This document shows, piece after piece, positions 1 through 64,000 of a stretch of 64,000 bases of DNA. The notes beneath the pieces are model-generated. The model searched no databases. It saw only the letters and a program-made list of their open reading frames with translations, and was not told where the DNA came from. Every line of letters begins with the position of its first letter. Position 1 is the first letter of the stretch. A program made the translations under genes and the position numbers. The DNA is from Myxococcota bacterium (GTDB lineage Bacteria; Myxococcota_A; UBA796; UBA2385): contig JBIJDH010000001.1 of assembly GCA_044344255.1 (NCBI GenBank), positions 192,001 to 256,000 on the forward strand, in the 5' to 3' direction.

Positions 1-1039
1 ACTGGTGGTCCGCGGCACCGTCGCCCCCGAAGTGAGGGAATTCCTCCAAGCCCACAACGCCGTCGATCCCCGAGCGCTGATCTCTCCCTTGGGCTTCCAA
101 TCGGTCGACCTCGCAGGCCAGGGCGAGGCCTTTTTACACTCAAGCTACCTCGGGCTGGTCGGCCTCGGGCTCGCGGCCCTGGCCCTGGCCCACGGCGGCC
201 CCACCCTCCGCCGGGTCGCGTGGGGCGTCGCTCCCACCGCCATCCTGTCGCTCGGCGCCTACCTCTGGTGGGACGGCGCCTGGGTCGAGCTCGGCGAGGG
301 TCGCATCCCCCTCCCCTTCGGCGTCCTGACCCGCCTGCTCCCGGAGGCCGGCTCCACCCACGCCCAGCGCCTCGTCTGGCCCGCGATCGCCGTCGTCGCG
401 GCGCTCGCGGCCCGCGGGATGGAGTCGCTGGCCTCGAACCCCCGCCGCCTCATCCTCTCCGCGCTCGTCGTCCTCGACCTCCTGCTCGCCTCACCGTGGC
501 CGCTCGCCCGCCTCGAGGTGATGGACACCCGCGCCCATGAGCACGTCGCTCGGCAGGCCCAGGCGGAGCTCGCAGCCTCGGTCGGCGTGTCTCACCCGCC
601 GGCCCGGGTGGTGCTCGACCTCCCGGCGGAGGTGGGCCAGACCATGGCCACCTCCGTCTACCTGCTCTACCAGACCATCAGCGGCCTCCCGATCCCCTAC
701 CGGCCCGACGCCCGCGGGGGCACCGCCGCCATCTTGGGGATCCGGGCCTTCAACACGCTGTACGCGCCCAGCGCCGCGCGCCCCGAGGAGATCGAGCGGC
801 TCCACCGCGAGCTCGCCGGGCAGACCCACATCGACATCGGCTCCCTCGAGACGGTGGGCGGCGTCCGGTGGATCGTGCTCCACCGCGAGCTGGAGCGCGG
901 AGGCGGCGACGTCGCCCGGCTCCAGGCGCAGCTCGAAGAGTGGTTCGGCCGAGGAGAAGAGGCCGGGCCGCACCTGACCTTCGACGTCCGGCGGCGCCGC
1001 GACGACGGCGGACGGGTGCTGCCCGCCGCCGAGCCCTGA
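1..1039 (+). CDS. Membrane protein, 5'-truncated; possibly the C-terminal part of a GT-C/YfhO-like glycosyltransferase
   Basis: Open frame from the window edge; several hydrophobic helices followed by a soluble domain (VLDLP...YLLYQT..G.PI); neighbours are GT-C-like genes. Confidence 0.5.
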   Translation, partial: LVVRGTVAPEVREFLQAHNAVDPRALISPLGFQSVDLAGQGEAFLHSSYLGLVGLGLAALALAHGGPTLRRVAWGVAPTAILSLGAYLWWDGAWVELGEGRIPLPFGVLTRLLPEAGSTHAQRLVWPAIAVVAALAARGMESLASNPRRLILSALVVLDLLLASPWPLARLEVMDTRAHEHVARQAQAELAASVGVSHPPARVVLDLPAEVGQTMATSVYLLYQTISGLPIPYRPDARGGTAAILGIRAFNTLYAPSAARPEEIERLHRELAGQTHIDIGSLETVGGVRWIVLHRELERGGGDVARLQAQLEEWFGRGEEAGPHLTFDVRRRRDDGGRVLPAAEP

Positions 1040-1046
1040 TCCGACC

Positions 1047-2378
1047 TCAGAAGCCCACCGCTGGCCCCCCCGGCGCGGGGGGCCCCACGTGCGGGCCTTG
1101 CTGGGGGGTGGGAGTGGGTGCCCTCTGCGGCGCGGGCGGCGGGGAGAGCCCCACCCACGCCGTGTAGCCGAGCGCCACCCCGAAGCTCAACAAGAGCGTC
1201 AGCCCTGCGCGTCGCGAAAGACAAGGTCGAACCGCGTACAGCAGGCGCGTGAGGGTCGCGGCCCACACCAGCAGCCCCACACACACCATCTCCAAGGCCG
1301 CAGACACCGCGTCATCGGGGCTGCGCATCAACAGGGAAGGCAGGGCTGCCACCGCCACGAAGACCCAGGAGAACCGGGGGGCGCCCTGCTCCAACGGCCA
1401 GAGCGCGACCAGGATGGCGGCGGGCAGGAGGATCAGCCCGTAGAAGACCCCGACCGCGGCGCTCGCCGTGCCGAGCCAGGCGGTGAGCAGCGCGATCGCC
1501 GCGGCGAGGGCCGCGGGGCGACGCCGGCCCGCCGAGGCGCAGACCCCCGTTATCGTCAAGGTGAGCAGCCCAAGCGGCCAGAGCCGGAACACTCCGAGCA
1601 AGGTCGACCAGCGGTTGTCCTCCGGAGAGACCCACGCCGGCACGACTCCCCCCTGGAAGCGCACCGTGTCGACGAGGTTGCCGAACACGCGATCCACGGG
1701 GATGAAGCCGACCGTGACGAGCATCACCGCCAGCCCGATGGACGCGGCCGCCGCGAGCGCCCGCCACCGCCGCCCAGCCAACAGCGGCCACAGCGCGACG
1801 CCGGGCACGAGCTTCACGGCCACACCGGCGACGGCGAAGAGCGCGACCCCGAGGCCCGCGTCGAAGGTGGCCGCGCACACCGCCGCGCCGAGGAGGCCGG
1901 CGATGAGCAGGTTCGCCTGGCCCAGCTCCAACGCATGGCGCGTGAGCGGATGCCAGACCGCCATCGCCGCACCGAGGGCAGCGCCCAGGGGCGACCACCG
2001 CCCCCGCGCCGCCGCCCAGCCCGCCGCCGCGCACCCCGTGATGAGACCAAGCATCACGAAGCCGCGCCAGATCGCCAGGAAGGGGCCCCAGCCGCCGGCC
2101 GTCTGCCGCATGAGCCCGACCGCGAGGGTCGGCGGATAGAGCGTCGAGAGGACACCGGTCTCAACACCTTCCACCCGCTCCTGTCGATACAGGGCGTCGA
2201 GGCCCACCCGGTCCGTAGGATCGCGCCCGAGGTAGAGGGCGCGGGCGGGTAGGTAGACCGCGACGGCGTCCTCTGCTCGGCGAGGATCGGCGCCAGCGGT
2301 GATGTCGAGCGCCCGCCACATCACGCAAGCGCCGACACAAAGCGCCGAAGCCCACCAGAGCGCAGGCCGCAGCTTCAT
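1047..2378 (-). CDS. GT87 (DUF2029)-like membrane glycosyltransferase
   Basis: LYPPT, LELGQANLL and VAVKLVP motifs; multi-TM; ATG at 2378 chosen over the upstream ORF extension. Confidence 0.7.
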   Translation of the reverse strand: MKLRPALWWASALCVGACVMWRALDITAGADPRRAEDAVAVYLPARALYLGRDPTDRVGLDALYRQERVEGVETGVLSTLYPPTLAVGLMRQTAGGWGPFLAIWRGFVMLGLITGCAAAGWAAARGRWSPLGAALGAAMAVWHPLTRHALELGQANLLIAGLLGAAVCAATFDAGLGVALFAVAGVAVKLVPGVALWPLLAGRRWRALAAAASIGLAVMLVTVGFIPVDRVFGNLVDTVRFQGGVVPAWVSPEDNRWSTLLGVFRLWPLGLLTLTITGVCASAGRRRPAALAAAIALLTAWLGTASAAVGVFYGLILLPAAILVALWPLEQGAPRFSWVFVAVAALPSLLMRSPDDAVSAALEMVCVGLLVWAATLTRLLYAVRPCLSRRAGLTLLLSFGVALGYTAWVGLSPPPAPQRAPTPTPQQGPHVGPPAPGGPAVGF

Positions 2379-2681
2379 CCGGACCCCCTCGCCCTCGACC
2401 CCGAATCGGCGCCGCTCGGAGCGAGAGCAGCGTATCGACTCCCCATCCCCTCCGCACGACCCCGTGCCCCGTCCCCCCCGCCCCGCCCCGCACACCGGCG
2501 AGGCTCGAAGCCCTCCACGGGGGCGCCCCCGCGTTGACCCGCGAGGGCGCCAGGGGTAATAAACCAACCCGCATACCTGCTTCGTTCCCGGCCTCGTCCG
2601 AGCCCCCAAACATGCTGCTCCTCGCCCTCCCCCCTGCCTGCGCCTCGGACCCCTGCGGAGGCGGTCTCGCTCGCGCCGACG

Positions 2682-3812
2682 ATGTCACCGCTGGATCCAG
2701 CCATGCCGGCGTCCACGTTGATCTGTGAGGGGCCGTTGCCCGTCCGTCGTTCCCCACCCGCAGCCGCCCGGACGCCTCCCGCCCCCTCCTGTGCCCGCCT
2801 GGTCCTCCTCCTCCCCCTCGCGGTCACCCCCGCCTGCGGCCGCAGCCCCGATCCGATCCGTGCCGCGCTTGGCCCCACCCCCGCCGCGGATCCAAACGCC
2901 GAAGCCCAGACCGGCCACTTTTTGTCGGGCACCGAGCTCCGGATGCTGACCAGCACGGACGAAGGTGCCCACTGGAGCCTGTCTCCAGACGTGATCGCGC
3001 ATGGCGTGTCCTCGCTGCACGCGTGCACCTACGAGGACACGGTGTGGGTGCCTTGCCTGCTCGATGTCCGGGAGATCTCCTGGATGGAGTCCGCGTTCCC
3101 GGTGCCATTCGTAGACGTCCTCCGATCGCGCGACCTCGTCCACTGGACCGCCGACCGCATCCGGGTGCGCGCAGATACGAAGGGCGCGATCGATCCCGCC
3201 TGTGTCGTCGGCCCAGAGGGGCTGGAGATGTGGTTCGCGGAGATGGTCGGCAGCGACGGAGACCCTGCCCAGGGCGACAAGCCCGCCAACATCTGGCGCT
3301 CCGCCTGGCGCGAAGACCAATTCGACGACGCCCGGGTGGCCCACCAGGGTCAAGGCCTCGTCGACCCTGCCCCCACCTACGCAGATGGGGCGCTCAGGCT
3401 GTTCCTCAATCAAGACGGCAATCGTATCGTCGAGCTCTTGGAGGGGCGCCTGATCTCCGCGTGGGGGCAAGCCACGGTGCCCCAGGTCGCTGAGCTCGGC
3501 GACCGGCGGTGGCTGCTCGCGCAAGAGCCCCGGGGGCAAGGCATGTTGCCCGTGGCCCGCGCGCTCGGCCAAGCCGGCACCCCAGGCGGAGCGCTGGGGC
3601 CGAGCTTCCCGATCGAGATCGACGGCCTGCTGCGGTCTTGTGAGTCCCCCTCGATGACCACCCTCGACGGGAAGTGGCTCCTGTTCTGCGTCGACGCGTC
3701 GGCGAGGCCACAGGAACACGGACAGGGACAGGGACAGGGGCGAGGGCCACCCGCCGGACAGGGCCCGATCGAGGCCGCCGACCAGAGGAAAATGGGGAGG
3801 CCAACCCATTGA
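2682..3812 (+). CDS. Hypothetical secreted/lipoprotein, possible beta-propeller (glycoside hydrolase-like)
   Basis: LLLPLAVTPAC lipobox-like segment; repeated (A/V)DP motifs; SRDLVHW; true start uncertain. Confidence 0.5.
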   Translation: MSPLDPAMPASTLICEGPLPVRRSPPAAARTPPAPSCARLVLLLPLAVTPACGRSPDPIRAALGPTPAADPNAEAQTGHFLSGTELRMLTSTDEGAHWSLSPDVIAHGVSSLHACTYEDTVWVPCLLDVREISWMESAFPVPFVDVLRSRDLVHWTADRIRVRADTKGAIDPACVVGPEGLEMWFAEMVGSDGDPAQGDKPANIWRSAWREDQFDDARVAHQGQGLVDPAPTYADGALRLFLNQDGNRIVELLEGRLISAWGQATVPQVAELGDRRWLLAQEPRGQGMLPVARALGQAGTPGGALGPSFPIEIDGLLRSCESPSMTTLDGKWLLFCVDASARPQEHGQGQGQGRGPPAGQGPIEAADQRKMGRPTH

Positions 3813-5395
3813 ACGCGCGCCGAGGTTGGCTCCTGGCCACGCTGAGCACCGCCTTCCTCGTGGCCGTCCTGGCCAGCGCGGACCGTTATGCCGATGGCGA
3901 TATGGGCCACCTCATCGCCGTCGAGATCCGCCTCTCAGAGCTCCTCCGGTCCGGTGACCTCCGCACGGCCCTGGGTCTATGGTGGGCGCTCATCGCGCCG
4001 CAGCCGCCGATTGGCTACCTCCCTGGGGTGGTGGCCTTCACCACCTTGGGCGTCCATCCCGTCGTCGCGCCGTTGACGATGGGGCTGGCGTTGCTCGCAT
4101 GCTGGGACGCCCTCTCCCGTCTCTGGGCGGAGCGGGCTTGGCTCGCCTGGCTACCCCTGCTGGCGAGCCCGCTCGTCTGGATCGGCGTCGAGCAGCATGG
4201 GCGCGACCTCCTCGCCGGCACAGCCCTGCTGCAGGCCCTGTCCTGGCTACACCAGGCCCAGGGTTTCACGTCGCGCCGCGCCTCCGTGGCCTTCGGCGCC
4301 TGGCTCGGTCTGGGCTTCATGACCAAGTATACCTTCCCGATCTTCGCCGTCCTGCCCTGCATCTTGGCCGGGGCTGGCCTCCTGCGTCGGCCTCGGGTCG
4401 ACCGGTGGAAGAACTTGGGGTTGGCGGTCCTCAGCTTCCTCGGCGTCGCCGGGGCTTGGTACGCCGAGAAAGGCGGGGCCGTCCTCGGGTACGTGGGCTT
4501 CTCGTTCGGAGAAGACATGGCCGCCAACACGGCCAACTACCGGGACGTCCGCAGCCTCTCCAGCTTGATGTACTACCCGCTCGCCCTTCGGGACGCCCAG
4601 AGCCTCCCCGGCCTCTTCTTCGTGCTCGGCGCCGCCGCCCTCGGGCTGTACTCGGCCGAGTCGCGGAGCCGGGCGTCCTCCAGCCTCGCGGCCGCGGTGG
4701 GCGGCCTCGGAGTACTCTCCACCGTGCCCGAGGCCATCGACCGGTACGCGCTGCCCGCCTTCTTCGCGCTGGTGAGCCTGCTCCCCGCCTTGCCGGCGCC
4801 GACAGGGTGGCGGCGGTGGCTCCCCCTCCCCTTGCTGGTGGTCACCGTGCCGTTCGGGATCGCCACGACCTACCGCTTCCTCCCCGGTTCCCCCACCGCG
4901 CCGTCGAGCTACGAGCACCCGGTCTCGTCGCTGTACACGCTCGCTTGGCCTGGGCCCTCGACCTACTGGCCCTCCGACCTCGACCCCGACGCTTGGCACC
5001 TCCCCGAGGCGGTCGCCGCCATCCGCGCCGCCCAAGGCCGGGACGACGGCACCATCGGCATCCTCGCCGGCCGGAGCCCCGCCCCCATGCCCGGCTTCGC
5101 GACCGTGCTGATCGAAGGCGCCCGACAGGGCTTCGCGTGGGACTTCGCCACGGTCAACACGGCCCCGGGCCGCGGCGCCCCCGAGGTCTTCGTCGGCCCC
5201 TTGTTCGACGGCGAACGCCCCTCAGGAGAGTTCTCGACCCTGTACGTGGTGCGGCTCCGAAATCCGGACTCGGCGATAGACCGCTGGCTCAACGACCACC
5301 CGGGAGAGATGCGCGCGACCTTCCCCGGGCCCGACGGCGCCACCACCGCGGTCTATCGGCTGCGCGCCCCGTTCAAGGGGGGAGGCCCCCGTTGA
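3809..5395 (+). CDS. ArnT/PMT (GT39/83)-like membrane glycosyltransferase
   Basis: Multi-TM; GLGFMTKYTFP motif; TTG start overlaps the upstream stop (TTGA). Confidence 0.6.
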   Translation: MNARRGWLLATLSTAFLVAVLASADRYADGDMGHLIAVEIRLSELLRSGDLRTALGLWWALIAPQPPIGYLPGVVAFTTLGVHPVVAPLTMGLALLACWDALSRLWAERAWLAWLPLLASPLVWIGVEQHGRDLLAGTALLQALSWLHQAQGFTSRRASVAFGAWLGLGFMTKYTFPIFAVLPCILAGAGLLRRPRVDRWKNLGLAVLSFLGVAGAWYAEKGGAVLGYVGFSFGEDMAANTANYRDVRSLSSLMYYPLALRDAQSLPGLFFVLGAAALGLYSAESRSRASSSLAAAVGGLGVLSTVPEAIDRYALPAFFALVSLLPALPAPTGWRRWLPLPLLVVTVPFGIATTYRFLPGSPTAPSSYEHPVSSLYTLAWPGPSTYWPSDLDPDAWHLPEAVAAIRAAQGRDDGTIGILAGRSPAPMPGFATVLIEGARQGFAWDFATVNTAPGRGAPEVFVGPLFDGERPSGEFSTLYVVRLRNPDSAIDRWLNDHPGEMRATFPGPDGATTAVYRLRAPFKGGGPR

Positions 5396-5437
5396 CCGGG
5401 CCCGACATGCAGAGTATCCTGCGCAAACGAGGTTCGA

Positions 5438-6166
5438 ATGCGCCACCGCTCTCTCGCCCTGACCATCGCGTTCCTCGCCTCCATTACCGGATGTCCCCCG
5501 CCGCCCGAAGGCAATGGAGGCCCTGCCGCCAACGGCGAACCCGGCAATCCGGGTCCGGCCCAGTCGGGAGAGGCCGGCGCACCCGGAGGCCCGTCCGCTG
5601 CCACCCCCAGCCCACCCGGCGCGCCGGGCGGGCCGGACGCGGGGAGCACGGCGCCTCCGCCAGGCGGCGGCAACGACGGAGCGGAAATCGGAGCGCCCTC
5701 GCCCCCGAAGGCTCCGGTCGGCTTCGCGTCCCTGATCAAGGGGGGGAAGTCGGTGACCATCAGCGGCAAGATCTCGGGAGCGAAGTCCGTCCAAATCGAC
5801 TTCACCGCCACCTCGACCATAAACGGTGAGATCGCCCCCGACATCATCCAGATCGAGACCAGCCCCGACGGCAAGTTCAGCGTCCAGGCCCCGGCCACCT
5901 ACGACCGCGACATCTACATCGTCGCCTTGGCGCCGGCGACGGCCGGGAAGCCAGGCCCCGATGACCCCGGCGGCGTCTACGGGCCCATCAAGCTGGAGGG
6001 GAAGAACGTCAGCGTGGAGATGACCCTCTCCAAGGACGCCGAGTGGCGGAAGGAGATGCCCTGGTACCGGCCCGGTGACGGCGGGCCGGCCGAGCCGCCG
6101 TCCGCGGCGCCCGAGGGCGGGGAGGCGGGCCCGCCCCCCACTGGCGCCCCCACGGCGCCGAAATAA
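5438..6166 (+). CDS. Pro/Gly-rich lipoprotein of unknown function
   Basis: Signal peptide with ITGC lipobox; low-complexity linker; beta-rich C-terminal domain. Confidence 0.7.
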   Translation: MRHRSLALTIAFLASITGCPPPPEGNGGPAANGEPGNPGPAQSGEAGAPGGPSAATPSPPGAPGGPDAGSTAPPPGGGNDGAEIGAPSPPKAPVGFASLIKGGKSVTISGKISGAKSVQIDFTATSTINGEIAPDIIQIETSPDGKFSVQAPATYDRDIYIVALAPATAGKPGPDDPGGVYGPIKLEGKNVSVEMTLSKDAEWRKEMPWYRPGDGGPAEPPSAAPEGGEAGPPPTGAPTAPK

Positions 6167-6245
6167 CCCGCGGCCACCCCAGCGGTCGCGGAGCTCGCCT
6201 CCGAGACCGGCTCCAACGCCCACCGAGCCCGACGAGGGAGCCCTC

Positions 6246-6356
6246 ATGACCATCCAGCAGCTCACGGACGGCGCCTGGCGGCTCGGACTGATCAGGGCGA
6301 CAGACGGCCCCCTTTCACTCAAGGTGGCGCTCGACGGCGTCGGCAGCAGGCGATGA
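6246..6356 (+). CDS. Small 36-aa ORF or gene remnant
   Basis: GAGGGAG RBS before the ATG; stop overlaps the SGNH start (ATGA). Confidence 0.3.
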   Translation: MTIQQLTDGAWRLGLIRATDGPLSLKVALDGVGSRR

Positions 6357-7444
6357 GCGCGCCGCCGCCACCACCGCCTCCCCCGGCGAGGCGGGGCTCC
6401 CCGCTACAAGCCCGCCTGCTGCTGGGGCTCGTCGCCGCCCTCGGGTTCTTCGCAGCCGGGGAGGTCCTCGCTCGCCTGCTCCTGCCCGCAGGGCCGCCGG
6501 TCATGGGCATCGAAATGCAAGAGGACCCCGACGTCCTCTGGACGCTCACCACCTCCGGCGACCATCCGCCCCCCAACCGACTTGGCCTCCGGAGCCCGGA
6601 GCTCGGGCCACGCGGGGAGGTGACCGGGCGCTTCCTCACCCTCGGAGACTCCTCCGTGTACGGCGACACGGTGGGAGACGACCAGGTCTTCTCTGCCGTC
6701 GCCGCGCGCTCGCTCTCCGCTATCGGCCCCCGAGTCGACGCGGCGAACGGTGGGATCCCCGGCTACTCCACCGTTCAGGCCACCATCCTCTACACCCGCG
6801 TCCACGAGGCGGTCGCGGCCGACGTCGTCGTCATCGCCACGCTCTGGAGTGACGCCTCCGCCGGCGAAGAGACAGACGTCGACCACATCCGACGCGTGCG
6901 CTCCGACCTCGGCTTCTGGGGCCCGGTCAACCGAACCTTCCGGTCTGCGCAGCGCCGCTCTGCCCTGTTTGTGTTCCTCCGGCAGGTGCGCCACGGGAAC
7001 CTGTCCCTCCGCGCACCGGAGCCCCCGCCGCGCGAGAAGGTGGGCTGGGTGCACGCCGACGCCGAACTCCCCTTCGGGACCGTCGCCCGGGTGCCCGTGG
7101 AGGCCTATCGCCAGAACCTCGACGCGCTGGTGGGCCAGGTGCGGGGCGACGGAGCGGAGCCGGCCTTCCTGCTCCTGCCCCACCCCTACGACGACCTGGG
7201 ACAGACCCTCCCGGAGCGGCTCCTCGCCTATCGACAGGCGATGCGCGCGTCGGCCGCGGCCCTGTCGGTGCCCCTTGTGGATGGAGAGGCATGGTTCAAG
7301 GGCCACCCCAGCCGCGCCGGCCGATTCTCCGATGACATCCACCCCAACACAGAGGGGCACGCCCAGATCGCCGCTGCGTTGCTCTCCACCATCGGGGAGA
7401 CCCCCTCCTTACGCGCGCGGCTCGGCCGACGGGCGCCCCCATGA
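6353..7444 (+). CDS. SGNH/GDSL hydrolase family protein with N-terminal TM anchor
   Basis: LGDSSVYG (block I), NGGIPGYST (block II), DDIHPN.EGH (block V). Confidence 0.85.
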   Translation: MSAPPPPPPPPARRGSPLQARLLLGLVAALGFFAAGEVLARLLLPAGPPVMGIEMQEDPDVLWTLTTSGDHPPPNRLGLRSPELGPRGEVTGRFLTLGDSSVYGDTVGDDQVFSAVAARSLSAIGPRVDAANGGIPGYSTVQATILYTRVHEAVAADVVVIATLWSDASAGEETDVDHIRRVRSDLGFWGPVNRTFRSAQRRSALFVFLRQVRHGNLSLRAPEPPPREKVGWVHADAELPFGTVARVPVEAYRQNLDALVGQVRGDGAEPAFLLLPHPYDDLGQTLPERLLAYRQAMRASAAALSVPLVDGEAWFKGHPSRAGRFSDDIHPNTEGHAQIAAALLSTIGETPSLRARLGRRAPP

Positions 7445-7591
7445 CGACCGCCCCGTCCAAGGCCCTCGAGGCGAAGGTTGGGGCACCGGAAGCGCAGGTC
7501 GCCGGGGAGGGCGCCGTCATCGGCTGGGGCACGGAGGAGCACACCATGTCGCCCTCAGCCCGGACCACATAGCGCCTGTCCTGATCTCCGG

Positions 7592-8941
7592 TCAGCCGGG
7601 CCGGCCACGCGGTGCCATTGGCGGCCCTCTCGCTTCTGCCTCCGCCGTGTGCTGGAGAAAGGAGGCGGACTCCTCGAGCCCACGGAGGAGGGTGCTCTCC
7701 GCTCGGGGATCCCCGGCGAGCAACAGAAGTCGGCCCTCGAGGGCCGTGAGGATGGCGGCCCGGTTGGGGCAGGCCCAATCCTGGGCGTGCTGGGGCAGCG
7801 CGCTCCGCACGATGGCCGCCGCCTCGAGGTAAGCGCCCTGTCGAGCCAGGTGGCGGGTGGCGGTGTTCCGGAGCTGCTTGATCGCATAGTAGCGGATCCC
7901 GCCGGGCTCCCGATCGAGCTCCGCGGCGCGCGACTGCACGATAGCCGGGACCTCGGCGGGCGAGGCATGTCCGATCTCTTCCGCTGTGGCGTCGATCCAG
8001 GGGCGATGCGCCGGGTCGTCCGCGCCCAAGCGAGACAAGCTCCCGATCGCGCGCGGCCCCGCAAAGCCCGCCGTGTCGATGAGGCTATCTCCTGTACAGA
8101 GCACCCCGAGCTCTGTCGCGAGGGGCGGCCCTGGCGGGCGTGGGGGCAGCAGCCGGGACGGCGCAAGAGGGTCGGGCACGGCGCCTCCGGCGAGCGCCTC
8201 CGCCGCAGCGGCGATGCCCAAGGCCTCCCGGCGAACCTCGTCCGCCGTCCAGTAGTCCCACGGCTCGGTTGGCACGAAAGGATCGGCGCTGTCGGCATAC
8301 GCCTGCACCAGCGCGACCCGCAAACGATGCCGAGACTCGAAGTCCTCAAAGGCGTCCGGGTCAAGGCCTGATGGAGCCTGGACCCGCCGAGCGTCCGCGG
8401 CGAGGGCCATGGCCTCCACCCCCACCGCGGCGCCCGCACGGGCTCGTAGGACCAGCTCCACCCAGCGGGCGCGCAGGGAGGAGACCGGCCCCTCCGCGAT
8501 CGGCACGGTGCCCCCCTGACCCAGCGCCTGGCACCAGGTCGCGCCGTTCTCTGCGGCGGCGACGAGGGCGGCCTCGATGGGGGGGCCCACCGAGCCGCTC
8601 AATCGCAGCGCACGGAGGGACCCGACGGAGCGAGAGTAACGCTCGGCGCAGGCGGTCCAGTCTCCGCGCATCGCCGCAGCGCGCGCGAGATCACGGCCGA
8701 GCGCCGCCTCGTGTCCAAGCACCCGCATGCGCACATCGTCCCAGCTCGCCTCACCGTAGCCGTGGGGGTTGTCCTGTAGACCGTGGAGCGTCGCCCAGTG
8801 GGGATCGTCCTCTGGGATGACAAGGCTCTGGCCGCCCGGGCGGGGCGGGACCGCCGCGCCGGAGGGGGAGCCTGATTGTTTCGCGCCATCCAGGGTGCAG
8901 GAGAGGAGGCCGACGAGGAGGAGGGTGGAGAGGCCGACCAT
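7592..8941 (-). CDS. Hypothetical helical lipoprotein
   Basis: LLVGLLSC lipobox; 449-aa ORF with normal composition. Confidence 0.6.
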   Translation of the reverse strand: MVGLSTLLLVGLLSCTLDGAKQSGSPSGAAVPPRPGGQSLVIPEDDPHWATLHGLQDNPHGYGEASWDDVRMRVLGHEAALGRDLARAAAMRGDWTACAERYSRSVGSLRALRLSGSVGPPIEAALVAAAENGATWCQALGQGGTVPIAEGPVSSLRARWVELVLRARAGAAVGVEAMALAADARRVQAPSGLDPDAFEDFESRHRLRVALVQAYADSADPFVPTEPWDYWTADEVRREALGIAAAAEALAGGAVPDPLAPSRLLPPRPPGPPLATELGVLCTGDSLIDTAGFAGPRAIGSLSRLGADDPAHRPWIDATAEEIGHASPAEVPAIVQSRAAELDREPGGIRYYAIKQLRNTATRHLARQGAYLEAAAIVRSALPQHAQDWACPNRAAILTALEGRLLLLAGDPRAESTLLRGLEESASFLQHTAEAEARGPPMAPRGRPG

Positions 8942-8987
8942 GCGCCGAGGCTACCACTCCCCAGCCCGCTGTGGTAGCCTCCATTTT

Positions 8988-10406
8988 ATGTTGTCCCTCG
9001 TCACCCTGCTGGCCTGTCAGGCCCCCGACCTCGACCCGCCATCCACCGCCCCCGCCCGCCCTGACATCCGCGCCGCGCCAACCCCGCCGGAGCCGCTGGC
9101 GGCACCGGAGCCAGCAGACCCTTCCACCTTCACCATGCAGGGCCAGGGCGGCCCGAACATCCTCTGGATCACCCTGGACACCGTGTCCGCCGGGCACCTC
9201 GCGGCCTATGGCGGGCGGGTGCCCCTGCGCAGCATCGAGGGGCTGGGCGCGGTTCAGGTGAAGACCGCCATCTCCAACTTTCCCGAGACGGCCCTCTCCC
9301 ACTGGTCGATGCTCACCGGCGTGCTGCCGGAGGTGCATGGAAATGTGCCGGGTGTGGGACAATCGCGGTACTCCGGCCCCACATTTCAGGAGCTCGCGCG
9401 TGTCCGCGGTTACGCCACCGGCGCCTTCATTGGCGGACTGACCCTGCGAGACCAGCAGACTGGCCTCTCGCGTGGCTTCGACCACTATGACGACGACCTC
9501 GCTCCCGGACAGTCGCTCCGCCCTGGCCCCGACACCGTAGCCGCGGCGCGACGCTGGCTACACGAACAGCGGCAGCCTTGGTTTGCATTTGTCCACCTAT
9601 TTGATGCACATCTGCCGTACTCTCCCTCTGAGCCCGGACGATTCGACCCAAGCTACCTTGGATCTGTTGACGGAACGGAGGCCAGCCTCGCGCAGTGGAG
9701 GGACAGCCTCGGAGCGCCTCCGCCTCGGGAGCTCGAACATGCGATCGCGCTCTACGACTCCGAGATCGTAGACGCGGACGCCGCCCTCGCCCCGCTCTTC
9801 TCCGAGCTTGGCCCCAACGACATCGTCATCGTCACCGCGGATCACGGTGAGTCCTTCGCCCATGGTTATTATTTCAACCACCGGGCGGTCCTGTACGAGG
9901 ACACCCTCCACGTGCCGCTCTTCATTCGCGCCCCCGGACTGGCGCCTGCAGCGGTGGAAGGCCTGTTCGCGCTCATTGACCTCGCTCCGACCGTCGCTGA
10001 GCTGGCAGGCTGGGAGGTCCAAGCCCCTTGGATGGGGCAGAGCCGGGTCGGCCTCCTGCGTGGTCAGGGTGGGGGAGCGCCGGAGGTCTGGTCTCGGACC
10101 GACCCTTGGCTCCCGCTCATCTCGGGCGAGCCCGGCACGCGCCTCTCCCGCCGGACGGCCACCGATAAGCTGATCATCGAGGCCGATGGCAGCGCCTGCC
10201 GCTTTGACCTCGTGGAGGACCCTCGGGAGCTCAACGGGCGATGCTCTTTGGATGCCGTCGCCGAGAGCGAAGCCTACCTCGCGCTCATCAAGGAGATGGC
10301 AAAGTTTCAGCGTGAGCTCCCCGAGCGAATGGGGCCGAACCCCCAAGGAGAGATGCTGCGGCAGCTCGGCTACGTGGACCACCACACAGAGCGCGCGAAA
10401 AACTGA
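8988..10406 (+). CDS. Sulfatase/alkaline-phosphatase superfamily lipoprotein
   Basis: PNILWITLDT, HLFDAHLPY, TADHGE and HVPLFI motifs; LLAC lipobox. Confidence 0.85.
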   Translation: MLSLVTLLACQAPDLDPPSTAPARPDIRAAPTPPEPLAAPEPADPSTFTMQGQGGPNILWITLDTVSAGHLAAYGGRVPLRSIEGLGAVQVKTAISNFPETALSHWSMLTGVLPEVHGNVPGVGQSRYSGPTFQELARVRGYATGAFIGGLTLRDQQTGLSRGFDHYDDDLAPGQSLRPGPDTVAAARRWLHEQRQPWFAFVHLFDAHLPYSPSEPGRFDPSYLGSVDGTEASLAQWRDSLGAPPPRELEHAIALYDSEIVDADAALAPLFSELGPNDIVIVTADHGESFAHGYYFNHRAVLYEDTLHVPLFIRAPGLAPAAVEGLFALIDLAPTVAELAGWEVQAPWMGQSRVGLLRGQGGGAPEVWSRTDPWLPLISGEPGTRLSRRTATDKLIIEADGSACRFDLVEDPRELNGRCSLDAVAESEAYLALIKEMAKFQRELPERMGPNPQGEMLRQLGYVDHHTERAKN

Positions 10407-10552
10407 ATTCGCCGCATGGTGAACTCAGAATTTTTAACTCAATGGATAGGGTCACACCAGGCGCTGATCGCCCGGAGCGGGTCACGGTGCTGCCTCGGCC
10501 TGCGCTTCGCCGGATGGGGCTCTGGTAGACTACCCGCCGAAAGCCGGAGACC

Positions 10553-10912
10553 GTGGTGGGCATCAAGGACCTCTTCTCTTCCTGGTCGCGGAGACCCAAC
10601 CCGGAGCCGGTGGCTCCAGCCCCCGACGCCGTAGCAGATGTTGCCGCAGGTTCCGACATCCTTGGCCTGCTCACCGAGCGCGTGGTGGTGCTCTCGGGCG
10701 GCCGCCTTCGTGCGGCAGAGCTCGATCCCCGGGCCCGCCTCCTCGACCGGGGGTGGCTGGACTCCATCACCCTGGTCCAGCTCCTTGTGTTTGTGGAAGA
10801 ACGTTGGGCGGTTCGGGTGCCGGAGGCGCGGGTGGCAGGGCGACTCGGTACGCTATCTGCCCTGGCGGAACACATCGCCTCAAACCGCCCCCAGGAGCAC
10901 CCGAATGGTTGA
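10553..10912 (+). CDS. Acyl carrier protein (DltC-like)
   Basis: LLDRGWLDSITLVQLLVFVEERW phosphopantetheine-Ser motif; start uncertain. Confidence 0.8.
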   Translation: MVGIKDLFSSWSRRPNPEPVAPAPDAVADVAAGSDILGLLTERVVVLSGGRLRAAELDPRARLLDRGWLDSITLVQLLVFVEERWAVRVPEARVAGRLGTLSALAEHIASNRPQEHPNG

Positions 10913-11969
10913 TCAACAAGGCGGTACGTTGATGGAGTGGGCGCCCCACCTGCGTCGGTTGGGGATGAGAGATCTGGCACCGGGGCGGATCTCGGAGGTG
11001 GAGCTCTGGAAGCACCTCGGAGATCGGCAGTGGCAGCGCATCGCAGACCATATCGGCCAGGACCCTGCCGAGCTCGTCTCCGAGGACGGCGAGCGCCTCT
11101 ATGCCACCTTTGCCACGGTCGAGCTGCGCTTCCCGCCTGCCTGTCCCCTCCATGCCTTTGGAGAGGGGGTGTGGATGGGCGAGCGGCACAGCGTCCGGGC
11201 GTATGCCCGCCGCTTCATCGAGGGGCTCGTGCTCATGGGCCGAGGGGCGGTCCCCGAGCTGCCAGCGGCGGGGATCACGAGCCGGGCCGACCTCGAGGCC
11301 CTGGAGCAGCCCTGGGCGGTGCTCACCAACACCTTCGTGGCCCGTCCGGGCGGGAACAGCCGCCTCGTGGTGCGGGAGCCCGTCGGAATGGAGTCCTGGA
11401 CAGGCCCGATACTCGGCGCGCTGCCGCCGGACCTCGCCCATCAGCAGCTGGTCGCCGGTGAGGGGCCGATCGAGCCCCCACCCGCCCGGGCCATCCCGCT
11501 CGGCAAGCCCTTCACCGAGCGGGCGCCAGTGGAGCCCGACACCGATTTGAACGGCGCGGGTCTGCTCTATTTTGCACGGTATATCGGTATCTTCGACCGC
11601 TCCATGCGCATCTTCCTCTCCGAGGGTCTGTCACGGCCGGTCTCGGCCAACCTCCTCGACTGCCTGCTCACCCGTCGGCGGCGGGTGTACTTCTACGCGA
11701 ACGCAGAGCCCACCGACACCCTCCGCGTGGTGGGTCGGGTCTGGCTCAGCCCCCCCTCGGCTCCCCGCCGCAGCTTCGGGCGCGAGGAGCGGTTCACCCT
11801 CCATGGCCAGCTTGACCTCTATCGCGAGGCGGATCGGGTCTGGATGGCCACCACCGTCGTGGACAAGGTGCTGGCCATCCCCGAGGCCGACCGCTCCCTC
11901 CGTTTGGAGGCCGACCGGCTCCTGAGAGAGTCCGGTGTAACGCAGGTTCCCACGGGTTTTGGCCCTTGA
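10905..11969 (+). CDS. LnmK-like bifunctional acyltransferase/decarboxylase (double hot-dog fold)
   Basis: SEVELWKHLGD.QW, GERLYATF and DLNGAGLLYFARY motifs; overlaps the ACP stop. Confidence 0.75.
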   Translation: MVDQQGGTLMEWAPHLRRLGMRDLAPGRISEVELWKHLGDRQWQRIADHIGQDPAELVSEDGERLYATFATVELRFPPACPLHAFGEGVWMGERHSVRAYARRFIEGLVLMGRGAVPELPAAGITSRADLEALEQPWAVLTNTFVARPGGNSRLVVREPVGMESWTGPILGALPPDLAHQQLVAGEGPIEPPPARAIPLGKPFTERAPVEPDTDLNGAGLLYFARYIGIFDRSMRIFLSEGLSRPVSANLLDCLLTRRRRVYFYANAEPTDTLRVVGRVWLSPPSAPRRSFGREERFTLHGQLDLYREADRVWMATTVVDKVLAIPEADRSLRLEADRLLRESGVTQVPTGFGP

Positions 11970-12967
11970 TAAACGCGGAGTCATGGCTGGCTCCCGGCCG
12001 CTCCGCCCGGGGGTCCCTCCTGCTCCTGCTGCTCGCCCTGTTGGCCGCCCTGCTGCCCCGTGTCCCCATGCGGGAGCCCTACGACCCCGTCTGGCGGGAC
12101 CGCGTCGCCGCTGCGGAGCCCGAGATCGTCATCCTCGGAAATTGCCTCGTGTCCTGGTTTGAACCCGATGTGCTGGGGCAGCGGCTCGACACCCGGGCCG
12201 CCTTTCCCCTGAGCGTGGGAGGCTCCTATGCCGATGAGTGGTATGCCCTGCTCTCTCACGCGGTGCTCCAGGGAGAGGCCCCTCCCTCTCTCGTGATCCT
12301 CCCCTTTGTGGGCGAGGAGTTCAGCGAGTCTGAGGCGGCGACCGATCTCTGGGCGCGCCGTCGGGTGGCGCGATGGATTCCCGCGGAGGCCCCGGCAGAC
12401 CCGCGGTGGGAGGCGGTGGAGGCGGGTCGGGAGGGCGCTCTGTCCCGCTGGATCGGCCAGCTCTCCCTCCTGCTCTTTCGCCCGACCCTCTGGCGAATGG
12501 AGGGCATGATGGTGCCGCGCCGCTTCGGCAGCGCGCTCGCGAGCCCCGGGACGCTGTTCTCGTCGGGACGATCGTCGGGTCCTGGTGCCGAGAGCCTCGT
12601 CGAGGAGCGTCTCGCCGCCGCGCATTTTCGGAGGGACCTGCGCCTGATGATGCCGCAGGCCGCAGACGAGGACCTCCCCGGCGCGGAGCGGGTCTCCCGT
12701 TCAGCCCTCCCCGCCCTGGCGGCGCTCGTCCACGAGCGGGGATCTCGCCTCCTCCTCATCCGGTTCCCCTCCGAGTCCGGTGATTCCCGCAACGCGGATG
12801 CTGCTTTCGCCGAGGCGGCGCTTCAATGGTCGGCGGAGCAGGGCATCTTCAGCCTGGATGCCACGGCGGACCCTGTCCTCTCCCCTCTCCTTCAATCGGA
12901 CCCCCTCTCCGGGCGTCGGGCCTTCAGCGAGCGGGTGGCAGAGCGGCTTCGGGGCCGCCCCCGATGA
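11966..12967 (+). CDS. SGNH-like/DltD-AlgJ-type periplasmic protein, degenerate
   Basis: N-terminal TM; IVILGNC where GxS would be expected; lies between ACP/LnmK and MBOAT with 4-nt overlaps. Confidence 0.5.
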   Translation: MINAESWLAPGRSARGSLLLLLLALLAALLPRVPMREPYDPVWRDRVAAAEPEIVILGNCLVSWFEPDVLGQRLDTRAAFPLSVGGSYADEWYALLSHAVLQGEAPPSLVILPFVGEEFSESEAATDLWARRRVARWIPAEAPADPRWEAVEAGREGALSRWIGQLSLLLFRPTLWRMEGMMVPRRFGSALASPGTLFSSGRSSGPGAESLVEERLAAAHFRRDLRLMMPQAADEDLPGAERVSRSALPALAALVHERGSRLLLIRFPSESGDSRNADAAFAEAALQWSAEQGIFSLDATADPVLSPLLQSDPLSGRRAFSERVAERLRGRPR

Positions 12968-14337
12968 GCGTCCAGAGCGCTGCGTTTGCCGGCGCCTTCA
13001 CCCTGCTGCTGCTGATTCACGCCAGTCTGCCCCCACGGTGGCAGCGCGGCCTCCTCCTCCTCTCGAGCCTTGGCTTTATCGCCAGCGGGGGCTGGCCGGG
13101 GCTCGTCCTTCTGCTGCTCGTCATCTTCTGCTGCTGGCTCGGCGGGCTGCTCATCGAGGCTCAGCCCCAGCGCCCAGGCCTGGTCTTTGGGCTCAGCGCC
13201 GGCCTTGTCCTGGCGCCGCTGCTGCTCGCCCGCCTGCCAGGCGCCCTCGGGGAGGTTGTGACGGCGGGCCTCCCGGCCCCCATCGGGCTCTCCTTCTTTA
13301 CGCTTCAGGCCTTCGCCTACCTGCAGGACATCCGACGGGGTGACCTCCAGGCTCGTCGGAGCCTCCTCGATGTCGCCCTGCTCATCTCCTTCTTCCCCAA
13401 GCTCGCCTCGGGACCGCTCGAGAGGCCGGCCGATCTCTTGGAGCAGCTCGACCAGCCGCGCCCCCGCCTCCCCGCCCACCTCGAAGCTGCCCTCCTGCTC
13501 CTCCTCTGGGGCTTCTTCAAGAAGCTCGTGCTGGCTGACAACCTGGCCCCCATCGCGGACAAGGTCTATGCGCTTCGTGATCCCACCTTTCCGCTGATGC
13601 TCGGGGGCTCCACCGCCTATCTATTACAGGTATATGCCGATTTTTCGGGATGGACCGACATTGCTCGTGGGCTCGCCCTCCTGCTGGGCATCCGCCTCAG
13701 CGAGAACTTCCGGGCCCCCTACCTCTCCACCTCGCTCACCGAATTCTGGCGTCGCTGGCATATGAGCTTCATGAGCTTCCTGCGCGACCGGGTCTACCTG
13801 CCCCTGGCCGGCTCCCGACCGACAGCCTCCCGCGCTGCCATCTCGCTGGTCGCGACCTTCCTGCTGAGCGGCCTCTGGCATGGGGCCTCCCTCAACTACC
13901 TACTCTGGGGGCTCTACAACGGGCTCATCGTCGCGATGGAGCGGGGGTGGTCCCGGTACCCGAAACCCGCCTGGGCGGCCGGGAAGATCTGGACCGTCGT
14001 AAGGGTGTTATGGACCTTGTTCCTCGTCGATGTCGGCTTCGTGATCTTTCGGGAGACCGGCGGCCTGCCCTGGATCGGCTGGGAGCTCAGCAGTTGGACG
14101 AAGGCGGCCCCCCCCGCCGACTGGTTGTTAGGCCGCTACCTCCTCGCCCTCTGCCTGCTCTACGGCGCCCCCCTGCTCGGCTGGGACCTCTTCCGCGCCC
14201 TCATCGAGCGGGATGGAGCCCTCCCGCCCTGGACGGGGCGATTCGTGCCGCGCCTGCTGGTAGCGGCCCTGCTCCTGGTGGCCTGTCTCACCTTCGCCGC
14301 AGATCGCCCGGCCTCTTTTGTGTATGCAACCTTTTGA
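12964..14337 (+). CDS. MBOAT family O-acyltransferase (AlgI/DltB-like)
   Basis: PIGLSFFTLQ, KKLVLADNL, YADFSG, EFWRRWHMS and SGLWHGA motifs. Confidence 0.92.
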   Translation: MSVQSAAFAGAFTLLLLIHASLPPRWQRGLLLLSSLGFIASGGWPGLVLLLLVIFCCWLGGLLIEAQPQRPGLVFGLSAGLVLAPLLLARLPGALGEVVTAGLPAPIGLSFFTLQAFAYLQDIRRGDLQARRSLLDVALLISFFPKLASGPLERPADLLEQLDQPRPRLPAHLEAALLLLLWGFFKKLVLADNLAPIADKVYALRDPTFPLMLGGSTAYLLQVYADFSGWTDIARGLALLLGIRLSENFRAPYLSTSLTEFWRRWHMSFMSFLRDRVYLPLAGSRPTASRAAISLVATFLLSGLWHGASLNYLLWGLYNGLIVAMERGWSRYPKPAWAAGKIWTVVRVLWTLFLVDVGFVIFRETGGLPWIGWELSSWTKAAPPADWLLGRYLLALCLLYGAPLLGWDLFRALIERDGALPPWTGRFVPRLLVAALLLVACLTFAADRPASFVYATF

Positions 14338-14433
14338 CCGTCCCCAGGGCGACGACGCCGGAGCACTTCGACAACCTGCCCGCCTCCCGGGGTGGGCAAG
14401 AATGCGGTAGGCTCCGCCCCCCAAGGATGCCCG

Positions 14434-15813
14434 ATGCTGCCGCTTCCCGTGCCATCTACCCTGCTCATCTTGCCCCTGCTCGCCTCGCTCCTCGCCTGCT
14501 CGGGAGGGTCCGCCCCAACTGGGTCCTCCCCGGGGTCTGGCCCCCCATCGGGAGGGCCGCCACCCGGCGCTCTACCCGGACCTCGGCCTCCGGGCGGACC
14601 GTCGGGGGCCCCTCCGCCCCCGCCGAATGGGCCTGTCGGTCAGTCGGGGGCGGCGATGCAGGACCCCTCGGGCTTCCCCGTCTTTCACGAGTGGCCCGCG
14701 CCCCAGGGACCGTCGATTGAGGCGCAGGGCGAGTGGACAGCGGCGATCAAGCTCTCGGAGACGGCGGGCGGCGGCTACCGCCCCCAGGTCGGCATCTCCG
14801 CCACCGACCTGCTGCACGCCATTTATTATGAGCGCACAAGCGAGGGCGATATCATCCGTCACCGCAGCTCAACCGATGGCCTGCGTTGGACGCCGCCCTC
14901 CCCCCTTGGACTGGACAAGGACCGCAACTGGGGCCCGGATATCGTCGTGCGCCCCGATGCCACGGTGGTGGTCGTCTTCGATCATGCGAAGCCCGACTTC
15001 TCCAGCCGCGGCTTCCTCACCCTCCTGAAAGACGGTGTATGGACCACCCCCGAGCCGCTCACCCCCGACGACGGCGGAGAGATCGGCAGCGGTCACGTCG
15101 CGAATGGGCCGGGGGAGGAGCTCGTTTATGTCTTCATCGGCAAGAAGATGAGCCCCGAGTATCACTTCGCTGCGCATTGGCGCTGGTATCGGGACGGCGC
15201 ATGGAGCGATATTCAGGACTTCTCCGATGGGAGCGCGGATGCCTGGCATACCAATGTCGAGCGCCGACCCGATGGCTCCGTGCTGGCCGGCTGGGATGTT
15301 GGGACAGGCGGAGCCGAGACCACGCTCTATGTCGCCGACGGGCGGGACGGAAAATTTGGCCCCGCCGATAACATCACCGCGACCAGCCACCCGGGCGAAC
15401 GGGTTCACTTTGCCTTCGGAAAAGACGGCGTCGACCATCTCACCTGGTTTCATAAGGAGCAGGGGAAACCCACCCATATCTACACGCGCTCCGGCCACCC
15501 CGGGGCCTGGGGAGAGACCGCCGAGCCCTCCAAGGGGTATGGGGGGTATCATTTTGACCCCGAGATCGAGGTGAACAAGGACGGCATCCTCTGCCTGGTC
15601 TGGGGATGGGACAACGGCAGCGCCGCCGAGATGGTCTATAGCCTCAACCGAGGTTCGGGCTGGGAGCCTCCGAAGCGTATCGCCAACATCGGTTGGGGCA
15701 AGCCTGGACTCGCCTCGCTGGTGGCGGACAGCCAGGGTGGCTTCCATGTGATCTGGAACCAGGGCATTCGTGGCAAGAACGATGTCTATGTCTCTTCCCT
15801 GGTGGTCCATTGA
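14434..15813 (+). CDS. Lipoprotein with Pro-rich linker and BNR/sialidase-like beta-propeller
   Basis: LLAC lipobox; Asp-box-like STDGLRW and SLNRGSGW. Confidence 0.65.
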   Translation: MLPLPVPSTLLILPLLASLLACSGGSAPTGSSPGSGPPSGGPPPGALPGPRPPGGPSGAPPPPPNGPVGQSGAAMQDPSGFPVFHEWPAPQGPSIEAQGEWTAAIKLSETAGGGYRPQVGISATDLLHAIYYERTSEGDIIRHRSSTDGLRWTPPSPLGLDKDRNWGPDIVVRPDATVVVVFDHAKPDFSSRGFLTLLKDGVWTTPEPLTPDDGGEIGSGHVANGPGEELVYVFIGKKMSPEYHFAAHWRWYRDGAWSDIQDFSDGSADAWHTNVERRPDGSVLAGWDVGTGGAETTLYVADGRDGKFGPADNITATSHPGERVHFAFGKDGVDHLTWFHKEQGKPTHIYTRSGHPGAWGETAEPSKGYGGYHFDPEIEVNKDGILCLVWGWDNGSAAEMVYSLNRGSGWEPPKRIANIGWGKPGLASLVADSQGGFHVIWNQGIRGKNDVYVSSLVVH

Positions 15814-16037
15814 CCAAGAGAGGCGGAGGTCCGAAGGCGCTGCCTGAATCCACCTTGGCCACCCGGGAATTGCAGCTCGACTCGCACGAGATCCGACCTG
15901 CGGGGTCCCACGAGCACTCGGAGCGCCCCCGCGCCCGAGCAGAAGACCCCGGTCTTCAACGCCGGTCACCCCGGCTACTCCTCCCCAGTCCGACCTCTGG
16001 CTCCAGCACCTCCTACCGCAGGTCCGGCCCCAGCCCC

Positions 16038-16484
16038 TCAGTCCACCGGGGCCCCCTTCAGCCCCAGTCGGGCGACGAGCCCCTGCACGGTGCGCCGCAG
16101 GGCCGCGCGCTCCTCCTCGCCGAGGTAGCCGAAGACCTCGGCGTCGTTACGGTCCGCCTCGGCCGCGAGCGTGGGGACGAGGCTCCGCCCAGGGTCCGTG
16201 AGAGCGACCCGCAGCGCCCGGCCATCCGAGGGGTCGCCCCGGACCGCGACGAGCCCCTTGGCCGCGAGGCGGTCGAGCAGCTTGGACACCGCCCCTCGGG
16301 TCAGCCCCAGCCGCTGCGCGAGCTGGCTGGGCATGATCCCCTCGTCCCCGTAGAGCGCCCTCAAGACGACCCACTCGGCCACGGTGACGTCGTGGGGATC
16401 GAGCCGCTCCCGAAAGGACTGCGAGACGTGGTTCGACACCAGGCGGAGCCAGTAGCCGAGGTGGTCTTCGAGCCCGCTGACCAT
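16038..16484 (-). CDS. MarR family transcriptional regulator
   Basis: HLGYWLRLVSNHVS; wHTH LTRGAVSKLLDRL; DGRA...LT..G. Confidence 0.9.
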   Translation of the reverse strand: MVSGLEDHLGYWLRLVSNHVSQSFRERLDPHDVTVAEWVVLRALYGDEGIMPSQLAQRLGLTRGAVSKLLDRLAAKGLVAVRGDPSDGRALRVALTDPGRSLVPTLAAEADRNDAEVFGYLGEEERAALRRTVQGLVARLGLKGAPVD

Positions 16485-16518
16485 CACAGGGCCAGCACTG
16501 GACGTGGAATTTGGTATA

Positions 16519-16920
16519 TCAGCTGGGAAAGTGCTCGACATGGGTCTCCGCGGTGCGGCCATAGTAAACCACGCGCCGGCCGAGGAATGACACCGTGTAG
16601 CCCGCGCACCCGGCCGCCCTCACCGAGCGGCCGAACCCGGCGTAGCTGTAGCCGGGGGCCTTGGCCTGGGCCTCGCGCACGGCCCGCTCGACCACCGGAG
16701 CCTGAAACTCGGCCGCGACCGACGCGCGCTCCTCGGGAATCGCCAGCTCGATGCTCGCGCCGCTGGGCAGGAAGTATGTGGCCCGGTTGAGCCGGTAGTC
16801 AACGGTGTAGGACTCAAACCCCGCCTCGATCAGCGCGCGGACAATCGCGGGGAAGTCCATCGTCCCCTCGTAGGCGGCGGCGAGGCAGCGTTCGGCCATC
16901 TGGGTCTGGGCGTCGGACAT
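16519..16920 (-). CDS. DUF1398 family protein
   Basis: AGCAGYTVSFLGRRVVYYGRTAETHVEHFP C-terminus; paired with MarR. Confidence 0.8.
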   Translation of the reverse strand: MSDAQTQMAERCLAAAYEGTMDFPAIVRALIEAGFESYTVDYRLNRATYFLPSGASIELAIPEERASVAAEFQAPVVERAVREAQAKAPGYSYAGFGRSVRAAGCAGYTVSFLGRRVVYYGRTAETHVEHFPS

Positions 16921-16997
16921 GGCGTTCTCGCTCCATTCGTGCGTTGGGTGGGTGGGCGGCGGGCGCCTCCCGCCCGGCCTGCACATCCTATCCGCAA

Positions 16998-17019
16998 ATA
17001 CTTTCCTAGGCAACCATAT
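16998..17019. promoter_or_regulatory. Candidate MarR operator (palindrome centred on CCTAGG)
   Basis: TTTCCTAGGCAA near-palindrome in an AT-rich patch upstream of DUF1398-marR. Confidence 0.45.
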
Positions 17020-17149
17020 GGAGGCCCACCACCGAGCGTAGAGCGCACGCGAACCGGAGCCGAGGCTCACCTGCCCGGGACCGTCGGCGCCTCGCTCCCA
17101 CGCCGCTCACCCACGGCGTGACCATCCCCCCTCAACCCGTCGCTCGGCC

Positions 17150-18067
17150 CTACCCCTCGCGGGAGAGGTCGGCTGCGGCGCTGCTCAGGAGGCCCCGGAA
17201 CCAGACGTGCTCAGGCGCCCCATCCACCCTCGGGTGCCAGACCGCCATCAGCGTGTAGGTCGGCACCGGCAACGGCGTGGGGAGGGCTCGGAGCGGCAGC
17301 CGCCCCTCCACCGCTGCGACCAGCCGCCGCGACACCGTGAGCAGCAGATCGCCGTCCCCCAGCTGCCAGAGCGCAGAAAGGAAATTCGGGACAGTGCGCA
17401 CGATCCGCCGCGCGAGGCCTCGCTCGGCGAGCACCTCGTCGATGGCGCCGACCGGCGTTCCGCGGGGCGCGACGAGCAGGTGCCCCTCCTCGAGGAACCG
17501 CTCCAGCGTGAGCTCCCTGTCCCGGAGGCGGGGGTGGTCGGGGCGGCACACCGTCACAAAGCCGTCCGAGAACAGCCTCCGGCCGCGCATCTCCGGCGGT
17601 GCCTCCGGAAATACGCCCAAGGCGACGTCTACCTCCCCGGCGCGGAGCTCCTCCATCACGGTCGGGAAGAGGGGGCGCTCGTGCAGCGCCGCGCTCGGGG
17701 CGCCCGCGCGGAGCGCCGCCGCGACCCGAGGCAGCAGGACGGTCGAGATGTGGTCGGTGCACACCACGCGGAAGGCGTGCGCACAGGTGGATGGATCGAA
17801 GCGCGCGGGGGGCTCCAAGGCCCGCCGGACGCCGTCGAGCGCCTCTCGCACCGGGACAGCGAGCGCCTCCGCGCGCGGCGTCGCGACCAGCCCGGCGCCC
17901 GCGCGCACGAGGAGCTCATCGCTGAGGAGCCCGCGCAAGCGACCGAGGGTGTGGCTCATGGCGGAGGGCGTGACACCCGCGGCCCGTGCAGCCCCTCTCA
18001 CGGAGCGGTGCTCCAGGAGCTGATCGAGGGCCACGAGGAGGTTGAGGTCGATCGCGGAGAGGTTCAC
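17150..18067 (-). CDS. LysR family transcriptional regulator
   Basis: DLNLLVAL...TPSAMSHTLGRLR HTH plus substrate-binding domain; divergent from the GFA gene. Confidence 0.93.
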   Translation of the reverse strand: MNLSAIDLNLLVALDQLLEHRSVRGAARAAGVTPSAMSHTLGRLRGLLSDELLVRAGAGLVATPRAEALAVPVREALDGVRRALEPPARFDPSTCAHAFRVVCTDHISTVLLPRVAAALRAGAPSAALHERPLFPTVMEELRAGEVDVALGVFPEAPPEMRGRRLFSDGFVTVCRPDHPRLRDRELTLERFLEEGHLLVAPRGTPVGAIDEVLAERGLARRIVRTVPNFLSALWQLGDGDLLLTVSRRLVAAVEGRLPLRALPTPLPVPTYTLMAVWHPRVDGAPEHVWFRGLLSSAAADLSREG

Positions 18068-18224
18068 GTGTGTTCGATATCGCTCATCCCGCAGCTGAGC
18101 ATGTTCAACTTTCCTCCTGTCGGTCTCGGCGCTACCTTCCTGACCTGAGAACCCCCGTTTCCTGGACCGTCACTCCCTTCATCGGCGGATTCGTCCTTAT
18201 CAACCTCTGACCCGGAGTTGTCCC

Positions 18225-18590
18225 ATGCCTTCGCTCCCCACCGGCCGATGCCACTGTGGCGCCGTCACCGTCGAGGTGCCCCCCTCCTCGTTCGGCGTCC
18301 TCGCTTGCCACTGTGACGACTGCCAGCGCCTCCACGGCAACTTCTTCGCGTTCGTCGCCGCACCCGCCGCGGATGTGGTGTGGACGGGCGAGGAGCACAT
18401 CCGGTGGTACGACAGCTCGCCTGCGGCCCGGCGGTCCTTCTGCGAGCGCTGCGGGAGCCGCCTCGCGAAGAGGCCGGTCGGCTCCGATCGCGTGCTCGTG
18501 AGCGTGGGGCTCTTCGGTCCCGACACCGGGCTCCGCATCGCGAAGGAGCTGTATGCGGACCGCAAGCCCGACTGGTACGCCCACCCCTGA
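18225..18590 (+). CDS. GFA (CENP-V) family Zn-binding protein
   Basis: GRCHCGAV, CHCDDCQR and RSFCERCGS motifs. Confidence 0.9.
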   Translation: MPSLPTGRCHCGAVTVEVPPSSFGVLACHCDDCQRLHGNFFAFVAAPAADVVWTGEEHIRWYDSSPAARRSFCERCGSRLAKRPVGSDRVLVSVGLFGPDTGLRIAKELYADRKPDWYAHP

Positions 18591-18604
18591 TCCCTGGAGC
18601 TCCC

Positions 18605-18823
18605 ATGCGCAACGTAATCCTCGGCGCCGGTCGCGTCGGCGGGACCCTTGGCCGGCGGCTCGCCGACGCCGGTCACACCGAGGTGTACGGCCTCCGACCC
18701 GGACGGGACGGTCTCCCCGTTGAGCTCCGCGGCGAGCGCGCCTGGGCCGCCGCGGAGGCGGCGCTCGCCGGTGGTGGCGACTTCGGCGGGAAGCCGCTCT
18801 TCGACACGACCAACCCCACATGA
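18605..18823 (+). pseudogene. Truncated F420-dependent NADP oxidoreductase-like remnant
   Basis: ILGAGRVGGTLG Rossmann start and GKPLFDTTNP motif, but only 72 aa. Confidence 0.65.
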
Positions 18824-19629
18824 CGACCCTCCGACTCTCCAACGGGGTTGAGATCCCCATCGTGGGGCTCGGGGTCTTCCGCGCCGGCCCCGCCGAGACC
18901 AGGGGCGCCGTACGCGCCGCGATCGAGGCCGGATATCGGCACGTCGACACGGCGCGGGTCTACGGCAACGAGGAGGCTGTGGGCGCGGCGATCCGGGAGT
19001 GCGGTGTGCCCCGTGACGCGCTCTTCGTCACGACGAAGCTCTGGAACGCCGACCAGGGAGAGGAGAAGGCGCTGGCCGCCTTCGAGGAGAGCCGTCGCCG
19101 GCTCGGGCTGGAGCAGGTCGACCTCTACCTGGTCCATTGGCCCGTGCCCGGGCTCCGCCTGGGCTCGTGGCGCGCCCTGGAGCGCCTCCTGCACGACGGC
19201 CGGGTGCGCGCCATCGGGGTGAGCAACTTCCTCTCCCCCCACCTGGACGAGCTGGAAGGGGCGGCGCAGGTGCTTCCGCACGTCGACCAGATCGAGGTCC
19301 ACCCGTTCCACCAGCAGCGGGAGACGCGCGCCTGGTGCGCCCGTCGCGGGGTGGCCGTGGAGGCGTACAGCCCGCTCACGAGAGGCGCGCGCCTGGAGCA
19401 CCCGACCCTGCGAGCGATCGCCGCACGGCTGGGCCGGACCCCTGCGCAGGTGCTCTTGCGCTGGGGCGTCGAGGCTGGGATGGTGGTGCTGCCCAAGTCT
19501 GTCCGCCCCGCGCGGATCACCGAGAACGTGGCGCTCTTCGACTTCGCCCTCGACGACGCGGCGCGCGCGGCGCTCGACGCCCTGGACGAGGGCCTGGCCA
19601 CCGGCTGGGATCCGCGTGGCCAACCCTGA
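18820..19629 (+). CDS. Aldo/keto reductase (2,5-DKG reductase-like)
   Basis: GYRHVDTARVYGNE, DLYLVHWP, IGVSNF and LPKS motifs. Confidence 0.93.
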   Translation: MTTLRLSNGVEIPIVGLGVFRAGPAETRGAVRAAIEAGYRHVDTARVYGNEEAVGAAIRECGVPRDALFVTTKLWNADQGEEKALAAFEESRRRLGLEQVDLYLVHWPVPGLRLGSWRALERLLHDGRVRAIGVSNFLSPHLDELEGAAQVLPHVDQIEVHPFHQQRETRAWCARRGVAVEAYSPLTRGARLEHPTLRAIAARLGRTPAQVLLRWGVEAGMVVLPKSVRPARITENVALFDFALDDAARAALDALDEGLATGWDPRGQP

Positions 19630-19648
19630 CCCCCTCCGAGGACCGGGC

Positions 19649-20863
19649 ATGAGCGAGCATTTGACCCAGGAGGAGGAGCGCCGGACCACGTTCCTCGAGC
19701 TGTTCTTCGACCTCGTCCTCGTCTTCGCCGTCACCCAGCTGGCGGCGATGCTGCACGACGTGCCCCACCACGCGCCAGGGCACGAGATGGTTGGGGTGGC
19801 GGAGGTCGCGCTGCTCGCAGCGCTGACCTGGTGGCTCTGGTCCCAGTTCGCCTGGCTCGGCACCAGCGTCCGCCTGGCCGCCGCCGTGCCCCGCGCGCTC
19901 ACGCTGGTGCTGACCGGGATCGTGCTGATCGCCGCTGTGGGTCTGCCCGTGGCCTTCCAGCCGGGTGTCGCCGTGTTCGGCGTGGCGTACGGGCTCGTCA
20001 AGCTCGGCGCGCTCGTCCTCTACCGCATCGACACCGCAGACGACCGCGCCCACGCTGCCGCGGTGGACGCCTACCTCGGTCGGGCCGCGATCGCGCCCCT
20101 GCTCGTCATGGGGGCCTCCTTCGTGTCGCCGGGGCTGCGGCTCGTGCTGTGGTCCGTCGCGCTCGCCATCGAGGTGGGGGGCACCCTCCAGGTCGGCCGG
20201 CAGGCTTTCCGCGTGAGCCCCCTGCACTTCGCCGAGCGCCACGCCCTCGTGCTCATCGTCGTGCTCGGCGAGGCGGTGGTCGCGCTTGGCGGAAAGGCGG
20301 TCGCCTCCACGCTGTCCGTGGCGGCCATCGGGGGGCTCCTCGGTGGCTTCGCGCTCGTGGCGGCGCTCTGGTGGAGCTACTTCGCCTGGAGCGCAGAGGC
20401 CGGCGAAGCTTGGCTCCGCGGGCACGGGCGGTCCTTCGCGCAGGGCGATGTGGGCGCCGCGGCGCGGATGGCACGAGACGCCTTCACCTTCGGCCACTTC
20501 CCGCTGGTAGCCGGCATGATCGCGGTGGCCGTGGCGCTCAAGGACCTCGCGGCGGAGCCCCTCTCCCCCTGGTCGGGCGCGGCCCGCGTGTCGATCGCGG
20601 TCGGCCTATCCCTTTACCTCGGGGGGCACGCGGCGGTGGTCTGGCGCGGCGCCGGGCAACGATTGGTCGAGCGCCTGCTCATCATCCCAGTCGTGGTCGC
20701 GACGGCGGCCTTCGCGCCGCTTCCGGCGGGGCTGACCTCAGCGCTGCTCGCGGCGCAGCTCCTCGTCGCGCTCTCGTTCGAGTCCCGGCGCTGGCGCCAA
20801 GCGCGAGCGTCGGCGATTGCCCAGGAGCCAGCGGGTGACCGTTCGACCGGGGCGAGCGACTGA
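19649..20863 (+). CDS. Low temperature requirement protein A (LtrA) family
   Basis: TFLELFFDLVLVFAVTQ; HFAERHAL.LIVVLGE. Confidence 0.9.
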   Translation: MSEHLTQEEERRTTFLELFFDLVLVFAVTQLAAMLHDVPHHAPGHEMVGVAEVALLAALTWWLWSQFAWLGTSVRLAAAVPRALTLVLTGIVLIAAVGLPVAFQPGVAVFGVAYGLVKLGALVLYRIDTADDRAHAAAVDAYLGRAAIAPLLVMGASFVSPGLRLVLWSVALAIEVGGTLQVGRQAFRVSPLHFAERHALVLIVVLGEAVVALGGKAVASTLSVAAIGGLLGGFALVAALWWSYFAWSAEAGEAWLRGHGRSFAQGDVGAAARMARDAFTFGHFPLVAGMIAVAVALKDLAAEPLSPWSGAARVSIAVGLSLYLGGHAAVVWRGAGQRLVERLLIIPVVVATAAFAPLPAGLTSALLAAQLLVALSFESRRWRQARASAIAQEPAGDRSTGASD

Positions 20864-21113
20864 CCTGGATCGCGGAGGGGTCACGAGCCTCGACCCACCG
20901 GACCTCGAGAGGAGCTCGGCGCTCGGCGTTGGGACGAGCCCTGGCCACCGGGCCATCCGGCCGCCGCGACGACGTGGCGGAGGCACCCGCGGGTGCAGCC
21001 CCCCCGCGCGAGCGTCAGCCCACGCGACGGCGGGAGCCCTTCGCCGGATTCGAACCACGATGCAAGGGTCTTACCGGGCTCGGGGTGGTCGAATCACGCG
21101 GAGCGCCACCCCC

Positions 21114-21263
21114 TCGAACCCCCAAAAGTCAGGAAGGCCCGCCGAATCTCACGATTCTGACGGGCCTTCAGGAGGTTGGTCGGGGTCACAGAATGCATAT
21201 CGAACTTTCTGGCTCGACCCCAGGGGGTGGTGCAGCGAGCGCATGCTTGCTTTCGAGGCTGCG
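21114..21263. repeat. att-like junction A: arm X + core TGGTCGGGGT (21177-21186) + arm Y
   Basis: 21114-21186 matches 27185-27257 at 70/73 nt; 21177-21217 is identical to 22284-22324 over 41 nt. Confidence 0.9.
21134..21168 (-). terminator. Hairpin in arm X, terminator-like on the minus strand
   Basis: AAGGCCCG..GAATC / GATTC..CGGGCCTT, followed on the minus strand by a short T run. Confidence 0.55.
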
Positions 21264-21479
21264 ATCCGGCTGGATGTGGGACCTGGGAGGTGACGGGGTC
21301 CTGGGGTCCTGGGCGGCCGACCCCGCCGTGGCCGACGGGTGAGGGGCACTTGGTGGTGGCGCCCCACTGCTCGGCACCGACTCAGACCTCGGTGGGGCCC
21401 GGGAAGGTGCAAGCAGTCCCTAACTTCCGCCGAGCCCGAGCCATCGCCGCCGCGACGACGTGCCCGGGACGACGGCGCG

Positions 21480-21519
21480 TTGTCTTGGCGCCGCAGGTCG
21501 GGTATGATGAAGTCATACC
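21480..21519 (+). promoter_or_regulatory. TA promoter with operator palindrome
   Basis: TTGTCT-N17-TATGAT; inverted repeat GGTATGA-N5-TCATACC over the -10. Confidence 0.65.
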
Positions 21520-21532
21520 GCAGGAGAATGCG

Positions 21533-21814
21533 ATGGCCCACGCTGAGAAGCGCACCTTCAGCCTCCCCGCCGAGCATGCGACCTTCATCGACGAACAGGT
21601 CGCGTCGGGCAGCTATGCGTCCGCGAGCGAGGTGGTCCGCGCCGGGTTGCGCGCACTGCAGGAGCGCGACGCGGCCGTTGAACGATGGCTTCGCGAAGAG
21701 GTCGCCCCGGTCTATGACGCCATGAAGGCTGATCCTGGGCGCGCTCGGAGCATGGAGGAGGTCTTCGGTGCGATCCGTGCCCGACACGCCAAGACGCTTG
21801 CAGATAGCTCGTGA
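21533..21814 (+). CDS. parD: Type II antitoxin, ParD family (ribbon-helix-helix)
   Basis: SGSYASASEVVRAGLRAL motif; AGGAG RBS; GTGA overlap with the toxin. Confidence 0.88.
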   Translation: MAHAEKRTFSLPAEHATFIDEQVASGSYASASEVVRAGLRALQERDAAVERWLREEVAPVYDAMKADPGRARSMEEVFGAIRARHAKTLADSS

Positions 21815-22110
21815 AGGAGCGTAGCGTCGTCCTCGCGCCTGAAGCGGTAGAAGACCTCAACGAGCTCTACGACTGGGTCGCTGCCCAAGCCTCGCCTGAT
21901 GTAGCGATGGGCTACCTCAAACGGGTCGAAGCCTTTTGTCAGCGGTTGAGCCTCGGATCCGAGCGGGGACACCTGCGCGGCGACATTCGACCCGGCCTCC
22001 GGATCACGGGGTTCGAGCGCCGCTTGACCATCGCGTTCACCGTAGAAGAGGAGACCGTGACGGTGCTTCGCGTGTTCACCGCCGGGCGGAACTGGGAGAC
22101 GTCGTTCTGA
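21811..22110 (+). CDS. parE: Type II toxin, RelE/ParE family
   Basis: A.EDLNELYDW, RGDIRPGLR and V.VLRVF motifs; 99 aa. Confidence 0.88.
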   Translation: MKERSVVLAPEAVEDLNELYDWVAAQASPDVAMGYLKRVEAFCQRLSLGSERGHLRGDIRPGLRITGFERRLTIAFTVEEETVTVLRVFTAGRNWETSF

Positions 22111-22243
22111 CGCCGCGCGCCGACCTCGGGTCCGGCGACCGCAAAGACCCGGCCCGATGGAGGTCGACCCGATCGGGATTCGAATCACGAAAGCTTACGT
22201 TTAGCCTGCATAATATGGCGATAGGCACGCCGTAAATGCAGAA

Positions 22244-22370
22244 CGACCCGGCGAGAACCAAGGTTCAAGTCGGGTCGCTAATATGGTCGGGGTCACAGAA
22301 TGCATATCGAACTTTCTGGCTCGATTCCCAGGGGTGGGGAAGCGAGCGGGTGTTGGCGTTCGTGGCTGCT
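22244..22370. repeat. att-like junction B: hairpin arm Z + core (22284-22293) + arm Y
   Basis: 41 nt identical to junction A, then codon-level similarity to 22370; hairpin CGACCCG/CGGGTCG at 22244-22277. Confidence 0.88.
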
Positions 22371-22553
22371 TCGACCTCTCCCGAGCCCTCCCTATCCCTG
22401 GGGCACCTGCACCGGGCGCCTTAGCGTATCGAAAGCGGGCGCCCGTGGGCTGGTCCTCGACCTCACCCGGGCAGTTGGCCGAGTGGCGAGCCGCACGCAC
22501 CTCGCATCGTCGCATGGGTTGGCGTGCCTCAGGTCGTGCCGCTATGCTCCGTC

Positions 22554-24605
22554 ATGCTCCCCGCCCTCCTCCCCGTCCTCCTCCTCGCCTGCTCCACCCC
22601 GTTCCCGTGCGCGCAGGACGAGCTACTCGACGCCGACGGCAGCTGCGTCCCCGGCTCGAAGAACACCGGCGCCGAAGATGACACCGGCCTCGACACGAGC
22701 GACGACACCGGAGAGCCCCCGGACACCGACGACACCGCCCCCCAAGATGCCGACGGGGACGGCAGCACCGCCGACGAGGACTGCGATGACGGAGATCCGC
22801 AGACGTTCCCCGGCGCGGTCGAGGCCCGCGACGGACGTGACCAGGACTGCGATGGGTATGTCGACGAGGACGTGCCGGACCTGCTCTTCGACCTCGCCGA
22901 CCCGCGCCATGCGGTATGGGGTCTCGGGGCGAACATCTGGCCCGACGCCGATGCGTGGGTGGCCCCGTTGGACACGCTCCATGGGCGCCTCGTGCGCGCC
23001 AACCTGGGCCCGGTCTGGGACACCACCGGCGTGGATGTGCCGCTCGGCGGCGGCGCGTCGGACTACGACGCCTACGTGGCCTCGGCGATGGCGACGACCG
23101 GCTTCGGGAGCCTCGAGGACGCGCTCACCACGTCGGCCGAGATTGACCGCCTCGGCCTGGACCTCGTGCTCGTGAACTTCGAAGCCCCGTCCGAGATGGA
23201 GGCGTCGGGCGTCCTCCAGTCGGCGTACGTCGAGGACTACGCGCACCTCGTCGCGGCGCTGGTGGGCCACCTCGCCGACAACGGGATCGACGTCCCCTGG
23301 CTGGAGGTGACGAACGAGCCGGACGGCTCGTGGAACACCTATGTGTACCCGTCCGACTACTCGGCGCTGATCGTCGCCGTCCGCGCCGACCTCGACGCCC
23401 GAGGACTCGTCGACACGCGCATCGCGGGGCCGGGGCTCTCCACCCTCGCGCAGGGCGGCGCCTCCACGCGGTTCCTCGACGCGCTCACGCCCGACGCCGT
23501 CGCCGCGCTCGGCGCCTGGTCGGCCCACGGCTACGACGACACCTACGCGAACGGGGACGGCGTGACCGTGTTTCGCGACGCTGTCGCGGACTTCTCCGCG
23601 AGGACGCGCGAGGTCGATCCCGACCTGCCGTTTCTGCTCACCGAGTTGGCCTCGATGGACCCGAGCTACCATGGCGTCGCGACCGAGAGCCCTCTCACGT
23701 GTGGCGACTGGTCCTCCACCGAGGGATACGGCGTGCGGATGTTGACGTACACGCTCCTGGCGCTCGGGGAGGGGGCGTCGGCGGTCCTCCCCTGGCAGGC
23801 AGCCGACCCGGATTGGGGGGGGTGCTGGGGCAGCTTCGGCATGGTGGATGTCGAAGGGACGGCGCGCCCCTTCCTGGCCACCCTCGCGGCGTTGGCACAG
23901 GCGTTACCGGACGATGCCCGGCTTGTGGGCCCGGACGAGCGCGACCCGGCGATGGCTGTCGCCGGGTTCGTGGCCGAGGACCGCTTCGTCCTCGCGCTTG
24001 CCAACCCCACATCGGAGCCGCGCACCCGGACCATCGGATGGACCGGCGCCGACACCCTGGCGCTGACGAGCAGCGTCGGCGTTGGCGGCGCGTCGTACTC
24101 GGAGGAGTACGGGTTCGAGGACGTAAAGACCCTCGCCTTCGGCCCGGGCATCTGGCAGGACACCTCGAGCGCGGAGTACTTCGCGGACGACGACGCCCGG
24201 CTCGGCGGCGCCGGCGGGGCGTGGATCATCCTCGGGGACGGCACGCCCATCACCGACTTCACGCTCGACGCGTGGCGCTGGAGCGGGATCGAGTCCGGGT
24301 CGTTCGCCGTGGAGGCCAGCGAGGACGGCGTCACCTGGACCCCCGTGGCGGTCGACGAGGCCGTCGAGTCAGGTCCGTGGGATCGCGTGACGTTCACCCC
24401 GCCAGCGATGCTGGCGGGGTGCGGCTGGATCCGAGTGACATGGCCCACCCTCGATCCCGAGTGGGCGCTCGAGTTGGGCGGCGCCGCGCTCGACCTCCAA
24501 CCCGGCCCCCTCGAGGTTCCCGACCCCGGGCCCATCGGAGCCCCGCGTACGATCTCCGTGGAGGTCCCCGCCGAGAGCGGACTCGTCCTCGTGCTGTCCC
24601 GATGA
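22554..24605 (+). CDS. Lipoprotein: MopE-like Asp/Cys repeat + clan GH-A TIM barrel (GH30/39-like) + discoidin/CBM-like domain
   Basis: LLLAC lipobox; DADGDG..DCDD..PGAVE..DGRDQDCDG; NEPD acid/base; LLTE nucleophile; EASEDGVTW. Confidence 0.7.
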   Translation: MLPALLPVLLLACSTPFPCAQDELLDADGSCVPGSKNTGAEDDTGLDTSDDTGEPPDTDDTAPQDADGDGSTADEDCDDGDPQTFPGAVEARDGRDQDCDGYVDEDVPDLLFDLADPRHAVWGLGANIWPDADAWVAPLDTLHGRLVRANLGPVWDTTGVDVPLGGGASDYDAYVASAMATTGFGSLEDALTTSAEIDRLGLDLVLVNFEAPSEMEASGVLQSAYVEDYAHLVAALVGHLADNGIDVPWLEVTNEPDGSWNTYVYPSDYSALIVAVRADLDARGLVDTRIAGPGLSTLAQGGASTRFLDALTPDAVAALGAWSAHGYDDTYANGDGVTVFRDAVADFSARTREVDPDLPFLLTELASMDPSYHGVATESPLTCGDWSSTEGYGVRMLTYTLLALGEGASAVLPWQAADPDWGGCWGSFGMVDVEGTARPFLATLAALAQALPDDARLVGPDERDPAMAVAGFVAEDRFVLALANPTSEPRTRTIGWTGADTLALTSSVGVGGASYSEEYGFEDVKTLAFGPGIWQDTSSAEYFADDDARLGGAGGAWIILGDGTPITDFTLDAWRWSGIESGSFAVEASEDGVTWTPVAVDEAVESGPWDRVTFTPPAMLAGCGWIRVTWPTLDPEWALELGGAALDLQPGPLEVPDPGPIGAPRTISVEVPAESGLVLVLSR

Positions 24606-24694
24606 GGCGCACCCGGGGCTGGCGCGCGGTCGGCCTGCCGATGAACGGCCTCGTCGTCGCCTGTCACTCCCCGTCCGCCCGCTCGCCCGCCGCG

Positions 24695-26908
24695 ATGCGC
24701 ACGCGAGGCCCCGGACCGCTCCCGTTCCGCTGGGTCGCGCGGTTAGTGTCGCTTCTGCTGTTGGCGAGCTGTGGGAAGCCCTCCACTGGCGGAGATGTGC
24801 CGCGGGACTCGGGGCCCCACGTGGACACCGCCGAGGACCACGACACGAGCCCCGCCGACGACACCGGCGGCGACGACACCGGTGGCGACGACACCGGTGG
24901 CGACGACGGGTTCGTCGACGGCACTGACATCAGCGCCCTGTTGCAGGAGCGGATCGACGTGCTCGGCGCCGCCGGGGGGGGAAGGATTGCGCTGCCGGCC
25001 GGCACCTTCCTGGTTTCGTCTCCCATCACCCTCAAGAGCCGGGTGTGGATCGAGGGCGAAGGCGAGGCGACGGTGCTCCAGACGGTTGCAGGGAGCCTGG
25101 AGGGGCTGGACGCCGCCCTGTTCCACTCGCGTGGCGTCATGCTCGAGGGGGCGTCCGTCCGACGGCTCCACGTCGAAGGGGGTGCCACGCCTGGACTGAC
25201 CGCGCTCTACCTGGAGGACGCCCGCTTCAACCTCTTCGACGACATCTCGGTGAGCGGCCTGTCGGACGGGACGTTGTACGTCGGCTACCCGCTCGGTGGC
25301 AGCAACGACTCTCTGGGCTCGAACATCAACAACTACGCCAACATCTTCTCCGACATGAGCATGGACGAGGGGCGGTACGGGCTGATTCTCCACGGGCTTC
25401 AGGATCCGGCGAGCGCAGACCCTTTGCCCAGCAGCGTGATCACCCTCAACAGCTATCGAGCCATCACCCTGAGCTCGATCTCCGGGATCGGAGTTCAGTC
25501 CGTGTCGTGGAGTGACAGCGAGAACTTCGACACGCTCCGGATCTCCGTGCGCGAGCCGGACGCCGTCGGACTCGACCTGCGTGATGCTGGCATCCTGCCT
25601 GGGCAATACGTAGGGGCCGCGAATTACCAGTTCGCCTGGACCACAATCGACGCGGCATCGCCGATGGATGTCATCGGCGTTCGCTTCGCTCCGCTCACCG
25701 GCGGTTTCTCGTTCCTTGGTCTGTCGCTGGGAGAGGGCGTCCAGTTCGATGATTCGGGGACACAGAGCTACTTCGCCGCCGGGACGTTCGCGGTGCCGAC
25801 GGCCGCGGGGACCTGTGACGGGTTGGAGGCGAGAGCGGCGCCGGCGGACGAGTTGCGGATCGGGCCACCTGCCGAGGGCGGCGCTAGCGAGCTCATCCAG
25901 GAGAGCATCGACGCGCTCGCCAGCGGAGGGGGCGGTGTGCTGCGGCTGACCGCCGGGGACTACCTCGTCGATCGTCCGATCGAGCTGGCGAGCGACGTGT
26001 GGATCGAGGGGGACGGGTTTGCGACGGTGCTCGTCCCTTCCAGCGCCGTGGAAGCGGTGTTCGAGAACTCGGGGAGCCTCTCCCGCGCTAGTATCTCCGA
26101 CCTCGCCGTGGACGGCTCGACGGAGCCGACCACCTGGGCCTTCAGCCTGTCGAACCCCCAAGAGGTCCTCGTCGCCAACATTTTCGGCACGCGTCTGATC
26201 TCCGGTGGCGCTGTGCGGGTCCGGACCACCGAAGCGGCCGTCGGCAACTGCTTCCAGAACCTCCTCTTCGACGAGGTTCGCGGGGGGATCGTGGTGAACG
26301 ACAACGCCGACGCACCGGCGGAAGCGACGTTCAGCGCCAGCGAGTTCCGCAGCATCAAGCTTCTTCATGTGGAGGAGTTGGGCATTGGGGTGCTACGCCG
26401 CGTGGCCGACAGTCTGTTCTCCGATCTGGTCATCTGGAATGGCCAGGGGGCCGCGACCGCCATCCTGGTTGGGAGCCCCTACCAGGTGGTGGGCGATCCA
26501 GACCTCCCGGGGCGCTCCGTGACCGGCCTGACCTTCTACAACGTCACCGAGACGATGGAGGGGGGCGGGGCGGCGCACATCTACGGCAACACTGCTTCGG
26601 CGGCGAATTCCGAGGAATCGATCGGAGTTCGTTTCTCCGACACGAGCGGCCATGCGCTCCTCGGGGTGTTCTATACATCCTGGTACTGGAAGAACCCGGT
26701 CATCGCGACGGGCTCCGACAATCTCACGATCGCCACGAATGTGAGCGAGGCACTCCGAGGCTCGTCCGACTGGTGGACGGCGTACGAATTCCCCATGTCT
26801 GGGTTGTACGAGTACGGGTGCACCACGCTGTGTACCGAACCGTTGGGCGACGTGACCTCCAAGGGGGTCGTCAACCTCGGCGAAGCGGGGGTGGCGTACA
26901 TGCCTTGA
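24695..26908 (+). CDS. Lipoprotein with two pectate-lyase-3/GH55-like beta-helix modules
   Basis: LLASC lipobox; GGDDT repeats; two copies of Q..ID....GGG...L.AG.(F/Y)LV..PI.L.S.VWIEG.G.ATVL. Confidence 0.7.
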   Translation: MRTRGPGPLPFRWVARLVSLLLLASCGKPSTGGDVPRDSGPHVDTAEDHDTSPADDTGGDDTGGDDTGGDDGFVDGTDISALLQERIDVLGAAGGGRIALPAGTFLVSSPITLKSRVWIEGEGEATVLQTVAGSLEGLDAALFHSRGVMLEGASVRRLHVEGGATPGLTALYLEDARFNLFDDISVSGLSDGTLYVGYPLGGSNDSLGSNINNYANIFSDMSMDEGRYGLILHGLQDPASADPLPSSVITLNSYRAITLSSISGIGVQSVSWSDSENFDTLRISVREPDAVGLDLRDAGILPGQYVGAANYQFAWTTIDAASPMDVIGVRFAPLTGGFSFLGLSLGEGVQFDDSGTQSYFAAGTFAVPTAAGTCDGLEARAAPADELRIGPPAEGGASELIQESIDALASGGGGVLRLTAGDYLVDRPIELASDVWIEGDGFATVLVPSSAVEAVFENSGSLSRASISDLAVDGSTEPTTWAFSLSNPQEVLVANIFGTRLISGGAVRVRTTEAAVGNCFQNLLFDEVRGGIVVNDNADAPAEATFSASEFRSIKLLHVEELGIGVLRRVADSLFSDLVIWNGQGAATAILVGSPYQVVGDPDLPGRSVTGLTFYNVTETMEGGGAAHIYGNTASAANSEESIGVRFSDTSGHALLGVFYTSWYWKNPVIATGSDNLTIATNVSEALRGSSDWWTAYEFPMSGLYEYGCTTLCTEPLGDVTSKGVVNLGEAGVAYMP
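24857..24907 (+). repeat. 15-bp coding tandem repeat (DDTGG)n
   Basis: GACGACACCGG(C/T)GGC x3. Confidence 0.7.
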
Positions 26909-27184
26909 GGGTCGTGGACCGCAATCGACCCGCCCTCTCGGCCGGCCGGGCAGAGACCACGTGTTGGACATCGGGCGGTTGCCGACGCCGCGGTTCTCTC
27001 CCCAGCCGTTGTCGGAGCCGACAGAACCAGCATTCGGCGACCTCCTCGACGACTTGACTGCGGCCAAGCCCAAGCTCGGAGACCGCCGCAACGGGGGCGG
27101 CGCTCGGCGGTGGTGTCGCCACGACCCTGAAGCGATTCGAACCACCTCACTCACATCGGCCGCGCGGGGAGCGATCCTGCTCCA

Positions 27185-27325
<141 letters not shown>

Positions 27326-27334
27326 AACGCCGCC

Positions 27335-27363
27335 CTGATATGCCATCCCCTCCCCCCTGTCAA
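27335..27363 (-). promoter_or_regulatory. Sigma70-type promoter of tRNA-Pro
   Basis: TTGACA-N17-TATCAG immediately upstream of the tRNA. Confidence 0.55.
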
Positions 27364-27404
27364 GGTCCCTGTGGGAAGGGCCCCCCGGCCGAGGCGCCGA
27401 CCGC

Positions 27405-28055
27405 TCAGGGCCGGGCGGCGGTCTGGATGGCGGCGATGGCGGCGCGGCGATCGGCGGCCCCAAAGACGCCGGAGCCCGAGACGAGCACGTGCGCGCCGGC
27501 CTCCACGAAGCGCCAGGCGTTGTCGGCCTTCACGCCGCCGTCGACCTCGATGAGGGTGGGCAGGCCGAGCGCGTCGATGCGGGCGCGGAGGCGCTCGATC
27601 TTCGGGAAGACCCGGTCGATGAGCTTCTGGCCGCCAAAGCCCGGGTTCACGCTCATCACGAGCACGAGATCGAGCCGCTCGAGCACGTAGTCGAGCGCGC
27701 TCTCGGGGGTGTGGGGGTTGAGGGCCACGCCGGCCTTGGCGCCGGTCTCGTGGATCGCCTGGACGGAGCGATCGAGGTGGGCGCAGGCCTCCGCGTGCAC
27801 CGTGATCCAGTCGGCGCCCGCCCGCCGGAAGTCGGCGAGGTAGCGGTCCGGCTCGACGATCATCAGGTGGACATCGAGGGGCAGCGCGGTGGAGCGGCGG
27901 GCCGCCTCACAGATGAGCGGGCCGATGGTGATGTTCGGGACGAAGCGGCCGTCCATCACATCGACGTGGAGCCAGTCTGCGCTGGAGACGCTCTCGATGT
28001 CGGCCCCCAGGCGGGCGAAGTCGGCGGAGAGGATCGAGGGGGCGACGAGCGCCAT
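27405..28055 (-). CDS. rpe: Ribulose-phosphate 3-epimerase
   Basis: APSILSADF, HVDVMDGRFVPN and MSVNPGFGGQ motifs. Confidence 0.97.
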   Translation of the reverse strand: MALVAPSILSADFARLGADIESVSSADWLHVDVMDGRFVPNITIGPLICEAARRSTALPLDVHLMIVEPDRYLADFRRAGADWITVHAEACAHLDRSVQAIHETGAKAGVALNPHTPESALDYVLERLDLVLVMSVNPGFGGQKLIDRVFPKIERLRARIDALGLPTLIEVDGGVKADNAWRFVEAGAHVLVSGSGVFGAADRRAAIAAIQTAARP

Positions 28056-28085
28056 GGGGCACCTCCGGAGCGCCCCGCTAACCGA

Positions 28086-29069
28086 TCATCCGAGCCGCTC
28101 CCCCACCTGGAGGCGCGCGCCCTGCACGAGGGCAGCGGCGGCCGGCTGCACCTTCCGCCCCGGGAGCTGGACCTCGACGAGCTCGAGGGCGCGCTCGCCG
28201 GCCGCGACCACGACGCGCTTGCCGGCCTCGAGCACGACGCCCGGGCCCGCCTGAACGGCGGGGGCGAGGTCGGGGAAGTAGTCCACGAGGCGGCTGCGCT
28301 GGACCTTGAGCACCTCTCCCCGAAGGGACGTGAAGGCGCCCGGCCAGGGGTTCGTGCCGCGGACGCGGTCGTGGATGCGGGCGGCGGGGGCCGTCCAGTC
28401 GATGCGCCCGTGCTCCTTCTCGAGGATGGGCGCGAGCGTCGCGGCCGCGTGGTCTTGTGGGCGGGGCTGCAGCGTGGCGAGCTCGGCGAGGGTCTCGATC
28501 AGGAGCTGCGCGCCGATCGGGGCGAGGCGCAGGGCGAGCTCGCCGGCGGTCTCGTCGGGGTGGATGGGGACGCGCGCCTCGCGGAGCACGTCGCCGGTGT
28601 CCAGGCCCTCTGCCATCACCATCGTCGCCACGCCGGTCTCGCGCTCGCCGTGGATGACCGACCATTGGATCGGCGCCGCCCCGCGGTACTTCGGGAGCAG
28701 GCTCGCGTGCACGTTGATGCAGCCGAGGCGGGGCGCCCGCAGCAGCCGGGGGGTGAGGATGCGGCCATAGGCCACCACGACCGCCACGTCCGCGCCTGCG
28801 GCCTCCATCCAGTCGGGGAAGGGGCCCGAACGCACGGCCTTCGGCTGGCGGGTGGGGAGGCCGAGGGCCCGCGCCCGCTCGATGGTCGGCGGGGACTGGA
28901 GCTGGTTCCCCCGCCCCTTCGGCTTGTCGGGCTGGGCCACCACACAGAGCACCTCGTGGCCCGCGGCGACCAGGGCGTCGAGGGTGGGGACCGCGAAGTC
29001 GGGCGTCCCCATGAAGATCACCTTGTAGGTGACCTTGGAAGGAGCAGGGGCCGGGGGCGCGTCGCTCAT
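28086..29069 (-). CDS. fmt: Methionyl-tRNA formyltransferase
   Basis: FMGTPDFAV; INVHASLLPKYRGAAPIQW. Confidence 0.97.
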   Translation of the reverse strand: MSDAPPAPAPSKVTYKVIFMGTPDFAVPTLDALVAAGHEVLCVVAQPDKPKGRGNQLQSPPTIERARALGLPTRQPKAVRSGPFPDWMEAAGADVAVVVAYGRILTPRLLRAPRLGCINVHASLLPKYRGAAPIQWSVIHGERETGVATMVMAEGLDTGDVLREARVPIHPDETAGELALRLAPIGAQLLIETLAELATLQPRPQDHAAATLAPILEKEHGRIDWTAPAARIHDRVRGTNPWPGAFTSLRGEVLKVQRSRLVDYFPDLAPAVQAGPGVVLEAGKRVVVAAGERALELVEVQLPGRKVQPAAAALVQGARLQVGERLG

Positions 29070-29620
29070 GCCTGGGCTTCGTCGCGGTCACCCTTGGTCA
29101 CCCGCTTCTTCCGCTTGGCGACATAGCGGCTGCGCTTGAACATGCTCGAGCGCTCGAGGAGCGTGATCCCCTCGAGGTGGTCGAGCTCGTGCTGGATGAC
29201 GATCGCGCCGAACTCGTCATACTCGCGCTCGTGCGGCGCTCCCTGGGCGTCCTGGTAGCGGACCTTGATGCGCTTGGACCGCTTGATGTCCTGGTAGAAC
29301 TCGGGCACCGAGAGGCAGCTCTCTTCGTAGAGGATGCTCTCCTTGCTCCGCTCGACGATCTCGGGGTTGACCATGAAGACGAGGTCACGGCCCTTGAGCC
29401 GCTCGCCGTCCTCCCCCTCGAAGCCCGGATCCGCGACGATGATGCGCCGGGAGTCGCCCACCTGGGGCGCGGCGAGCCCGACGCCGGGGGCGGCGTACAT
29501 CGTCTCGGCCATGTCTGCGAGGAGGCGCGCGACGTCGGGGCCGAATTCGCCGGGCTCGACCGGCCGCGCCTTCTTGTTCAAGACGGGATGAGGGGCTTCG
29601 AGGATGGTCAGGATGGCCAC
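29066..29620 (-). CDS. def: Peptide deformylase
   Basis: GVGLAAPQ, EESCLS and QHELDHL motifs; GTG start. Confidence 0.96.
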   Translation of the reverse strand: MAILTILEAPHPVLNKKARPVEPGEFGPDVARLLADMAETMYAAPGVGLAAPQVGDSRRIIVADPGFEGEDGERLKGRDLVFMVNPEIVERSKESILYEESCLSVPEFYQDIKRSKRIKVRYQDAQGAPHEREYDEFGAIVIQHELDHLEGITLLERSSMFKRSRYVAKRKKRVTKGDRDEAQA

Positions 29621-29750
29621 GGCTGCTCCGAGGGGATCGGCCCCATGTATCGCCGGTGGGCCGATGGGCAATCCACGGGGCTGTCACACGGCCGCAAGGG
29701 CCGGCGTCGGGGCGCTGGGGTAGATGGGAGCCCCGCTTGTTGGAGCCCCG

Positions 29751-31007
29751 ATGGCCTTCGGTAGAATCCCCCGCTTCAGTCCGAGCTTCTCCCCCAAGGA
29801 GGCGCTGATCTCCGCCCGCTATCTCCTTCGGGACGGCCCGAACGACGAGATGGTGGGCCGCTTCGAGGCCGCCTTCGCCGAGTACATCGGCGCCCGCCAC
29901 GCGGTGATGGTGCCGAGCGCCCGCTTCGGCTTCTACCTGCTCCTCGAGGCCATCGGCGTCGGCGCGGGGGACGAGGTCATCATCCCGGCGCTCACCTACT
30001 TCGCGATCCCGGCGATGGTGCCGCTGCTCGGCGCCCGGCCCGTCTTCGCCGACGTCGACCTCCGCACTCACGTGCTTGACCCCGAGGCCTTCCGCGCCGC
30101 CATCACGCCGCGCACGAAGGCGGTGGTGCCCACCCACCTCTACGGCACCCCCTGCGACATGGACGCCATCGTCCGCATCGCCCGTGAGCACAACATCGCC
30201 GTCATCGAGGACTGCGCCCAGTCCACCGGCGCCCGCTACAAGGGCACCCGCGTCGGCCACAAGGGCGACCACGCTTATTACACCTTCGGCCTGACGAAGA
30301 ACATCACGACCCTGTCCGGCGCGATGATCACCACCGACACCGCCTCCGTCGCGCACCACGCCCGGGCCGCGATCGCGAGCGGCGACTACACGCCGAAGCA
30401 GAAGTCCACGAAGGAGGCCGTCACCGGCGTGGCGATGTGGGTCGCCACCCACCCGTGGGTGTACTGGGCCACCGTGCACCCCGCCGTCGTCCTGGGCAAC
30501 GCCCTCGGCAAAGACCCGCTGCACGAGCGCTTCGGCGAGGCCGAGGTCCGCTACGAGAAGCTGCCCTCCTCCTACAAGAAGAACGGCAAGGCCCTCGCGG
30601 TGCAGGCCGCCGTCGGCCTCGAGCAGATCCGTCGCATCGATGAGCTCAACGGCGCCCGCATCCGCAACGGCCGCGCCCTTGACCAGGGGCTCGCGCACGT
30701 GGGCGGCCTCACCACCCCCACCTACCCCGAGGGTGCCGAGCCCATCTACATGAGCTTCGTAGTGCACCACAAGAAGCGGGACGCCCTGATGAAGGCGCTG
30801 CGGAGGCGGGGGGTCGACACCACCATCGGCTACATGTCCGACCTCTCCGGCAACCCGCTCTTCGCCGAGTACGCCAAGGACTGCCCGAACGCCGCCCGGA
30901 TCCACGCGGAGTGCCTGCACATCCCCGTGCACCCGAACCTCCGCCAGAAGGACCTCGATCACATGATCGAGGCCGTCCGGGCCGCCACCCTCGAGGCCAA
31001 CGCCTGA
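29751..31007 (+). CDS. DegT/DnrJ/EryC1/StrS PLP aminotransferase
   Basis: GAGDEVIIP, VIEDCAQS and TFGLTKN motifs. Confidence 0.9.
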   Translation: MAFGRIPRFSPSFSPKEALISARYLLRDGPNDEMVGRFEAAFAEYIGARHAVMVPSARFGFYLLLEAIGVGAGDEVIIPALTYFAIPAMVPLLGARPVFADVDLRTHVLDPEAFRAAITPRTKAVVPTHLYGTPCDMDAIVRIAREHNIAVIEDCAQSTGARYKGTRVGHKGDHAYYTFGLTKNITTLSGAMITTDTASVAHHARAAIASGDYTPKQKSTKEAVTGVAMWVATHPWVYWATVHPAVVLGNALGKDPLHERFGEAEVRYEKLPSSYKKNGKALAVQAAVGLEQIRRIDELNGARIRNGRALDQGLAHVGGLTTPTYPEGAEPIYMSFVVHHKKRDALMKALRRRGVDTTIGYMSDLSGNPLFAEYAKDCPNAARIHAECLHIPVHPNLRQKDLDHMIEAVRAATLEANA

Positions 31008-31129
31008 CAGCGGCCCCGAAGGTCCCCTCCCCTCCACGCGCCCGAGGGGTGGGACCTGCGGCTCCTGTCGGACAGCGGCCCAGATCAGGGTATCCTCCGC
31101 GAGACGCGCTCCTGTCCCCCGAGGGCCTC

Positions 31130-32341
31130 ATGAAGTTCTCCGTTCGAAACTACGCCCGCATCGCCGAGGCCGCGCTCACCCGCCGCGTGCCGGTCTACGC
31201 CCACTGGGGCATCACGCACCGGTGCAACCTCACCTGCAAGATGTGCGGGATCTGGCGCTACGGGAACGAAAAGGAAGAGCTGAACCTCGATCAGGTCAAG
31301 CTGATGGCCGAGCGAATGGCCCGCCTCGGCGTGGTGCAGCTCTCGATCGGCGGCGGCGAGCCCTTCGCCTCCCCCATCATCGAGGACGCCGCCAAGGCCT
31401 TCGTCGATCAGGGCCTCAACACGCGGGTGCTCACCAACGGCATCGGCGAGGGCAACGGCCGCAACGTCGTCGCCGGCCGTCGCTACCTCGACCGCGTCGA
31501 TCGCTGCATTGACAACGGGGTGCGCAACTTCTCGATCTCCCTCGACAGCCTGTACCCGGCCCGCTTCGACTTCATCTGCGAGGTCGATGGCGCCTGGAAC
31601 GAGGCGGTCAAGACGATGACCCACATCAGCGGGCGCCTGCACGGAAAGGCCGGCGCGATGCCCACCATCAACTGCGTGGTGAGCAACCTGAACCTGGAGG
31701 AGCTGCCCGACATGGTGCGCTTCGCCCGGGACATCGGCTTCGCCATCAGCTTCCTCCCGGTCGAGCTGCTCGCGACCGCCAAGGATGGCGTACGCAACTG
31801 GGAGGCCCGCTTCATTCGCTACCGCCCCGAGATGGGCCTCAACCAGGACCCCGAGAGCGCCCGCGTCCGCATCGACAAGGCCTATGACGCCTTGATCGCC
31901 ATGAAGGCGGCCGGCGAGCCGATCCTGAACTCCACGCCTTACCTCGAGGCCAGCCGCATGTACCTCAAGACGGGGCGCTTCCCCGCCGAGGGCTGCGACG
32001 CGGGCCGGCTGTACTTCAGCGTGGCCCCGAACGGCCAGTTCACGATCTGCCACCGCACCGTCCACCAGCATCTGCACTTCCTCGACCCCAACTTCGAGGA
32101 GTACTTCCACTCGGGCGCCTACGAGCAGAAGCGCATGATGGAGGCCGCGAGCTGTGAGGGCTGCATGCGGGCCTGCTGGATCGACACCAGCAGCATGTTC
32201 CGGTCCGTCCAGGCCTTCTTCGAGACCGCTCGCCTGACCACCGCGTCGCGGAGCCGGCCGCCCCTCGACTGGGACGGCGCGCTCGGGCTCGCCCGTCACG
32301 ACGACATCTCCATCGTGCCCGAGGCGATGAGCGCCAAGTAG
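31130..32341 (+). CDS. Radical SAM protein with SPASM/twitch domain
   Basis: CNLTCKMC; GGGEP; C.AGRLYFSVAPNG...C; CEGCMRAC. Confidence 0.9.
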   Translation: MKFSVRNYARIAEAALTRRVPVYAHWGITHRCNLTCKMCGIWRYGNEKEELNLDQVKLMAERMARLGVVQLSIGGGEPFASPIIEDAAKAFVDQGLNTRVLTNGIGEGNGRNVVAGRRYLDRVDRCIDNGVRNFSISLDSLYPARFDFICEVDGAWNEAVKTMTHISGRLHGKAGAMPTINCVVSNLNLEELPDMVRFARDIGFAISFLPVELLATAKDGVRNWEARFIRYRPEMGLNQDPESARVRIDKAYDALIAMKAAGEPILNSTPYLEASRMYLKTGRFPAEGCDAGRLYFSVAPNGQFTICHRTVHQHLHFLDPNFEEYFHSGAYEQKRMMEAASCEGCMRACWIDTSSMFRSVQAFFETARLTTASRSRPPLDWDGALGLARHDDISIVPEAMSAK

Positions 32342-32401
32342 GTCGGTCGCGCGCCCGGCCCCGCCTTGTGGGGCCCACCCGGACAGACTAAGGCGACTCC
32401 G

Positions 32402-33118
32402 ATGCGCAACGTCCTCGCCATCTTCCAGCGCGAGCTCGGAAGTTACTTCGACAGCCCGCTGGCCTACATCGTCATCCCCGCCTTCCTCGGCCTCGTGGGC
32501 GGCTTCTCGCTCTACTTCGAGGACGTGCTGGGCGCGGGCGTGGCCTCGTGCCGCTCGGTGTTCTTCTGGTCGGCCGTCTTCTACCTCCTGCTGATCCCCG
32601 CCGTCACCATGCGGCTCTTCGCGGAGGAGAAGCGCTCGGGCACCCTCGAGCTGCTGGTCACCCTGCCGGTCACCGAGGGCGAGATGGTGCTGGGCAAGTT
32701 TCTGGCCGCCCTGGGCCTGATGACGCTCGCCCTCGCGCTCACGATCACCTACCCCCTCACGCTCGCCCACTGGGGAGACCTTGACCTCGGCCCCGTGATC
32801 GGCGGCTACCTCGGGCTCTTCTTGTTGGGCGCCGCCTTCTCGGCCATCGGGACGGCCGCGAGCGCGCTCACCTCGAACCAGGTCATCGCCTTTCTGATGG
32901 CGCTGATCTGCTGCATCACCCCCTTCGCGGTGGGCTACGCCCTCGCCCAGGTGCCGGCCTCGGTGCTGCCCGTGGTGCAGTACCTCTCCTTTGAGTACCA
33001 CTTCAACAACCTCGCCCGCGGCGTGGTCGACTCGCGCGACCTCCTCTTTTACGGCAGCGTGGTGGCCCTCTTCCTGCACATCGCCGTCTTCTCGCTCGAG
33101 CGGAGGCGGCTGTCGTGA
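32402..33118 (+). CDS. ABC-2 permease, GldF-like
   Basis: RELGSYFDSPLAY; TMRLFAEEKRSGTLELL. Confidence 0.9.
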   Translation: MRNVLAIFQRELGSYFDSPLAYIVIPAFLGLVGGFSLYFEDVLGAGVASCRSVFFWSAVFYLLLIPAVTMRLFAEEKRSGTLELLVTLPVTEGEMVLGKFLAALGLMTLALALTITYPLTLAHWGDLDLGPVIGGYLGLFLLGAAFSAIGTAASALTSNQVIAFLMALICCITPFAVGYALAQVPASVLPVVQYLSFEYHFNNLARGVVDSRDLLFYGSVVALFLHIAVFSLERRRLS

Positions 33119-34764
33119 TCGACACCCGTCGAAACCTGCTCACCAACGCCTGGGCCCAGCTCCTGCTGGTGTTCGTGGTGGTCGTCCTCGGCAACCTGTG
33201 GTCGAGCGGCACCTTCCTGCGGATGGACCTCACCGAGGATCGTCTCTACAGCTTGGACCTGGCCAGCCGGGCCCTGATGTACAAGCTCGAGAAGCCCCTC
33301 GTCGTCAAGGTGTACTTCACGCGCGGGCTGCAGGCCCCCTACAACAACCACGAGCAGGTGCTGGTCGACAAGCTCGAAGATCTGCGGGCCTACAGCAAGG
33401 GCCTGATGAAGATCGAGGTGACCGACCCCACCAACATCGCCGAGCGGGAGGCCGAGGCCCACGGCTTCGGCATCGACCCCATCCAGTACCGCTACCAGAG
33501 TGACAACGTCACCGAGATGAAGAAGGTCTTCATGGGGGTGGCGCTGGTCTACGGTGACCGGCAGGAGGTCCTCCCTGCGGTCACCGCCCTCGGGAGCCTC
33601 GAGTACGACCTCGCCCGCGCCGTGAAGGCCCTCATCACCAAGGAGGAGCGGAAGACCATCGGCTGGAGCGCCGGCCACGGAGAGCCCGACCTCATGGGCG
33701 GAACGGGCCCCCTCGAGACCATCCGCAGCCAGTGGCAGCAGGACTACGGGGTCACCAACGTTCCCCTCGGCGGCTCCGGCCTCATCCCCGAGACCATCGA
33801 CGCCCTCTTCGTCGTCGGGCCCCAGCGGCCGATGGACGAGCGCTCGCTCTACCAGCTCGACCAGTTCCTGATGCGCGGCGGCGCCCTCGCCATCTTCATG
33901 GCGAACACCCGGCCGGATCTGCGAACCCTGCGCCCGCAGAACATCTACCACAACCTCGACGGGCTGGTCGGGCACTTCGGGGTCCGCCTCAGCCGCGACG
34001 TCGTCGTCGACCGCGCCCACAACGGCATGATGCGCTTCCCCGTCCGGCAAGGGAAGAGCGTCGTCCAGATGCCGGTGAACTACCCGCTCATCCCCAAGGC
34101 CTCGAAGTTCGACCCCGACAGCCCCGTGGTGAAGGGCCTCGACTCCATGCTCTTCCCCTTCGTGAGCTCGCTGTCCCTCGCAGACCCCATGCCCTCTGAC
34201 GTCAAGAGCGTCGTGCTGGCGGCCTCTTCGGAGACCTCGGGCTCGATCAAGGGCATCGCGACGATCGATCCGACCGCCTACAAGCTCGTCGCCCCGGGAG
34301 AGCAGCGCGGCTCCTACCCGCTGATCATCAGCCTCACGGGCACCTGGCCGAGCTACTTCGCGAGCAAGGACATCCCCAAGCCCGCCGAGCCCGACCCCAC
34401 CGCGCCGCCCGACGATCCCGCCGCCCGCCTCCGAGAGAGCGCCCCCTCCCGGCTCATCGTGAGCGGCTCCGCCGACTTCGTCGCCAACAACATCCCCTTC
34501 ATGTTGAACCTCGCCGACTGGATGATGCAGGATGACTCCCTGATCGCCATTCGGAGCAAGTCCGCCCAGCTCCCGCCCCTGCAGCCGATCAGCGACAGCA
34601 CGGCGCGCTGGGTGAAGCTCGGCAACCTCCTCGGCGGTTCGGGCCTGCTCCTCGTCTTCGGCCTCGGACGCTGGCTCATCCGCCGCCCCGCCCGGCGCGC
34701 CGCCGAGCGCTCGGCCGATCCAACGCCCCGTCCCCCGGCTGACCTCACGGGCTCCGCGTCATGA
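33115..34764 (+). CDS. GldG-like ABC auxiliary component
   Basis: RMDLTEDRLYSL, GHGE and LDQFLMRGG motifs; N- and C-terminal TM. Confidence 0.88.
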   Translation: MIDTRRNLLTNAWAQLLLVFVVVVLGNLWSSGTFLRMDLTEDRLYSLDLASRALMYKLEKPLVVKVYFTRGLQAPYNNHEQVLVDKLEDLRAYSKGLMKIEVTDPTNIAEREAEAHGFGIDPIQYRYQSDNVTEMKKVFMGVALVYGDRQEVLPAVTALGSLEYDLARAVKALITKEERKTIGWSAGHGEPDLMGGTGPLETIRSQWQQDYGVTNVPLGGSGLIPETIDALFVVGPQRPMDERSLYQLDQFLMRGGALAIFMANTRPDLRTLRPQNIYHNLDGLVGHFGVRLSRDVVVDRAHNGMMRFPVRQGKSVVQMPVNYPLIPKASKFDPDSPVVKGLDSMLFPFVSSLSLADPMPSDVKSVVLAASSETSGSIKGIATIDPTAYKLVAPGEQRGSYPLIISLTGTWPSYFASKDIPKPAEPDPTAPPDDPAARLRESAPSRLIVSGSADFVANNIPFMLNLADWMMQDDSLIAIRSKSAQLPPLQPISDSTARWVKLGNLLGGSGLLLVFGLGRWLIRRPARRAAERSADPTPRPPADLTGSAS

Positions 34765-36164
34765 GGCCCACCCAAAAGACCATCGCCCTCTTCGTGGTGG
34801 CCCTCCTCCTCGTCGGCCTCAACCTGCTCGATCGCGGCAGCGGTGAGCGCACGACCGAGGCCCTGCCCGCCATCAGCGCGATGGTCCGCGAAGAGGTCGC
34901 CCGGATCGAGATCTCCACCGCGATCGAGAAGATCGTCCTCGTCCGGAAGACCGGCCCCGGTGAGTCTGGGGCCCTCGACGGCGCCGGCCGCTGGCACCTC
35001 ATCGCCCCGATCGAGGCGGTGGCCGACCAGGTGGCCGTGCGCACCCTGCTCAACAACTTCCGCAAGGATGTCCCCATCGACGTCAAGGTCGACAAGGACA
35101 ACCTCGAAGACTACGGCCTCGACGCCGGCAATGGCATCGTGGTCGAGCTCTTCGGCGCGGGCAGCACACCCACCATCTCCTTCACGGTCGGCACCGACGC
35201 GCCGGGCGGCTCCTCCTTCGTCCGCCTCTCCGGCGACGACGCCGTCTACCGCGCCCGCGTCGGCAGCCGCCACCGGTATGACCGTCCGGCGAGCGAGTGG
35301 CGCAATCAGGTCCTCCTCGACTTCCCCGGCCAGAGCGCCGTCCGCCTCCACGTCCAGAAGGCAGACGGCAGCGGCTACACCGCGCAGCGCAGCCCGACCG
35401 GCAGCAACGACGAGAAGGGCAACCCGCTGATGGGGCCCTGGAGCTTCGACCCTGACCCCGGCTACCCCGCCGATCAGACCGTGCTCGACGCCCTCGTCGA
35501 CGGCCTCGGCCGCCTCCGCGCCGGTGACACCCTCGGCGCCGACTTCGACGGCGGCTGGAGCCCCCCCGGCGGCACGGTAGAGGTAGCCCTCGCCGACGGC
35601 AGCGTTCGCACGATGACCGTCGGCACCCGCAGCCTCGAGGGCGCCGCCTTCGTCCGCGGGGGTGGCTCCCCGCTCGTCTACCGTGTCGCTCGAGCCCCCC
35701 TCGACACGCTGATGTCCGATCAGGCCGAGCTGCGCGACAAGACCATCTTCGCCTTCTCGCGCACCCAGGTCGACACGCTCACCCTCGAGGAGGGTGGCTC
35801 CACCGTCATCCTCCAGCAAGACCTCTCGAACAACCTCTGGAAGGTCATCCAGCCGCCGAACGTCGACGTCGACATTCGCCTCGTCTTCTACGCGGTCAAC
35901 ACGATGGCCACGCTGCGCGCCGTCGACGTGAGCGAGCTCTCTCCCAGCGACGTCGGCCTCGACGACAGCGGCGCCCACAAGGCCGCGCTGCGCATCACCG
36001 CCCGCTTCCTCGACGGCCAGAGCATGGGGCTCCTGGTCGGCGACAAGACGAAGAACGAGCGCGGAAAGGACCTCTGGTACGTCCGCCGCGACGACTCCCA
36101 GCAGGTCTTCCTCCTCTCGGAAGACACGGTGAGCAAGCTCAAGCAGGGATTCGGCCGAAGCTGA
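34761..36164 (+). CDS. DUF4340 domain protein
   Basis: N-terminal TM; repeated W....P....AD and YGL motifs; follows GldF/GldG. Confidence 0.8.
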   Translation: MRPTQKTIALFVVALLLVGLNLLDRGSGERTTEALPAISAMVREEVARIEISTAIEKIVLVRKTGPGESGALDGAGRWHLIAPIEAVADQVAVRTLLNNFRKDVPIDVKVDKDNLEDYGLDAGNGIVVELFGAGSTPTISFTVGTDAPGGSSFVRLSGDDAVYRARVGSRHRYDRPASEWRNQVLLDFPGQSAVRLHVQKADGSGYTAQRSPTGSNDEKGNPLMGPWSFDPDPGYPADQTVLDALVDGLGRLRAGDTLGADFDGGWSPPGGTVEVALADGSVRTMTVGTRSLEGAAFVRGGGSPLVYRVARAPLDTLMSDQAELRDKTIFAFSRTQVDTLTLEEGGSTVILQQDLSNNLWKVIQPPNVDVDIRLVFYAVNTMATLRAVDVSELSPSDVGLDDSGAHKAALRITARFLDGQSMGLLVGDKTKNERGKDLWYVRRDDSQQVFLLSEDTVSKLKQGFGRS

Positions 36165-36252
36165 GCCCGCCGTCGAATGGCCCCGGATGGGCCTCGTCGG
36201 AGGAGGGTGAGACCCGGAGCGCATTTTGGACGCTCCCACCTCCGGAGGCGTC

Positions 36253-37464
36253 ATGTCCCTTCTTGCCCTCGCCGTGCTCTCCCTGTCCGCCTTCGCCGTG
36301 GCCGCCCCCGCCACCCGAGACGAGCGCCCCTCCGCTCCGCAGCGAGAGGCCGCTGACGATGACCATGACGACGACGGGACCGCGAAGGCGGGTGAAAAGA
36401 AGAAGGGACAGACGAAGAAGGGACAGACCAAGAAAGGACAGACGAAGAAGGGAAAGGGAGCGACCCAGCCAGTCCGCTCCAACAAGGACGGAAAATTCGC
36501 CCATGGGAGCAAGGGCGAAAATCTAAAGGACGACCATCGGAAGGGCGACAGCACGAAGTCCGAAGGCCACGGCCCGAAGAAGGACAACGCTCACCCCGGC
36601 GCTGGCCCCAAGAAGGGCAGCGCCGGCCCCAAGAAGGGCGGCACCGGCCCGAAGAAGGGCAGCGCCGGCCCCAAGAAGGGCAGCGCCGGCCCCAAGAAGG
36701 GCGGCTCGGGTAAGGGTGACACCGTCGTCAACACGCCCGTCCAGCAGGTGACCCACGTGAGCTTCGCCCCCCAGGGCTGGACGCCGGACTGGCACCGCAC
36801 CGAAGAGGAGAAGACCTCGCACTGGTCTCCCGAATATTGGAGCAAGGGGGTCTTCCAATACAGCCCGCCCAAGAAGGGAGAGAAGGTCGAGGTGGTGGAG
36901 AAGCAGGGCGGCGAGACGGTCCGCGCCCCCAAGGAGGAGCAGAGCCCCCGCCGCGAGGTCGACCGGCGGGGAGACGTGTCGGTCGGGCTGCGCGCCGCCA
37001 CCTTCGCCTCGGCCTATCAGGGTGGCGGCCTCTACGCGGACCCCGGCACCGGCCTGTCCCTCGGCTATCGGCCGATTGAGTGGGTGGGCCTTCAGCTCGA
37101 CTGGACCCACCACCGCGACACTTGGACGGAGGCGGAGCCGAGCCGCGTGCACGACCCCATCCAAGCCAGCGTCCAGCTCTTCGCCTTCCCCTGGACGCAC
37201 GTCTCACCGTACGCCACCGTCGGCTGGACCTGGTCTCCCTACGAGATCCACGACTCGATCGAGGGCTCCGCCAGCGCGGCGCCGATCGACGAGCAGGGCG
37301 TCGCGCGCGGCGGCCACGCCGGGCTGGGGATCGAGTTCGCCCTCGGGGAGCACGCCGCCCTCGGGCTTGACGCGCGCTACCTCCACCTCTCTCGGCTGCC
37401 CCAGGGGGCGGAGTCCCTGCCCTCCGCCCTCCAGGCCACCGCGGGGTTGAAGGCCTACTTCTAA
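36253..37464 (+). CDS. Outer-membrane beta-barrel protein with Lys-rich repetitive N-terminus
   Basis: Signal peptide; KKGQT and GPKKGSA repeats; amphipathic strands ending in AGLKAYF. Confidence 0.75.
   Translation: MSLLALAVLSLSAFAVAAPATRDERPSAPQREAADDDHDDDGTAKAGEKKKGQTKKGQTKKGQTKKGKGATQPVRSNKDGKFAHGSKGENLKDDHRKGDSTKSEGHGPKKDNAHPGAGPKKGSAGPKKGGTGPKKGSAGPKKGSAGPKKGGSGKGDTVVNTPVQQVTHVSFAPQGWTPDWHRTEEEKTSHWSPEYWSKGVFQYSPPKKGEKVEVVEKQGGETVRAPKEEQSPRREVDRRGDVSVGLRAATFASAYQGGGLYADPGTGLSLGYRPIEWVGLQLDWTHHRDTWTEAEPSRVHDPIQASVQLFAFPWTHVSPYATVGWTWSPYEIHDSIEGSASAAPIDEQGVARGGHAGLGIEFALGEHAALGLDARYLHLSRLPQGAESLPSALQATAGLKAYF
36604..36708 (+). repeat. 21-bp coding tandem repeat x5 (GPKKGxx)
   Basis: GGCCC(C/G)AAGAAGGGC(A/G)GC... 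five units. Confidence 0.85.
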
Positions 37465-37492
37465 GCCCCGACCCCAGCCACGCCGCCGACCT

Positions 37493-38104
37493 TCAGTTGG
37501 CGGCGCCCTTGGTGATCGTCGTGGTGACCGCCCAGGCCCCCGTCCCGTCGGTGGCCCGGGCCCAGGACTTCGTCCCGTCATCGGCGAGGGCCGTGTAGGT
37601 CGTGATGTCGACGTCGACCAGGTCGGGGTTGACGAGCTTGAGCTTGCCGCCGTCCCACTTGAGGCCGAAGTCGGTGGTGAGCCCGCTCGTGCCGTTGCAG
37701 CTGATCACGAGCCACTCGCCGGCGCCGATCGAGGTGCCGTTGGGGAAGGCCCAGGGCGCGGCGCCCTTCTTGTCGAGGGCCCAGCCGGTGAGGTCGACCT
37801 CGGCCCCGGAGCGGTTGTAGAGCTCGATCCAGTCGAGGCCCACCGCGTCGTCCTGCGCCAGCAGCTCGTTGAGGACGAGCGGGGTCTCGGGGTCGGTGTA
37901 CTCGTCGGGGGTCCCGCCGCCGGTGTCGCCCCCAGAGTCGGTGTCGGTGTCGGCGTCAGTGTCGGCGTCCGAATCGGCGTCCGTGTCAGAGTCGGAGTCG
38001 GCGTCGGTGTCGGCGTCGCTCTCCGCCCCATTCTCGGCCTTGCCAGAGCCACAGGCGGGGGCGAGGAGCAGCCCCGTCCAAAGGGTGAGGGTCCAGGTCT
38101 TCAT
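37493..38104 (-). CDS. Lamin-tail-domain lipoprotein with Asp-rich (DADTDS) linker
   Basis: LAPAC lipobox; LNELL..DWIELYN..VDLTGWAL. Confidence 0.82.
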   Translation of the reverse strand: MKTWTLTLWTGLLLAPACGSGKAENGAESDADTDADSDSDTDADSDADTDADTDTDSGGDTGGGTPDEYTDPETPLVLNELLAQDDAVGLDWIELYNRSGAEVDLTGWALDKKGAAPWAFPNGTSIGAGEWLVISCNGTSGLTTDFGLKWDGGKLKLVNPDLVDVDITTYTALADDGTKSWARATDGTGAWAVTTTITKGAAN

Positions 38105-38130
38105 GTCTCAGCGCTCCACATTGGGGTCTC

Positions 38131-38583
38131 TCAGCTCTCTCGGGTCGCCCGAGCGGCCGCGCTGGGGGGCGCGGAGCCGGCGTCCAGCCAATCTTGCAGG
38201 ATCACCGCCGCGGCGGTCTCGTCGATGACGTCGCGCTGCTGGCGGCTGTTCTTGCCCTGAAGGTGCAGGATTCGGGTGGCCTCCACGGTGCTGTACCGTT
38301 CGTCCTGATAATGCACCGGAATTCCGCTCTCCGCTGCGAGCAGCTCGCCCACCTGGCGCGCGAGGCGCACGCTGCGGCCCTCATCTCCGTCGAGCTGCAA
38401 TGGGAGCCCGACGACGAAGGCAGCGACCTCCTCCCGCTCGAGGGCGCGGAGCAGGCGCACCACGTCCTTCTTCGTGCCCTCGCGGCGCAGGGTGAGGAGG
38501 GGGCGGGCCATGCGGGCGCGGTCATCGGCGCGGGCCACGCCGATGGTGCGGGTCCCGACGTCGAGGCCGATGGTGAGGGGCAT
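38131..38583 (-). CDS. ruvX: Holliday junction resolvase-like / pre-16S rRNA nuclease YqgF
   Basis: GLDVG.RTIGVA, VVGLP, DERYST and AAAVILQ motifs. Confidence 0.93.
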   Translation of the reverse strand: MPLTIGLDVGTRTIGVARADDRARMARPLLTLRREGTKKDVVRLLRALEREEVAAFVVGLPLQLDGDEGRSVRLARQVGELLAAESGIPVHYQDERYSTVEATRILHLQGKNSRQQRDVIDETAAAVILQDWLDAGSAPPSAAARATRES

Positions 38584-38681
38584 CCTTCCCGGTAAGGAGG
38601 GCGACCGACCACCGCAAGGGGTTAGCTCACAACTCCGACCGCCCGACGCGCCACCGACGCGCGGACGCCCTGGAGGAGCCC

Positions 38682-39923
38682 ATGCACCACAGCCACCTCG
38701 AAGCCGTCCTGCTCGCCCAAGGCGACGAGCTCACCACTGGCCAGACGGTCGACACCAACTCCAACTGGCTGGCCGGCCGCCTCTGGGCCCTCGGCATCCC
38801 CGTCCGCCGGGTCATCACCGCGCCCGACCGGATGGAAGACCTCGTCGAGATCCTGGCGCAGGCCGCGGCGCTCGCCCCCATCGTGCTCTGCACAGGCGGC
38901 CTCGGCCCCACCCGCGACGACCTCACCGCCGAGGCCGCCTCCCTCGCCTTCGCGCGCCCGCTCGGCGTCAACCCAGAGGCCCGAGCCCAGGTGGAGGTCA
39001 CCTTCAGCAAGTGGGGGCGGGTGCTGAACGAGGCCAACCAGAAGCAGGCCGTGCTGCCGGAGGGGGCCCGGGTGCTCGAGAACCGCTGGGGGACGGCCCC
39101 CGGCTTCGCCATCGATCTCCCGGCCTCGACGCTCTACTTCATGCCCGGCGTCCCCCGCGAGATGAAGCCGATGTTCGAGACCTGGGTGGAGCCTGACCTC
39201 CGGGCCCGCCACGACATCGCCCCCCCCGTGCTGCACATCATCCGCACCATCGGCCTCCCCGAGTCCGAGCTCGAGATGCGCCTGCGCGGCCTCGACGTGC
39301 CGGGCCTCACCATCGGCTTCCGCACCGCGCTGCCCGAGAACCAGGCGAAGCTGCTCTTCCGGAGCGAGGTGAGCGCCGGCGACCGCGCGGCCGCGCTCGA
39401 GGAGGCCCTGCGGCGCCTCGGCTCCCGCGCCTTCGGGGTCGACTGCGGCGATCTCGCCGAGGTCGTGGGCGAGGCCCTCGTCTCCCGCGGCGAGACCCTC
39501 GCCCTCGCCGAGAGCTGCACCGCTGGCCGCCTCGCCGCCTGGGTGGGCTCCATCGCCGGGGCCAGCCGCTACCTCCTCGAGGGGTCGGTGGTCTACAGCA
39601 ACGCCGCCAAGACCCGCAGCGCCGGGGTCGATCCCGCGCTCATCGCTGAGCATGGGGCCGTGAGCGAGCCCGTCGCCCGCGCCCTCGCCGAGGGCATCCG
39701 CGCCCGCGCGGGGGCCACCTGGGGCATCGGCATCACCGGCATCGCCGGACCGGATGGCGGCACCCCCGAGAAGCCTGTGGGGACCCTGCATGTCGCGGTG
39801 GCGGGCCCCGGTGGCACGGAGCACCGCGCCCTCGCCCTCTACGGCGACCGCGACCGAATCACCGCCTCCGCCGCGGCCAACGCGCTCTTCCTGCTCTTCA
39901 GCCTCATTCGTGTCCCGCGCTGA
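38682..39923 (+). CDS. cinA: CinA family protein (MoCF-like domain + PncC NMN deamidase)
   Basis: GGLGPTRDDLT, AESCTAG, GAVS and GIAGP motifs. Confidence 0.93.
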   Translation: MHHSHLEAVLLAQGDELTTGQTVDTNSNWLAGRLWALGIPVRRVITAPDRMEDLVEILAQAAALAPIVLCTGGLGPTRDDLTAEAASLAFARPLGVNPEARAQVEVTFSKWGRVLNEANQKQAVLPEGARVLENRWGTAPGFAIDLPASTLYFMPGVPREMKPMFETWVEPDLRARHDIAPPVLHIIRTIGLPESELEMRLRGLDVPGLTIGFRTALPENQAKLLFRSEVSAGDRAAALEEALRRLGSRAFGVDCGDLAEVVGEALVSRGETLALAESCTAGRLAAWVGSIAGASRYLLEGSVVYSNAAKTRSAGVDPALIAEHGAVSEPVARALAEGIRARAGATWGIGITGIAGPDGGTPEKPVGTLHVAVAGPGGTEHRALALYGDRDRITASAAANALFLLFSLIRVPR

Positions 39924-39932
39924 GGCCACCCC

Positions 39933-41162
39933 ATGGACTTCCGCCCCTCCCCCCGCACCGCCGCCCTCCAGCCCCGCCTCCGCGCCTTCGTGCAGGAGCG
40001 CGTGCTCCCCGTCGAGGAGGCCCTCCTCCGCGGCCAGCGCGCGGCCGACCACGGCGGCGACTGGACCCGCTGGGCCCTCCACCCCGAGGTCGAGGCGCTC
40101 AAGGCCGAGGCCCGCGCCCAGGGGCTCTGGAACCTCTTCCTCCCCGACGCGGCCCTCGGCGGCGGCCTCTCCACCCTCGAGTACGCCCCCCTCGCCGAGG
40201 AGATGGGCCACAGCTTCTTCGCCCCCGAGGTGATGAACTGCAACGCCCCCGACACGGGCAACATCGAGGTGCTCTACCACTTCGGGAGCGAGGCCCAGAA
40301 GGCGCGCTGGCTCGGCCCCCTGCTCGACGGCCAGCTCCGCTCCGCCTTCTGCATGACCGAGCCCGACGTCGCCTCGTCGGACGCCACCAACATGCGCGCC
40401 ACCGCCCGCCTGGAGGGCGACGAGGTGGTGCTCGACGGTCGAAAGGCCTGGTCGACCGGCATCGGCCACCCCCGCTGTGAGCTGCTGCTGTTCATGGGCG
40501 TGACCGACCCCGCCGCCGACCGCCACCACCGCCACAGCATCGTGCTCGTGCCACGGGACAGCCCCGGGGTGCGCATCGAGCGGATGCTCCCCGTCTTCGG
40601 GAGCTGGGACGCACCCTACGGACACGGTGAGGTCAGCTTCTCCGGCGTGCGCCTCCCGGCGAGCCACATCGTCGGCGGGCCGGGGCAGGGCTTCCTCATC
40701 GCTCAGGGGCGGCTCGGGCCCGGCCGCATCCACCACTGCATGCGCTGCATCGGCGCCGCAGAGCGGGCGCTCGGGCTGCTCATCCGGCGGGGCCTGTCGC
40801 GGGAGGCCTTCGGAAAGCCCCTGCTCCAGCTCGGCGGCAACCGGGAGCGGGTGGCCGAGCACCGCATCGCCATTGACCAGGCGCGCCTGCTCACCCTCTT
40901 CGCGGCCTGGAAGCTCGATGAGGGGGGGGCGATGGCCGCCCTCGCCGAGATCTCGGCGATCAAGGTGGTCGCGCCGAACGTGCTCCAGTCGGTCGTAGAC
41001 GACGCCATCCAGATCCACGGCGCCGCCGGCCTCTCCGACGACACAGCCCTCCCCGCCCTCTTCGCCCTGGCCCGCGCGCTGCGCATCGCCGACGGCCCCG
41101 ACGCCGTCCACCGCGGCCTCATCGCCAAGCTGGAGCTCGCCAAGCACCGCGGTGCGCGGTGA
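39933..41162 (+). CDS. Acyl-CoA dehydrogenase (ACAD10/11-like)
   Basis: NCNAPDTGN, MTEPDVASSDATN and RLGPGRIHHCMR motifs. Confidence 0.93.
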   Translation: MDFRPSPRTAALQPRLRAFVQERVLPVEEALLRGQRAADHGGDWTRWALHPEVEALKAEARAQGLWNLFLPDAALGGGLSTLEYAPLAEEMGHSFFAPEVMNCNAPDTGNIEVLYHFGSEAQKARWLGPLLDGQLRSAFCMTEPDVASSDATNMRATARLEGDEVVLDGRKAWSTGIGHPRCELLLFMGVTDPAADRHHRHSIVLVPRDSPGVRIERMLPVFGSWDAPYGHGEVSFSGVRLPASHIVGGPGQGFLIAQGRLGPGRIHHCMRCIGAAERALGLLIRRGLSREAFGKPLLQLGGNRERVAEHRIAIDQARLLTLFAAWKLDEGGAMAALAEISAIKVVAPNVLQSVVDDAIQIHGAAGLSDDTALPALFALARALRIADGPDAVHRGLIAKLELAKHRGAR

Positions 41163-42280
41163 AGATCCCGATGGTCGACCTCGCCGCCCAGGTGGCCGAG
41201 CTCCAGCCCGCGCTCGACCTGGCCCTCTCGCGGGTGCTCCGCGGCGGCGCCTTCATCCTCGGCCCCGAGGTCCGCGCCTTCGAGATCGAGGCCGCCGCCT
41301 ACCTGGGGGTGGGCTTCACCACCGGCTGCGCGTCCGGGACCGACGCCCTCCACCTCGCCCTGCGCGCGGCGGGCGTGGGCCCGGGCGACGAGGTCATCAC
41401 CACCCCCTTCTCCTTCATCGCCACCGCCGAGGCCATCGTCTACACCGGCGCGCGGCCGGTCTTCGTCGACATCGACCCCGCCACCTTCAACATCACGACG
41501 GAGGCCGTGGCCGCCGCGCTCAGCCCGCGCACCCGGGCCATCCTGCCCGTCCACCTCTTCGGGCAGCCCGCCGACGCCCAGGCGATGCGCGATCTCGCCG
41601 ACCACCACGGCATCTTCCTCATCGAAGACGCCGCCCAGGCCTTCGGCGCCGAGCTCCACAGCCGCGCAGGGCCCGACGCTCCGGGCGCGCGAAAGGTGGG
41701 CAGCTTCGGTCACCTCGCCTGCTTCTCGCTGTACCCGAGCAAGAACCTCGGCGCCTTCGGAGACGGCGGGCTCGTGGCGACGAGTGACCCTGCCCTGCAC
41801 GCGCGGCTCCGCCTCTTCCGCGAGCACGGTCACGAGGGCGGCTACCGCCACACGGTCATCGGGTACAACAGCCGGCTGGACGAGCTCCAGGCCGCCGTCC
41901 TCCGCCTCAAGCTCCCGCGGCTCGACGGGTGGAACGAGCGCCGCCGACAGGCCGCCGCTCGGTACGACGCCGGGCTGCGCGCGCTCGGAGCGCCCCCGCC
42001 GCCCGTCGCGCCCGGGCGGCGCCACGTCTACCATCAGTACACACTTCGGAGCCGAGACCGGGATCGCTTGCGCGCGGCGCTGGCCGCGGAGGGCATCGCC
42101 TCGGCGGTCTACTACCCGATCCCGATCCACCGCCAGGCCTCCTTCGCCGCGCACGGCGACGGTTGTCACCTCCCCGAGGCCGAGCGGGCGGCGGCCGAGG
42201 TCCTCTCCCTCCCGATTCACCCCCACCTGGAGCCCGCCGACCAGGACCGGGTCATCGCCGCCCTGGCCGCGGCGCATTAG
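41159..42280 (+). CDS. DegT/DnrJ family sugar aminotransferase
   Basis: SGTDAL, IEDAAQ, SLYPSKNLG and NSRLDELQA motifs. Confidence 0.93.
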   Translation: MKIPMVDLAAQVAELQPALDLALSRVLRGGAFILGPEVRAFEIEAAAYLGVGFTTGCASGTDALHLALRAAGVGPGDEVITTPFSFIATAEAIVYTGARPVFVDIDPATFNITTEAVAAALSPRTRAILPVHLFGQPADAQAMRDLADHHGIFLIEDAAQAFGAELHSRAGPDAPGARKVGSFGHLACFSLYPSKNLGAFGDGGLVATSDPALHARLRLFREHGHEGGYRHTVIGYNSRLDELQAAVLRLKLPRLDGWNERRRQAAARYDAGLRALGAPPPPVAPGRRHVYHQYTLRSRDRDRLRAALAAEGIASAVYYPIPIHRQASFAAHGDGCHLPEAERAAAEVLSLPIHPHLEPADQDRVIAALAAAH

Positions 42281-42300
42281 CCGCCGACCTTGGAGCCTCC

Positions 42301-43512
<1,212 letters not shown>

Positions 43513-43668
43513 GCCGCTTGGCGCGGCGCCCCGGGGTCGCGTCGACTGCGTGTCTTTCTCGGCAACTCGGAGGCGCCCCCCTCCAGGCCCCGGGCCTCCC
43601 GCGTTAGCGCCCCGCACCGCGCGAACAGCGCCTGCATCGCGCCTGACGCGCCCGCCCCCGGAGACTCC

Positions 43669-45276
43669 TTGCCCTTCCCCGCCTCCCATCCCGCCCTGCT
43701 CCGCGCCCTCACCGAGCGGGGCTATGCCGAGCCCACGCAGGTGCAGGCCGCCGTCCTCAACGTCGAGGCCGAAGGGCGCGATCTGCTCGTCTCTGCGCTC
43801 ACCGGCTCCGGCAAGACCGTCGCCTTCGGCCTCGTGCTGGCCCGTGAGCTGCTCGGCGAGACCCCCACCTTCGAGCGGGTGCCTGCGCCCCTCGCCCTCG
43901 TCGTCGCGCCCACCCGCGAGCTCGCCCTGCAGGTCCACCGCGAGCTCGAGTGGCTCTACGCCTTCACCGGGGCGCGGGTCGCCTCCTGCGTCGGCGGGAT
44001 GGACCCCGCCCGCGAGCGGCGCGCCCTGGCCCAGGGGGCCCACATCGTCGTCGGCACCCCGGGGCGCCTCCGCGATCACCTCGAGCGCGGAGCCCTCGAC
44101 CTCGGCGACATCAAGGCGGTCGTGCTCGACGAGGCCGACGAGATGCTCGACCTCGGCTTCCGCGAGGAGCTCGAGACCCTGCTCAAGGCCACGCCCCCCG
44201 ATCGCCGCACCCTGATGTTCTCGGCCACCGTGCCCGCCGGCATCCAGGAGCTCGCCGGCTCCTACCAGGTCGACGCGCTGCGCGTCTCCACCGACGCCGA
44301 GGCCGAGGCCCACCCCGACATCGAGTACCGCGCCGTCCTCGTCGCCCCGGCCGAGCGGGAGCACGCGGTCGTCAACATCCTCCGCTTCCTCGACCCCGGC
44401 AGCGCCCTCGTCTTCTGCATGACCCGCGAGGGGGTCTCCCACCTCCAGGCCAACCTCCAGGAGCGCGGCTTCCGCTGTGTGGCCCTCTCGGGCGAGCTCA
44501 GCCAGGCCGAGCGCAACCGGGCGCTCCAGGCCCTGCGCGACGGCCACGCCCAGGTCTGCGTCGCCACCGACGTCGCCGCCCGCGGCCTCGATCTGCGCGA
44601 CCTCGGCGTCGTCATCCACGCCGACATCCCGCGTGACGCCGCCACCCTGATGCACCGGAGCGGCCGCACGGGGCGCGCCGGGCGTAAGGGCGTAGCGGTG
44701 CTCATCGTGCCCTTCTTCCGCCGCCGCATCGCCGAGCGCCTCTGCTACGACGCGGGCGTGGAGCCCTTCTGGTCCCCGCCGCCCACCGCCGAGGCCGTCC
44801 GCGCGCTCGACCACGACCGCCTCGTGGCCAAGCTCAAGGAGCTCACCGCCGAGGTCGCCGAAGAGGACCGCGCGGTCGCCAAGTCCCTGCTCGAGACCGG
44901 TGAGGCCGAGGCCTACGTCGGCGCGCTGGTCGCCCGGCTGCGCGCCACCATGCCCTCCCCCGAGGAGATCGTCTCCAGCGTCGAGCGCCCCCGCCCGCGG
45001 GAGACGCCGCCGCCCCGCCCGGTGAGCCATCGCCGGGACGCCGAGCCCGTGTGGTTCCGCCTCAACGCGGGTCGCGCCCAGAACGCCGACCCCCGCTGGA
45101 TCGTGCCCCTGCTCTGCCGCCGTGGGCGCATCACCAAGCAGGACATCGGCAAGATCCTGATCTACGAGCGGGAGACCTGCTTCGCCATCCACGCCTCGGT
45201 GGCCTATGAGTTCGGGGAGTCGGCCTGCCGGCCGGACCGCGCCGATCCCCACCTCCGCATCCACCCCGTTCGTTAG
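43669..45276 (+). CDS. DEAD-box RNA helicase with DbpA-type RNA-binding domain
   Basis: TGSGKT, PTRELA, DEAD, SAT and HRSGRTGRAG motifs. Confidence 0.95.
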   Translation: MPFPASHPALLRALTERGYAEPTQVQAAVLNVEAEGRDLLVSALTGSGKTVAFGLVLARELLGETPTFERVPAPLALVVAPTRELALQVHRELEWLYAFTGARVASCVGGMDPARERRALAQGAHIVVGTPGRLRDHLERGALDLGDIKAVVLDEADEMLDLGFREELETLLKATPPDRRTLMFSATVPAGIQELAGSYQVDALRVSTDAEAEAHPDIEYRAVLVAPAEREHAVVNILRFLDPGSALVFCMTREGVSHLQANLQERGFRCVALSGELSQAERNRALQALRDGHAQVCVATDVAARGLDLRDLGVVIHADIPRDAATLMHRSGRTGRAGRKGVAVLIVPFFRRRIAERLCYDAGVEPFWSPPPTAEAVRALDHDRLVAKLKELTAEVAEEDRAVAKSLLETGEAEAYVGALVARLRATMPSPEEIVSSVERPRPRETPPPRPVSHRRDAEPVWFRLNAGRAQNADPRWIVPLLCRRGRITKQDIGKILIYERETCFAIHASVAYEFGESACRPDRADPHLRIHPVR

Positions 45277-45315
45277 CCGGCTCGGGCCTCGCCGCCCCAC
45301 CCGCCTCGGAGCCCC

Positions 45316-45699
45316 ATGAACACCGAAGCCCTCTGGGCCCAGTTTCGCCGCCTCGTGCTCGGCACCGTGGTGGAGCTCTTCGTCGCGGAGAAGCTCCCGA
45401 TCGACGTCGGCACGCTGTCGATCCAATTCGACACCGACAGCCGCTTCGAGGTGCCCCGCTTCAACAACTACATGCGCTTCAAGGGCGAGGTGAAGGGGGC
45501 GCTCCTCCACCGGCCCGACGAGGCCGTGCTCCGCCGCCTCGAGGCCTCGCTGCGCCGCGTGTGGCCCGAGCTCCTCACGGTGGTCGACATCCCGATCGGC
45601 GACAAGCTCACCGTCGAGAACGCGCTGGTGAGCGTCAGCATCGACGACAGCACCGCGACCCCGATCCTCCGCCTCCGCTTCGACCTCTCCGCCGACTGA
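45316..45699 (+). CDS. Hypothetical protein, 127 aa
   Basis: GGAG RBS; typical codon usage and composition. Confidence 0.7.
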   Translation: MNTEALWAQFRRLVLGTVVELFVAEKLPIDVGTLSIQFDTDSRFEVPRFNNYMRFKGEVKGALLHRPDEAVLRRLEASLRRVWPELLTVVDIPIGDKLTVENALVSVSIDDSTATPILRLRFDLSAD

Positions 45700-45713
45700 G
45701 CGCTCGGCCGGGC

Positions 45714-48098
45714 TCAGCGCGCGCTGGCGAGCGAGGAGAGGGCGCGAAAGCCCGCCCGCACATCCTCCTCCGTGCGCGGGCGGCCGTGACGCCGCAGGTC
45801 TCGGCTCCGGAGGGCCTCGAAGCGGGAGAGCACGAAGCAGAGCTCCGCCTCGTCGAGCCCGTAGAGGTGGAAGAAGGCGGCGTCGAGCTCCACCTGCAAG
45901 CGCCACCGCCGCTCGGCCTCCCAGCGGAAGGGCGGCCCGTCGTAGCCGAGGTCGTTCGCGAAGTGGCGGAGGGCCTCGCTCGTGTAGACGAGCTCGAGCA
46001 CGCGCGGGCGCAGCCACTCCGCCACCGACTCGCCCGGAGACCAGGGGCAGGGCCCGAGGTAGGCGCTCGGCGGCAGCACGGGGAGCTGGCGGAGCACAAA
46101 GAGCTTGAGGCTCGTCGCGCCCACCTTCTGGCGCACGAAATAATCCAAGATCAACGACGACAGGTTGGCGACCAGCGCCCACACGGGCCCCTCGCTCGGG
46201 AGCAGCACGGGCAGCTTGTCGTTGACCGCCGCCCGCGGGAAGACGGCGGCGATGAGGGTGCGGGAGTCCGTGGCCCGGCAGACGTCCCGCCAGCCGAGCA
46301 GCCAGCCGCGCGCCCAGCGCCCCGACAGGCGGCGCTCCACGTCGGCCTCGGCCACCCAGTAGCGCGGCAGCACGACATGGTGCGGGTCCTGGCGCTCGGC
46401 TTCGCTCGGCGAGGGCAACGTGCTCCCCTGCGCGCCGGCGAAGGAGCCCGAGCGGTGGTCGAAGAGGTGCACCATCTTCGCCTCGATCAACGGCAGGTAG
46501 CGACCCGCCCCCTCGGGCCCCGCCACGAAGCGGTCCCCCTGCAGCGCCCACCCCCGCTCCCGGAGCTCGACGGCGGTGGAGAAGCGGTGTGCGTCGTTGG
46601 CCATGTGGAACATGGAGAGGGTGCGGATGCCCCAGGGCCCCCCCGCTGCATTCGATTCGTCCGACGTACGTAACAATATACCGTAACGCCGATAAATTCG
46701 GATCGACAGCTCCGCGTCAGCTTGTGACCGGAGGATGCTGAGCGTGCCGGTGTTGGGGTTCATCTCCCCGAGCGCGCCGAGGGGGAGGCGGACCCGCACC
46801 GAGGGGTCCCACAGCCCCTGGAGGTCGCGGAGGAAGAAGGCCATCTCCACGGGGGCCTCTCCGCCCCGACGGTCCAGGCTGAGCAAGCAGAAGCGGAAGC
46901 TCCGGTGCACCGCCGGGAAGAAGGGGGCGTGGTTCTCGAGGTCAAAGAAGGCGCGGAGCTCTCCGCGACGCACGAGCCCGGCGAAGAGGGGCCGGGTGGT
47001 CTCATCGGTGGCGATGCCCGAAGGGAGGATCCAGCCGGCCCGACCGCCGGGGTGGAGCAGCGCCTGGCCGAGCTCGGTGAAGAGGGGGTAGCCGTTCGGG
47101 TCGCCGCGGCCAGACAGGGGGTACCGCCCGGAGCGCAATACGAACTGGACCTCGGCCTGGGCGAGGGCCTGGGCCCGCCGCCAGCGCGCCGCCAGCGCGG
47201 GAGCCTCCACGTCCAGGGCCCGGATGGCCGCCGCCCTCGCGGCGGCGTGCGGCGACAGGGCCACCGCCGGGGCCCGCAGCGCGAACCACTCCTGCTCTTG
47301 GAGCTTGAGCCGCTCCCAAGGCGGGTTGCCGATCACCAGATCGAAGCCACCGGCCGCTGACACCACCGGGAAGCGCGACCACCAGTGGATCGGCGGCGCC
47401 GACAGCTCACCGAGCGGGACCCGAAGCCGGCTCGCGCACCACCGATCGGCGTCCCCCGCCTCCACCCCATGCGGCGCCCCGATCAGGGCATCTCCCCAGG
47501 CGATGTGCGCCTCCAGCGCAAGAGCGGAGCCCCCAAGCCCCCGCAGCGAAGCCCTACAGAGGGCGACCGCGACGGGATCCCGATCGACCCCGAACAGGGC
47601 GGTGGAGGCCACCGCGGCGAGGTTGTCCACCTCCGCCCCCGGCAGCCGTCGCGCCACGCGTCGCGCCGCCGCCACCAGGAAGGCCCCGGCGCCACATGAT
47701 GGATCAACAAGGTGTAACGCTCGTAACCCAGACTCATCCAAGGAGTCGAGAAGCGGCTCCAGCACGAGGTCGAGCAGGGCCTCCACCAGCGCCGGCGGGG
47801 TGTAGAAGGCCCCCGCCCGCTTACGCGCCGAGCCCCGCGGCGAGACCCGCGTCCAGCCCCCCGTCAGCGGGTCCCAGGCCAGCCCCTCCCCAAGGAGCCG
47901 CCCGTAGGCCAGCGCGAGCCTCGGCAGTTCGCCCGACAGGTCGGCGCCCTCGGTGACCTCCAGTCGAGCCAGGAGCGCTCGCTGGAGGAGGCGGCCATGG
48001 AGCTCGACCGGGTCGACCTCCGGCCCATGCCCCTCGGCCGCCGCCGACCCGAGGACCGCGGCGCCGAGCTCCGCGACGAGGGCGTCCCCCTCGCTCAC
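45714..48098 (-). CDS. N6-adenine DNA methyltransferase (Eco57I/type IIG-like) without an evident nuclease domain
   Basis: GAFYTP, DPSCGAGAFL and GNPPW motifs; C-terminal TRD-like region; GTG start overlaps the argS stop. Confidence 0.85.
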   Translation of the reverse strand: MSEGDALVAELGAAVLGSAAAEGHGPEVDPVELHGRLLQRALLARLEVTEGADLSGELPRLALAYGRLLGEGLAWDPLTGGWTRVSPRGSARKRAGAFYTPPALVEALLDLVLEPLLDSLDESGLRALHLVDPSCGAGAFLVAAARRVARRLPGAEVDNLAAVASTALFGVDRDPVAVALCRASLRGLGGSALALEAHIAWGDALIGAPHGVEAGDADRWCASRLRVPLGELSAPPIHWWSRFPVVSAAGGFDLVIGNPPWERLKLQEQEWFALRAPAVALSPHAAARAAAIRALDVEAPALAARWRRAQALAQAEVQFVLRSGRYPLSGRGDPNGYPLFTELGQALLHPGGRAGWILPSGIATDETTRPLFAGLVRRGELRAFFDLENHAPFFPAVHRSFRFCLLSLDRRGGEAPVEMAFFLRDLQGLWDPSVRVRLPLGALGEMNPNTGTLSILRSQADAELSIRIYRRYGILLRTSDESNAAGGPWGIRTLSMFHMANDAHRFSTAVELRERGWALQGDRFVAGPEGAGRYLPLIEAKMVHLFDHRSGSFAGAQGSTLPSPSEAERQDPHHVVLPRYWVAEADVERRLSGRWARGWLLGWRDVCRATDSRTLIAAVFPRAAVNDKLPVLLPSEGPVWALVANLSSLILDYFVRQKVGATSLKLFVLRQLPVLPPSAYLGPCPWSPGESVAEWLRPRVLELVYTSEALRHFANDLGYDGPPFRWEAERRWRLQVELDAAFFHLYGLDEAELCFVLSRFEALRSRDLRRHGRPRTEEDVRAGFRALSSLASAR

Positions 48099-49900
48099 AT
48101 CTCGGTCAGCGTGGCCACGCCGAGCAGGTCGAGCCCGGCGCCGAGCACGCGCCGGGTGGCCATCACGAGGGCCAGCCGGGCCGCCCCGGTCCCGGGGGCC
48201 GCGCCGATCACCCGACCCTCCGGGGCCGCGTAGAAGCTGGCGAAGCTCTTCGAGAGCTCGTACACCGCGCGGGCCAGCATGCTGGGGTCGAGGTCGGTCG
48301 CGCCCTTTCGAACGAGGCTCGGGAAGTTGAGCAGCGCGGCGATGAGGCGCCGGGCGTGCGGCTCGTCGAGGGAGCCCCAGTCCGGCGACACGCCCGCCAG
48401 GCTGTCTCCCGCCTTCTCGATGATGTTCTCGGCGCGGGCCCAGGCGTACTGGCAATAGGGGCCCGTGTCTCCCTCGAAGGAGATGCTCGTCTCCTTCTCG
48501 AAGACGAAGGTCCGCTCGGGGCTGAAGCGCATCAGGTAATACTTGAGTCCGGCGAGGCCGATCTTCTCGGCCCGGTCGGCCTGCTCGGCAGCCGGCACCG
48601 CCGCCCAGCGGACCTCCTGGTTCTGGGCGAGCACGGCGTCCCGCAGCTCGTCCATGAGGTCATCGGCGTCGACCACCGTGCCCTCGCGGGACTTCATGCG
48701 GCCGGTCGGTAGCTCGACCATCCCATAGCTGCGGTGAACGAGCTGTCCCTTCAAGTGCGGCCGCAGCTCGCCGATGATCCCGAACAGCACACGAAAGTAG
48801 TGCTCCTGCTCGTTGCCGACGACGTAGACCATCCGTGTGGGGTGGACGGACTCGTCGCGGGAGAGCGCGGTGCCGAGGTCTTGCGTGATGTAGAGCGCGG
48901 TGCCGTCCGCGCGCAGCACGGCCTTCTCGCCCTCGAGGCCGATACGGCGGAGGTCGAAGACCACCGCGCCGTTCTCGGCCCGCCCGAAGACCCCGCGCTC
49001 GAGCCCCTCGGCCACGAGGGCGCGGCCCTTCTGCCAGATCTCGCTCTCTCGCTGGATGTGGTCGAAGCGGATCCCCATGCGGGCGTAGGTCTCGAAGAAG
49101 CCGACCTCGACCCACCCGTTCATCATCCGCCAGAGGCTGAGCACGGCCTCGTCACCGCGCTCCCAGGCGACGAGCATCTCCGCCGCCTCACGGCCGAGGC
49201 CGCTCCCCTGGTTGAACCAGACCTCCACCTCGGGGCCGCCGCCCGCCGGGAAGGCCGCGGCGTACTCGGCGCGCAGGGCCTGGTCAAAGGCGACGTAGAG
49301 GTCGCCCACGAAGTGGTCGCCCTTCTGGCCCTTGGAGGCCGGGGTGGCGCCCTCAGCGAAACGACGCCAGGCGACCATCGACTTGCAGATGTGAATCCCA
49401 CGGTCGTTGATCAGGTTGAAACGACTGACCTCGGCGCCGGCCGCGGTGAGGAGGTTGGCGGTCACCTGGCCGAGCACGTTGTTTCGGCAGTGGCCGAGGT
49501 GCTGCGGCTTGTTGGTGTTGGGCGAGCTGTACTCGATGAGCACGCGCTGGCCCGCCAGGGCCTGGGAGCGCCCGAGGGCGCCGTCGTCGGAGAGGGCCCA
49601 GCGCACCGTCCGCTCCGCCAGAGCCGCGGGCGAGAAGGTGAGGTTGAGGAAGCCGCTCTTGACCTCCGCCGCGGAAACAAGCGGGTGCTGGCGGGCCACC
49701 TCGGCGAGCATCGTGGCGATGGCGTCGGGGGCCTTCCGCAGCGCCTTGGCGTAGCGGTGGGTGGAGAGCGAGAGGTCTCCCGCGCCCGCGAGCGTGGGCG
49801 GAGCGAGCTGCGGCGGCTCGACGGCCCCGGCGACGCGCAAGGCCTCGCCGAGCAAGGCGCCCACCTCTTCGGTCAGGCTGGCGAGCAGATCAAGAGACAT
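48095..49900 (-). CDS. argS: Arginine--tRNA ligase
   Basis: EYSSPNTNKPQHLGH, NDRGIHICKSM, MKSREG and GDTGPYCQY motifs. Confidence 0.96.
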   Translation of the reverse strand: MSLDLLASLTEEVGALLGEALRVAGAVEPPQLAPPTLAGAGDLSLSTHRYAKALRKAPDAIATMLAEVARQHPLVSAAEVKSGFLNLTFSPAALAERTVRWALSDDGALGRSQALAGQRVLIEYSSPNTNKPQHLGHCRNNVLGQVTANLLTAAGAEVSRFNLINDRGIHICKSMVAWRRFAEGATPASKGQKGDHFVGDLYVAFDQALRAEYAAAFPAGGGPEVEVWFNQGSGLGREAAEMLVAWERGDEAVLSLWRMMNGWVEVGFFETYARMGIRFDHIQRESEIWQKGRALVAEGLERGVFGRAENGAVVFDLRRIGLEGEKAVLRADGTALYITQDLGTALSRDESVHPTRMVYVVGNEQEHYFRVLFGIIGELRPHLKGQLVHRSYGMVELPTGRMKSREGTVVDADDLMDELRDAVLAQNQEVRWAAVPAAEQADRAEKIGLAGLKYYLMRFSPERTFVFEKETSISFEGDTGPYCQYAWARAENIIEKAGDSLAGVSPDWGSLDEPHARRLIAALLNFPSLVRKGATDLDPSMLARAVYELSKSFASFYAAPEGRVIGAAPGTGAARLALVMATRRVLGAGLDLLGVATLTEM

Positions 49901-49922
49901 GACAATCCACAGACATGCACAC

Positions 49923-50705
49923 CTACTTGACCTCGAAGGGCCAGGCTTCGCGGAGCTCACGGGGGGTGTTCTCGAGGGCGTTGACGTCCGCGCTCGTGAT
50001 CAGGCCCTGGGTGTTGAAGGCATAGACACCCGGCTTGAGCTTCTCTTTGGGGGAGATGAGGTAGTCATCTTTGCTCGGGAGCCCCTCGATCGTGAAGGGG
50101 ATGGACTCCACGCCGGTCCAGAGGTTGACCTTCACCTCCTCCTCACCGAGCAACCCCGGCACCTTGGTGCTGGCCACGAACTCGATGCGGTGGAGCTGGA
50201 GATCGATCCGCGACAGCTCGCTCGACCGCAGCTTGGAGCTGAAGACGAAGCGGCTCGTGAAGTCGTGCGAGATCACGCCGTGACCGACGTCGGCGAGGCC
50301 GGTGTAGGCCCGGAGCGCGGTGCCGAAGGTGGTGAGGTTCTGGGGCTCGATCTTCTGGTAGGCGCTGGCGCCGACCGAGTAGAAGCCCGTCTCCGACGGC
50401 TCGGGGTAGAGCAGGAAGTCGGCGCGGAGGGGGGCCTCGGCCTCCTCCTTCACGTCCAACGACACCATCCCCTTGATGTAGCCGTCCTTCCCCGCCATCA
50501 AGCGGTGGGGGCCGACCGGCACCTCGATGAGGAAGGCGCCCTGACCGTCCGTGTGCGGCTGCTCCTGGAGGCCCTCGATCTGGACCGACGCGCCCTCGAT
50601 GGGCTTGCCCCAGATGTCCTTCACCGTGCCGGAGACCTCGGGGGCACCCCCGCAGGCCACGAGAAAGAGAGCCACGGAAGCGTAGAAATGACGACAGGCG
50701 CTCAT
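49923..50705 (-). CDS. Lipoprotein with carboxypeptidase-regulatory-like domain
   Basis: LVAC lipobox; VSGTVKD..GKPIEGASV. Confidence 0.72.
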   Translation of the reverse strand: MSACRHFYASVALFLVACGGAPEVSGTVKDIWGKPIEGASVQIEGLQEQPHTDGQGAFLIEVPVGPHRLMAGKDGYIKGMVSLDVKEEAEAPLRADFLLYPEPSETGFYSVGASAYQKIEPQNLTTFGTALRAYTGLADVGHGVISHDFTSRFVFSSKLRSSELSRIDLQLHRIEFVASTKVPGLLGEEEVKVNLWTGVESIPFTIEGLPSKDDYLISPKEKLKPGVYAFNTQGLITSADVNALENTPRELREAWPFEVK

Positions 50706-50838
50706 CGATGATGCTCCATGGGGGTGCTCTGGCCAGGGGAACCGGCCTGCGGTGGCCCGGTTGGGCGGGCCCATTATCCCGGATCTGAGCGCCGGTCGGC
50801 CAGCCCGCGAGGCGTTCCCCACATCGGTCGTGGGGTGA

Positions 50839-51423
50839 TCACCCCCCGCGGGCGATCAGCGCCCCTCGGAGCAGCCCGAGGTCGAGGCTGCCCGCCCGCA
50901 CGAGGCGATCGACGAGCGCCCTCCCCCCTTCGGCCAGCTCGAGCAAGCGGCGCACGCGGGTGAGCAGGAAGCGGCCTTCGAGCATCTGATCCGGCACGGA
51001 GGAGCCGCTATCTTCGAGCAGGCGGACGGCCTCCCGGAGGCGACCGATCGACTCGTCGATCAGCCGCAGCTCCCGCTCGCGGAACACGCGGGTGATGAGG
51101 GAGACGATGTCGGTCTCGGCCTCGAAGTGGCGCTTCCGCTCGCCCGGAGACCAGGCTCGCCGCACCACCCCCCACTGGAGCAGCTCGGTGACCGTCATGC
51201 TGACCGCGCCCGCGGAGAGCCCGGTTCGGAGCTCGATCTGCTCGGCGGTCAGCGCGTCGCGGGAGAGGTAGAGCACCGCCCAGACCCGCCCCATCGAGGG
51301 CTTGAAGTTCCAAAAGCCCATGAGGTCGCCGATGGTGTCGGCCACGAGCAGGATCGCCCGATCGTGGGGCGAGGCAGATGGGCCGCCCGCGGCGGCGTCA
51401 GGGGGAGGCGGTGGGTGGAGCAT
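50839..51423 (-). CDS. GbsR/MarR-type transcriptional regulator
   Basis: FWNFKPSMGRVWAVLYLS; S.GAVSM...EL..WGVV; ERKRHFEAE. Confidence 0.82.
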   Translation of the reverse strand: MLHPPPPPDAAAGGPSASPHDRAILLVADTIGDLMGFWNFKPSMGRVWAVLYLSRDALTAEQIELRTGLSAGAVSMTVTELLQWGVVRRAWSPGERKRHFEAETDIVSLITRVFRERELRLIDESIGRLREAVRLLEDSGSSVPDQMLEGRFLLTRVRRLLELAEGGRALVDRLVRAGSLDLGLLRGALIARGG

Positions 51424-51543
51424 GGCGCGGCCCTTGGTGAGAGCGAAGCGGTGGTTCGTGGAGGAGTCCGCCAAGGCTGCGAATTCTCGACGAGCCAACC
51501 CTTGCCCGACACCTGTTTTGCCTATAACTTGAACTCCTCATTC

Positions 51544-51563
51544 ATTTCAATCCACATTGAAAT
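51544..51563. promoter_or_regulatory. Perfect inverted repeat, candidate operator
   Basis: ATTTCAAT-CCAC-ATTGAAAT in an AT-rich divergent intergenic region. Confidence 0.7.
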
Positions 51564-51656
51564 TCATGAAGCCAACCGGCGCCGGCGCACCCTCCCAGCC
51601 AGGGCGCGCGCGGGGCCCAGGCGCGCCGCGAGAGCCCTGAAGGGCGTGAGGAAGCC

Positions 51657-52682
51657 ATGGACATGCAGGCCGTCAGGCACCGACCCACCGGGCTCCACGC
51701 CGGGGCGCCGCTCAGCCGGATCTCCCCCCTCGCCCGCAGCTTCGAGCTCGTGGGCCCCGAGATGGCCGAGGTGGAGCACGAGCTCCACCGCCTGCTCGCC
51801 TCCAACGTGCCCGCGGTGCCCGCCATCGGCGGCTACCTCGTGGACGCGGGCGGCAAGCGCCTCCGCCCCCTCCTCACCGGCCTCGCCGCGCGGGCGGCGG
51901 GCCATGACGGCCCGATCACGCGCCTGATGTGTGTGGGCGAGCTCATGCACCTCGGCTCCCTGCTCCACGACGACGTCGTCGACGACGGCCAGGAGCGCCG
52001 TGGCCGCCCTACCGCCCAGCGGGTCTACGGCAACCCGGGCGTGATCCTCACCGGCGACTTCTGCCTCGCCCGCTCGATCTGGCTCGCCGCCGACGAGGGC
52101 GGCTTCCGCGCCGTGGGGGAGCTCGGCCGCACCGCCACCTTGATGGCCGAGGGCGAGGTGCTCCAGCTCCAGAACGCCGGCAACCTCGACCTCGATCTCC
52201 CCACCTACCTCGACATCCTCGACCGCAAGTCCGCCGCCTTGATCGCCTGGTGCGCCGCCGCCGGGGCCTGGTCGCTCGGCCAGGACACGGTCGCAGACGG
52301 CCTCTACCGCTTCGGGCGCGCCATCGGCGTCGCCTTCCAGATCACCGACGACGTGCTCGACTATGTGGGCGACATGCGGGTGACCGGCAAGCGCCGCGGG
52401 CAAGACCTCTCCGAGGGCAAGGTCACGCTGCCCCTCGTGCTCGCGATGGAGCGGGTGCCAGAGCTCCGTCGCCGCTTGAAGAACGGCCCCCCCTCGCCGG
52501 AGCGGATCCCCGCCCTCGTCGAGGAGGTGCGCCAGAGCGGCGCCGCCGACGACGCCCTCGAGGACGCCCGCCAGCGGGTGCAGGCCGGCATCACCGCGCT
52601 CGACGACGCCGGGCTCCCCGACACCCCCTGGAAGGAGGCCCTCGTGGGCCTGGCCCACCACCTCGTCGAGCGGGTGAGCTGA
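51657..52682 (+). CDS. Polyprenyl diphosphate synthase
   Basis: GGKRLRP, LHDDVVD and FQITDDVLD motifs. Confidence 0.93.
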   Translation: MDMQAVRHRPTGLHAGAPLSRISPLARSFELVGPEMAEVEHELHRLLASNVPAVPAIGGYLVDAGGKRLRPLLTGLAARAAGHDGPITRLMCVGELMHLGSLLHDDVVDDGQERRGRPTAQRVYGNPGVILTGDFCLARSIWLAADEGGFRAVGELGRTATLMAEGEVLQLQNAGNLDLDLPTYLDILDRKSAALIAWCAAAGAWSLGQDTVADGLYRFGRAIGVAFQITDDVLDYVGDMRVTGKRRGQDLSEGKVTLPLVLAMERVPELRRRLKNGPPSPERIPALVEEVRQSGAADDALEDARQRVQAGITALDDAGLPDTPWKEALVGLAHHLVERVS

Positions 52683-53419
52683 TGGCCGCCGCCCAGCCCA
52701 GCGCCCCCGTCGCCGGCGCCCTCGACCGCGCGCCCGTCGTGCGCGAGATGTTCGAGCAGCTCGCCCCTCGGTATGACCTCGCGAACCGCCTGCTCAGCCT
52801 CGGCCTCGACCAGGGCTGGCGCAAGAAGGCCATCCGGGCCCTCGAGGACAGCGCCCGGGGCGAGATGATCGACCTCTGCGCCGGCACGCTCGACCTCACG
52901 GTGATGCTGCTCGCCGCCGGCGCTCGCCACGTGCACGCGATGGACTTCTCCGAGAGCATGTTGGCGGTTGGAGCTACCAAGATCCCTGCCGGCGCTCCGG
53001 TCACCATCACCCCCGCCGACGCCCGCTCGCTCCCCCTCCCCGACGCCTCGGTCGATGGCATCATCTGCGGCTTCGGCCTCCGCAATGTCCCGGGCGTGGA
53101 GGGCGCCGTGACCGAGTGCGCCCGCGTGCTCCGCCCCGGCGGTCACCTCGTCGTGCTCGACTTCTTCAAGCCGGTGGGGCTCTTCCCGAAGCTCCTGCAG
53201 GGCAGCTACAACACGCTCGTGCTGCCCGTCGTGGGGGGCCTCGTCACCGGCTACGCCGAGGCCTACCGCTACCTCTCCCGCTCGATCGAGGCTTGGCACA
53301 CCCGAGCGGAATTCGTGGCCCTGCTCGAGGCGCACGGCTTCTCGGCCCAGGGCGAGGAGATGTTCCCCCCGGTCGCCTCCCTCATCACAGGCACGAAGCG
53401 GGCCGAGGGGGCCCGATGA
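52682..53419 (+). CDS. menG: Demethylmenaquinone methyltransferase (UbiE/MenG)
   Basis: RYDLANRLLSLGLD, DLCAGT and FGLRNV motifs. Confidence 0.88.
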   Translation: MAAAQPSAPVAGALDRAPVVREMFEQLAPRYDLANRLLSLGLDQGWRKKAIRALEDSARGEMIDLCAGTLDLTVMLLAAGARHVHAMDFSESMLAVGATKIPAGAPVTITPADARSLPLPDASVDGIICGFGLRNVPGVEGAVTECARVLRPGGHLVVLDFFKPVGLFPKLLQGSYNTLVLPVVGGLVTGYAEAYRYLSRSIEAWHTRAEFVALLEAHGFSAQGEEMFPPVASLITGTKRAEGAR

Positions 53420-54006
53420 GGCTCGTGGTCGGCGTCTCCGGGGCCTCGGGCGCGCCCTACGCCGCCCGCCTGCTCGACTTCCTGGCCGGCCCCGGCCGGG
53501 CCGCTGGCATCGAGACCCACGTGGTGTTCACCAAGTTCGGGCGGCTCTGTTGGCAGGACGAGGTCGGCACCGACCCCGCCGCCTACGGCTTCCCCCTCCA
53601 CCTCCCCGGCGACATGACCGCGCCCTTCGCCTCGGGCTCGGCCCGGTTTGACGCCATGGTCATCGTCCCCTGCTCGGCCGGGCAGCTCGGGCGTATCGCC
53701 GCTGGGGTCAGCGCAGACCTCGTCGGCCGCGCCGCCGACGTGATGCTGAAGGAGCGCCGCCGCCTCGTGCTCGTGCTCCGCGAGTCGCCCTACTCGCTCA
53801 TCCACGTGCGCAACATGGCCACGGTCATCGAGGCCGGCGCCGTCGTGATGCCCGCGTCCCCTTCGTTCTACTCCCGGCCCGAGGGCATCAACGCCCTGCT
53901 CGACACCGTCGTCGCCCGGGCCCTCGATCAGCTCGGTGTTGACAACGCCCTCATGCGTCGCTGGGCCGGCCGTGAGAAGGCCGCTCCATCAGGAGAACTC
54001 TCATGA
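53416..54006 (+). CDS. ubiX: Flavin prenyltransferase UbiX
   Basis: GVSGASGAPY, ASGS, RAADVMLKERR and RESP motifs. Confidence 0.93.
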   Translation: MRLVVGVSGASGAPYAARLLDFLAGPGRAAGIETHVVFTKFGRLCWQDEVGTDPAAYGFPLHLPGDMTAPFASGSARFDAMVIVPCSAGQLGRIAAGVSADLVGRAADVMLKERRRLVLVLRESPYSLIHVRNMATVIEAGAVVMPASPSFYSRPEGINALLDTVVARALDQLGVDNALMRRWAGREKAAPSGELS

Positions 54007-56654
54007 ATTCCCTCCCCCGCACGACGCTCCGCGACATCCGTGACGCCGGCTTGAGCGAGCTCCAAGAGAAGGTGGAGGCCGCCGAGCGCCTCGACGCCGA
54101 GGACGGGCTCCGCCTGTTTCAGGCCCGAGACGTGGTCGCGGTGGGCGCCCTCGCCAACCTCGTGCGCGAGCGGCTCCACGGCGGGCTCACCTACTTCAAC
54201 CGAAACACCCACATCAACGCCACGAACGTCTGCGAGGCGAGCTGCGTGTTCTGCAGCTTCGCGCGCCTGAAGACGGGCGACAAGGACGCCTGGACGCTCA
54301 GCGTCGAGCAGGCGGTGGGCCGGGTGCGGGCGCTCAAGGGCGAGCTGATCACCGAGGTCCACATCGTCAACGGGCTCAACCCCGACCTGCCCTTCTCCTA
54401 CTACACAGACCTGCTCTCCGCGATCAAGGCGGAGCGGCCCGACCTCCACATCAAGGGCTTCACGGCGGTCGAGGTCTTCTACTACGCCGAGAAGTACGGC
54501 AAGTCCATCGAGGGGGTGCTCCGCGAGCTCATGGCCGCTGGCCTCGGCTCCATCCCCGGCGGCGGGGCCGAGATCTTCCACCCCCGCGCCCGTAAGAAGC
54601 TCTGCGACGACAAGGTGGACGCCGATGGCTGGCTCGAGGTGCACCGGGTCGCCCACCGCCTCGGCCTGCGCTCGAACGCCACCCTGCTCTTCGGCAGCAT
54701 CGAGACCCTCGAGGAGCGGGTCGATCACCTGCTCCGGCTGCGGGCCCTGCAGGACGAGTCGCTGTCGGCGGCCGAGCAGCCCGGCCACGGAGGCGGTCAC
54801 TTCCAGACCTTCATCCCGCTCCGCTTCCACAACGACAACAACAACCTGCGGGCGCTGGCCTCCCCCACCGGCTACGACAGCCTGCGAACCATCGCGGTCA
54901 GCCGGTTACTCCTTGATAATTTTCCGCACGTCAAGGCCTACTGGCCGATGCTCGGCACCGAGGTCGCGCAGGCCTCCCTCTGGTTCGGCGCCTCTGACCT
55001 CGACGGCACCGTGCTCGAGGAGCACATCTACCACATGGCCGGCGCCGACACGCCGCAGGGCCTGACCCGGCGCGACCTCGTGCGTTTCATCGAGCAGGCC
55101 GGCCGGGTGCCCGTCGAGCGCGACACCCTCTACCGGGTGCTGCGCCGCTGCGATCCCCTCGCGCCGCCGGAGCCCCTCCCGCGCCCCCCCGTGGTGGCGC
55201 CTGTGGCCTACACCAACGCCCTGCCGCTCATCCGGCACCTGGACGGCGTGCAGGTGCGCCCCGGCCACCCGAGCGAGGTGGCCCGCTGGCTCCGCGCCGG
55301 GGAGGTCGACCTCGCCCTGCTCCCGGTGGGCGCCCTCCTCGGCGACGAGGGCGTGGACTACGCCGTCGTGCCGGACCTCTGCATCGGCGGCGACGGCCCG
55401 GTGGAGAGCGTGCTGCTCGTCGCCGAGCGCCCGATCGGCCAGTGGCGCCGAATCCTCCTCGACGGCTGCAGCCGCACCTCCGTCCTGCTGGCGCGGCTGC
55501 TGCTCCAGCATGGCCCCCTGCGCGCCGCGCTCCACCCCGAGGTCGAATTCGTCGAGGTGGGCATCGGGGAGGGGTTGAAGGGCGCCGTGGGCGACACCGC
55601 CGGCCTCGTGATCGGCGACCTCGCCCGCGAGCTCCCGGCCCGCCTCACCGCGGTCATCGACCTCGGCGCGGCGTGGAAGGACTGGACCGGCCTGCCCTTC
55701 GTCTTCGCCGTCTGGGCGGGCCGCCCCGACCTCGACCCTCGCCTCGTCGAGCGCGTCCGCGCGGGCGGGCTGCGGGGGCTCCAGGCCCTCGAGTCGGGCG
55801 AGCTCCAGGCTCACCTCGGCGCGGCCGACGCCCGGTACCTCGGAGAGGTGATCCGCTTCCCCCTCGACGACCGCGCCACGATGGGCCTGATGCGCTTCGC
55901 CGCCCTCGCCCACCAGCACGGGCTCACCCGCCGCGAGCACTGGAGCCTCTACCCGCCGCCCGCCGCAGCTCCGGCCCCGGAGGCCCGGCGCCGCGCCGTC
56001 GACTCCGCCCTCCTCCGCGGGGCGACCGGAGAGCGCCTGACCGAGGCGGACGCCCTGCTGCTCGACCAGCACGCCACCCTGCTCGAGCTCGGCGCCGCCG
56101 CCAACCTCCGCCGCCTCCAGCTCCACCCCGACGCGCGGGTGACCTGGCGCCTGATCCCAGAGGGCGCTTCGGCCGAGATCGACGACCGCGTCGCCACGAC
56201 CGCCTGGGTCCACATCGGCGGGGCGCTGGGGCCCGAGGAGCGGGTGGCCGGGCTGCTCCGCCTGCGCGCCCTCCAGGACGAGTCCCGCCCGTTCACCGAT
56301 CTCGGCGTGCTCTGCGAGAAGGGCGATGGGAACCGCACCGCCACCGAGTGGATGCGCGTGACGGCGCTCGCCCGCCTCGTCATCGACAACATCCGCCACC
56401 TCCGCGCCGACGCGGGCGGGCACGGCCCCGGCCTCGCCCAGGCCGCCCTCCACCAGGGCTGTGACGACTGGGGCGACGTCCCCGCGCGCGGCGCCCTCGG
56501 GGCGGCGGAGGTCGAGCGCCACATCCGCGCCGCAGGCTTCAGCCCCGCGCGCCGGGACGCGGCCTTCACCCTGCAGGGCGGCCCGATGACCGAGGCGGAC
56601 CCCGAGGGGCGCCCGCTCCGGCGGCTCGCCCCGAGCCCGAGCCCCTCGAAGTAG
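54003..56654 (+). CDS. mqnE: Fusion protein: aminofutalosine synthase MqnE + chorismate dehydratase MqnA + degenerate MqnC-like domain
   Basis: NTHINATNVCEASCVFCSF, PGGGAEIF and HVKAYW (MqnE); YTNALP, GPVESVLL, SRTS, IGD and WTGLPFVFAVW (MqnA); MqnC-like tail lacking CxxxCxxC. Confidence 0.85.
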   Translation: MNSLPRTTLRDIRDAGLSELQEKVEAAERLDAEDGLRLFQARDVVAVGALANLVRERLHGGLTYFNRNTHINATNVCEASCVFCSFARLKTGDKDAWTLSVEQAVGRVRALKGELITEVHIVNGLNPDLPFSYYTDLLSAIKAERPDLHIKGFTAVEVFYYAEKYGKSIEGVLRELMAAGLGSIPGGGAEIFHPRARKKLCDDKVDADGWLEVHRVAHRLGLRSNATLLFGSIETLEERVDHLLRLRALQDESLSAAEQPGHGGGHFQTFIPLRFHNDNNNLRALASPTGYDSLRTIAVSRLLLDNFPHVKAYWPMLGTEVAQASLWFGASDLDGTVLEEHIYHMAGADTPQGLTRRDLVRFIEQAGRVPVERDTLYRVLRRCDPLAPPEPLPRPPVVAPVAYTNALPLIRHLDGVQVRPGHPSEVARWLRAGEVDLALLPVGALLGDEGVDYAVVPDLCIGGDGPVESVLLVAERPIGQWRRILLDGCSRTSVLLARLLLQHGPLRAALHPEVEFVEVGIGEGLKGAVGDTAGLVIGDLARELPARLTAVIDLGAAWKDWTGLPFVFAVWAGRPDLDPRLVERVRAGGLRGLQALESGELQAHLGAADARYLGEVIRFPLDDRATMGLMRFAALAHQHGLTRREHWSLYPPPAAAPAPEARRRAVDSALLRGATGERLTEADALLLDQHATLLELGAAANLRRLQLHPDARVTWRLIPEGASAEIDDRVATTAWVHIGGALGPEERVAGLLRLRALQDESRPFTDLGVLCEKGDGNRTATEWMRVTALARLVIDNIRHLRADAGGHGPGLAQAALHQGCDDWGDVPARGALGAAEVERHIRAAGFSPARRDAAFTLQGGPMTEADPEGRPLRRLAPSPSPSK

Positions 56655-56658
56655 GCCC

Positions 56659-57819
56659 ATGCGAACCGTCACCGCCGCCTGGGCCTGGACCGGCGCCGAG
56701 CTCATCCGCTGGCCGAACATCCGCGTCGCCGAAGATGGCCGCGTGCTGGCCCTCGCGAGCGGAGCGGAGGACGGTGCCACCGGCATCCTCCTCCCCGGGC
56801 TCATCAACGCCCACGCTCACCTGGAGCTCTCGGGCCTCCGCGGGCAGGTGCCGGGGGACGGCGACATGCTGGCCTGGGTGCAGCGCCTGTTCGGCCTCCG
56901 GCAGGGGCCAGACGCAGCGGCGATGCGCGCGGCGATCGCCGAACTGTCGGCCTCCGGCACCGCCGCCGTCCTCGACGTGAGCAACACCGGCGCGCCCTTC
57001 CCCCACCTCGTCGAGGCCGCCGCCGCCCCCACGGGGTGGCTCCGCGCGCGGCTCCAGCTCGAGCTCCTCGCCTTCACCGACGCGGGCTTCGAGGAGGGCC
57101 GACGCCGCCAGCAGGCCTTACCTCAAGATGCCGGTGTAACGAGCGTCCTCACGCCGCACTCGGTCCATGCGCTGAGCGAGGGGGTGCTCCGCCGGTGGGC
57201 CGCGGAGCGTCGGCCGGGCGAGCCCACCCCCACGCTGCACTGCGACGAGTGCCCGGCCGACCGGGAGCTCATCGCGCAGGGCACGGGCCCCTGGGCCGCG
57301 CTGCTCGACCGCTGGGACCGGCCCTGGCGCGGCGCCCTGGCCTCCGGTCGCTCCGAGGTGGACGCGCTGCAGCGCCTCGGCCTCCTCGGCCCCGACCTGG
57401 GCCTCGTCCACCTCCTCGCCGCCGACGCAGCCGACCTCGACCTCATCGCCGCCGCCGGCGCGCCGGTGGTGCTCTGCCCACGCTCGAACCTCCACATCCA
57501 CGGCCGGCTCCCGGACGCCGCGGCGATGGTCCGCCGCGGCATCCCGCTCGCGCTCGGCACGGACTCCCTCGCCTCGAACGCGGATCTCGACCTCCTCGCC
57601 GAGGCCGCCACCCTCCGGGCCGCCGCCTCCGCGATCGATCCCTCGGTCTGGCTCCGCGCCTTGACGCTCGGCGGCGCCGCCCTCTTCGGAGACCCTGAGC
57701 TCGGCGTCCTCCGCCCGGGCGCCCGCCCAGGCCTGCTGCTCGTCCACATCCCCCCGACCGACGATCCCATCGCCACCCTGCTCGACGGGACGCGCTGGCC
57801 GCGGAGCTGGCTCGCATGA
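56659..57819 (+). CDS. Amidohydrolase, probable aminofutalosine deaminase
   Basis: PGLINAHAHLELS, LCPRSN and LGTDSLASN motifs; mqn operon context. Confidence 0.8.
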   Translation: MRTVTAAWAWTGAELIRWPNIRVAEDGRVLALASGAEDGATGILLPGLINAHAHLELSGLRGQVPGDGDMLAWVQRLFGLRQGPDAAAMRAAIAELSASGTAAVLDVSNTGAPFPHLVEAAAAPTGWLRARLQLELLAFTDAGFEEGRRRQQALPQDAGVTSVLTPHSVHALSEGVLRRWAAERRPGEPTPTLHCDECPADRELIAQGTGPWAALLDRWDRPWRGALASGRSEVDALQRLGLLGPDLGLVHLLAADAADLDLIAAAGAPVVLCPRSNLHIHGRLPDAAAMVRRGIPLALGTDSLASNADLDLLAEAATLRAAASAIDPSVWLRALTLGGAALFGDPELGVLRPGARPGLLLVHIPPTDDPIATLLDGTRWPRSWLA

Positions 57820-58691
57820 ACCCCACGCCCCCCTCCCTCACCGCGGGGCTCCGCGCCTTCGCCCTCGACATCAAGCTGTCGCACTCGGTCTTCGCGATGC
57901 CCTTCGCGCTCGCCAGCGCCTGGCTCGTCGCCCGGGACCAGCCCGTCGCCTGGACGCAGTGGGCCTGGATCGTCGCCGCGATGGTGGGGGCCCGGTCGAG
58001 CGCGATGGGCTTCAACCGCATCGTCGACCGCAAAATCGACGCCCTCAACCCCCGCACGAAGAACCGGGAGATCGTGGCCGGTCGCCTCGGCGTCCCCCTC
58101 GCTTGGGCGCTCACCCTCGGGAGCGCGGGCCTGCTCGTGCTCGCGAGCGCGATGCTGCACCCGCTCTGCCTGTACCTCTCGCCGATCGCGCTGCTCGTGG
58201 TCTGGGGCTACTCGCTCACCAAGCGCTTCACGGCCCTCTGCCACCTCGTCCTCGGCCTCGGCCTCGGCCTCGCCCCAGTCGCAGCCTGGATCGCGCTCAC
58301 CGGCTCGATCGCCGCCCCGCCGCTCCTGCTCGCGGGGGCCGTGCTCACCTGGGTCTCCGGCTTCGACATCCTCTACTCGCTCCAGGACCGCGACTTCGAC
58401 GGCGGCCACGGCCTCCACTCCATCCCGGTCGCGCTCGGCGAGCGGGGGGCCCTCTGGGCGAGCGGGCTGCTCCACGTCGCCACCGTGGCCCTGCTGGCCG
58501 CCCTGCCCTTCACCATCCCCCTCGGCTGGGCCTATTGGGGGGGCTGGGCCGTGATCACCGGCGTGCTCGCCTGGGAGCACAGCCTCGTCAAGCCGGGCGA
58601 CATCTCGAAGATCGATCAGGCCTTCTTCGCCGCGAACGGATGGATCTCCCTCCTCTTCTTCGCGAGCGTGGTGCTGGCGACCTGGGTGTGA
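57816..58691 (+). CDS. UbiA-like polyprenyltransferase (MqnP)
   Basis: HSVFAMPFA, FNRIVDRKIDALNPRT and GFDILYSLQD motifs. Confidence 0.92.
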   Translation: MNPTPPSLTAGLRAFALDIKLSHSVFAMPFALASAWLVARDQPVAWTQWAWIVAAMVGARSSAMGFNRIVDRKIDALNPRTKNREIVAGRLGVPLAWALTLGSAGLLVLASAMLHPLCLYLSPIALLVVWGYSLTKRFTALCHLVLGLGLGLAPVAAWIALTGSIAAPPLLLAGAVLTWVSGFDILYSLQDRDFDGGHGLHSIPVALGERGALWASGLLHVATVALLAALPFTIPLGWAYWGGWAVITGVLAWEHSLVKPGDISKIDQAFFAANGWISLLFFASVVLATWV

Positions 58692-58712
58692 CCGGGGGGA
58701 CGCGCAGGGGCG

Positions 58713-60530
58713 CTACAGCCGACACACCGCAGGGAGCCGCAGGCCGCAGTCCTGGTCGTCCCAATACCAGCCACCGGGCGCGGCGCCCGCACAATTCTCC
58801 GCGACCCCGCCGTTCGGCGCGCCGCCTCCCCAGGCCGCCCAGCCGCCCACGGGCGCGCCGCTGGGCGTGAGCCACGCCCCCTCGGCGGCCGTGTCGGTCG
58901 CCCCCACCCACCACCAAGCGCCGCCGGTCCACGCGTAGTCCTGCCAGTAATTGTGCAGCCAGAACACGTACCAGTCATAGGTCCCCATCGGGAACCCAAG
59001 CTCGGCGCCATAAGCCGCGCAGCGAGCCACGGACTCCTCGAAGGTGCCCGGAGATGGACAGAACAACATCCGCGAGTCTTCGAAGCTGTACTCGTCACAG
59101 TCCGCGCAGGCCTCTCCGTCATCGACGCGACCGTTACAATCATCATCGCGCTCGTTACACAGATCTGCGGCGCCCGGATGAATGGCGGGGTCCCGATCGT
59201 CGCAGTCCCCGCAGGCCTCGAAGCCATCCCCGTCCTCATCGCCCCCGTCGGAGTGACAGGTCACCCAGGCGTGCAGATAGGCCTGACGGTTGCGGGCATA
59301 GGACACGAGGCGGTCGGCGGCGTCGGACTGGGCGCCCACGGTGTGCGTGGAGAGGCGGTCCCGCGAGAAGGGCTCGGCGATCTGCGCCTCCCACGTCGAG
59401 ACCTGCTCGGCGATCCAGTCGGGGTCGTAGGCCTCTACCGCCGCGGCCATCGCGGCGACGAAGCGCGGACCGTAGACGGGATCGGCCACGACGGCGTCGA
59501 AGTGGGGCTGATAGCCCGAGTCCCGATAGAACGTGTAGGGGTCGGCGAAGTAGGGCGCGTCGTCAAAGCTGAAGTCCATGTCCCAGGGCTGGAACACGAT
59601 GCCGCGGCTGGGGTGCTCGTACAGGTAATAGTTATGGTTACAGCACCAGTAGCCGTCGTTCTGCGGCAGCGTCGCCTCCCCCGCCCACTCCCGGATGTTG
59701 GCCTCGAGGTCGGTGTTCGCCTCCTGCCAGGCCACGCCGCTGTTCGCCCAGAAGGCGCTGATCGCGGTCCCGTCGGAGGCCTCCTCGTTCACCGTGGCCA
59801 CGCTCCCGTACTTCCAGAGGGTGCCCGTCGCCCCCTCGTCGCCATAGATCCGGTCCAGGTATTCTTGATCGGGGAACTCGATGTTGGCGTAGAGGCCATA
59901 GAACGCGCCGTTGACCGACAGGGTCGCGTTGTTCGCGCAGGGCGCCTCGATGCCCATCCGCCGTAACAGCGCGTAGGAGAGGCGGTCGCGGAGGATGGAG
60001 GGGTCATACCAGGAGGAGTCGAGGGCGATCTTCCGCAGCCCCATGAAGCGGCCGTCGGGATCTGACTCATTCATGGAGATCACGAACTGCATCTTCTCGC
60101 CGATCCACGAGAAGCCAGGGTTCCCCTTCAGGCGCACCGCCGCGTCCGAGCGCTCGATGAGCGTCCCCCCGTCGTCGACGTACCGAAAGACCGCCGGGTG
60201 GTACTGCTTGACGCCCGAGGCATAGTCGGCCTCGAGGGCGGCCCAGTCGGTGTCGGTGATCTCCAGCTCGAAGGCGGGGAGGCGCCCCTGGGCGAACAGG
60301 GTGGGGCAGCCATCATCGACGGCCTCGGGCAGCGCCTCCAGCGGCGCGTCCACCGCCCCGTCGGCCCCGGAGCCATCGCCCCCATCGTTCCCGGAGCCAT
60401 CGCTCCCGTCCGCGCTGCCGCTCCCCTCCCCTGCCCCCACCGGCTCCTTCGTGCCGGGCGCCGGCGAGGCGGCGTCACAGGAAAGAACGAGCAGCAACAA
60501 GAGCGGGAGCGGCCGGCGGGACGTGCGCAT
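58713..60530 (-). CDS. CotH-kinase family lipoprotein with MopE-like repeat and C-type lectin domain
   Basis: LVLSC lipobox; VRLKG, YGLYANIE, HNYYLY, PWDMD; DEDGDG..DCDD; WVGATD..EG.W, ENC..W.D..C. Confidence 0.8.
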   Translation of the reverse strand: MRTSRRPLPLLLLLVLSCDAASPAPGTKEPVGAGEGSGSADGSDGSGNDGGDGSGADGAVDAPLEALPEAVDDGCPTLFAQGRLPAFELEITDTDWAALEADYASGVKQYHPAVFRYVDDGGTLIERSDAAVRLKGNPGFSWIGEKMQFVISMNESDPDGRFMGLRKIALDSSWYDPSILRDRLSYALLRRMGIEAPCANNATLSVNGAFYGLYANIEFPDQEYLDRIYGDEGATGTLWKYGSVATVNEEASDGTAISAFWANSGVAWQEANTDLEANIREWAGEATLPQNDGYWCCNHNYYLYEHPSRGIVFQPWDMDFSFDDAPYFADPYTFYRDSGYQPHFDAVVADPVYGPRFVAAMAAAVEAYDPDWIAEQVSTWEAQIAEPFSRDRLSTHTVGAQSDAADRLVSYARNRQAYLHAWVTCHSDGGDEDGDGFEACGDCDDRDPAIHPGAADLCNERDDDCNGRVDDGEACADCDEYSFEDSRMLFCPSPGTFEESVARCAAYGAELGFPMGTYDWYVFWLHNYWQDYAWTGGAWWWVGATDTAAEGAWLTPSGAPVGGWAAWGGGAPNGGVAENCAGAAPGGWYWDDQDCGLRLPAVCRL

Positions 60531-60635
60531 GGTTGAGCATACTCCCGGAACCACACCGCCAAGGGCCAAGGCTCCCTGTGCCGGTGGGCCGGATACGTTG
60601 CCCCCCTGCCCCCACACAGCGCCACCGGAGCGACG

Positions 60636-61355
60636 ATGAAGCCGCCTGTCTGGTCCTTCGGCCTCCTGCTCCTCCTCTTCCTCCCTGCCTGCACGGGCGC
60701 GCCGCAGCCCGCCGCGCCCCCGCCCACGACGCCCGCCGAGGCCGCGCACCCCGCTGAAGCGGTCGCCCCCGCGGCGGTCGAGGGCCCGCCCTGGGTCGAA
60801 GCCGCGGTGCGAGAGGCCCTCGAGTGGGAGGTGATGCCCGGCACCACCGCGGTGGAAGACCCGACCCGACCCCCCGCGCTGCGCGCCTTCTTCCTCGGCC
60901 ACCCCGAGTACGAGGCCGCCGACCGCCGCGCCGCCCTGGCCGACCTCGCCTGCGCCTTCGGCACCGAAGAGGCGCACAAACGCCTGTCCGCGCCGGCCGC
61001 GCCCACGCCCTACGTCGTCGAGCTCACCGACCCGGGTGGGCGCCTCGTGCTGGCCCACGCCTCTGGCTGGTGCACCAGCGACGACTGGTCCTGGTTCACC
61101 AACGAGGTCGGAGAGGCGCTCAAGGGCCGCGGCATCCCCTACGCCTACGCCGGGGCCGAATACAACGAGCTCGTGCTGCGCCGCGGCGAGGCCGAGGTCG
61201 CCCGCTTCCCGCTCATCGGCCAGGGCTACCTCGCGACCGAGCTCGGGCGCGTGCCCACCGAGATCGGCCACTCGATGGTGGAGGACGTACTGCCGGCCCT
61301 GTGGGCCTACTACGGGTCAGGGTCTGGCGTGCCTGCTCCCGACGGCCCACGCTGA
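60636..61355 (+). CDS. Hypothetical lipoprotein
   Basis: LFLPAC lipobox; GGAG RBS. Confidence 0.65.
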   Translation: MKPPVWSFGLLLLLFLPACTGAPQPAAPPPTTPAEAAHPAEAVAPAAVEGPPWVEAAVREALEWEVMPGTTAVEDPTRPPALRAFFLGHPEYEAADRRAALADLACAFGTEEAHKRLSAPAAPTPYVVELTDPGGRLVLAHASGWCTSDDWSWFTNEVGEALKGRGIPYAYAGAEYNELVLRRGEAEVARFPLIGQGYLATELGRVPTEIGHSMVEDVLPALWAYYGSGSGVPAPDGPR

Positions 61356-62611
61356 CGCTCCCCCACGCCGGGCAGCGCCTCCGGTCCGCGCGCGAGCTCC
61401 GCCTCCCGCGCCTCCAACAAGGCCCGCTCCCCATCATTCCCCGCTCTCTCGATCGCCCGCTTCAGCTCGATCGCCGCCTCCTCCCGCCTCCCCAGCCGAC
61501 GGAGCAGCTCCGCGCGGGCCGCGGGGAGCAGGTGCCCGCGGTGGAGCCCGGGGTCGTCGAGGGCGTCGAGCGCGGCGAGGCCCGCGCTGTCCCCCTCCAC
61601 CATGGCCACCGCCACCGCGCGGTTGAGCGCGACCGCCGGGCTGGGAGCGACGAGGCTGAGCTGATCATAGAGGCTGAGCACCCGCGCCCAGCGGGTCCCG
61701 TGGGCGGCCACATGCTCGGCGGCGATGGCGGCCTGGAGCGTATAGGGCCCGGGCGGCCCCAGTCGACCTGCATGGGCGAGGGCGGCGAGGCCGCGCGCGA
61801 TGCGCCGCCGGTCCCAACGGGAGCGGTCCTGGTCGGGGAGGAGGATGAGGGCGCCGTCCTCGGCGAGCCGGGCCCCCCGCCGGGCGTCTTGGAGGAGCAG
61901 CAGCGCGTAGAGGCCGAGGCCCTCGCGGTCGGCGTGCAGGCGGAGGACCAGCTCGGCGAGGCGGAGGGCCTCGTCACAGAGGTCACCCCGGATGGCGGGG
62001 CCACGGGTGGCGGCGTAGCCCTCGGTGAAGACGAGGTAGATGACGTGCCGCACGGCGTCGAGGCGTTCGGGGAGGGCCTCGGGCCCCGGCACCTCGTAGG
62101 GGATGCGCGCGTCCCGGATCTTCCGTTGGGCCCGGACGAGGCGCTGGGCCATGGTCGCAGGATCGACGAGGAAGGCCCGCGCGACCTCCTCGGTGGAGAG
62201 CCCGCAGAGGGTGCGGAGCGTGAGCGCCACCTGGGCCTCGAGCGCGAGGGCGGGGTGGCAGCAGGTGCAGATGAGGCGGAGGCGCTCGTCAGGGAGCTGC
62301 TCCTCGGGCGGGGGCGCCTCTCGCTCGGCGGACGCCGCGAGGACCGCGGCGCGGCGGTCGCTGGCGGCGTCTCGGCGGAGCTGGTCGACGAGGCGGAAGC
62401 GGGCCGCCCGCAGGAGCCAGCCCACGGGGCTCGTGGGCGGCGCCTCCGACCAGGCCGCGAGGGCGGCGGTGGCGGCCTCCTGGAGGGCGTCTTCGGCCCG
62501 CTCGAGGTCTCCCCCCGCCGTGCGGGCGAGGATGGCCACGAGCCGACCGTGCTCCTCCCGGAGGACCGCCTCCAGCAGCCCCTCCCCGGGGGTCCGCTGT
62601 TCCAGGGTCAC
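61310..62611 (-). CDS. ECF sigma factor, ECF42 group (TPR-like C-terminal extension)
   Basis: AEDALQEA, RLICTCCHPAL, QRLVRA, YLVFTEGY and QDRSRWD motifs; adjacent DGPF gene. Confidence 0.9.
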   Translation of the reverse strand: MTLEQRTPGEGLLEAVLREEHGRLVAILARTAGGDLERAEDALQEAATAALAAWSEAPPTSPVGWLLRAARFRLVDQLRRDAASDRRAAVLAASAEREAPPPEEQLPDERLRLICTCCHPALALEAQVALTLRTLCGLSTEEVARAFLVDPATMAQRLVRAQRKIRDARIPYEVPGPEALPERLDAVRHVIYLVFTEGYAATRGPAIRGDLCDEALRLAELVLRLHADREGLGLYALLLLQDARRGARLAEDGALILLPDQDRSRWDRRRIARGLAALAHAGRLGPPGPYTLQAAIAAEHVAAHGTRWARVLSLYDQLSLVAPSPAVALNRAVAVAMVEGDSAGLAALDALDDPGLHRGHLLPAARAELLRRLGRREEAAIELKRAIERAGNDGERALLEAREAELARGPEALPGVGERQRGPSGAGTPDPDP

Positions 62612-62961
62612 ATCCCCCGGCTGGGCAGCGGGCGCACCTCGATGGTCCCAAAGCGGGCGCTCGGGATCTTCGCCGCGATGGCCAGGGCCCGGTCGAGGTT
62701 CGCCACCTCGACGAGGAAGTAGCCGCCGAGCTGCTCCCGGGTCTCGGCGAAGGGGCCGTCGGTCAGGAGCGAGGCCCCACCCCGAACCCGCAGGCTGGTG
62801 GCCGTGCGCGTGGGCATGAGCTCGTCACCGCCCCGGAGCTCCCCGCTCGCTGCGAGCTCGGCGGCGAGGGCGCGGTACTCGGCGTAGATGAGGGCCCGCT
62901 CCTCGGCGGGGAGGGCCGCGAAGAGCTGTTCGTCGTCATAGATGAGGAGGAGGTACTGCAT
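62608..62961 (-). CDS. YciI/DGPF family protein
   Basis: TDGPFAETREQLGGYF. Confidence 0.92.
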   Translation of the reverse strand: MQYLLLIYDDEQLFAALPAEERALIYAEYRALAAELAASGELRGGDELMPTRTATSLRVRGGASLLTDGPFAETREQLGGYFLVEVANLDRALAIAAKIPSARFGTIEVRPLPSRGM

Positions 62962-62976
62962 GTCGGGCTCCAGGCT

Positions 62977-63726
62977 TCAGGCGCGGTAGGTCGGGGCGCT
63001 CTTCCAGACCGCCACCGCGGCGCCGGTGGTGTCGATGAGGACGGCGAAACGACCCATCCCGGGGATGTCGGTGGGGGGGCCCATGAGGGTACCGCCTGCG
63101 GCGGTGGCGCGGGCGACCGCGGCCTCAACATCGGGCACCGCCACGTAGGCGAGCCAACTGTTGGGCACGCCCGCCGGGGCCGTCATCGCGCTCGCCCGGG
63201 CCGTCTTGCCGGCGTTGAAGACGACCATGTCGCCCATGTTCTCAGCGGTCCAGCCGAAGATCGCGGTGTAGAATGCGACCGAGCCGGCGAGATCATTGGT
63301 CAGGAGCTGCGACCAGCAGAAGCTCCCGTCGGGGGGCGTGCTCTCGGTGTCGGTGGCGCCCGGATTGAGGCCGCGGAAGAGGGCGAAGGCGGCGCCGTCG
63401 GGGCTGGCGACCACGGCGAAGCGGCCGATGCCCGGCACATCCATGGCGGGGGTATAGGCCCGACCGCCGAGCGCCACCACCTGGGTGAGGCTGGCGTCCA
63501 CGTCGTCCACCGTGACGTAGTCGAGCCACATGGAGGGGGCCTCGGGCATCATCGGCGGGGTGAAGCCGCCCACCTGCTCGCCGTTGTGGAGGAAGACCTG
63601 GTATCCGGACGGATCGGCGGGGTTCATCGCCGTGTGGGTCCACTGGAAGGTGGCGCCGTAGAAGGCGGCGGAGCGGGCGGTGTCGGGGGTGGTGAGCTCG
63701 CGCCAGACAAATCGACCTGCAGACAT
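62977..63726 (-). CDS. VOC/glyoxalase family two-domain protein
   Basis: FVWREL.T.D..FY..W; twice D(V/I)PG.GRFAV. Confidence 0.9.
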   Translation of the reverse strand: MSAGRFVWRELTTPDTARSAAFYGATFQWTHTAMNPADPSGYQVFLHNGEQVGGFTPPMMPEAPSMWLDYVTVDDVDASLTQVVALGGRAYTPAMDVPGIGRFAVVASPDGAAFALFRGLNPGATDTESTPPDGSFCWSQLLTNDLAGSVAFYTAIFGWTAENMGDMVVFNAGKTARASAMTAPAGVPNSWLAYVAVPDVEAAVARATAAGGTLMGPPTDIPGMGRFAVLIDTTGAAVAVWKSAPTYRA

Positions 63727-63772
63727 GGGGTGCTCCTGGGTTGTCCCCGCTGGAGCGCGGGGTCAGGCAGAG

Positions 63773-63799
63773 GTCGAAGCCCGACCGCCGAGATCGACA
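63773..63799 (-). promoter_or_regulatory. ECF42-type promoter
   Basis: TGTCGA-N17-CGAC upstream of the VOC-YciI-ECF42 operon. Confidence 0.65.
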
Positions 63800-63824
63800 G
63801 CGCCTGAAACTTTTTGTGATTCGG

Positions 63825-64000
63825 CTACGGCGGGCCGTTCAGGCAGGAGAGGAAGCGCTCCAGCTCCGCCCGCTCCTCATCGGAGAGCCCGCCCCCCTGC
63901 GGCATCGTCGCCGCCACCAGCACGGACTGGCGGATGAGCTCGATCTGCGCCTTCACCTCGGCCTCGTCGTCGAAGGTGAGGGCCTCCGGCGCGCCGAAAC
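63825..64000 (-). CDS. 3' end of a small protein, possibly cytochrome c-like
   Basis: FGAPEALTFDD...TMPQGGGLSDEERAELERFLSC; any haem-binding motif would lie outside the window. Confidence 0.4.
   Translation of the reverse strand, partial: FGAPEALTFDDEAEVKAQIELIRQSVLVAATMPQGGGLSDEERAELERFLSCLNGPP

Follow-up and report, generated by a model that had tools for sequence, protein, structure and literature searches.

Bacterial MBOAT-SGNH systems are now sorted into two kinds: the Dlt system, in which an adenylating enzyme loads a carrier protein and DltX is the shuttle; and acyl-CoA O-acetylation systems with a fused shuttle. The O-acetylation pathways are said to use acyl-CoA without a carrier protein, and PatA takes acetyl-CoA directly (both PMC12148441). 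The shuttle itself is recognizable by the “FXYXXF” motif defined in the same paper, the tyrosine of which is the acyl-Tyr shuttle in PatA and DltX. A third enzyme of relevance is LnmK. According to the review PMC11350588, Tyr62 of LnmK is the acyl-accepting nucleophile and Phe65 serves in enolate stabilization; the title of reference 176 in that paper presents the enzyme as specific for (2R)-methylmalonyl-CoA.

The operon discussed here lies in a 64,000-nucleotide stretch of a Myxococcota contig (“the window”) and brings together elements of all these systems. We consider it probable that the operon encodes a carrier-fed MBOAT-SGNH relay that exports a short acyl group, most likely propionyl from methylmalonyl-CoA, to an envelope molecule. 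Below, we describe the genes, their relatives, the steps that such a relay would take, and the competing explanations.

Organization of the operon

The operon occupies positions 10553–14337 of the window, on the + strand, and consists of four genes encoding an acyl carrier protein (ACP), an LnmK-like protein, a protein that we refer to as “P3”, and an MBOAT. Reading the DNA bears out the earlier description of these as four overlapping genes, with overlaps of 4–8 nt. The ACP gene starts with GTG at 10553, and its stop codon (TGA, 10910–10912) overlaps the LnmK-like gene, which starts with ATG at 10905; each of these two start codons has a GGAG 7 nt to its 5' side. The TTG start of P3 at 11966 overlaps the stop codon of the LnmK-like gene at 11967–11969 (TTGA), and the ATG of the MBOAT gene at 12964 overlaps the P3 stop codon at 12965–12967 (ATGA). 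Since the four genes overlap, there is no room between them for a gene encoding a DltX-type microprotein.

An intergenic gap (10407–10552, + strand), locally richer in A+T, precedes the operon. A promoter possibly lies within this gap; a sigma-70 consensus scan of 8500–16200 gave no promoter-like site. Upstream of the gap, on the + strand, is a gene for a sulfatase-family protein of the alkaline-phosphatase superfamily, with a lipoprotein-like N-terminus (8769–10406; PF00884, E 2e-25). Downstream, 55 nt 3' of the operon and also on the + strand, is a gene whose lipoprotein-like product has a Pro-rich linker (14392–15813; BNR_2, E 0.005, below cut-off). The membership of both genes in the operon is uncertain. 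Sulfatase-family genes are also found ≤6 kb from the LnmK-like gene at other loci (L006/L063, L009 and L019), and no relative of the 14392–15813 protein was seen at other LnmK loci.

The earlier note had stated that the window contains neither a DltA-like ligase nor a polyketide synthase, and genome-wide searches agree. The 8.18 Mb genome has 18 AMP-binding matches, all of them outside the window; on the window's contig, the nearest lies >300 kb away, so no separate acyl-AMP ligase for the ACP is found nearby. Similarly, none of the 33 ketosynthase matches in the genome is on the window's contig, and the scanned open reading frames of the window contain no polyketide synthase domains.

The carrier protein and its predicted loader

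The ACP (10553–10912, + strand) is a stand-alone protein of 119 aa that matches PF00550 (E 5e-5; 23.8 bits, cut-off 20.8). Its phosphopantetheine serine is Ser71 (codon 10763–10765), in the motif GWLDS; G67, D70 and S71 are invariant across 11 ACPs from ACP/LnmK-like gene cassettes. Assignment of the protein as a DltC equivalog was rejected, with the DltC model giving 19.5 bits where its cut-off is 68.

The second gene (10905–11969, + strand) encodes a double hot-dog protein of 354 aa that belongs to the LnmK family according to TIGR04098 and Foldseek. The margin over the TIGR04098 cut-off of 100 is narrow (106.2 bits; 105.2 in the genome search). In searches of PDB sequences, the only matches below E 0.1 are to LnmK (1e-7 with a profile; next match 0.14). 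The structural comparison that the earlier note had called for supports an LnmK-like fold: with an AF2 model (pLDDT 87.8) as query, Foldseek ranks 1–7 are all LnmK (E 4e-18 to 4e-16; TM 0.81–0.83 by target), and the next family, acyl-ACP thioesterases, follows at E 5e-11 and TM ≤0.66. Identity to LnmK over the structural alignment is 17–18%. The motifs quoted previously, RLYATF and DLNGAGLLYF, are real and are the most conserved stretches of the family. In a profile alignment to 4hzo, PTYLAF of LnmK stands opposite RLYASF of the family, such that Tyr62 and Phe65 of LnmK align with Y66 and F69 of the window's protein. This predicted acyl-accepting tyrosine (Y66, codon 11100–11102) is kept in 48/49 rows of the window's own subfamily (tier A; see below) and in 13/13 tier-B rows. 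The protein is thus predicted to be a decarboxylating acyl-CoA:ACP acyltransferase that accepts the acyl group on Tyr66.

A double hot-dog protein could instead be a thioesterase that releases or edits the acyl group on the ACP, with the loader encoded elsewhere in the genome. We regard this as very improbable. In its favor, acyl-ACP thioesterases come second to LnmK among the structural matches, 18 AMP-binding matches do occur elsewhere in the genome, and an AMP-binding gene adjoins the cassette in the near-identical tier-A loci L018/L065 and in the tier-B loci L022 and L085. Against this stand an E-value for LnmK that is seven orders of magnitude better, together with higher TM-scores, the PDB sequence matches below E 0.1, which are all to LnmK, and the retention of the LnmK tyrosine; moreover, a ligase gene is adjacent in just 1/40 tier-A groups.

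Gene neighborhoods across the LnmK subfamily

LnmK relatives were grouped into three tiers. Tier A is the subfamily of the window's protein (40 dereplicated loci or groups; 49 rows), tier B comprises 14 groups, and tier C consists of 63 more distant LnmK loci, including 25 from the genome collection, mostly actinobacterial. Loci with ≥3 kb on both sides were considered to have full flanks, those with ≥400 nt upstream were considered informative for the ACP, and MBOAT genes were counted within 6 kb.

An ACP gene adjoins the LnmK-like gene in 31 of the 35 informative dereplicated tier-A loci, and in three loci (L021, L022 and L026) a fusion protein carries the ACP N-terminally, ahead of the LnmK-like part. 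MBOAT genes are nearby in 16/40 tier-A groups (6/12 with full flanks) and 5/14 tier-B groups (3/6 with full flanks), and at 0/63 tier-C loci. Chance linkage would be ~1%, as estimated from the genome's 7 MBOAT genes in 8.18 Mb. The 22 MBOAT-linked rows all lie inside one 62-row clade, and the linkage recurs in at least five named phyla, with gene order and orientation differing between phyla. Conservation of the linkage, as envisaged in the earlier note, is therefore seen in about half of the relatives with full flanks and in several phyla. The window's protein belongs to a clade of 49 rows (support 99) that stands apart from both actinobacterial clades. Its own branch is long (0.92), and so its substrate may differ. 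A search of 60 related genomes did not turn up the LnmK-like gene, so that vertical conservation offers no evidence either way.

In 6/12 tier-A loci with full flanks, no MBOAT gene lies within 6 kb, and the cassette is therefore not exclusive to MBOATs. Some MBOAT-less loci pair it with FabH-like or MMPL/LolA genes, and FabH-like ketosynthase genes accompany it at L013, L017, L054, L057 and L077. These observations, together with the PatA/AlgI-type build of the MBOAT and the use of acetyl-CoA by PatA (PMC12148441), raise the alternative that the MBOAT/P3 and ACP/LnmK-like pairs have separate functions and merely share an operon; the MBOAT would take acyl-CoA directly, and the ACP/LnmK-like pair would supply the starter for a lipid or small polyketide whose synthesis takes place elsewhere. 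Several features make such a division quite improbable: the 4–8 nt overlaps among the four genes, linkage far above chance despite shuffled gene order across phyla, the position of the ACP::LnmK fusion between the MBOAT-SGNH pair and methylmalonyl-CoA mutase genes at L021 and L026, and a contig without a ketosynthase.

The mutase neighbors also bear on the identity of the acyl group. Verrucomicrobial relatives have an ACP–LnmK-like fusion adjoining methylmalonyl-CoA mutase. At L021 and L026, the cassette is directly 5' of the small and large mutase subunit genes, with MeaB also present at L026; at L016, the cassette precedes a carboxyltransferase gene. Mutase or carboxyltransferase neighbors occur in these three loci only, none of which is close to the window's protein, and the window's own genome has two mutase matches. 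The same relay could carry a different group, if the LnmK-like enzyme decarboxylates malonyl-CoA (giving acetyl-ACP) or another 2-substituted malonyl-CoA (giving, e.g., butyryl-ACP). The low identity to LnmK and the long branch would allow for this, and the carboxyltransferase at L016 could yield either malonyl-CoA or methylmalonyl-CoA. Nonetheless, we consider a non-propionyl relay rather unlikely, given the (2R)-methylmalonyl-CoA specificity of LnmK conveyed by the title cited above and the two relatives that directly adjoin the mutase. Furthermore, an acetyl group needs no such detour, because PatA draws it from acetyl-CoA (PMC12148441).

The MBOAT and its SGNH-fold partner

The MBOAT (12964–14337, + strand; 457 aa) matches PF03062 (E 1e-29). 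Across 15 sequences, H266, H306 (codon 13879–13881), F452, Y454 and F457 do not vary. The last three belong to the C-terminal motif F452-V-Y454-A-T-F457 (14317–14334; Tyr codon 14323–14325), and complete C-termini of LnmK-linked MBOATs end in F-[ILV]-Y-x-x-F in 19/19 cases. DltB equivalog status was rejected (TIGR04091, 149 bits; cut-off 375). The locus had been labeled “Dlt-like”. The build of the MBOAT, with its fused C-terminal FXYXXF, is PatA/AlgI-type rather than DltB-like, and the system is therefore better described as a PatA/AlgI-type MBOAT-SGNH pair that a carrier protein would feed.

P3 (11966–12967, + strand; 333 aa) has no match in Pfam, NCBIfam or PDB sequences. A single N-terminal transmembrane helix is followed by a domain that has an SGNH fold in the structure model and is predicted to face the periplasm. 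The previous assignment of P3 as a membrane-anchored SGNH-like protein thus holds for fold and anchor. The catalytic residues, however, deviate: the nucleophile position is Cys60 (codon 12143–12145), and there is no block-V His. Where relatives read G-[NSD]-S and [DSN]-H, P3 reads G-N-C60 and D-P. The nucleophile Ser and the catalytic His are kept in 21/26 P3 relatives, and every other LnmK-linked P3-like protein retains both; in P3 and the four proteins closest to it, the Ser is replaced by Cys and the His is missing. Across this five-member clade, identities are 23–34%, yet Cys60, G58, G85, G86 and a clade-specific His98 are all invariant, which suggests selection at the site. The exchange of Ser for Cys with loss of His, as read from the sequences of this clade, is new in this analysis.

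Given these losses, P3 may not be a catalyst. One possible, if somewhat doubtful, explanation is that it is a non-catalytic adaptor (a pseudo-SGNH protein) and that another protein carries out the last transfer. A candidate is encoded at 6353–7444, on the same strand and 3 kb upstream: a canonical membrane-anchored SGNH protein with a complete GDS...DxxH. GDSL genes also recur by the cassette at L012, L019 and L020. On the other hand, a gene on the opposite strand stands between 6353–7444 and the operon, and an adaptor role sits uneasily with a Cys60 that is invariant in 5/5 clade members.

Proposed relay

We infer every chemical step of the favored relay, as well as the acyl group and the acceptor, from what was observed: which genes are present, their folds, the residues that are conserved and the linkage among the genes. 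The LnmK-type enzyme would decarboxylate methylmalonyl-CoA, taking propionyl onto Tyr66, and would pass it to the phosphopantetheine arm at Ser71 of the ACP. With its invariant His, the MBOAT would then take the acyl group off the ACP thioester and place it on Tyr454 of its own FVYATF at the outer face. From this ester, the group would move to membrane-anchored P3, presumably to Cys60, and finally to an envelope acceptor. The earlier note had put forward a surface glycan; nothing in the window names the acceptor. A broader proposal, which we find unlikely as a whole, is that the operon represents an undescribed and widespread route of envelope propionylation in Gram-negative-type bacteria, running from methylmalonyl-CoA through a polyketide-type decarboxylating loader, a dedicated carrier and a PatA/AlgI-type MBOAT to an SGNH protein that, in this lineage, has switched to a Cys nucleophile; the acyl group would then be carried in the periplasm as a thioester, suiting N-acylation of an amine over O-acylation of a sugar.

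Comparison with known systems

A literature search did not find the combination of ACP, LnmK-type enzyme, SGNH protein and MBOAT described. Its parts are nonetheless familiar. The operon resembles LnmK/LnmL of leinamycin biosynthesis (a bifunctional methylmalonyl-CoA:ACP acyltransferase/decarboxylase and its ACP) in its HMM match, nearest structure, Tyr62/Phe65 equivalents and adjoining stand-alone ACP. It differs in lacking a polyketide beta-branching context, with no ketosynthase match on its contig; instead, an MBOAT-SGNH pair follows. The predicted relay also resembles that of Dlt (DltA, DltC, DltB, DltX and DltD), which D-alanylates teichoic acids by passing the group from a carrier thioester via the MBOAT and a Tyr to an outer SGNH-fold protein. 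However, Dlt has the adenylating DltA, and the operon has no such enzyme; the ACP and MBOAT fall far short of the equivalog cut-offs for DltC and DltB; Dlt carries the shuttle motif on the DltX microprotein, and the operon carries it on the MBOAT itself; and the donor is an amino acid in Dlt, whereas it would be a CoA ester here. With PatA/PatB, AlgI/AlgJ/AlgX and WssH/WssI (PMC12148441), the operon shares the invariant MBOAT His, the fused C-terminal FXYXXF Tyr, and a separate SGNH-fold partner behind an N-terminal membrane anchor. Those pairs use acyl-CoA without a carrier (PMC12148441), whereas in the operon the pair is translationally coupled to an ACP of its own and to an LnmK-type loader, and the operon's SGNH partner has Cys for Ser and no catalytic His.

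If the proposed relay is correct, LnmK-type enzymes act outside polyketide synthesis, short-chain envelope acylation goes beyond acetyl and D-alanyl groups, and the operon offers a tractable system for studying how MBOATs choose between CoA and carrier-protein donors. As a natural variant, the Cys-for-Ser P3 could reveal the mechanism of the last transfer. Set beside the two recognized kinds of MBOAT-SGNH system, the operon, like its relatives from five or more named phyla, joins a fused-shuttle MBOAT and a carrier protein with a third kind of loader.

Architecture of the operon

The window has a G+C content of ~70% and lies on contig C18, one of 83 contigs of a genome of 8.18 Mb. Four ORFs on the forward strand, spanning positions 10553–14337, encode an acyl carrier protein (ACP), an LnmK-like protein, a protein with an SGNH fold that we call P3 (11966–12967), and an MBOAT (12964–14337). 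The four-gene operon described in an earlier note on this DNA is thus borne out, with the overlaps visible in the DNA itself. The ACP stop codon (10910–10912) is downstream of the ATG of the LnmK-like gene (10905), the second and third genes meet in a TTGA (11966–11969), and the third and fourth genes meet in an ATGA (12964–12967). All junctions in the operon are coupled. The sequence GGAG is found 7 nt before the GTG at 10553 and, again, 7 nt before the ATG at 10905. The operon is separated from its upstream neighbor by a 146-nt gap that is richer in A+T; a sigma-70 promoter scan of positions 8500–16200 found no site.

The gene directly upstream (8769–10406, forward strand) encodes a protein of the sulfatase family. 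Its N-terminus is lipoprotein-like, and the C/S-x-P-x-R signature is not visible by eye at the expected place. Sulfatase-family genes are found near the cassette again in L006/L063, L009, and L019 (L-numbers denote the loci that we collected for their LnmK-like gene). Downstream, 55 nt after the MBOAT gene, a forward-strand gene (14392–15813) encodes a lipoprotein-like protein that has a long linker rich in Pro and Gly and matches BNR_2 weakly, below threshold; ORF clustering revealed no counterpart in related loci.

The carrier and its LnmK-type partner

The first gene encodes a phosphopantetheine carrier, with a match to PF00550 above the cut-off; G67, D70, and S71 do not vary across the 11 ACPs compared from related cassettes. 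With 19.5 bits versus a cut-off of 68, the protein does not qualify as a DltC equivalog. A match to an ornithine-lipid ACP (NCBIfam, 24 bits versus a cut-off of 130) was dropped as a lead, since the OlsH/OlsI pathway to which it points involves neither an LnmK-like nor an MBOAT step.

The second gene passes the cut-off of the LnmK family, TIGR04098, narrowly (106.2 versus 100). Among PDB sequences, only LnmK entries match with an E-value below 0.1 (1e-3 for the sequence alone and 1e-7 for a profile of 21 sequences), the next match being at 0.14. Structural comparison against LnmK, the check that the earlier note had proposed, came out in favor of an LnmK-type enzyme: with an AlphaFold2 model of the protein (pLDDT 87.8) as the query, the best seven Foldseek matches are all LnmK (E-values of 4e-18 to 4e-16; TM-scores by target of 0.81–0.83), ahead of acyl-ACP thioesterases, which come next in the ranking (E-value 5e-11; TM-scores of at most 0.66). 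In LnmK, Tyr62 is described as the residue that accepts the propionyl group, and Phe65 as stabilizing the enolate (PMC11350588). In a profile alignment, these two residues coincide with the family motif R-L-Y-A-S-F, i.e., Y66 and F69 of the window protein. The acyl-accepting tyrosine is conserved almost throughout the window's subfamily (48 of 49 rows) and throughout its sister group (13 of 13).

Conservation of the linkage to an MBOAT

We surveyed 48 loci from species-representative genomes and 80 from metagenomes, finding locus genes by ORF clustering and by searches with HMMs built here over six-frame, stop-to-stop ORFs. Loci were assigned to three tiers by their score against the family profile of the window: (i) tier A, the window's own subfamily, with 50 loci (40 groups after dereplication at 90%); (ii) tier B, a sister group, with 15 loci (14 groups); and (iii) tier C, the rest, with 63 loci, 25 of which, mostly actinobacterial, were taken from the genome collection and 38 from metagenomes. 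An ACP gene is adjacent in 31 of the 35 tier-A groups for which 400 nt or more of upstream sequence is available. The ACP HMM detects one in 1 of 11 tier-B groups, others being found fused by Pfam, and gives one weak match in tier C (L028). In three loci of tier B (L021, L022, and L026), the fusion places the ACP at the N-terminus of the LnmK-like protein.

The linkage of LnmK homologs to MBOATs, which the earlier note had singled out for a neighborhood survey, recurs: an MBOAT is present within the locus in 16/40 tier-A groups, 5/14 tier-B groups, and 0/63 tier-C loci, with many contigs too short to tell. Restricting the count to groups with flanks of 3 kb or more on each side gives 6/12 in tier A and 3/6 in tier B. 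Given 7 MBOAT matches across the 8.18 Mb of the window's genome, we estimate that an MBOAT would occur by chance within 6 kb of ~1% of random positions. In a quick maximum-likelihood tree with 115 rows, a single clade of 62 rows (support 87) contains every one of the 22 rows linked to an MBOAT; the window protein sits on a long branch (0.92) in a 49-row part of that clade (support 99). The named loci belong to Acidobacteriota, Planctomycetota, Myxococcota, Thermodesulfobacteriota, Gemmatimonadota, Pseudomonadota, and Verrucomicrobiota, and the position and orientation of the MBOAT gene vary among them. AMP-binding genes adjoin the cassette in just one tier-A group, L018/L065, and in two loci of tier B, L022 and L085.

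Other partners of the loader cassette

The MBOAT–SGNH pair is the commonest partner of the ACP/LnmK-like cassette, but not the sole one. A gene for a FabH-like ketosynthase III adjoins the ACP/LnmK-like pair in L013, L054, L057, and L077, where the pair lies behind it, and in L017, where it is divergent; no MBOAT is present in the available DNA of these five loci. L017 also has three radical-SAM genes. In a Myxococcota subclade (L006/L059/L063, L009, and L015), the LnmK-like gene is accompanied by genes for an MMPL transporter and a LolA-like protein, with neither an adjacent ACP gene nor an MBOAT gene. Where the flank is long enough, these loci also have a sulfatase, a sugar aminotransferase, and an oxidoreductase–hexapeptide fusion. 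Given such varied neighbors, the loader cassette is modular. On contigs of the window's genome other than C18, there are large PKS/NRPS genes, e.g., open frames of ~7000 amino acids on C17.

The acyl group

Neighboring genes in three distant loci bear on the identity of the acyl group. In the verrucomicrobial locus L026 (3224–10824), genes for an MBOAT, a P3-like protein, and the ACP::LnmK-like fusion are followed by those for the small and large subunits of methylmalonyl-CoA mutase and for MeaB; L021 (1–3913), also verrucomicrobial, has the same order as far as the contig end. L026 has a second MBOAT gene on the other strand (10854–12371). Downstream of the LnmK-like gene in L016 are genes for a carboxyltransferase and an acyl-CoA dehydrogenase. 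The window's genome itself has two matches to methylmalonyl-CoA mutase elsewhere. Together with the known substrate of LnmK, these neighbors and matches make methylmalonyl-CoA our best guess for the substrate, and hence propionyl for the acyl group.

P3 and the SGNH step

P3 has no match in Pfam, NCBIfam, or PDB sequences, and a word-indexed search returned only P3 itself. A full HMMER search over 1.84 billion representatives recovered 33 remote relatives. In the structural model, built on 26 sequences (pLDDT 80.5), a single helix at the N-terminus precedes an SGNH fold. Members of the alignment have weak matches to Lipase_GDSL_2 (five), DUF1574 (three), and AlgX (one), and P3 is positioned near SGNH/DUF1574 clusters in a protein atlas.

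SGNH block I (G-[NSD]-S) and block V ([DSN]-H) are found in 21 of the 26 aligned sequences. Window P3 and its four closest relatives (P0030–P0033) instead have G-[NS]-C at block I and D-P, D-A, or N-A at block V. Within this Cys clade, whose five members share 23–34% identity, C60, G58, G85, G86, and His98 are invariant, and His98 is absent from other P3 relatives. Ser or His is kept in every other alignable LnmK-linked P3-like protein (14 rows from 12 loci, some rows covering one block only). A metagenome scan with the Cys-clade alignment found no locus. The description of P3 as a membrane-anchored SGNH-like protein holds for the modeled fold but not for the catalytic state, with Cys in place of Ser and no block-V His. 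Either the last step of acyl transfer would proceed via a cysteine thioester, or P3 would have turned into an adaptor. The catalytic role might instead be filled by a second SGNH protein, one of complete, canonical form. It is encoded 3 kb upstream on the same strand (6353–7444), with an opposite-strand gene in between, and has an N-terminal hydrophobic/TM anchor, a G-D-S block I, a D-D-I-H block V, and a match to Lipase_GDSL_2 (E-value 3e-14).

Distribution and origin

A search of 60 related genomes, all from the same family or order, recovered no LnmK-like gene; 34 of these genomes are of high quality (completeness ≥90%, contamination ≤5%). Third-position G+C is 0.82–0.84 for the three operon genes scored, versus 0.87–0.98 for most other genes in the window. 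Both the low third-position G+C and the absence from relatives fit horizontal acquisition of the operon, which is possible on these sequence features. The stretch is present in 20 DNA runs from lake and freshwater metagenomes; no RNA run is among the listed sequencing runs containing the operon. Our literature search found no paper on the combination of an LnmK-type loader with an MBOAT, and none of the LnmK papers listed concerns envelope acylation by its title.

The MBOAT and comparison with known systems

The fourth gene encodes an MBOAT (PF03062, E-value 1e-29) in which H266 and H306 are invariant among 15 sequences. It scores below the DltB equivalog cut-off (149 bits versus 375). The protein ends in F452-V-Y454-A-T-F457, and an ending of this kind, F-[ILV]-Y-x-x-F, occurs in each of the 19 MBOATs from LnmK-linked loci whose C-terminus is complete. 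Anderson et al. (J Biol Chem 2025; PMC12148441) describe self-acetylation of PatA, with the acetyl group placed on the invariant Tyr within an FXYXXF motif at the C-terminus, and, for the Dlt pathway, the same motif on the microprotein DltX. They state that the O-acetylation pathways of the fused-motif kind lack a carrier protein and draw on acyl-CoA.

We lean toward a relay in which methylmalonyl-CoA would give propionyl-ACP, and the acyl group would then pass to Tyr454 of the MBOAT, to P3, and on to an envelope acceptor. We infer that the operon belongs among the MBOAT–SGNH envelope acylation systems, as a variant with a carrier and an LnmK-type loader. The earlier reading, surface acylation by a Dlt-like operon with the adenylation enzyme replaced, stands as regards architecture but needs correcting in two respects, namely what kind of MBOAT is present and the condition of its SGNH partner. 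Like PatA, as described in that report, the window MBOAT carries its motif fused at the C-terminus; in the Dlt pathway, by contrast, the motif is on the separate DltX. The fused-motif MBOATs of LnmK-linked loci nonetheless sit with a carrier protein. Because a fused shuttle motif is combined with a nearby carrier, the description that suits the system better is a PatA/AlgI-type MBOAT–SGNH pair fed via a carrier, rather than a Dlt operon in which the loader has been exchanged.

Follow-up and report, generated by a model that had tools for sequence, protein, structure and literature searches.

In the ssrA islands of Dehalococcoides, the DsiB gene always overlaps attL, and 15 of 31 islands lack the integration module; dsiB may be complete only on the circular form, or downstream of an adjacent island that provides a 3' fragment (McMurdie et al. 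2011, PMC3146451). For large serine recombinases (LSRs), comparison of attP with attB places the zinc-ribbon motif 5 bp further outward in the P-type arm, and the length of DNA contacted by the enzyme is given as 25 to 30 bp (PMC3783163). The text of a 2014 database paper describes serine recombinases as not known to target tRNA genes (PMC4383910). No description of a tRNA-Pro LSR family was found in the literature searched, which consisted of the main texts of mainly open-access papers; the main text of PMC10083194 does not contain the word 'tRNA', and the portions covered of PMC11476347, PMC6507118 and 10.1101/2025.09.16.676606 held nothing bearing on the system. The layout of the locus reported here has already been published for Dehalococcoides. 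What is added is evidence of selection, in-frame chromosomal fusions and an exactly relocated cassette.

The window, that is, the whole stretch of 64,000 nucleotides of a Myxococcota genome that was analysed, contains three copies of a core, TGGTCGGGG, which is the antisense of the tRNA-Pro 3' end (junctions A, B and C; Table 1). Junction C is the 3' end of tRNA-Pro(cgg) itself. Arm Y, which follows the core, is alike at A and B over 86 nt (86% identity), and arm X, which precedes it, is alike together with the core at A and C over 84 nt (92% identity). The junctions delimit a ParDE cassette of 1107 bp (21177-22283) and a second cassette of 4964 bp (22284-27247) with two large cargo genes. No recombinase gene and no LSR homology was detected in the window, and PF00589 (tyrosine recombinase) had no match in it and three matches elsewhere in the source genome. 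The window left of junction A contained no further Y, and the far Y arm of the unit to which X_A belongs was not found.

Table 1. Junctions, arms, cargo genes and target of the cassette array in the window
Feature	Position	Strand	Remarks
Arm X_A	21111..21176	+	Hairpin and T-tract, terminator-like in the tRNA sense; 92% identical to X_C
Core A, TGGTCGGGG	21177..21185	+	Crossover inferred within GTCG
Arm Y_A	21186..21293	+	P-type att arm and orphan LSR tail coding sequence; TCGAAC placed 5 bp outward relative to the tRNA; frame of 38 aa from 21177, stop 21291-21293
parD antitoxin	21533..21814	+	ParDE cassette cargo; PF03693, E 8e-11; TIGR02606
parE toxin	21811..22110	+	ParDE cassette cargo; PF05016, E 2e-11
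Arm X_B	22225..22283	+	Hairpin end of ParDE cassette; directly abuts tRNA-Pro(tgg) in L225
Core B	22284..22292	+	Copy of TGGTCGGGG
Arm Y_B	22293..22424	+	Att arm and orphan LSR tail; mosaic: identical to A over its first 41 nt, with a distal part as in L267; resemblance to A ends near 22370; frame of 46 aa from 22284, stop 22422-22424
Cargo gene 1 of 4964-bp cassette	22524..24605	+	PF11617; MopE-like metal-binding motif; start codon uncertain
Cargo gene 2 of 4964-bp cassette	24641..26908	+	Pectate-lyase-like domain, PF12708, E 2e-7; start uncertain
Arm X_C	27182..27247	+	Cassette end supplying the tRNA's terminator-like hairpin
tRNA-Pro(cgg), target	27248..27325	-	ARAGORN; core C at its 3' end; antisense W-S-G-stop at 27248-27259 (attL-like junction C)

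Arm X contains a stable hairpin followed by a T-rich tract in the tRNA sense, which likely serves as a terminator for the tRNA. A native terminator was ruled out, as the same family was found inside arrays elsewhere. The initial annotation had counted two synonymous changes among the three differences between X_A (from 21114) and X_C, and this count is correct. The X_A/X_C family comprises 34 of 124 X arms; of its 32 anchored copies, 11 are shifted by one base and several others contain stops. Coding by arm X in cassettes was ruled out by these off-frame copies and stops, indicating that the cassette X family is not coding, though the X arms of intact LSR genes are.

Genes for MarR, a DUF1398-like protein, LysR, GFA, an aldo-keto reductase and LtrA (16038-20863) end at X_A. 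This group, whose far side has no Y, may be a third cassette that has decayed. A GGATTCGAA(C/T)C-like motif is located at 21046, 21087, 22176 and 27134, 90 to 130 bp before each core. It is similar both to the tRNA T-loop read in antisense and to the motif of Y, also precedes X arms in relatives, and is perhaps an accessory site.

Very probably, a clade of LSRs inserts at tRNA-Pro ends through an attP inside its own gene, cassettes carrying the Y tail stack and move there, the cassettes of the window were moved in trans, and the tail is functional. The enzyme (resolvase, recombinase and zinc-ribbon domains, about 520 to 570 aa) would integrate DNA at the 3'-terminal bases of tRNA-Pro genes, and its gene would point at the tRNA and cross attP. 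Arm X would encode a flexible linker, with its other strand acting as the new terminator of the tRNA, and arm Y would encode a Trp-rich tail of 30 to 40 residues required for full enzyme activity or stability. The two cassettes of the window, left without a recombinase, would have been moved by a visiting or lost LSR.

A profile built from 14 Y peptides had matches in 63 of the 154 genomes of the order and in 15 of 301 genomes of a phylum sample (13 in the order, 2 in the class). The search of 1.84 billion protein representatives with this profile returned 54 matches, 20 of which were retrieved, picked by length. P0011 and P0020 have an LSR zinc ribbon with Y at the end, as the initial annotation had predicted for a protein search with Y, and in five others (P0040, P0034, P0046, P0012 and P0026) the last LSR segment (R-K-P-F-like) was recognized by eye. 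Two were tyrosine integrases with a Y end in frame (P0009, 410 aa, PF00589; and P0049), one was an FG-GAP cargo protein that is also Y-ended (P0016), and the remaining retrieved proteins belonged to no informative family.

Homologs of P0020 were matched in 53 of the 154 genomes of the order. Of the 30 highest-ranking of these LSR loci, 27 had a convergent tRNA (21 Pro, 5 Val, 1 Gln), and the other three ended in a tRNA-Pro left incomplete by the contig edge, in Y, and in what we take to be a tmRNA-like sequence. The LSR entered the core in the W-S-G frame at 26 of 27 parsed junctions, the exception, L168, being frameshifted. At L221, an LSR of 566 aa is open through X, core and Y; it has PF00239, PF07508 and PF13408 (resolvase, recombinase and zinc-ribbon domains), all above cut-off, and homologues P0056-P0076. 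Its Y is, over the compared stretch, that of a 960-bp recombinase-less cassette at tRNA-Pro(cgg) in L253. The L221 contig stops 140 bp later, so a circle and an array look the same there. In AlphaFold2 models, the LSR body was confident, the X-coded linker was disordered, and the tail was predicted, with low confidence (pLDDT about 65 in one model and under 50 in another), as a pair of short helices. These results indicate that Y is the C-terminal tail of an LSR whose attachment site lies within its own gene, in agreement with the initial proposal of a recombinase gene spanning attP.

Long open frames at G092:C11, G127:C92, G132:C214 and G021:C127 contained no recombinase domain. In viral contigs, P0001 gave 30 pattern matches, none of which was confirmed, and the DNA pattern gave five loci, none with an LSR; the best match in a phage collection was 31% identical and unannotated. 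Similar tails exist on tRNA-adjacent LSRs of other phyla. Four low-GC metagenome loci (L238, L243, L263 and L275) have W-S-x-x-x-N-D-Y-R-T starts with different continuations, and are probably related tails from other lineages.

The source genome has four Y arms in all, over three tRNA-Pro loci: those at junctions A and B, one at C15:99801, which is interrupted by a TGA and lies 2.3 kb from tRNA-Pro(ggg), and one at C26:45580, 16.6 kb from tRNA-Pro(tgg). At the tRNA-Pro genes beside the C15 and C26 arms, the W-S-G frame is open for 31 and 21 residues, respectively, with no immediate stop. None of the nine PF07508 matches in this genome has a Y end, and no cognate LSR was found in the assembly (95% complete, 83 contigs), the nearest, on C9, being 44% identical and having a different core. 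The cassettes had been described as devoid of a recombinase gene, which holds for the window and is matched by the lack of a close cognate in this assembly.

The gene of the paralogous C9 LSR, whose identity to the tRNA-Pro clade is 44%, has a TGGCTCCC core at its end, and the 221-nt arm behind this core (C9:9005-9225) recurs at 92% on C11:2880-3100 (L008). The last 8 bases of the tRNA-Asn on C36 are the same as TGGCTCCC. The C9/C11 arms are possibly a parallel system with its own tail. A second tRNA-Pro(cgg), of 91 nt, was called by ARAGORN at C24:28916-29006. ParE-like ORFs, recognized by eye, end just before several other junctions, in the source genome (C26:45100-45480) and at L055, L060 and L061, and toxin-antitoxin cargo seems common in these cassettes.

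Counted from the first T, the sequence TCGAAC occupies positions 24-29 in Y and 19-24 in the tRNA arm, a displacement of 5 bp. GAA is located at position 22 in 110 of 113 Y arms and at position 17 in 43 of 43 tRNA arms. The left arm has a weak consensus in LSR X arms, and cassette X arms are without a clear profile peak or P-type motif. Junctions with deviant bases suggest that the crossover falls within GTCG, TC having the fewest exceptions. The junctions at which cassettes land have left arms of LSR, cassette or tyrosine-element origin. Because the left arms of used junctions vary in origin, the enzyme seems to need little from the left arm, which would explain accretion at the tRNA end. The half-sites that are read strongly would be the long, P-type arm Y and the short, B-type arm of the tRNA; with a nearly free left arm, the tRNA junction would stay a usable target and arrays would grow at that end.

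At junction C, the frame reads TGG TCG GGG TGA, as had been stated. Among 22 LSR/tRNA-Pro junctions, 8 stop at W-S-G and 14 run on for 17 to 192 residues; integration thus truncates only about one-third, since the stop depends on the acceptor stem of the host tRNA. In every case Y is lost, indicating that integration replaces it by tRNA antisense, that is, by a stop or by 17 to 192 junk residues. The recombinase ORFs ending in W-S-G-stop at tRNA-Pro that the initial annotation had foreseen are therefore found, at 8 of the 22 junctions. Of the truncation upon integration that it had proposed, the loss of Y is general and the truncation itself is confined to these eight.

LSR-Y fusions were found in frame at the tRNA-distal array end in L137 and L318, and also in L305 (a short contig). 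Those in L225, L236, L146 and L306 are decayed, with the LSR of L225 shifted by one extra base in the G run before the core. A cassette that lands at the tRNA thus pushes the earlier element outward and fuses its own Y to the LSR of that element. A neighbouring cassette can, judging from these fusions, provide the tail on the chromosome. The gene had been thought to be full-length on the circle only, a restriction that falls with the fusions at the far end of chromosomal arrays.

The frames of junctions A and B differ at 10 codons, 5 of them synonymous, with no indels, exactly as first claimed; the other five frames have 1 to 3 synonymous codons. When 13 random substitutions were placed in nt 41-87, at least 5 synonymous codons without a stop were obtained in 0.8% of 20,000 trials, which becomes about 5% after the choice among six frames, so the A/B pair alone is only suggestive. 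A total of 121 distinct Y arms was collected, 95 of them in register with A; the other 26 were dropped as out of register or belonging to other subfamilies. Counting estimates of pN/pS were made for codons 11-28, beyond the DNA-binding part. The value was 0.30 for 44 independent nearest pairs of the 95 in-register arms, a set filtered on peptide features, which favours intact frames. Differences in this set numbered 152 at third positions versus 69 at first and 70 at second positions. In a sample taken by DNA pattern (43 arms, 20 pairs), pN/pS was 0.29. Four other frames gave 1.0 to 1.85, and the antisense frame sharing third positions gave 0.44 to 0.46. For the 24 closest pairs, pN/pS was 0.11, with 38 synonymous versus 16 non-synonymous single changes at a synonymous site fraction of 0.21. 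These results indicate that the Y tail is under real purifying selection as a protein, and bear out the codon selection initially proposed for it.

The selection may act on the cassette copies, or only on the LSR-borne copies that seed the cassettes. Y may once have been an LSR tail and be only a DNA handle in cassettes, the codon signal being a fossil spread by homologous recombination and the tail swap having no regulatory meaning. This reading, which differs from the scheme above in function only, is doubtful but has a substantial chance of being correct. LSR homology was located directly upstream in only 4 of the 120 Y junctions with enough upstream DNA, leaving 116 without it (the fusions in L137, L318, L305 and L306 lie outside this set). 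The Y arms are patchworks, with 4 to 8 differences per 87 nt (5-9%) next to cargo that differs by about 2%, and 6 of the 121, with C15 among the carriers, contain stops. Because the arms are mosaic and some contain stops, the synonymous excess may be inherited from LSRs and spread by recombination. The length of the integrated tail, 0 to about 190 residues, suggests tolerance, and a trivial explanation was also listed for the DsiB overlap (PMC3146451). In contrast, the closest Y pairs gave the lowest pN/pS (0.06 to 0.11) and not values near 1, as decay would give. No frameshift was detected in the first 90 nt of the 121 Y arms of the filtered set, aligned without gaps, and the conservation of Y extends about 60 nt past the 25 to 30 bp that an LSR contacts. 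Frameshifts or a missing synonymous excess had been named at the outset as signs against codon selection; in this set the frames are unshifted and the excess is present. Selection on the LSR-borne Y would itself still imply a useful tail.

If the tail is functional, as is preferred here, the chances are evenly balanced that its swap tunes LSR activity, by analogy with Mx8. A switch of direction specifically is a hypothesis less likely than tuning, and we consider it unlikely. Somewhat more unlikely again is an integron-like serine system in which each landed cassette would give its Y as a tail to the displaced LSR and would thereby switch activity or direction. If this were true, the selection on cassette-borne tails would be direct, and the state of the array would control recombination without a separate directionality factor.

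An Mx8/SSV1-type tyrosine integrase, the precedent on which the initial annotation drew, is a very improbable owner of Y. P0009 and P0049 do end in Y in frame, and relatives of P0009 (L344-L359) are convergent on tRNA-Pro at 10 of 16 loci. Nine such ORFs run into tRNA-Pro, but three do so in one frame and six in another, none of them W-S-G, and the two beside a Y-like arm (L344 and L357) are out of frame with it. The FG-GAP protein P0016 ends in Y too, indicating that in-frame matches arise by chance landing. The frame test therefore assigns Y to the LSR: the local tyrosine integrases use the other two frames, and tyrosine elements gain Y only when a cassette lands beside them, by which the tyrosine owner is largely refuted. 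The P0009-like loci also include two at tRNA-Ala, and two recombinase classes share the tRNA-Pro target.

Y is hardly a small independent peptide, a structured RNA or a pure DNA repeat. Databases do contain short predicted proteins (30 to 110 aa) with Y, but the Y arms have neither a start codon nor a conserved upstream frame in common, the open stretch before them varying from 0 to several hundred codons, and the excess of synonymous changes follows the frame used by LSRs on entering the core.

The ParDE unit of 1107 bp recurs in L225, 98.7% identical over 1116 of 1116 nt, core to core, and is located there between an LSR 3' end and tRNA-Pro(tgg). The DNA of cargo gene 1 recurs at 86 to 95% identity beside Y arms in other genomes. 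In the mapped loci of relatives, 1 to 4 or more cassettes are stacked behind a tRNA-Pro gene (cgg, ggg or tgg), and one stack is at tRNA-Gln. The 25 distinct Y-to-Y spacings range from 744 to 7906 bp, and 22 are under 4 kb. These comparisons indicate that cassettes with Y and X as their ends and no recombinase travel as precise units from one tRNA-Pro isoacceptor to another. The initial annotation had taken the cassettes for terminal remnants of the recombinase gene; the recombinase is indeed absent, but they are mobile units too. In one genome (G009), an LSR at tRNA-Pro(cgg) ends in W-S-G-stop, and the sole strong Y, which has the same orientation, is separated from it by about 42 kb that include restriction and helicase cargo. 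This element is probably autonomous.

Half or more of the words of the stretch were present in 14 DNA runs of lake and river metagenomes from 11 studies, of which two are possible sources; RNA runs contained small shares only. The contigs of four runs covering the locus, a form of data that drops rare forms, contained no circle, empty site or clean excision joint. A contig of 1396 nt in one run (X3, record 21; window 27185-27272), at the depth of the organism, combines a Y-like piece and an X-family arm with tRNA-Pro(tgg), an arrangement that differs from the tgg locus of the source genome. This is a hint of strain-level cassette exchange, or of another organism.

The DsiB islands resemble the present arrays of 1 to 4 or more cassettes in being tandem, many of them without an integration module (PMC3146451). 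The DsiB system uses the ssrA T-loop and a 20-bp repeat (PMC3146451), whereas the target here is the CCA end of tRNA-Pro (also Val and Gln in relatives) with a core of about 9 bp. The cassettes here are mostly 0.7 to 5 kb and the tail is conserved and under purifying selection, whereas the DsiB alignments in the cited text are divergent (PMC3146451). The present results add sequence support to the 2011 idea from Dehalococcoides that a serine recombinase whose gene overlaps the att site obtains its missing end from the circle or from the next island.

In Mx8, attP lies within the integrase gene and integration gives a new 3' end, and the host lineage is also myxobacterial (PMC6070905, PMC4383910). 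Mx8 Int is a phage tyrosine integrase (PMC6070905, PMC4383910), whereas a serine recombinase is involved here, with orphan tails on recombinase-less cassettes. The serine integrases of the Listeria LI/A118 phages have the same domain set and the same 5-bp outward shift (Rutherford et al. 2013, PMC3783163). Other site pairings are not recombined by canonical serine integrases (PMC3783163), whereas in the present system the tRNA junction seems to be used again after integration and conservation of the left arm is poor. The SCC/ECC elements (CcrAB) form composite stacks with several att sites, as here, but Ccr targets rlmH (PMC6222049), and the LSR here scores far below the NCBIfam cut-offs for Ccr (86.5 vs 900 bits). 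In tycheposons, new elements also push old ones away from the tRNA, but mostly by tyrosine recombinases (10.1101/2020.12.28.424599).

The LSRs targeting the CCA end of tRNA-Pro, which seemingly reuse their product site, form a testable set of enzymes and sites, and such LSRs could be used to insert DNA repeatedly at native tRNA genes. In integrons, small cargo cassettes, including toxin-antitoxin cassettes, accrete at one end, and end repeats are common to several cargoes. The present system resembles them in this broad scheme. It differs in that it has a serine recombinase that is not fixed beside the array, double-stranded att arms and a tRNA target, and lacks IntI. On the features tested, it works like the DsiB islands and Mx8 but is not a member of the ssrA island, Ccr, Mx8 or integron families.
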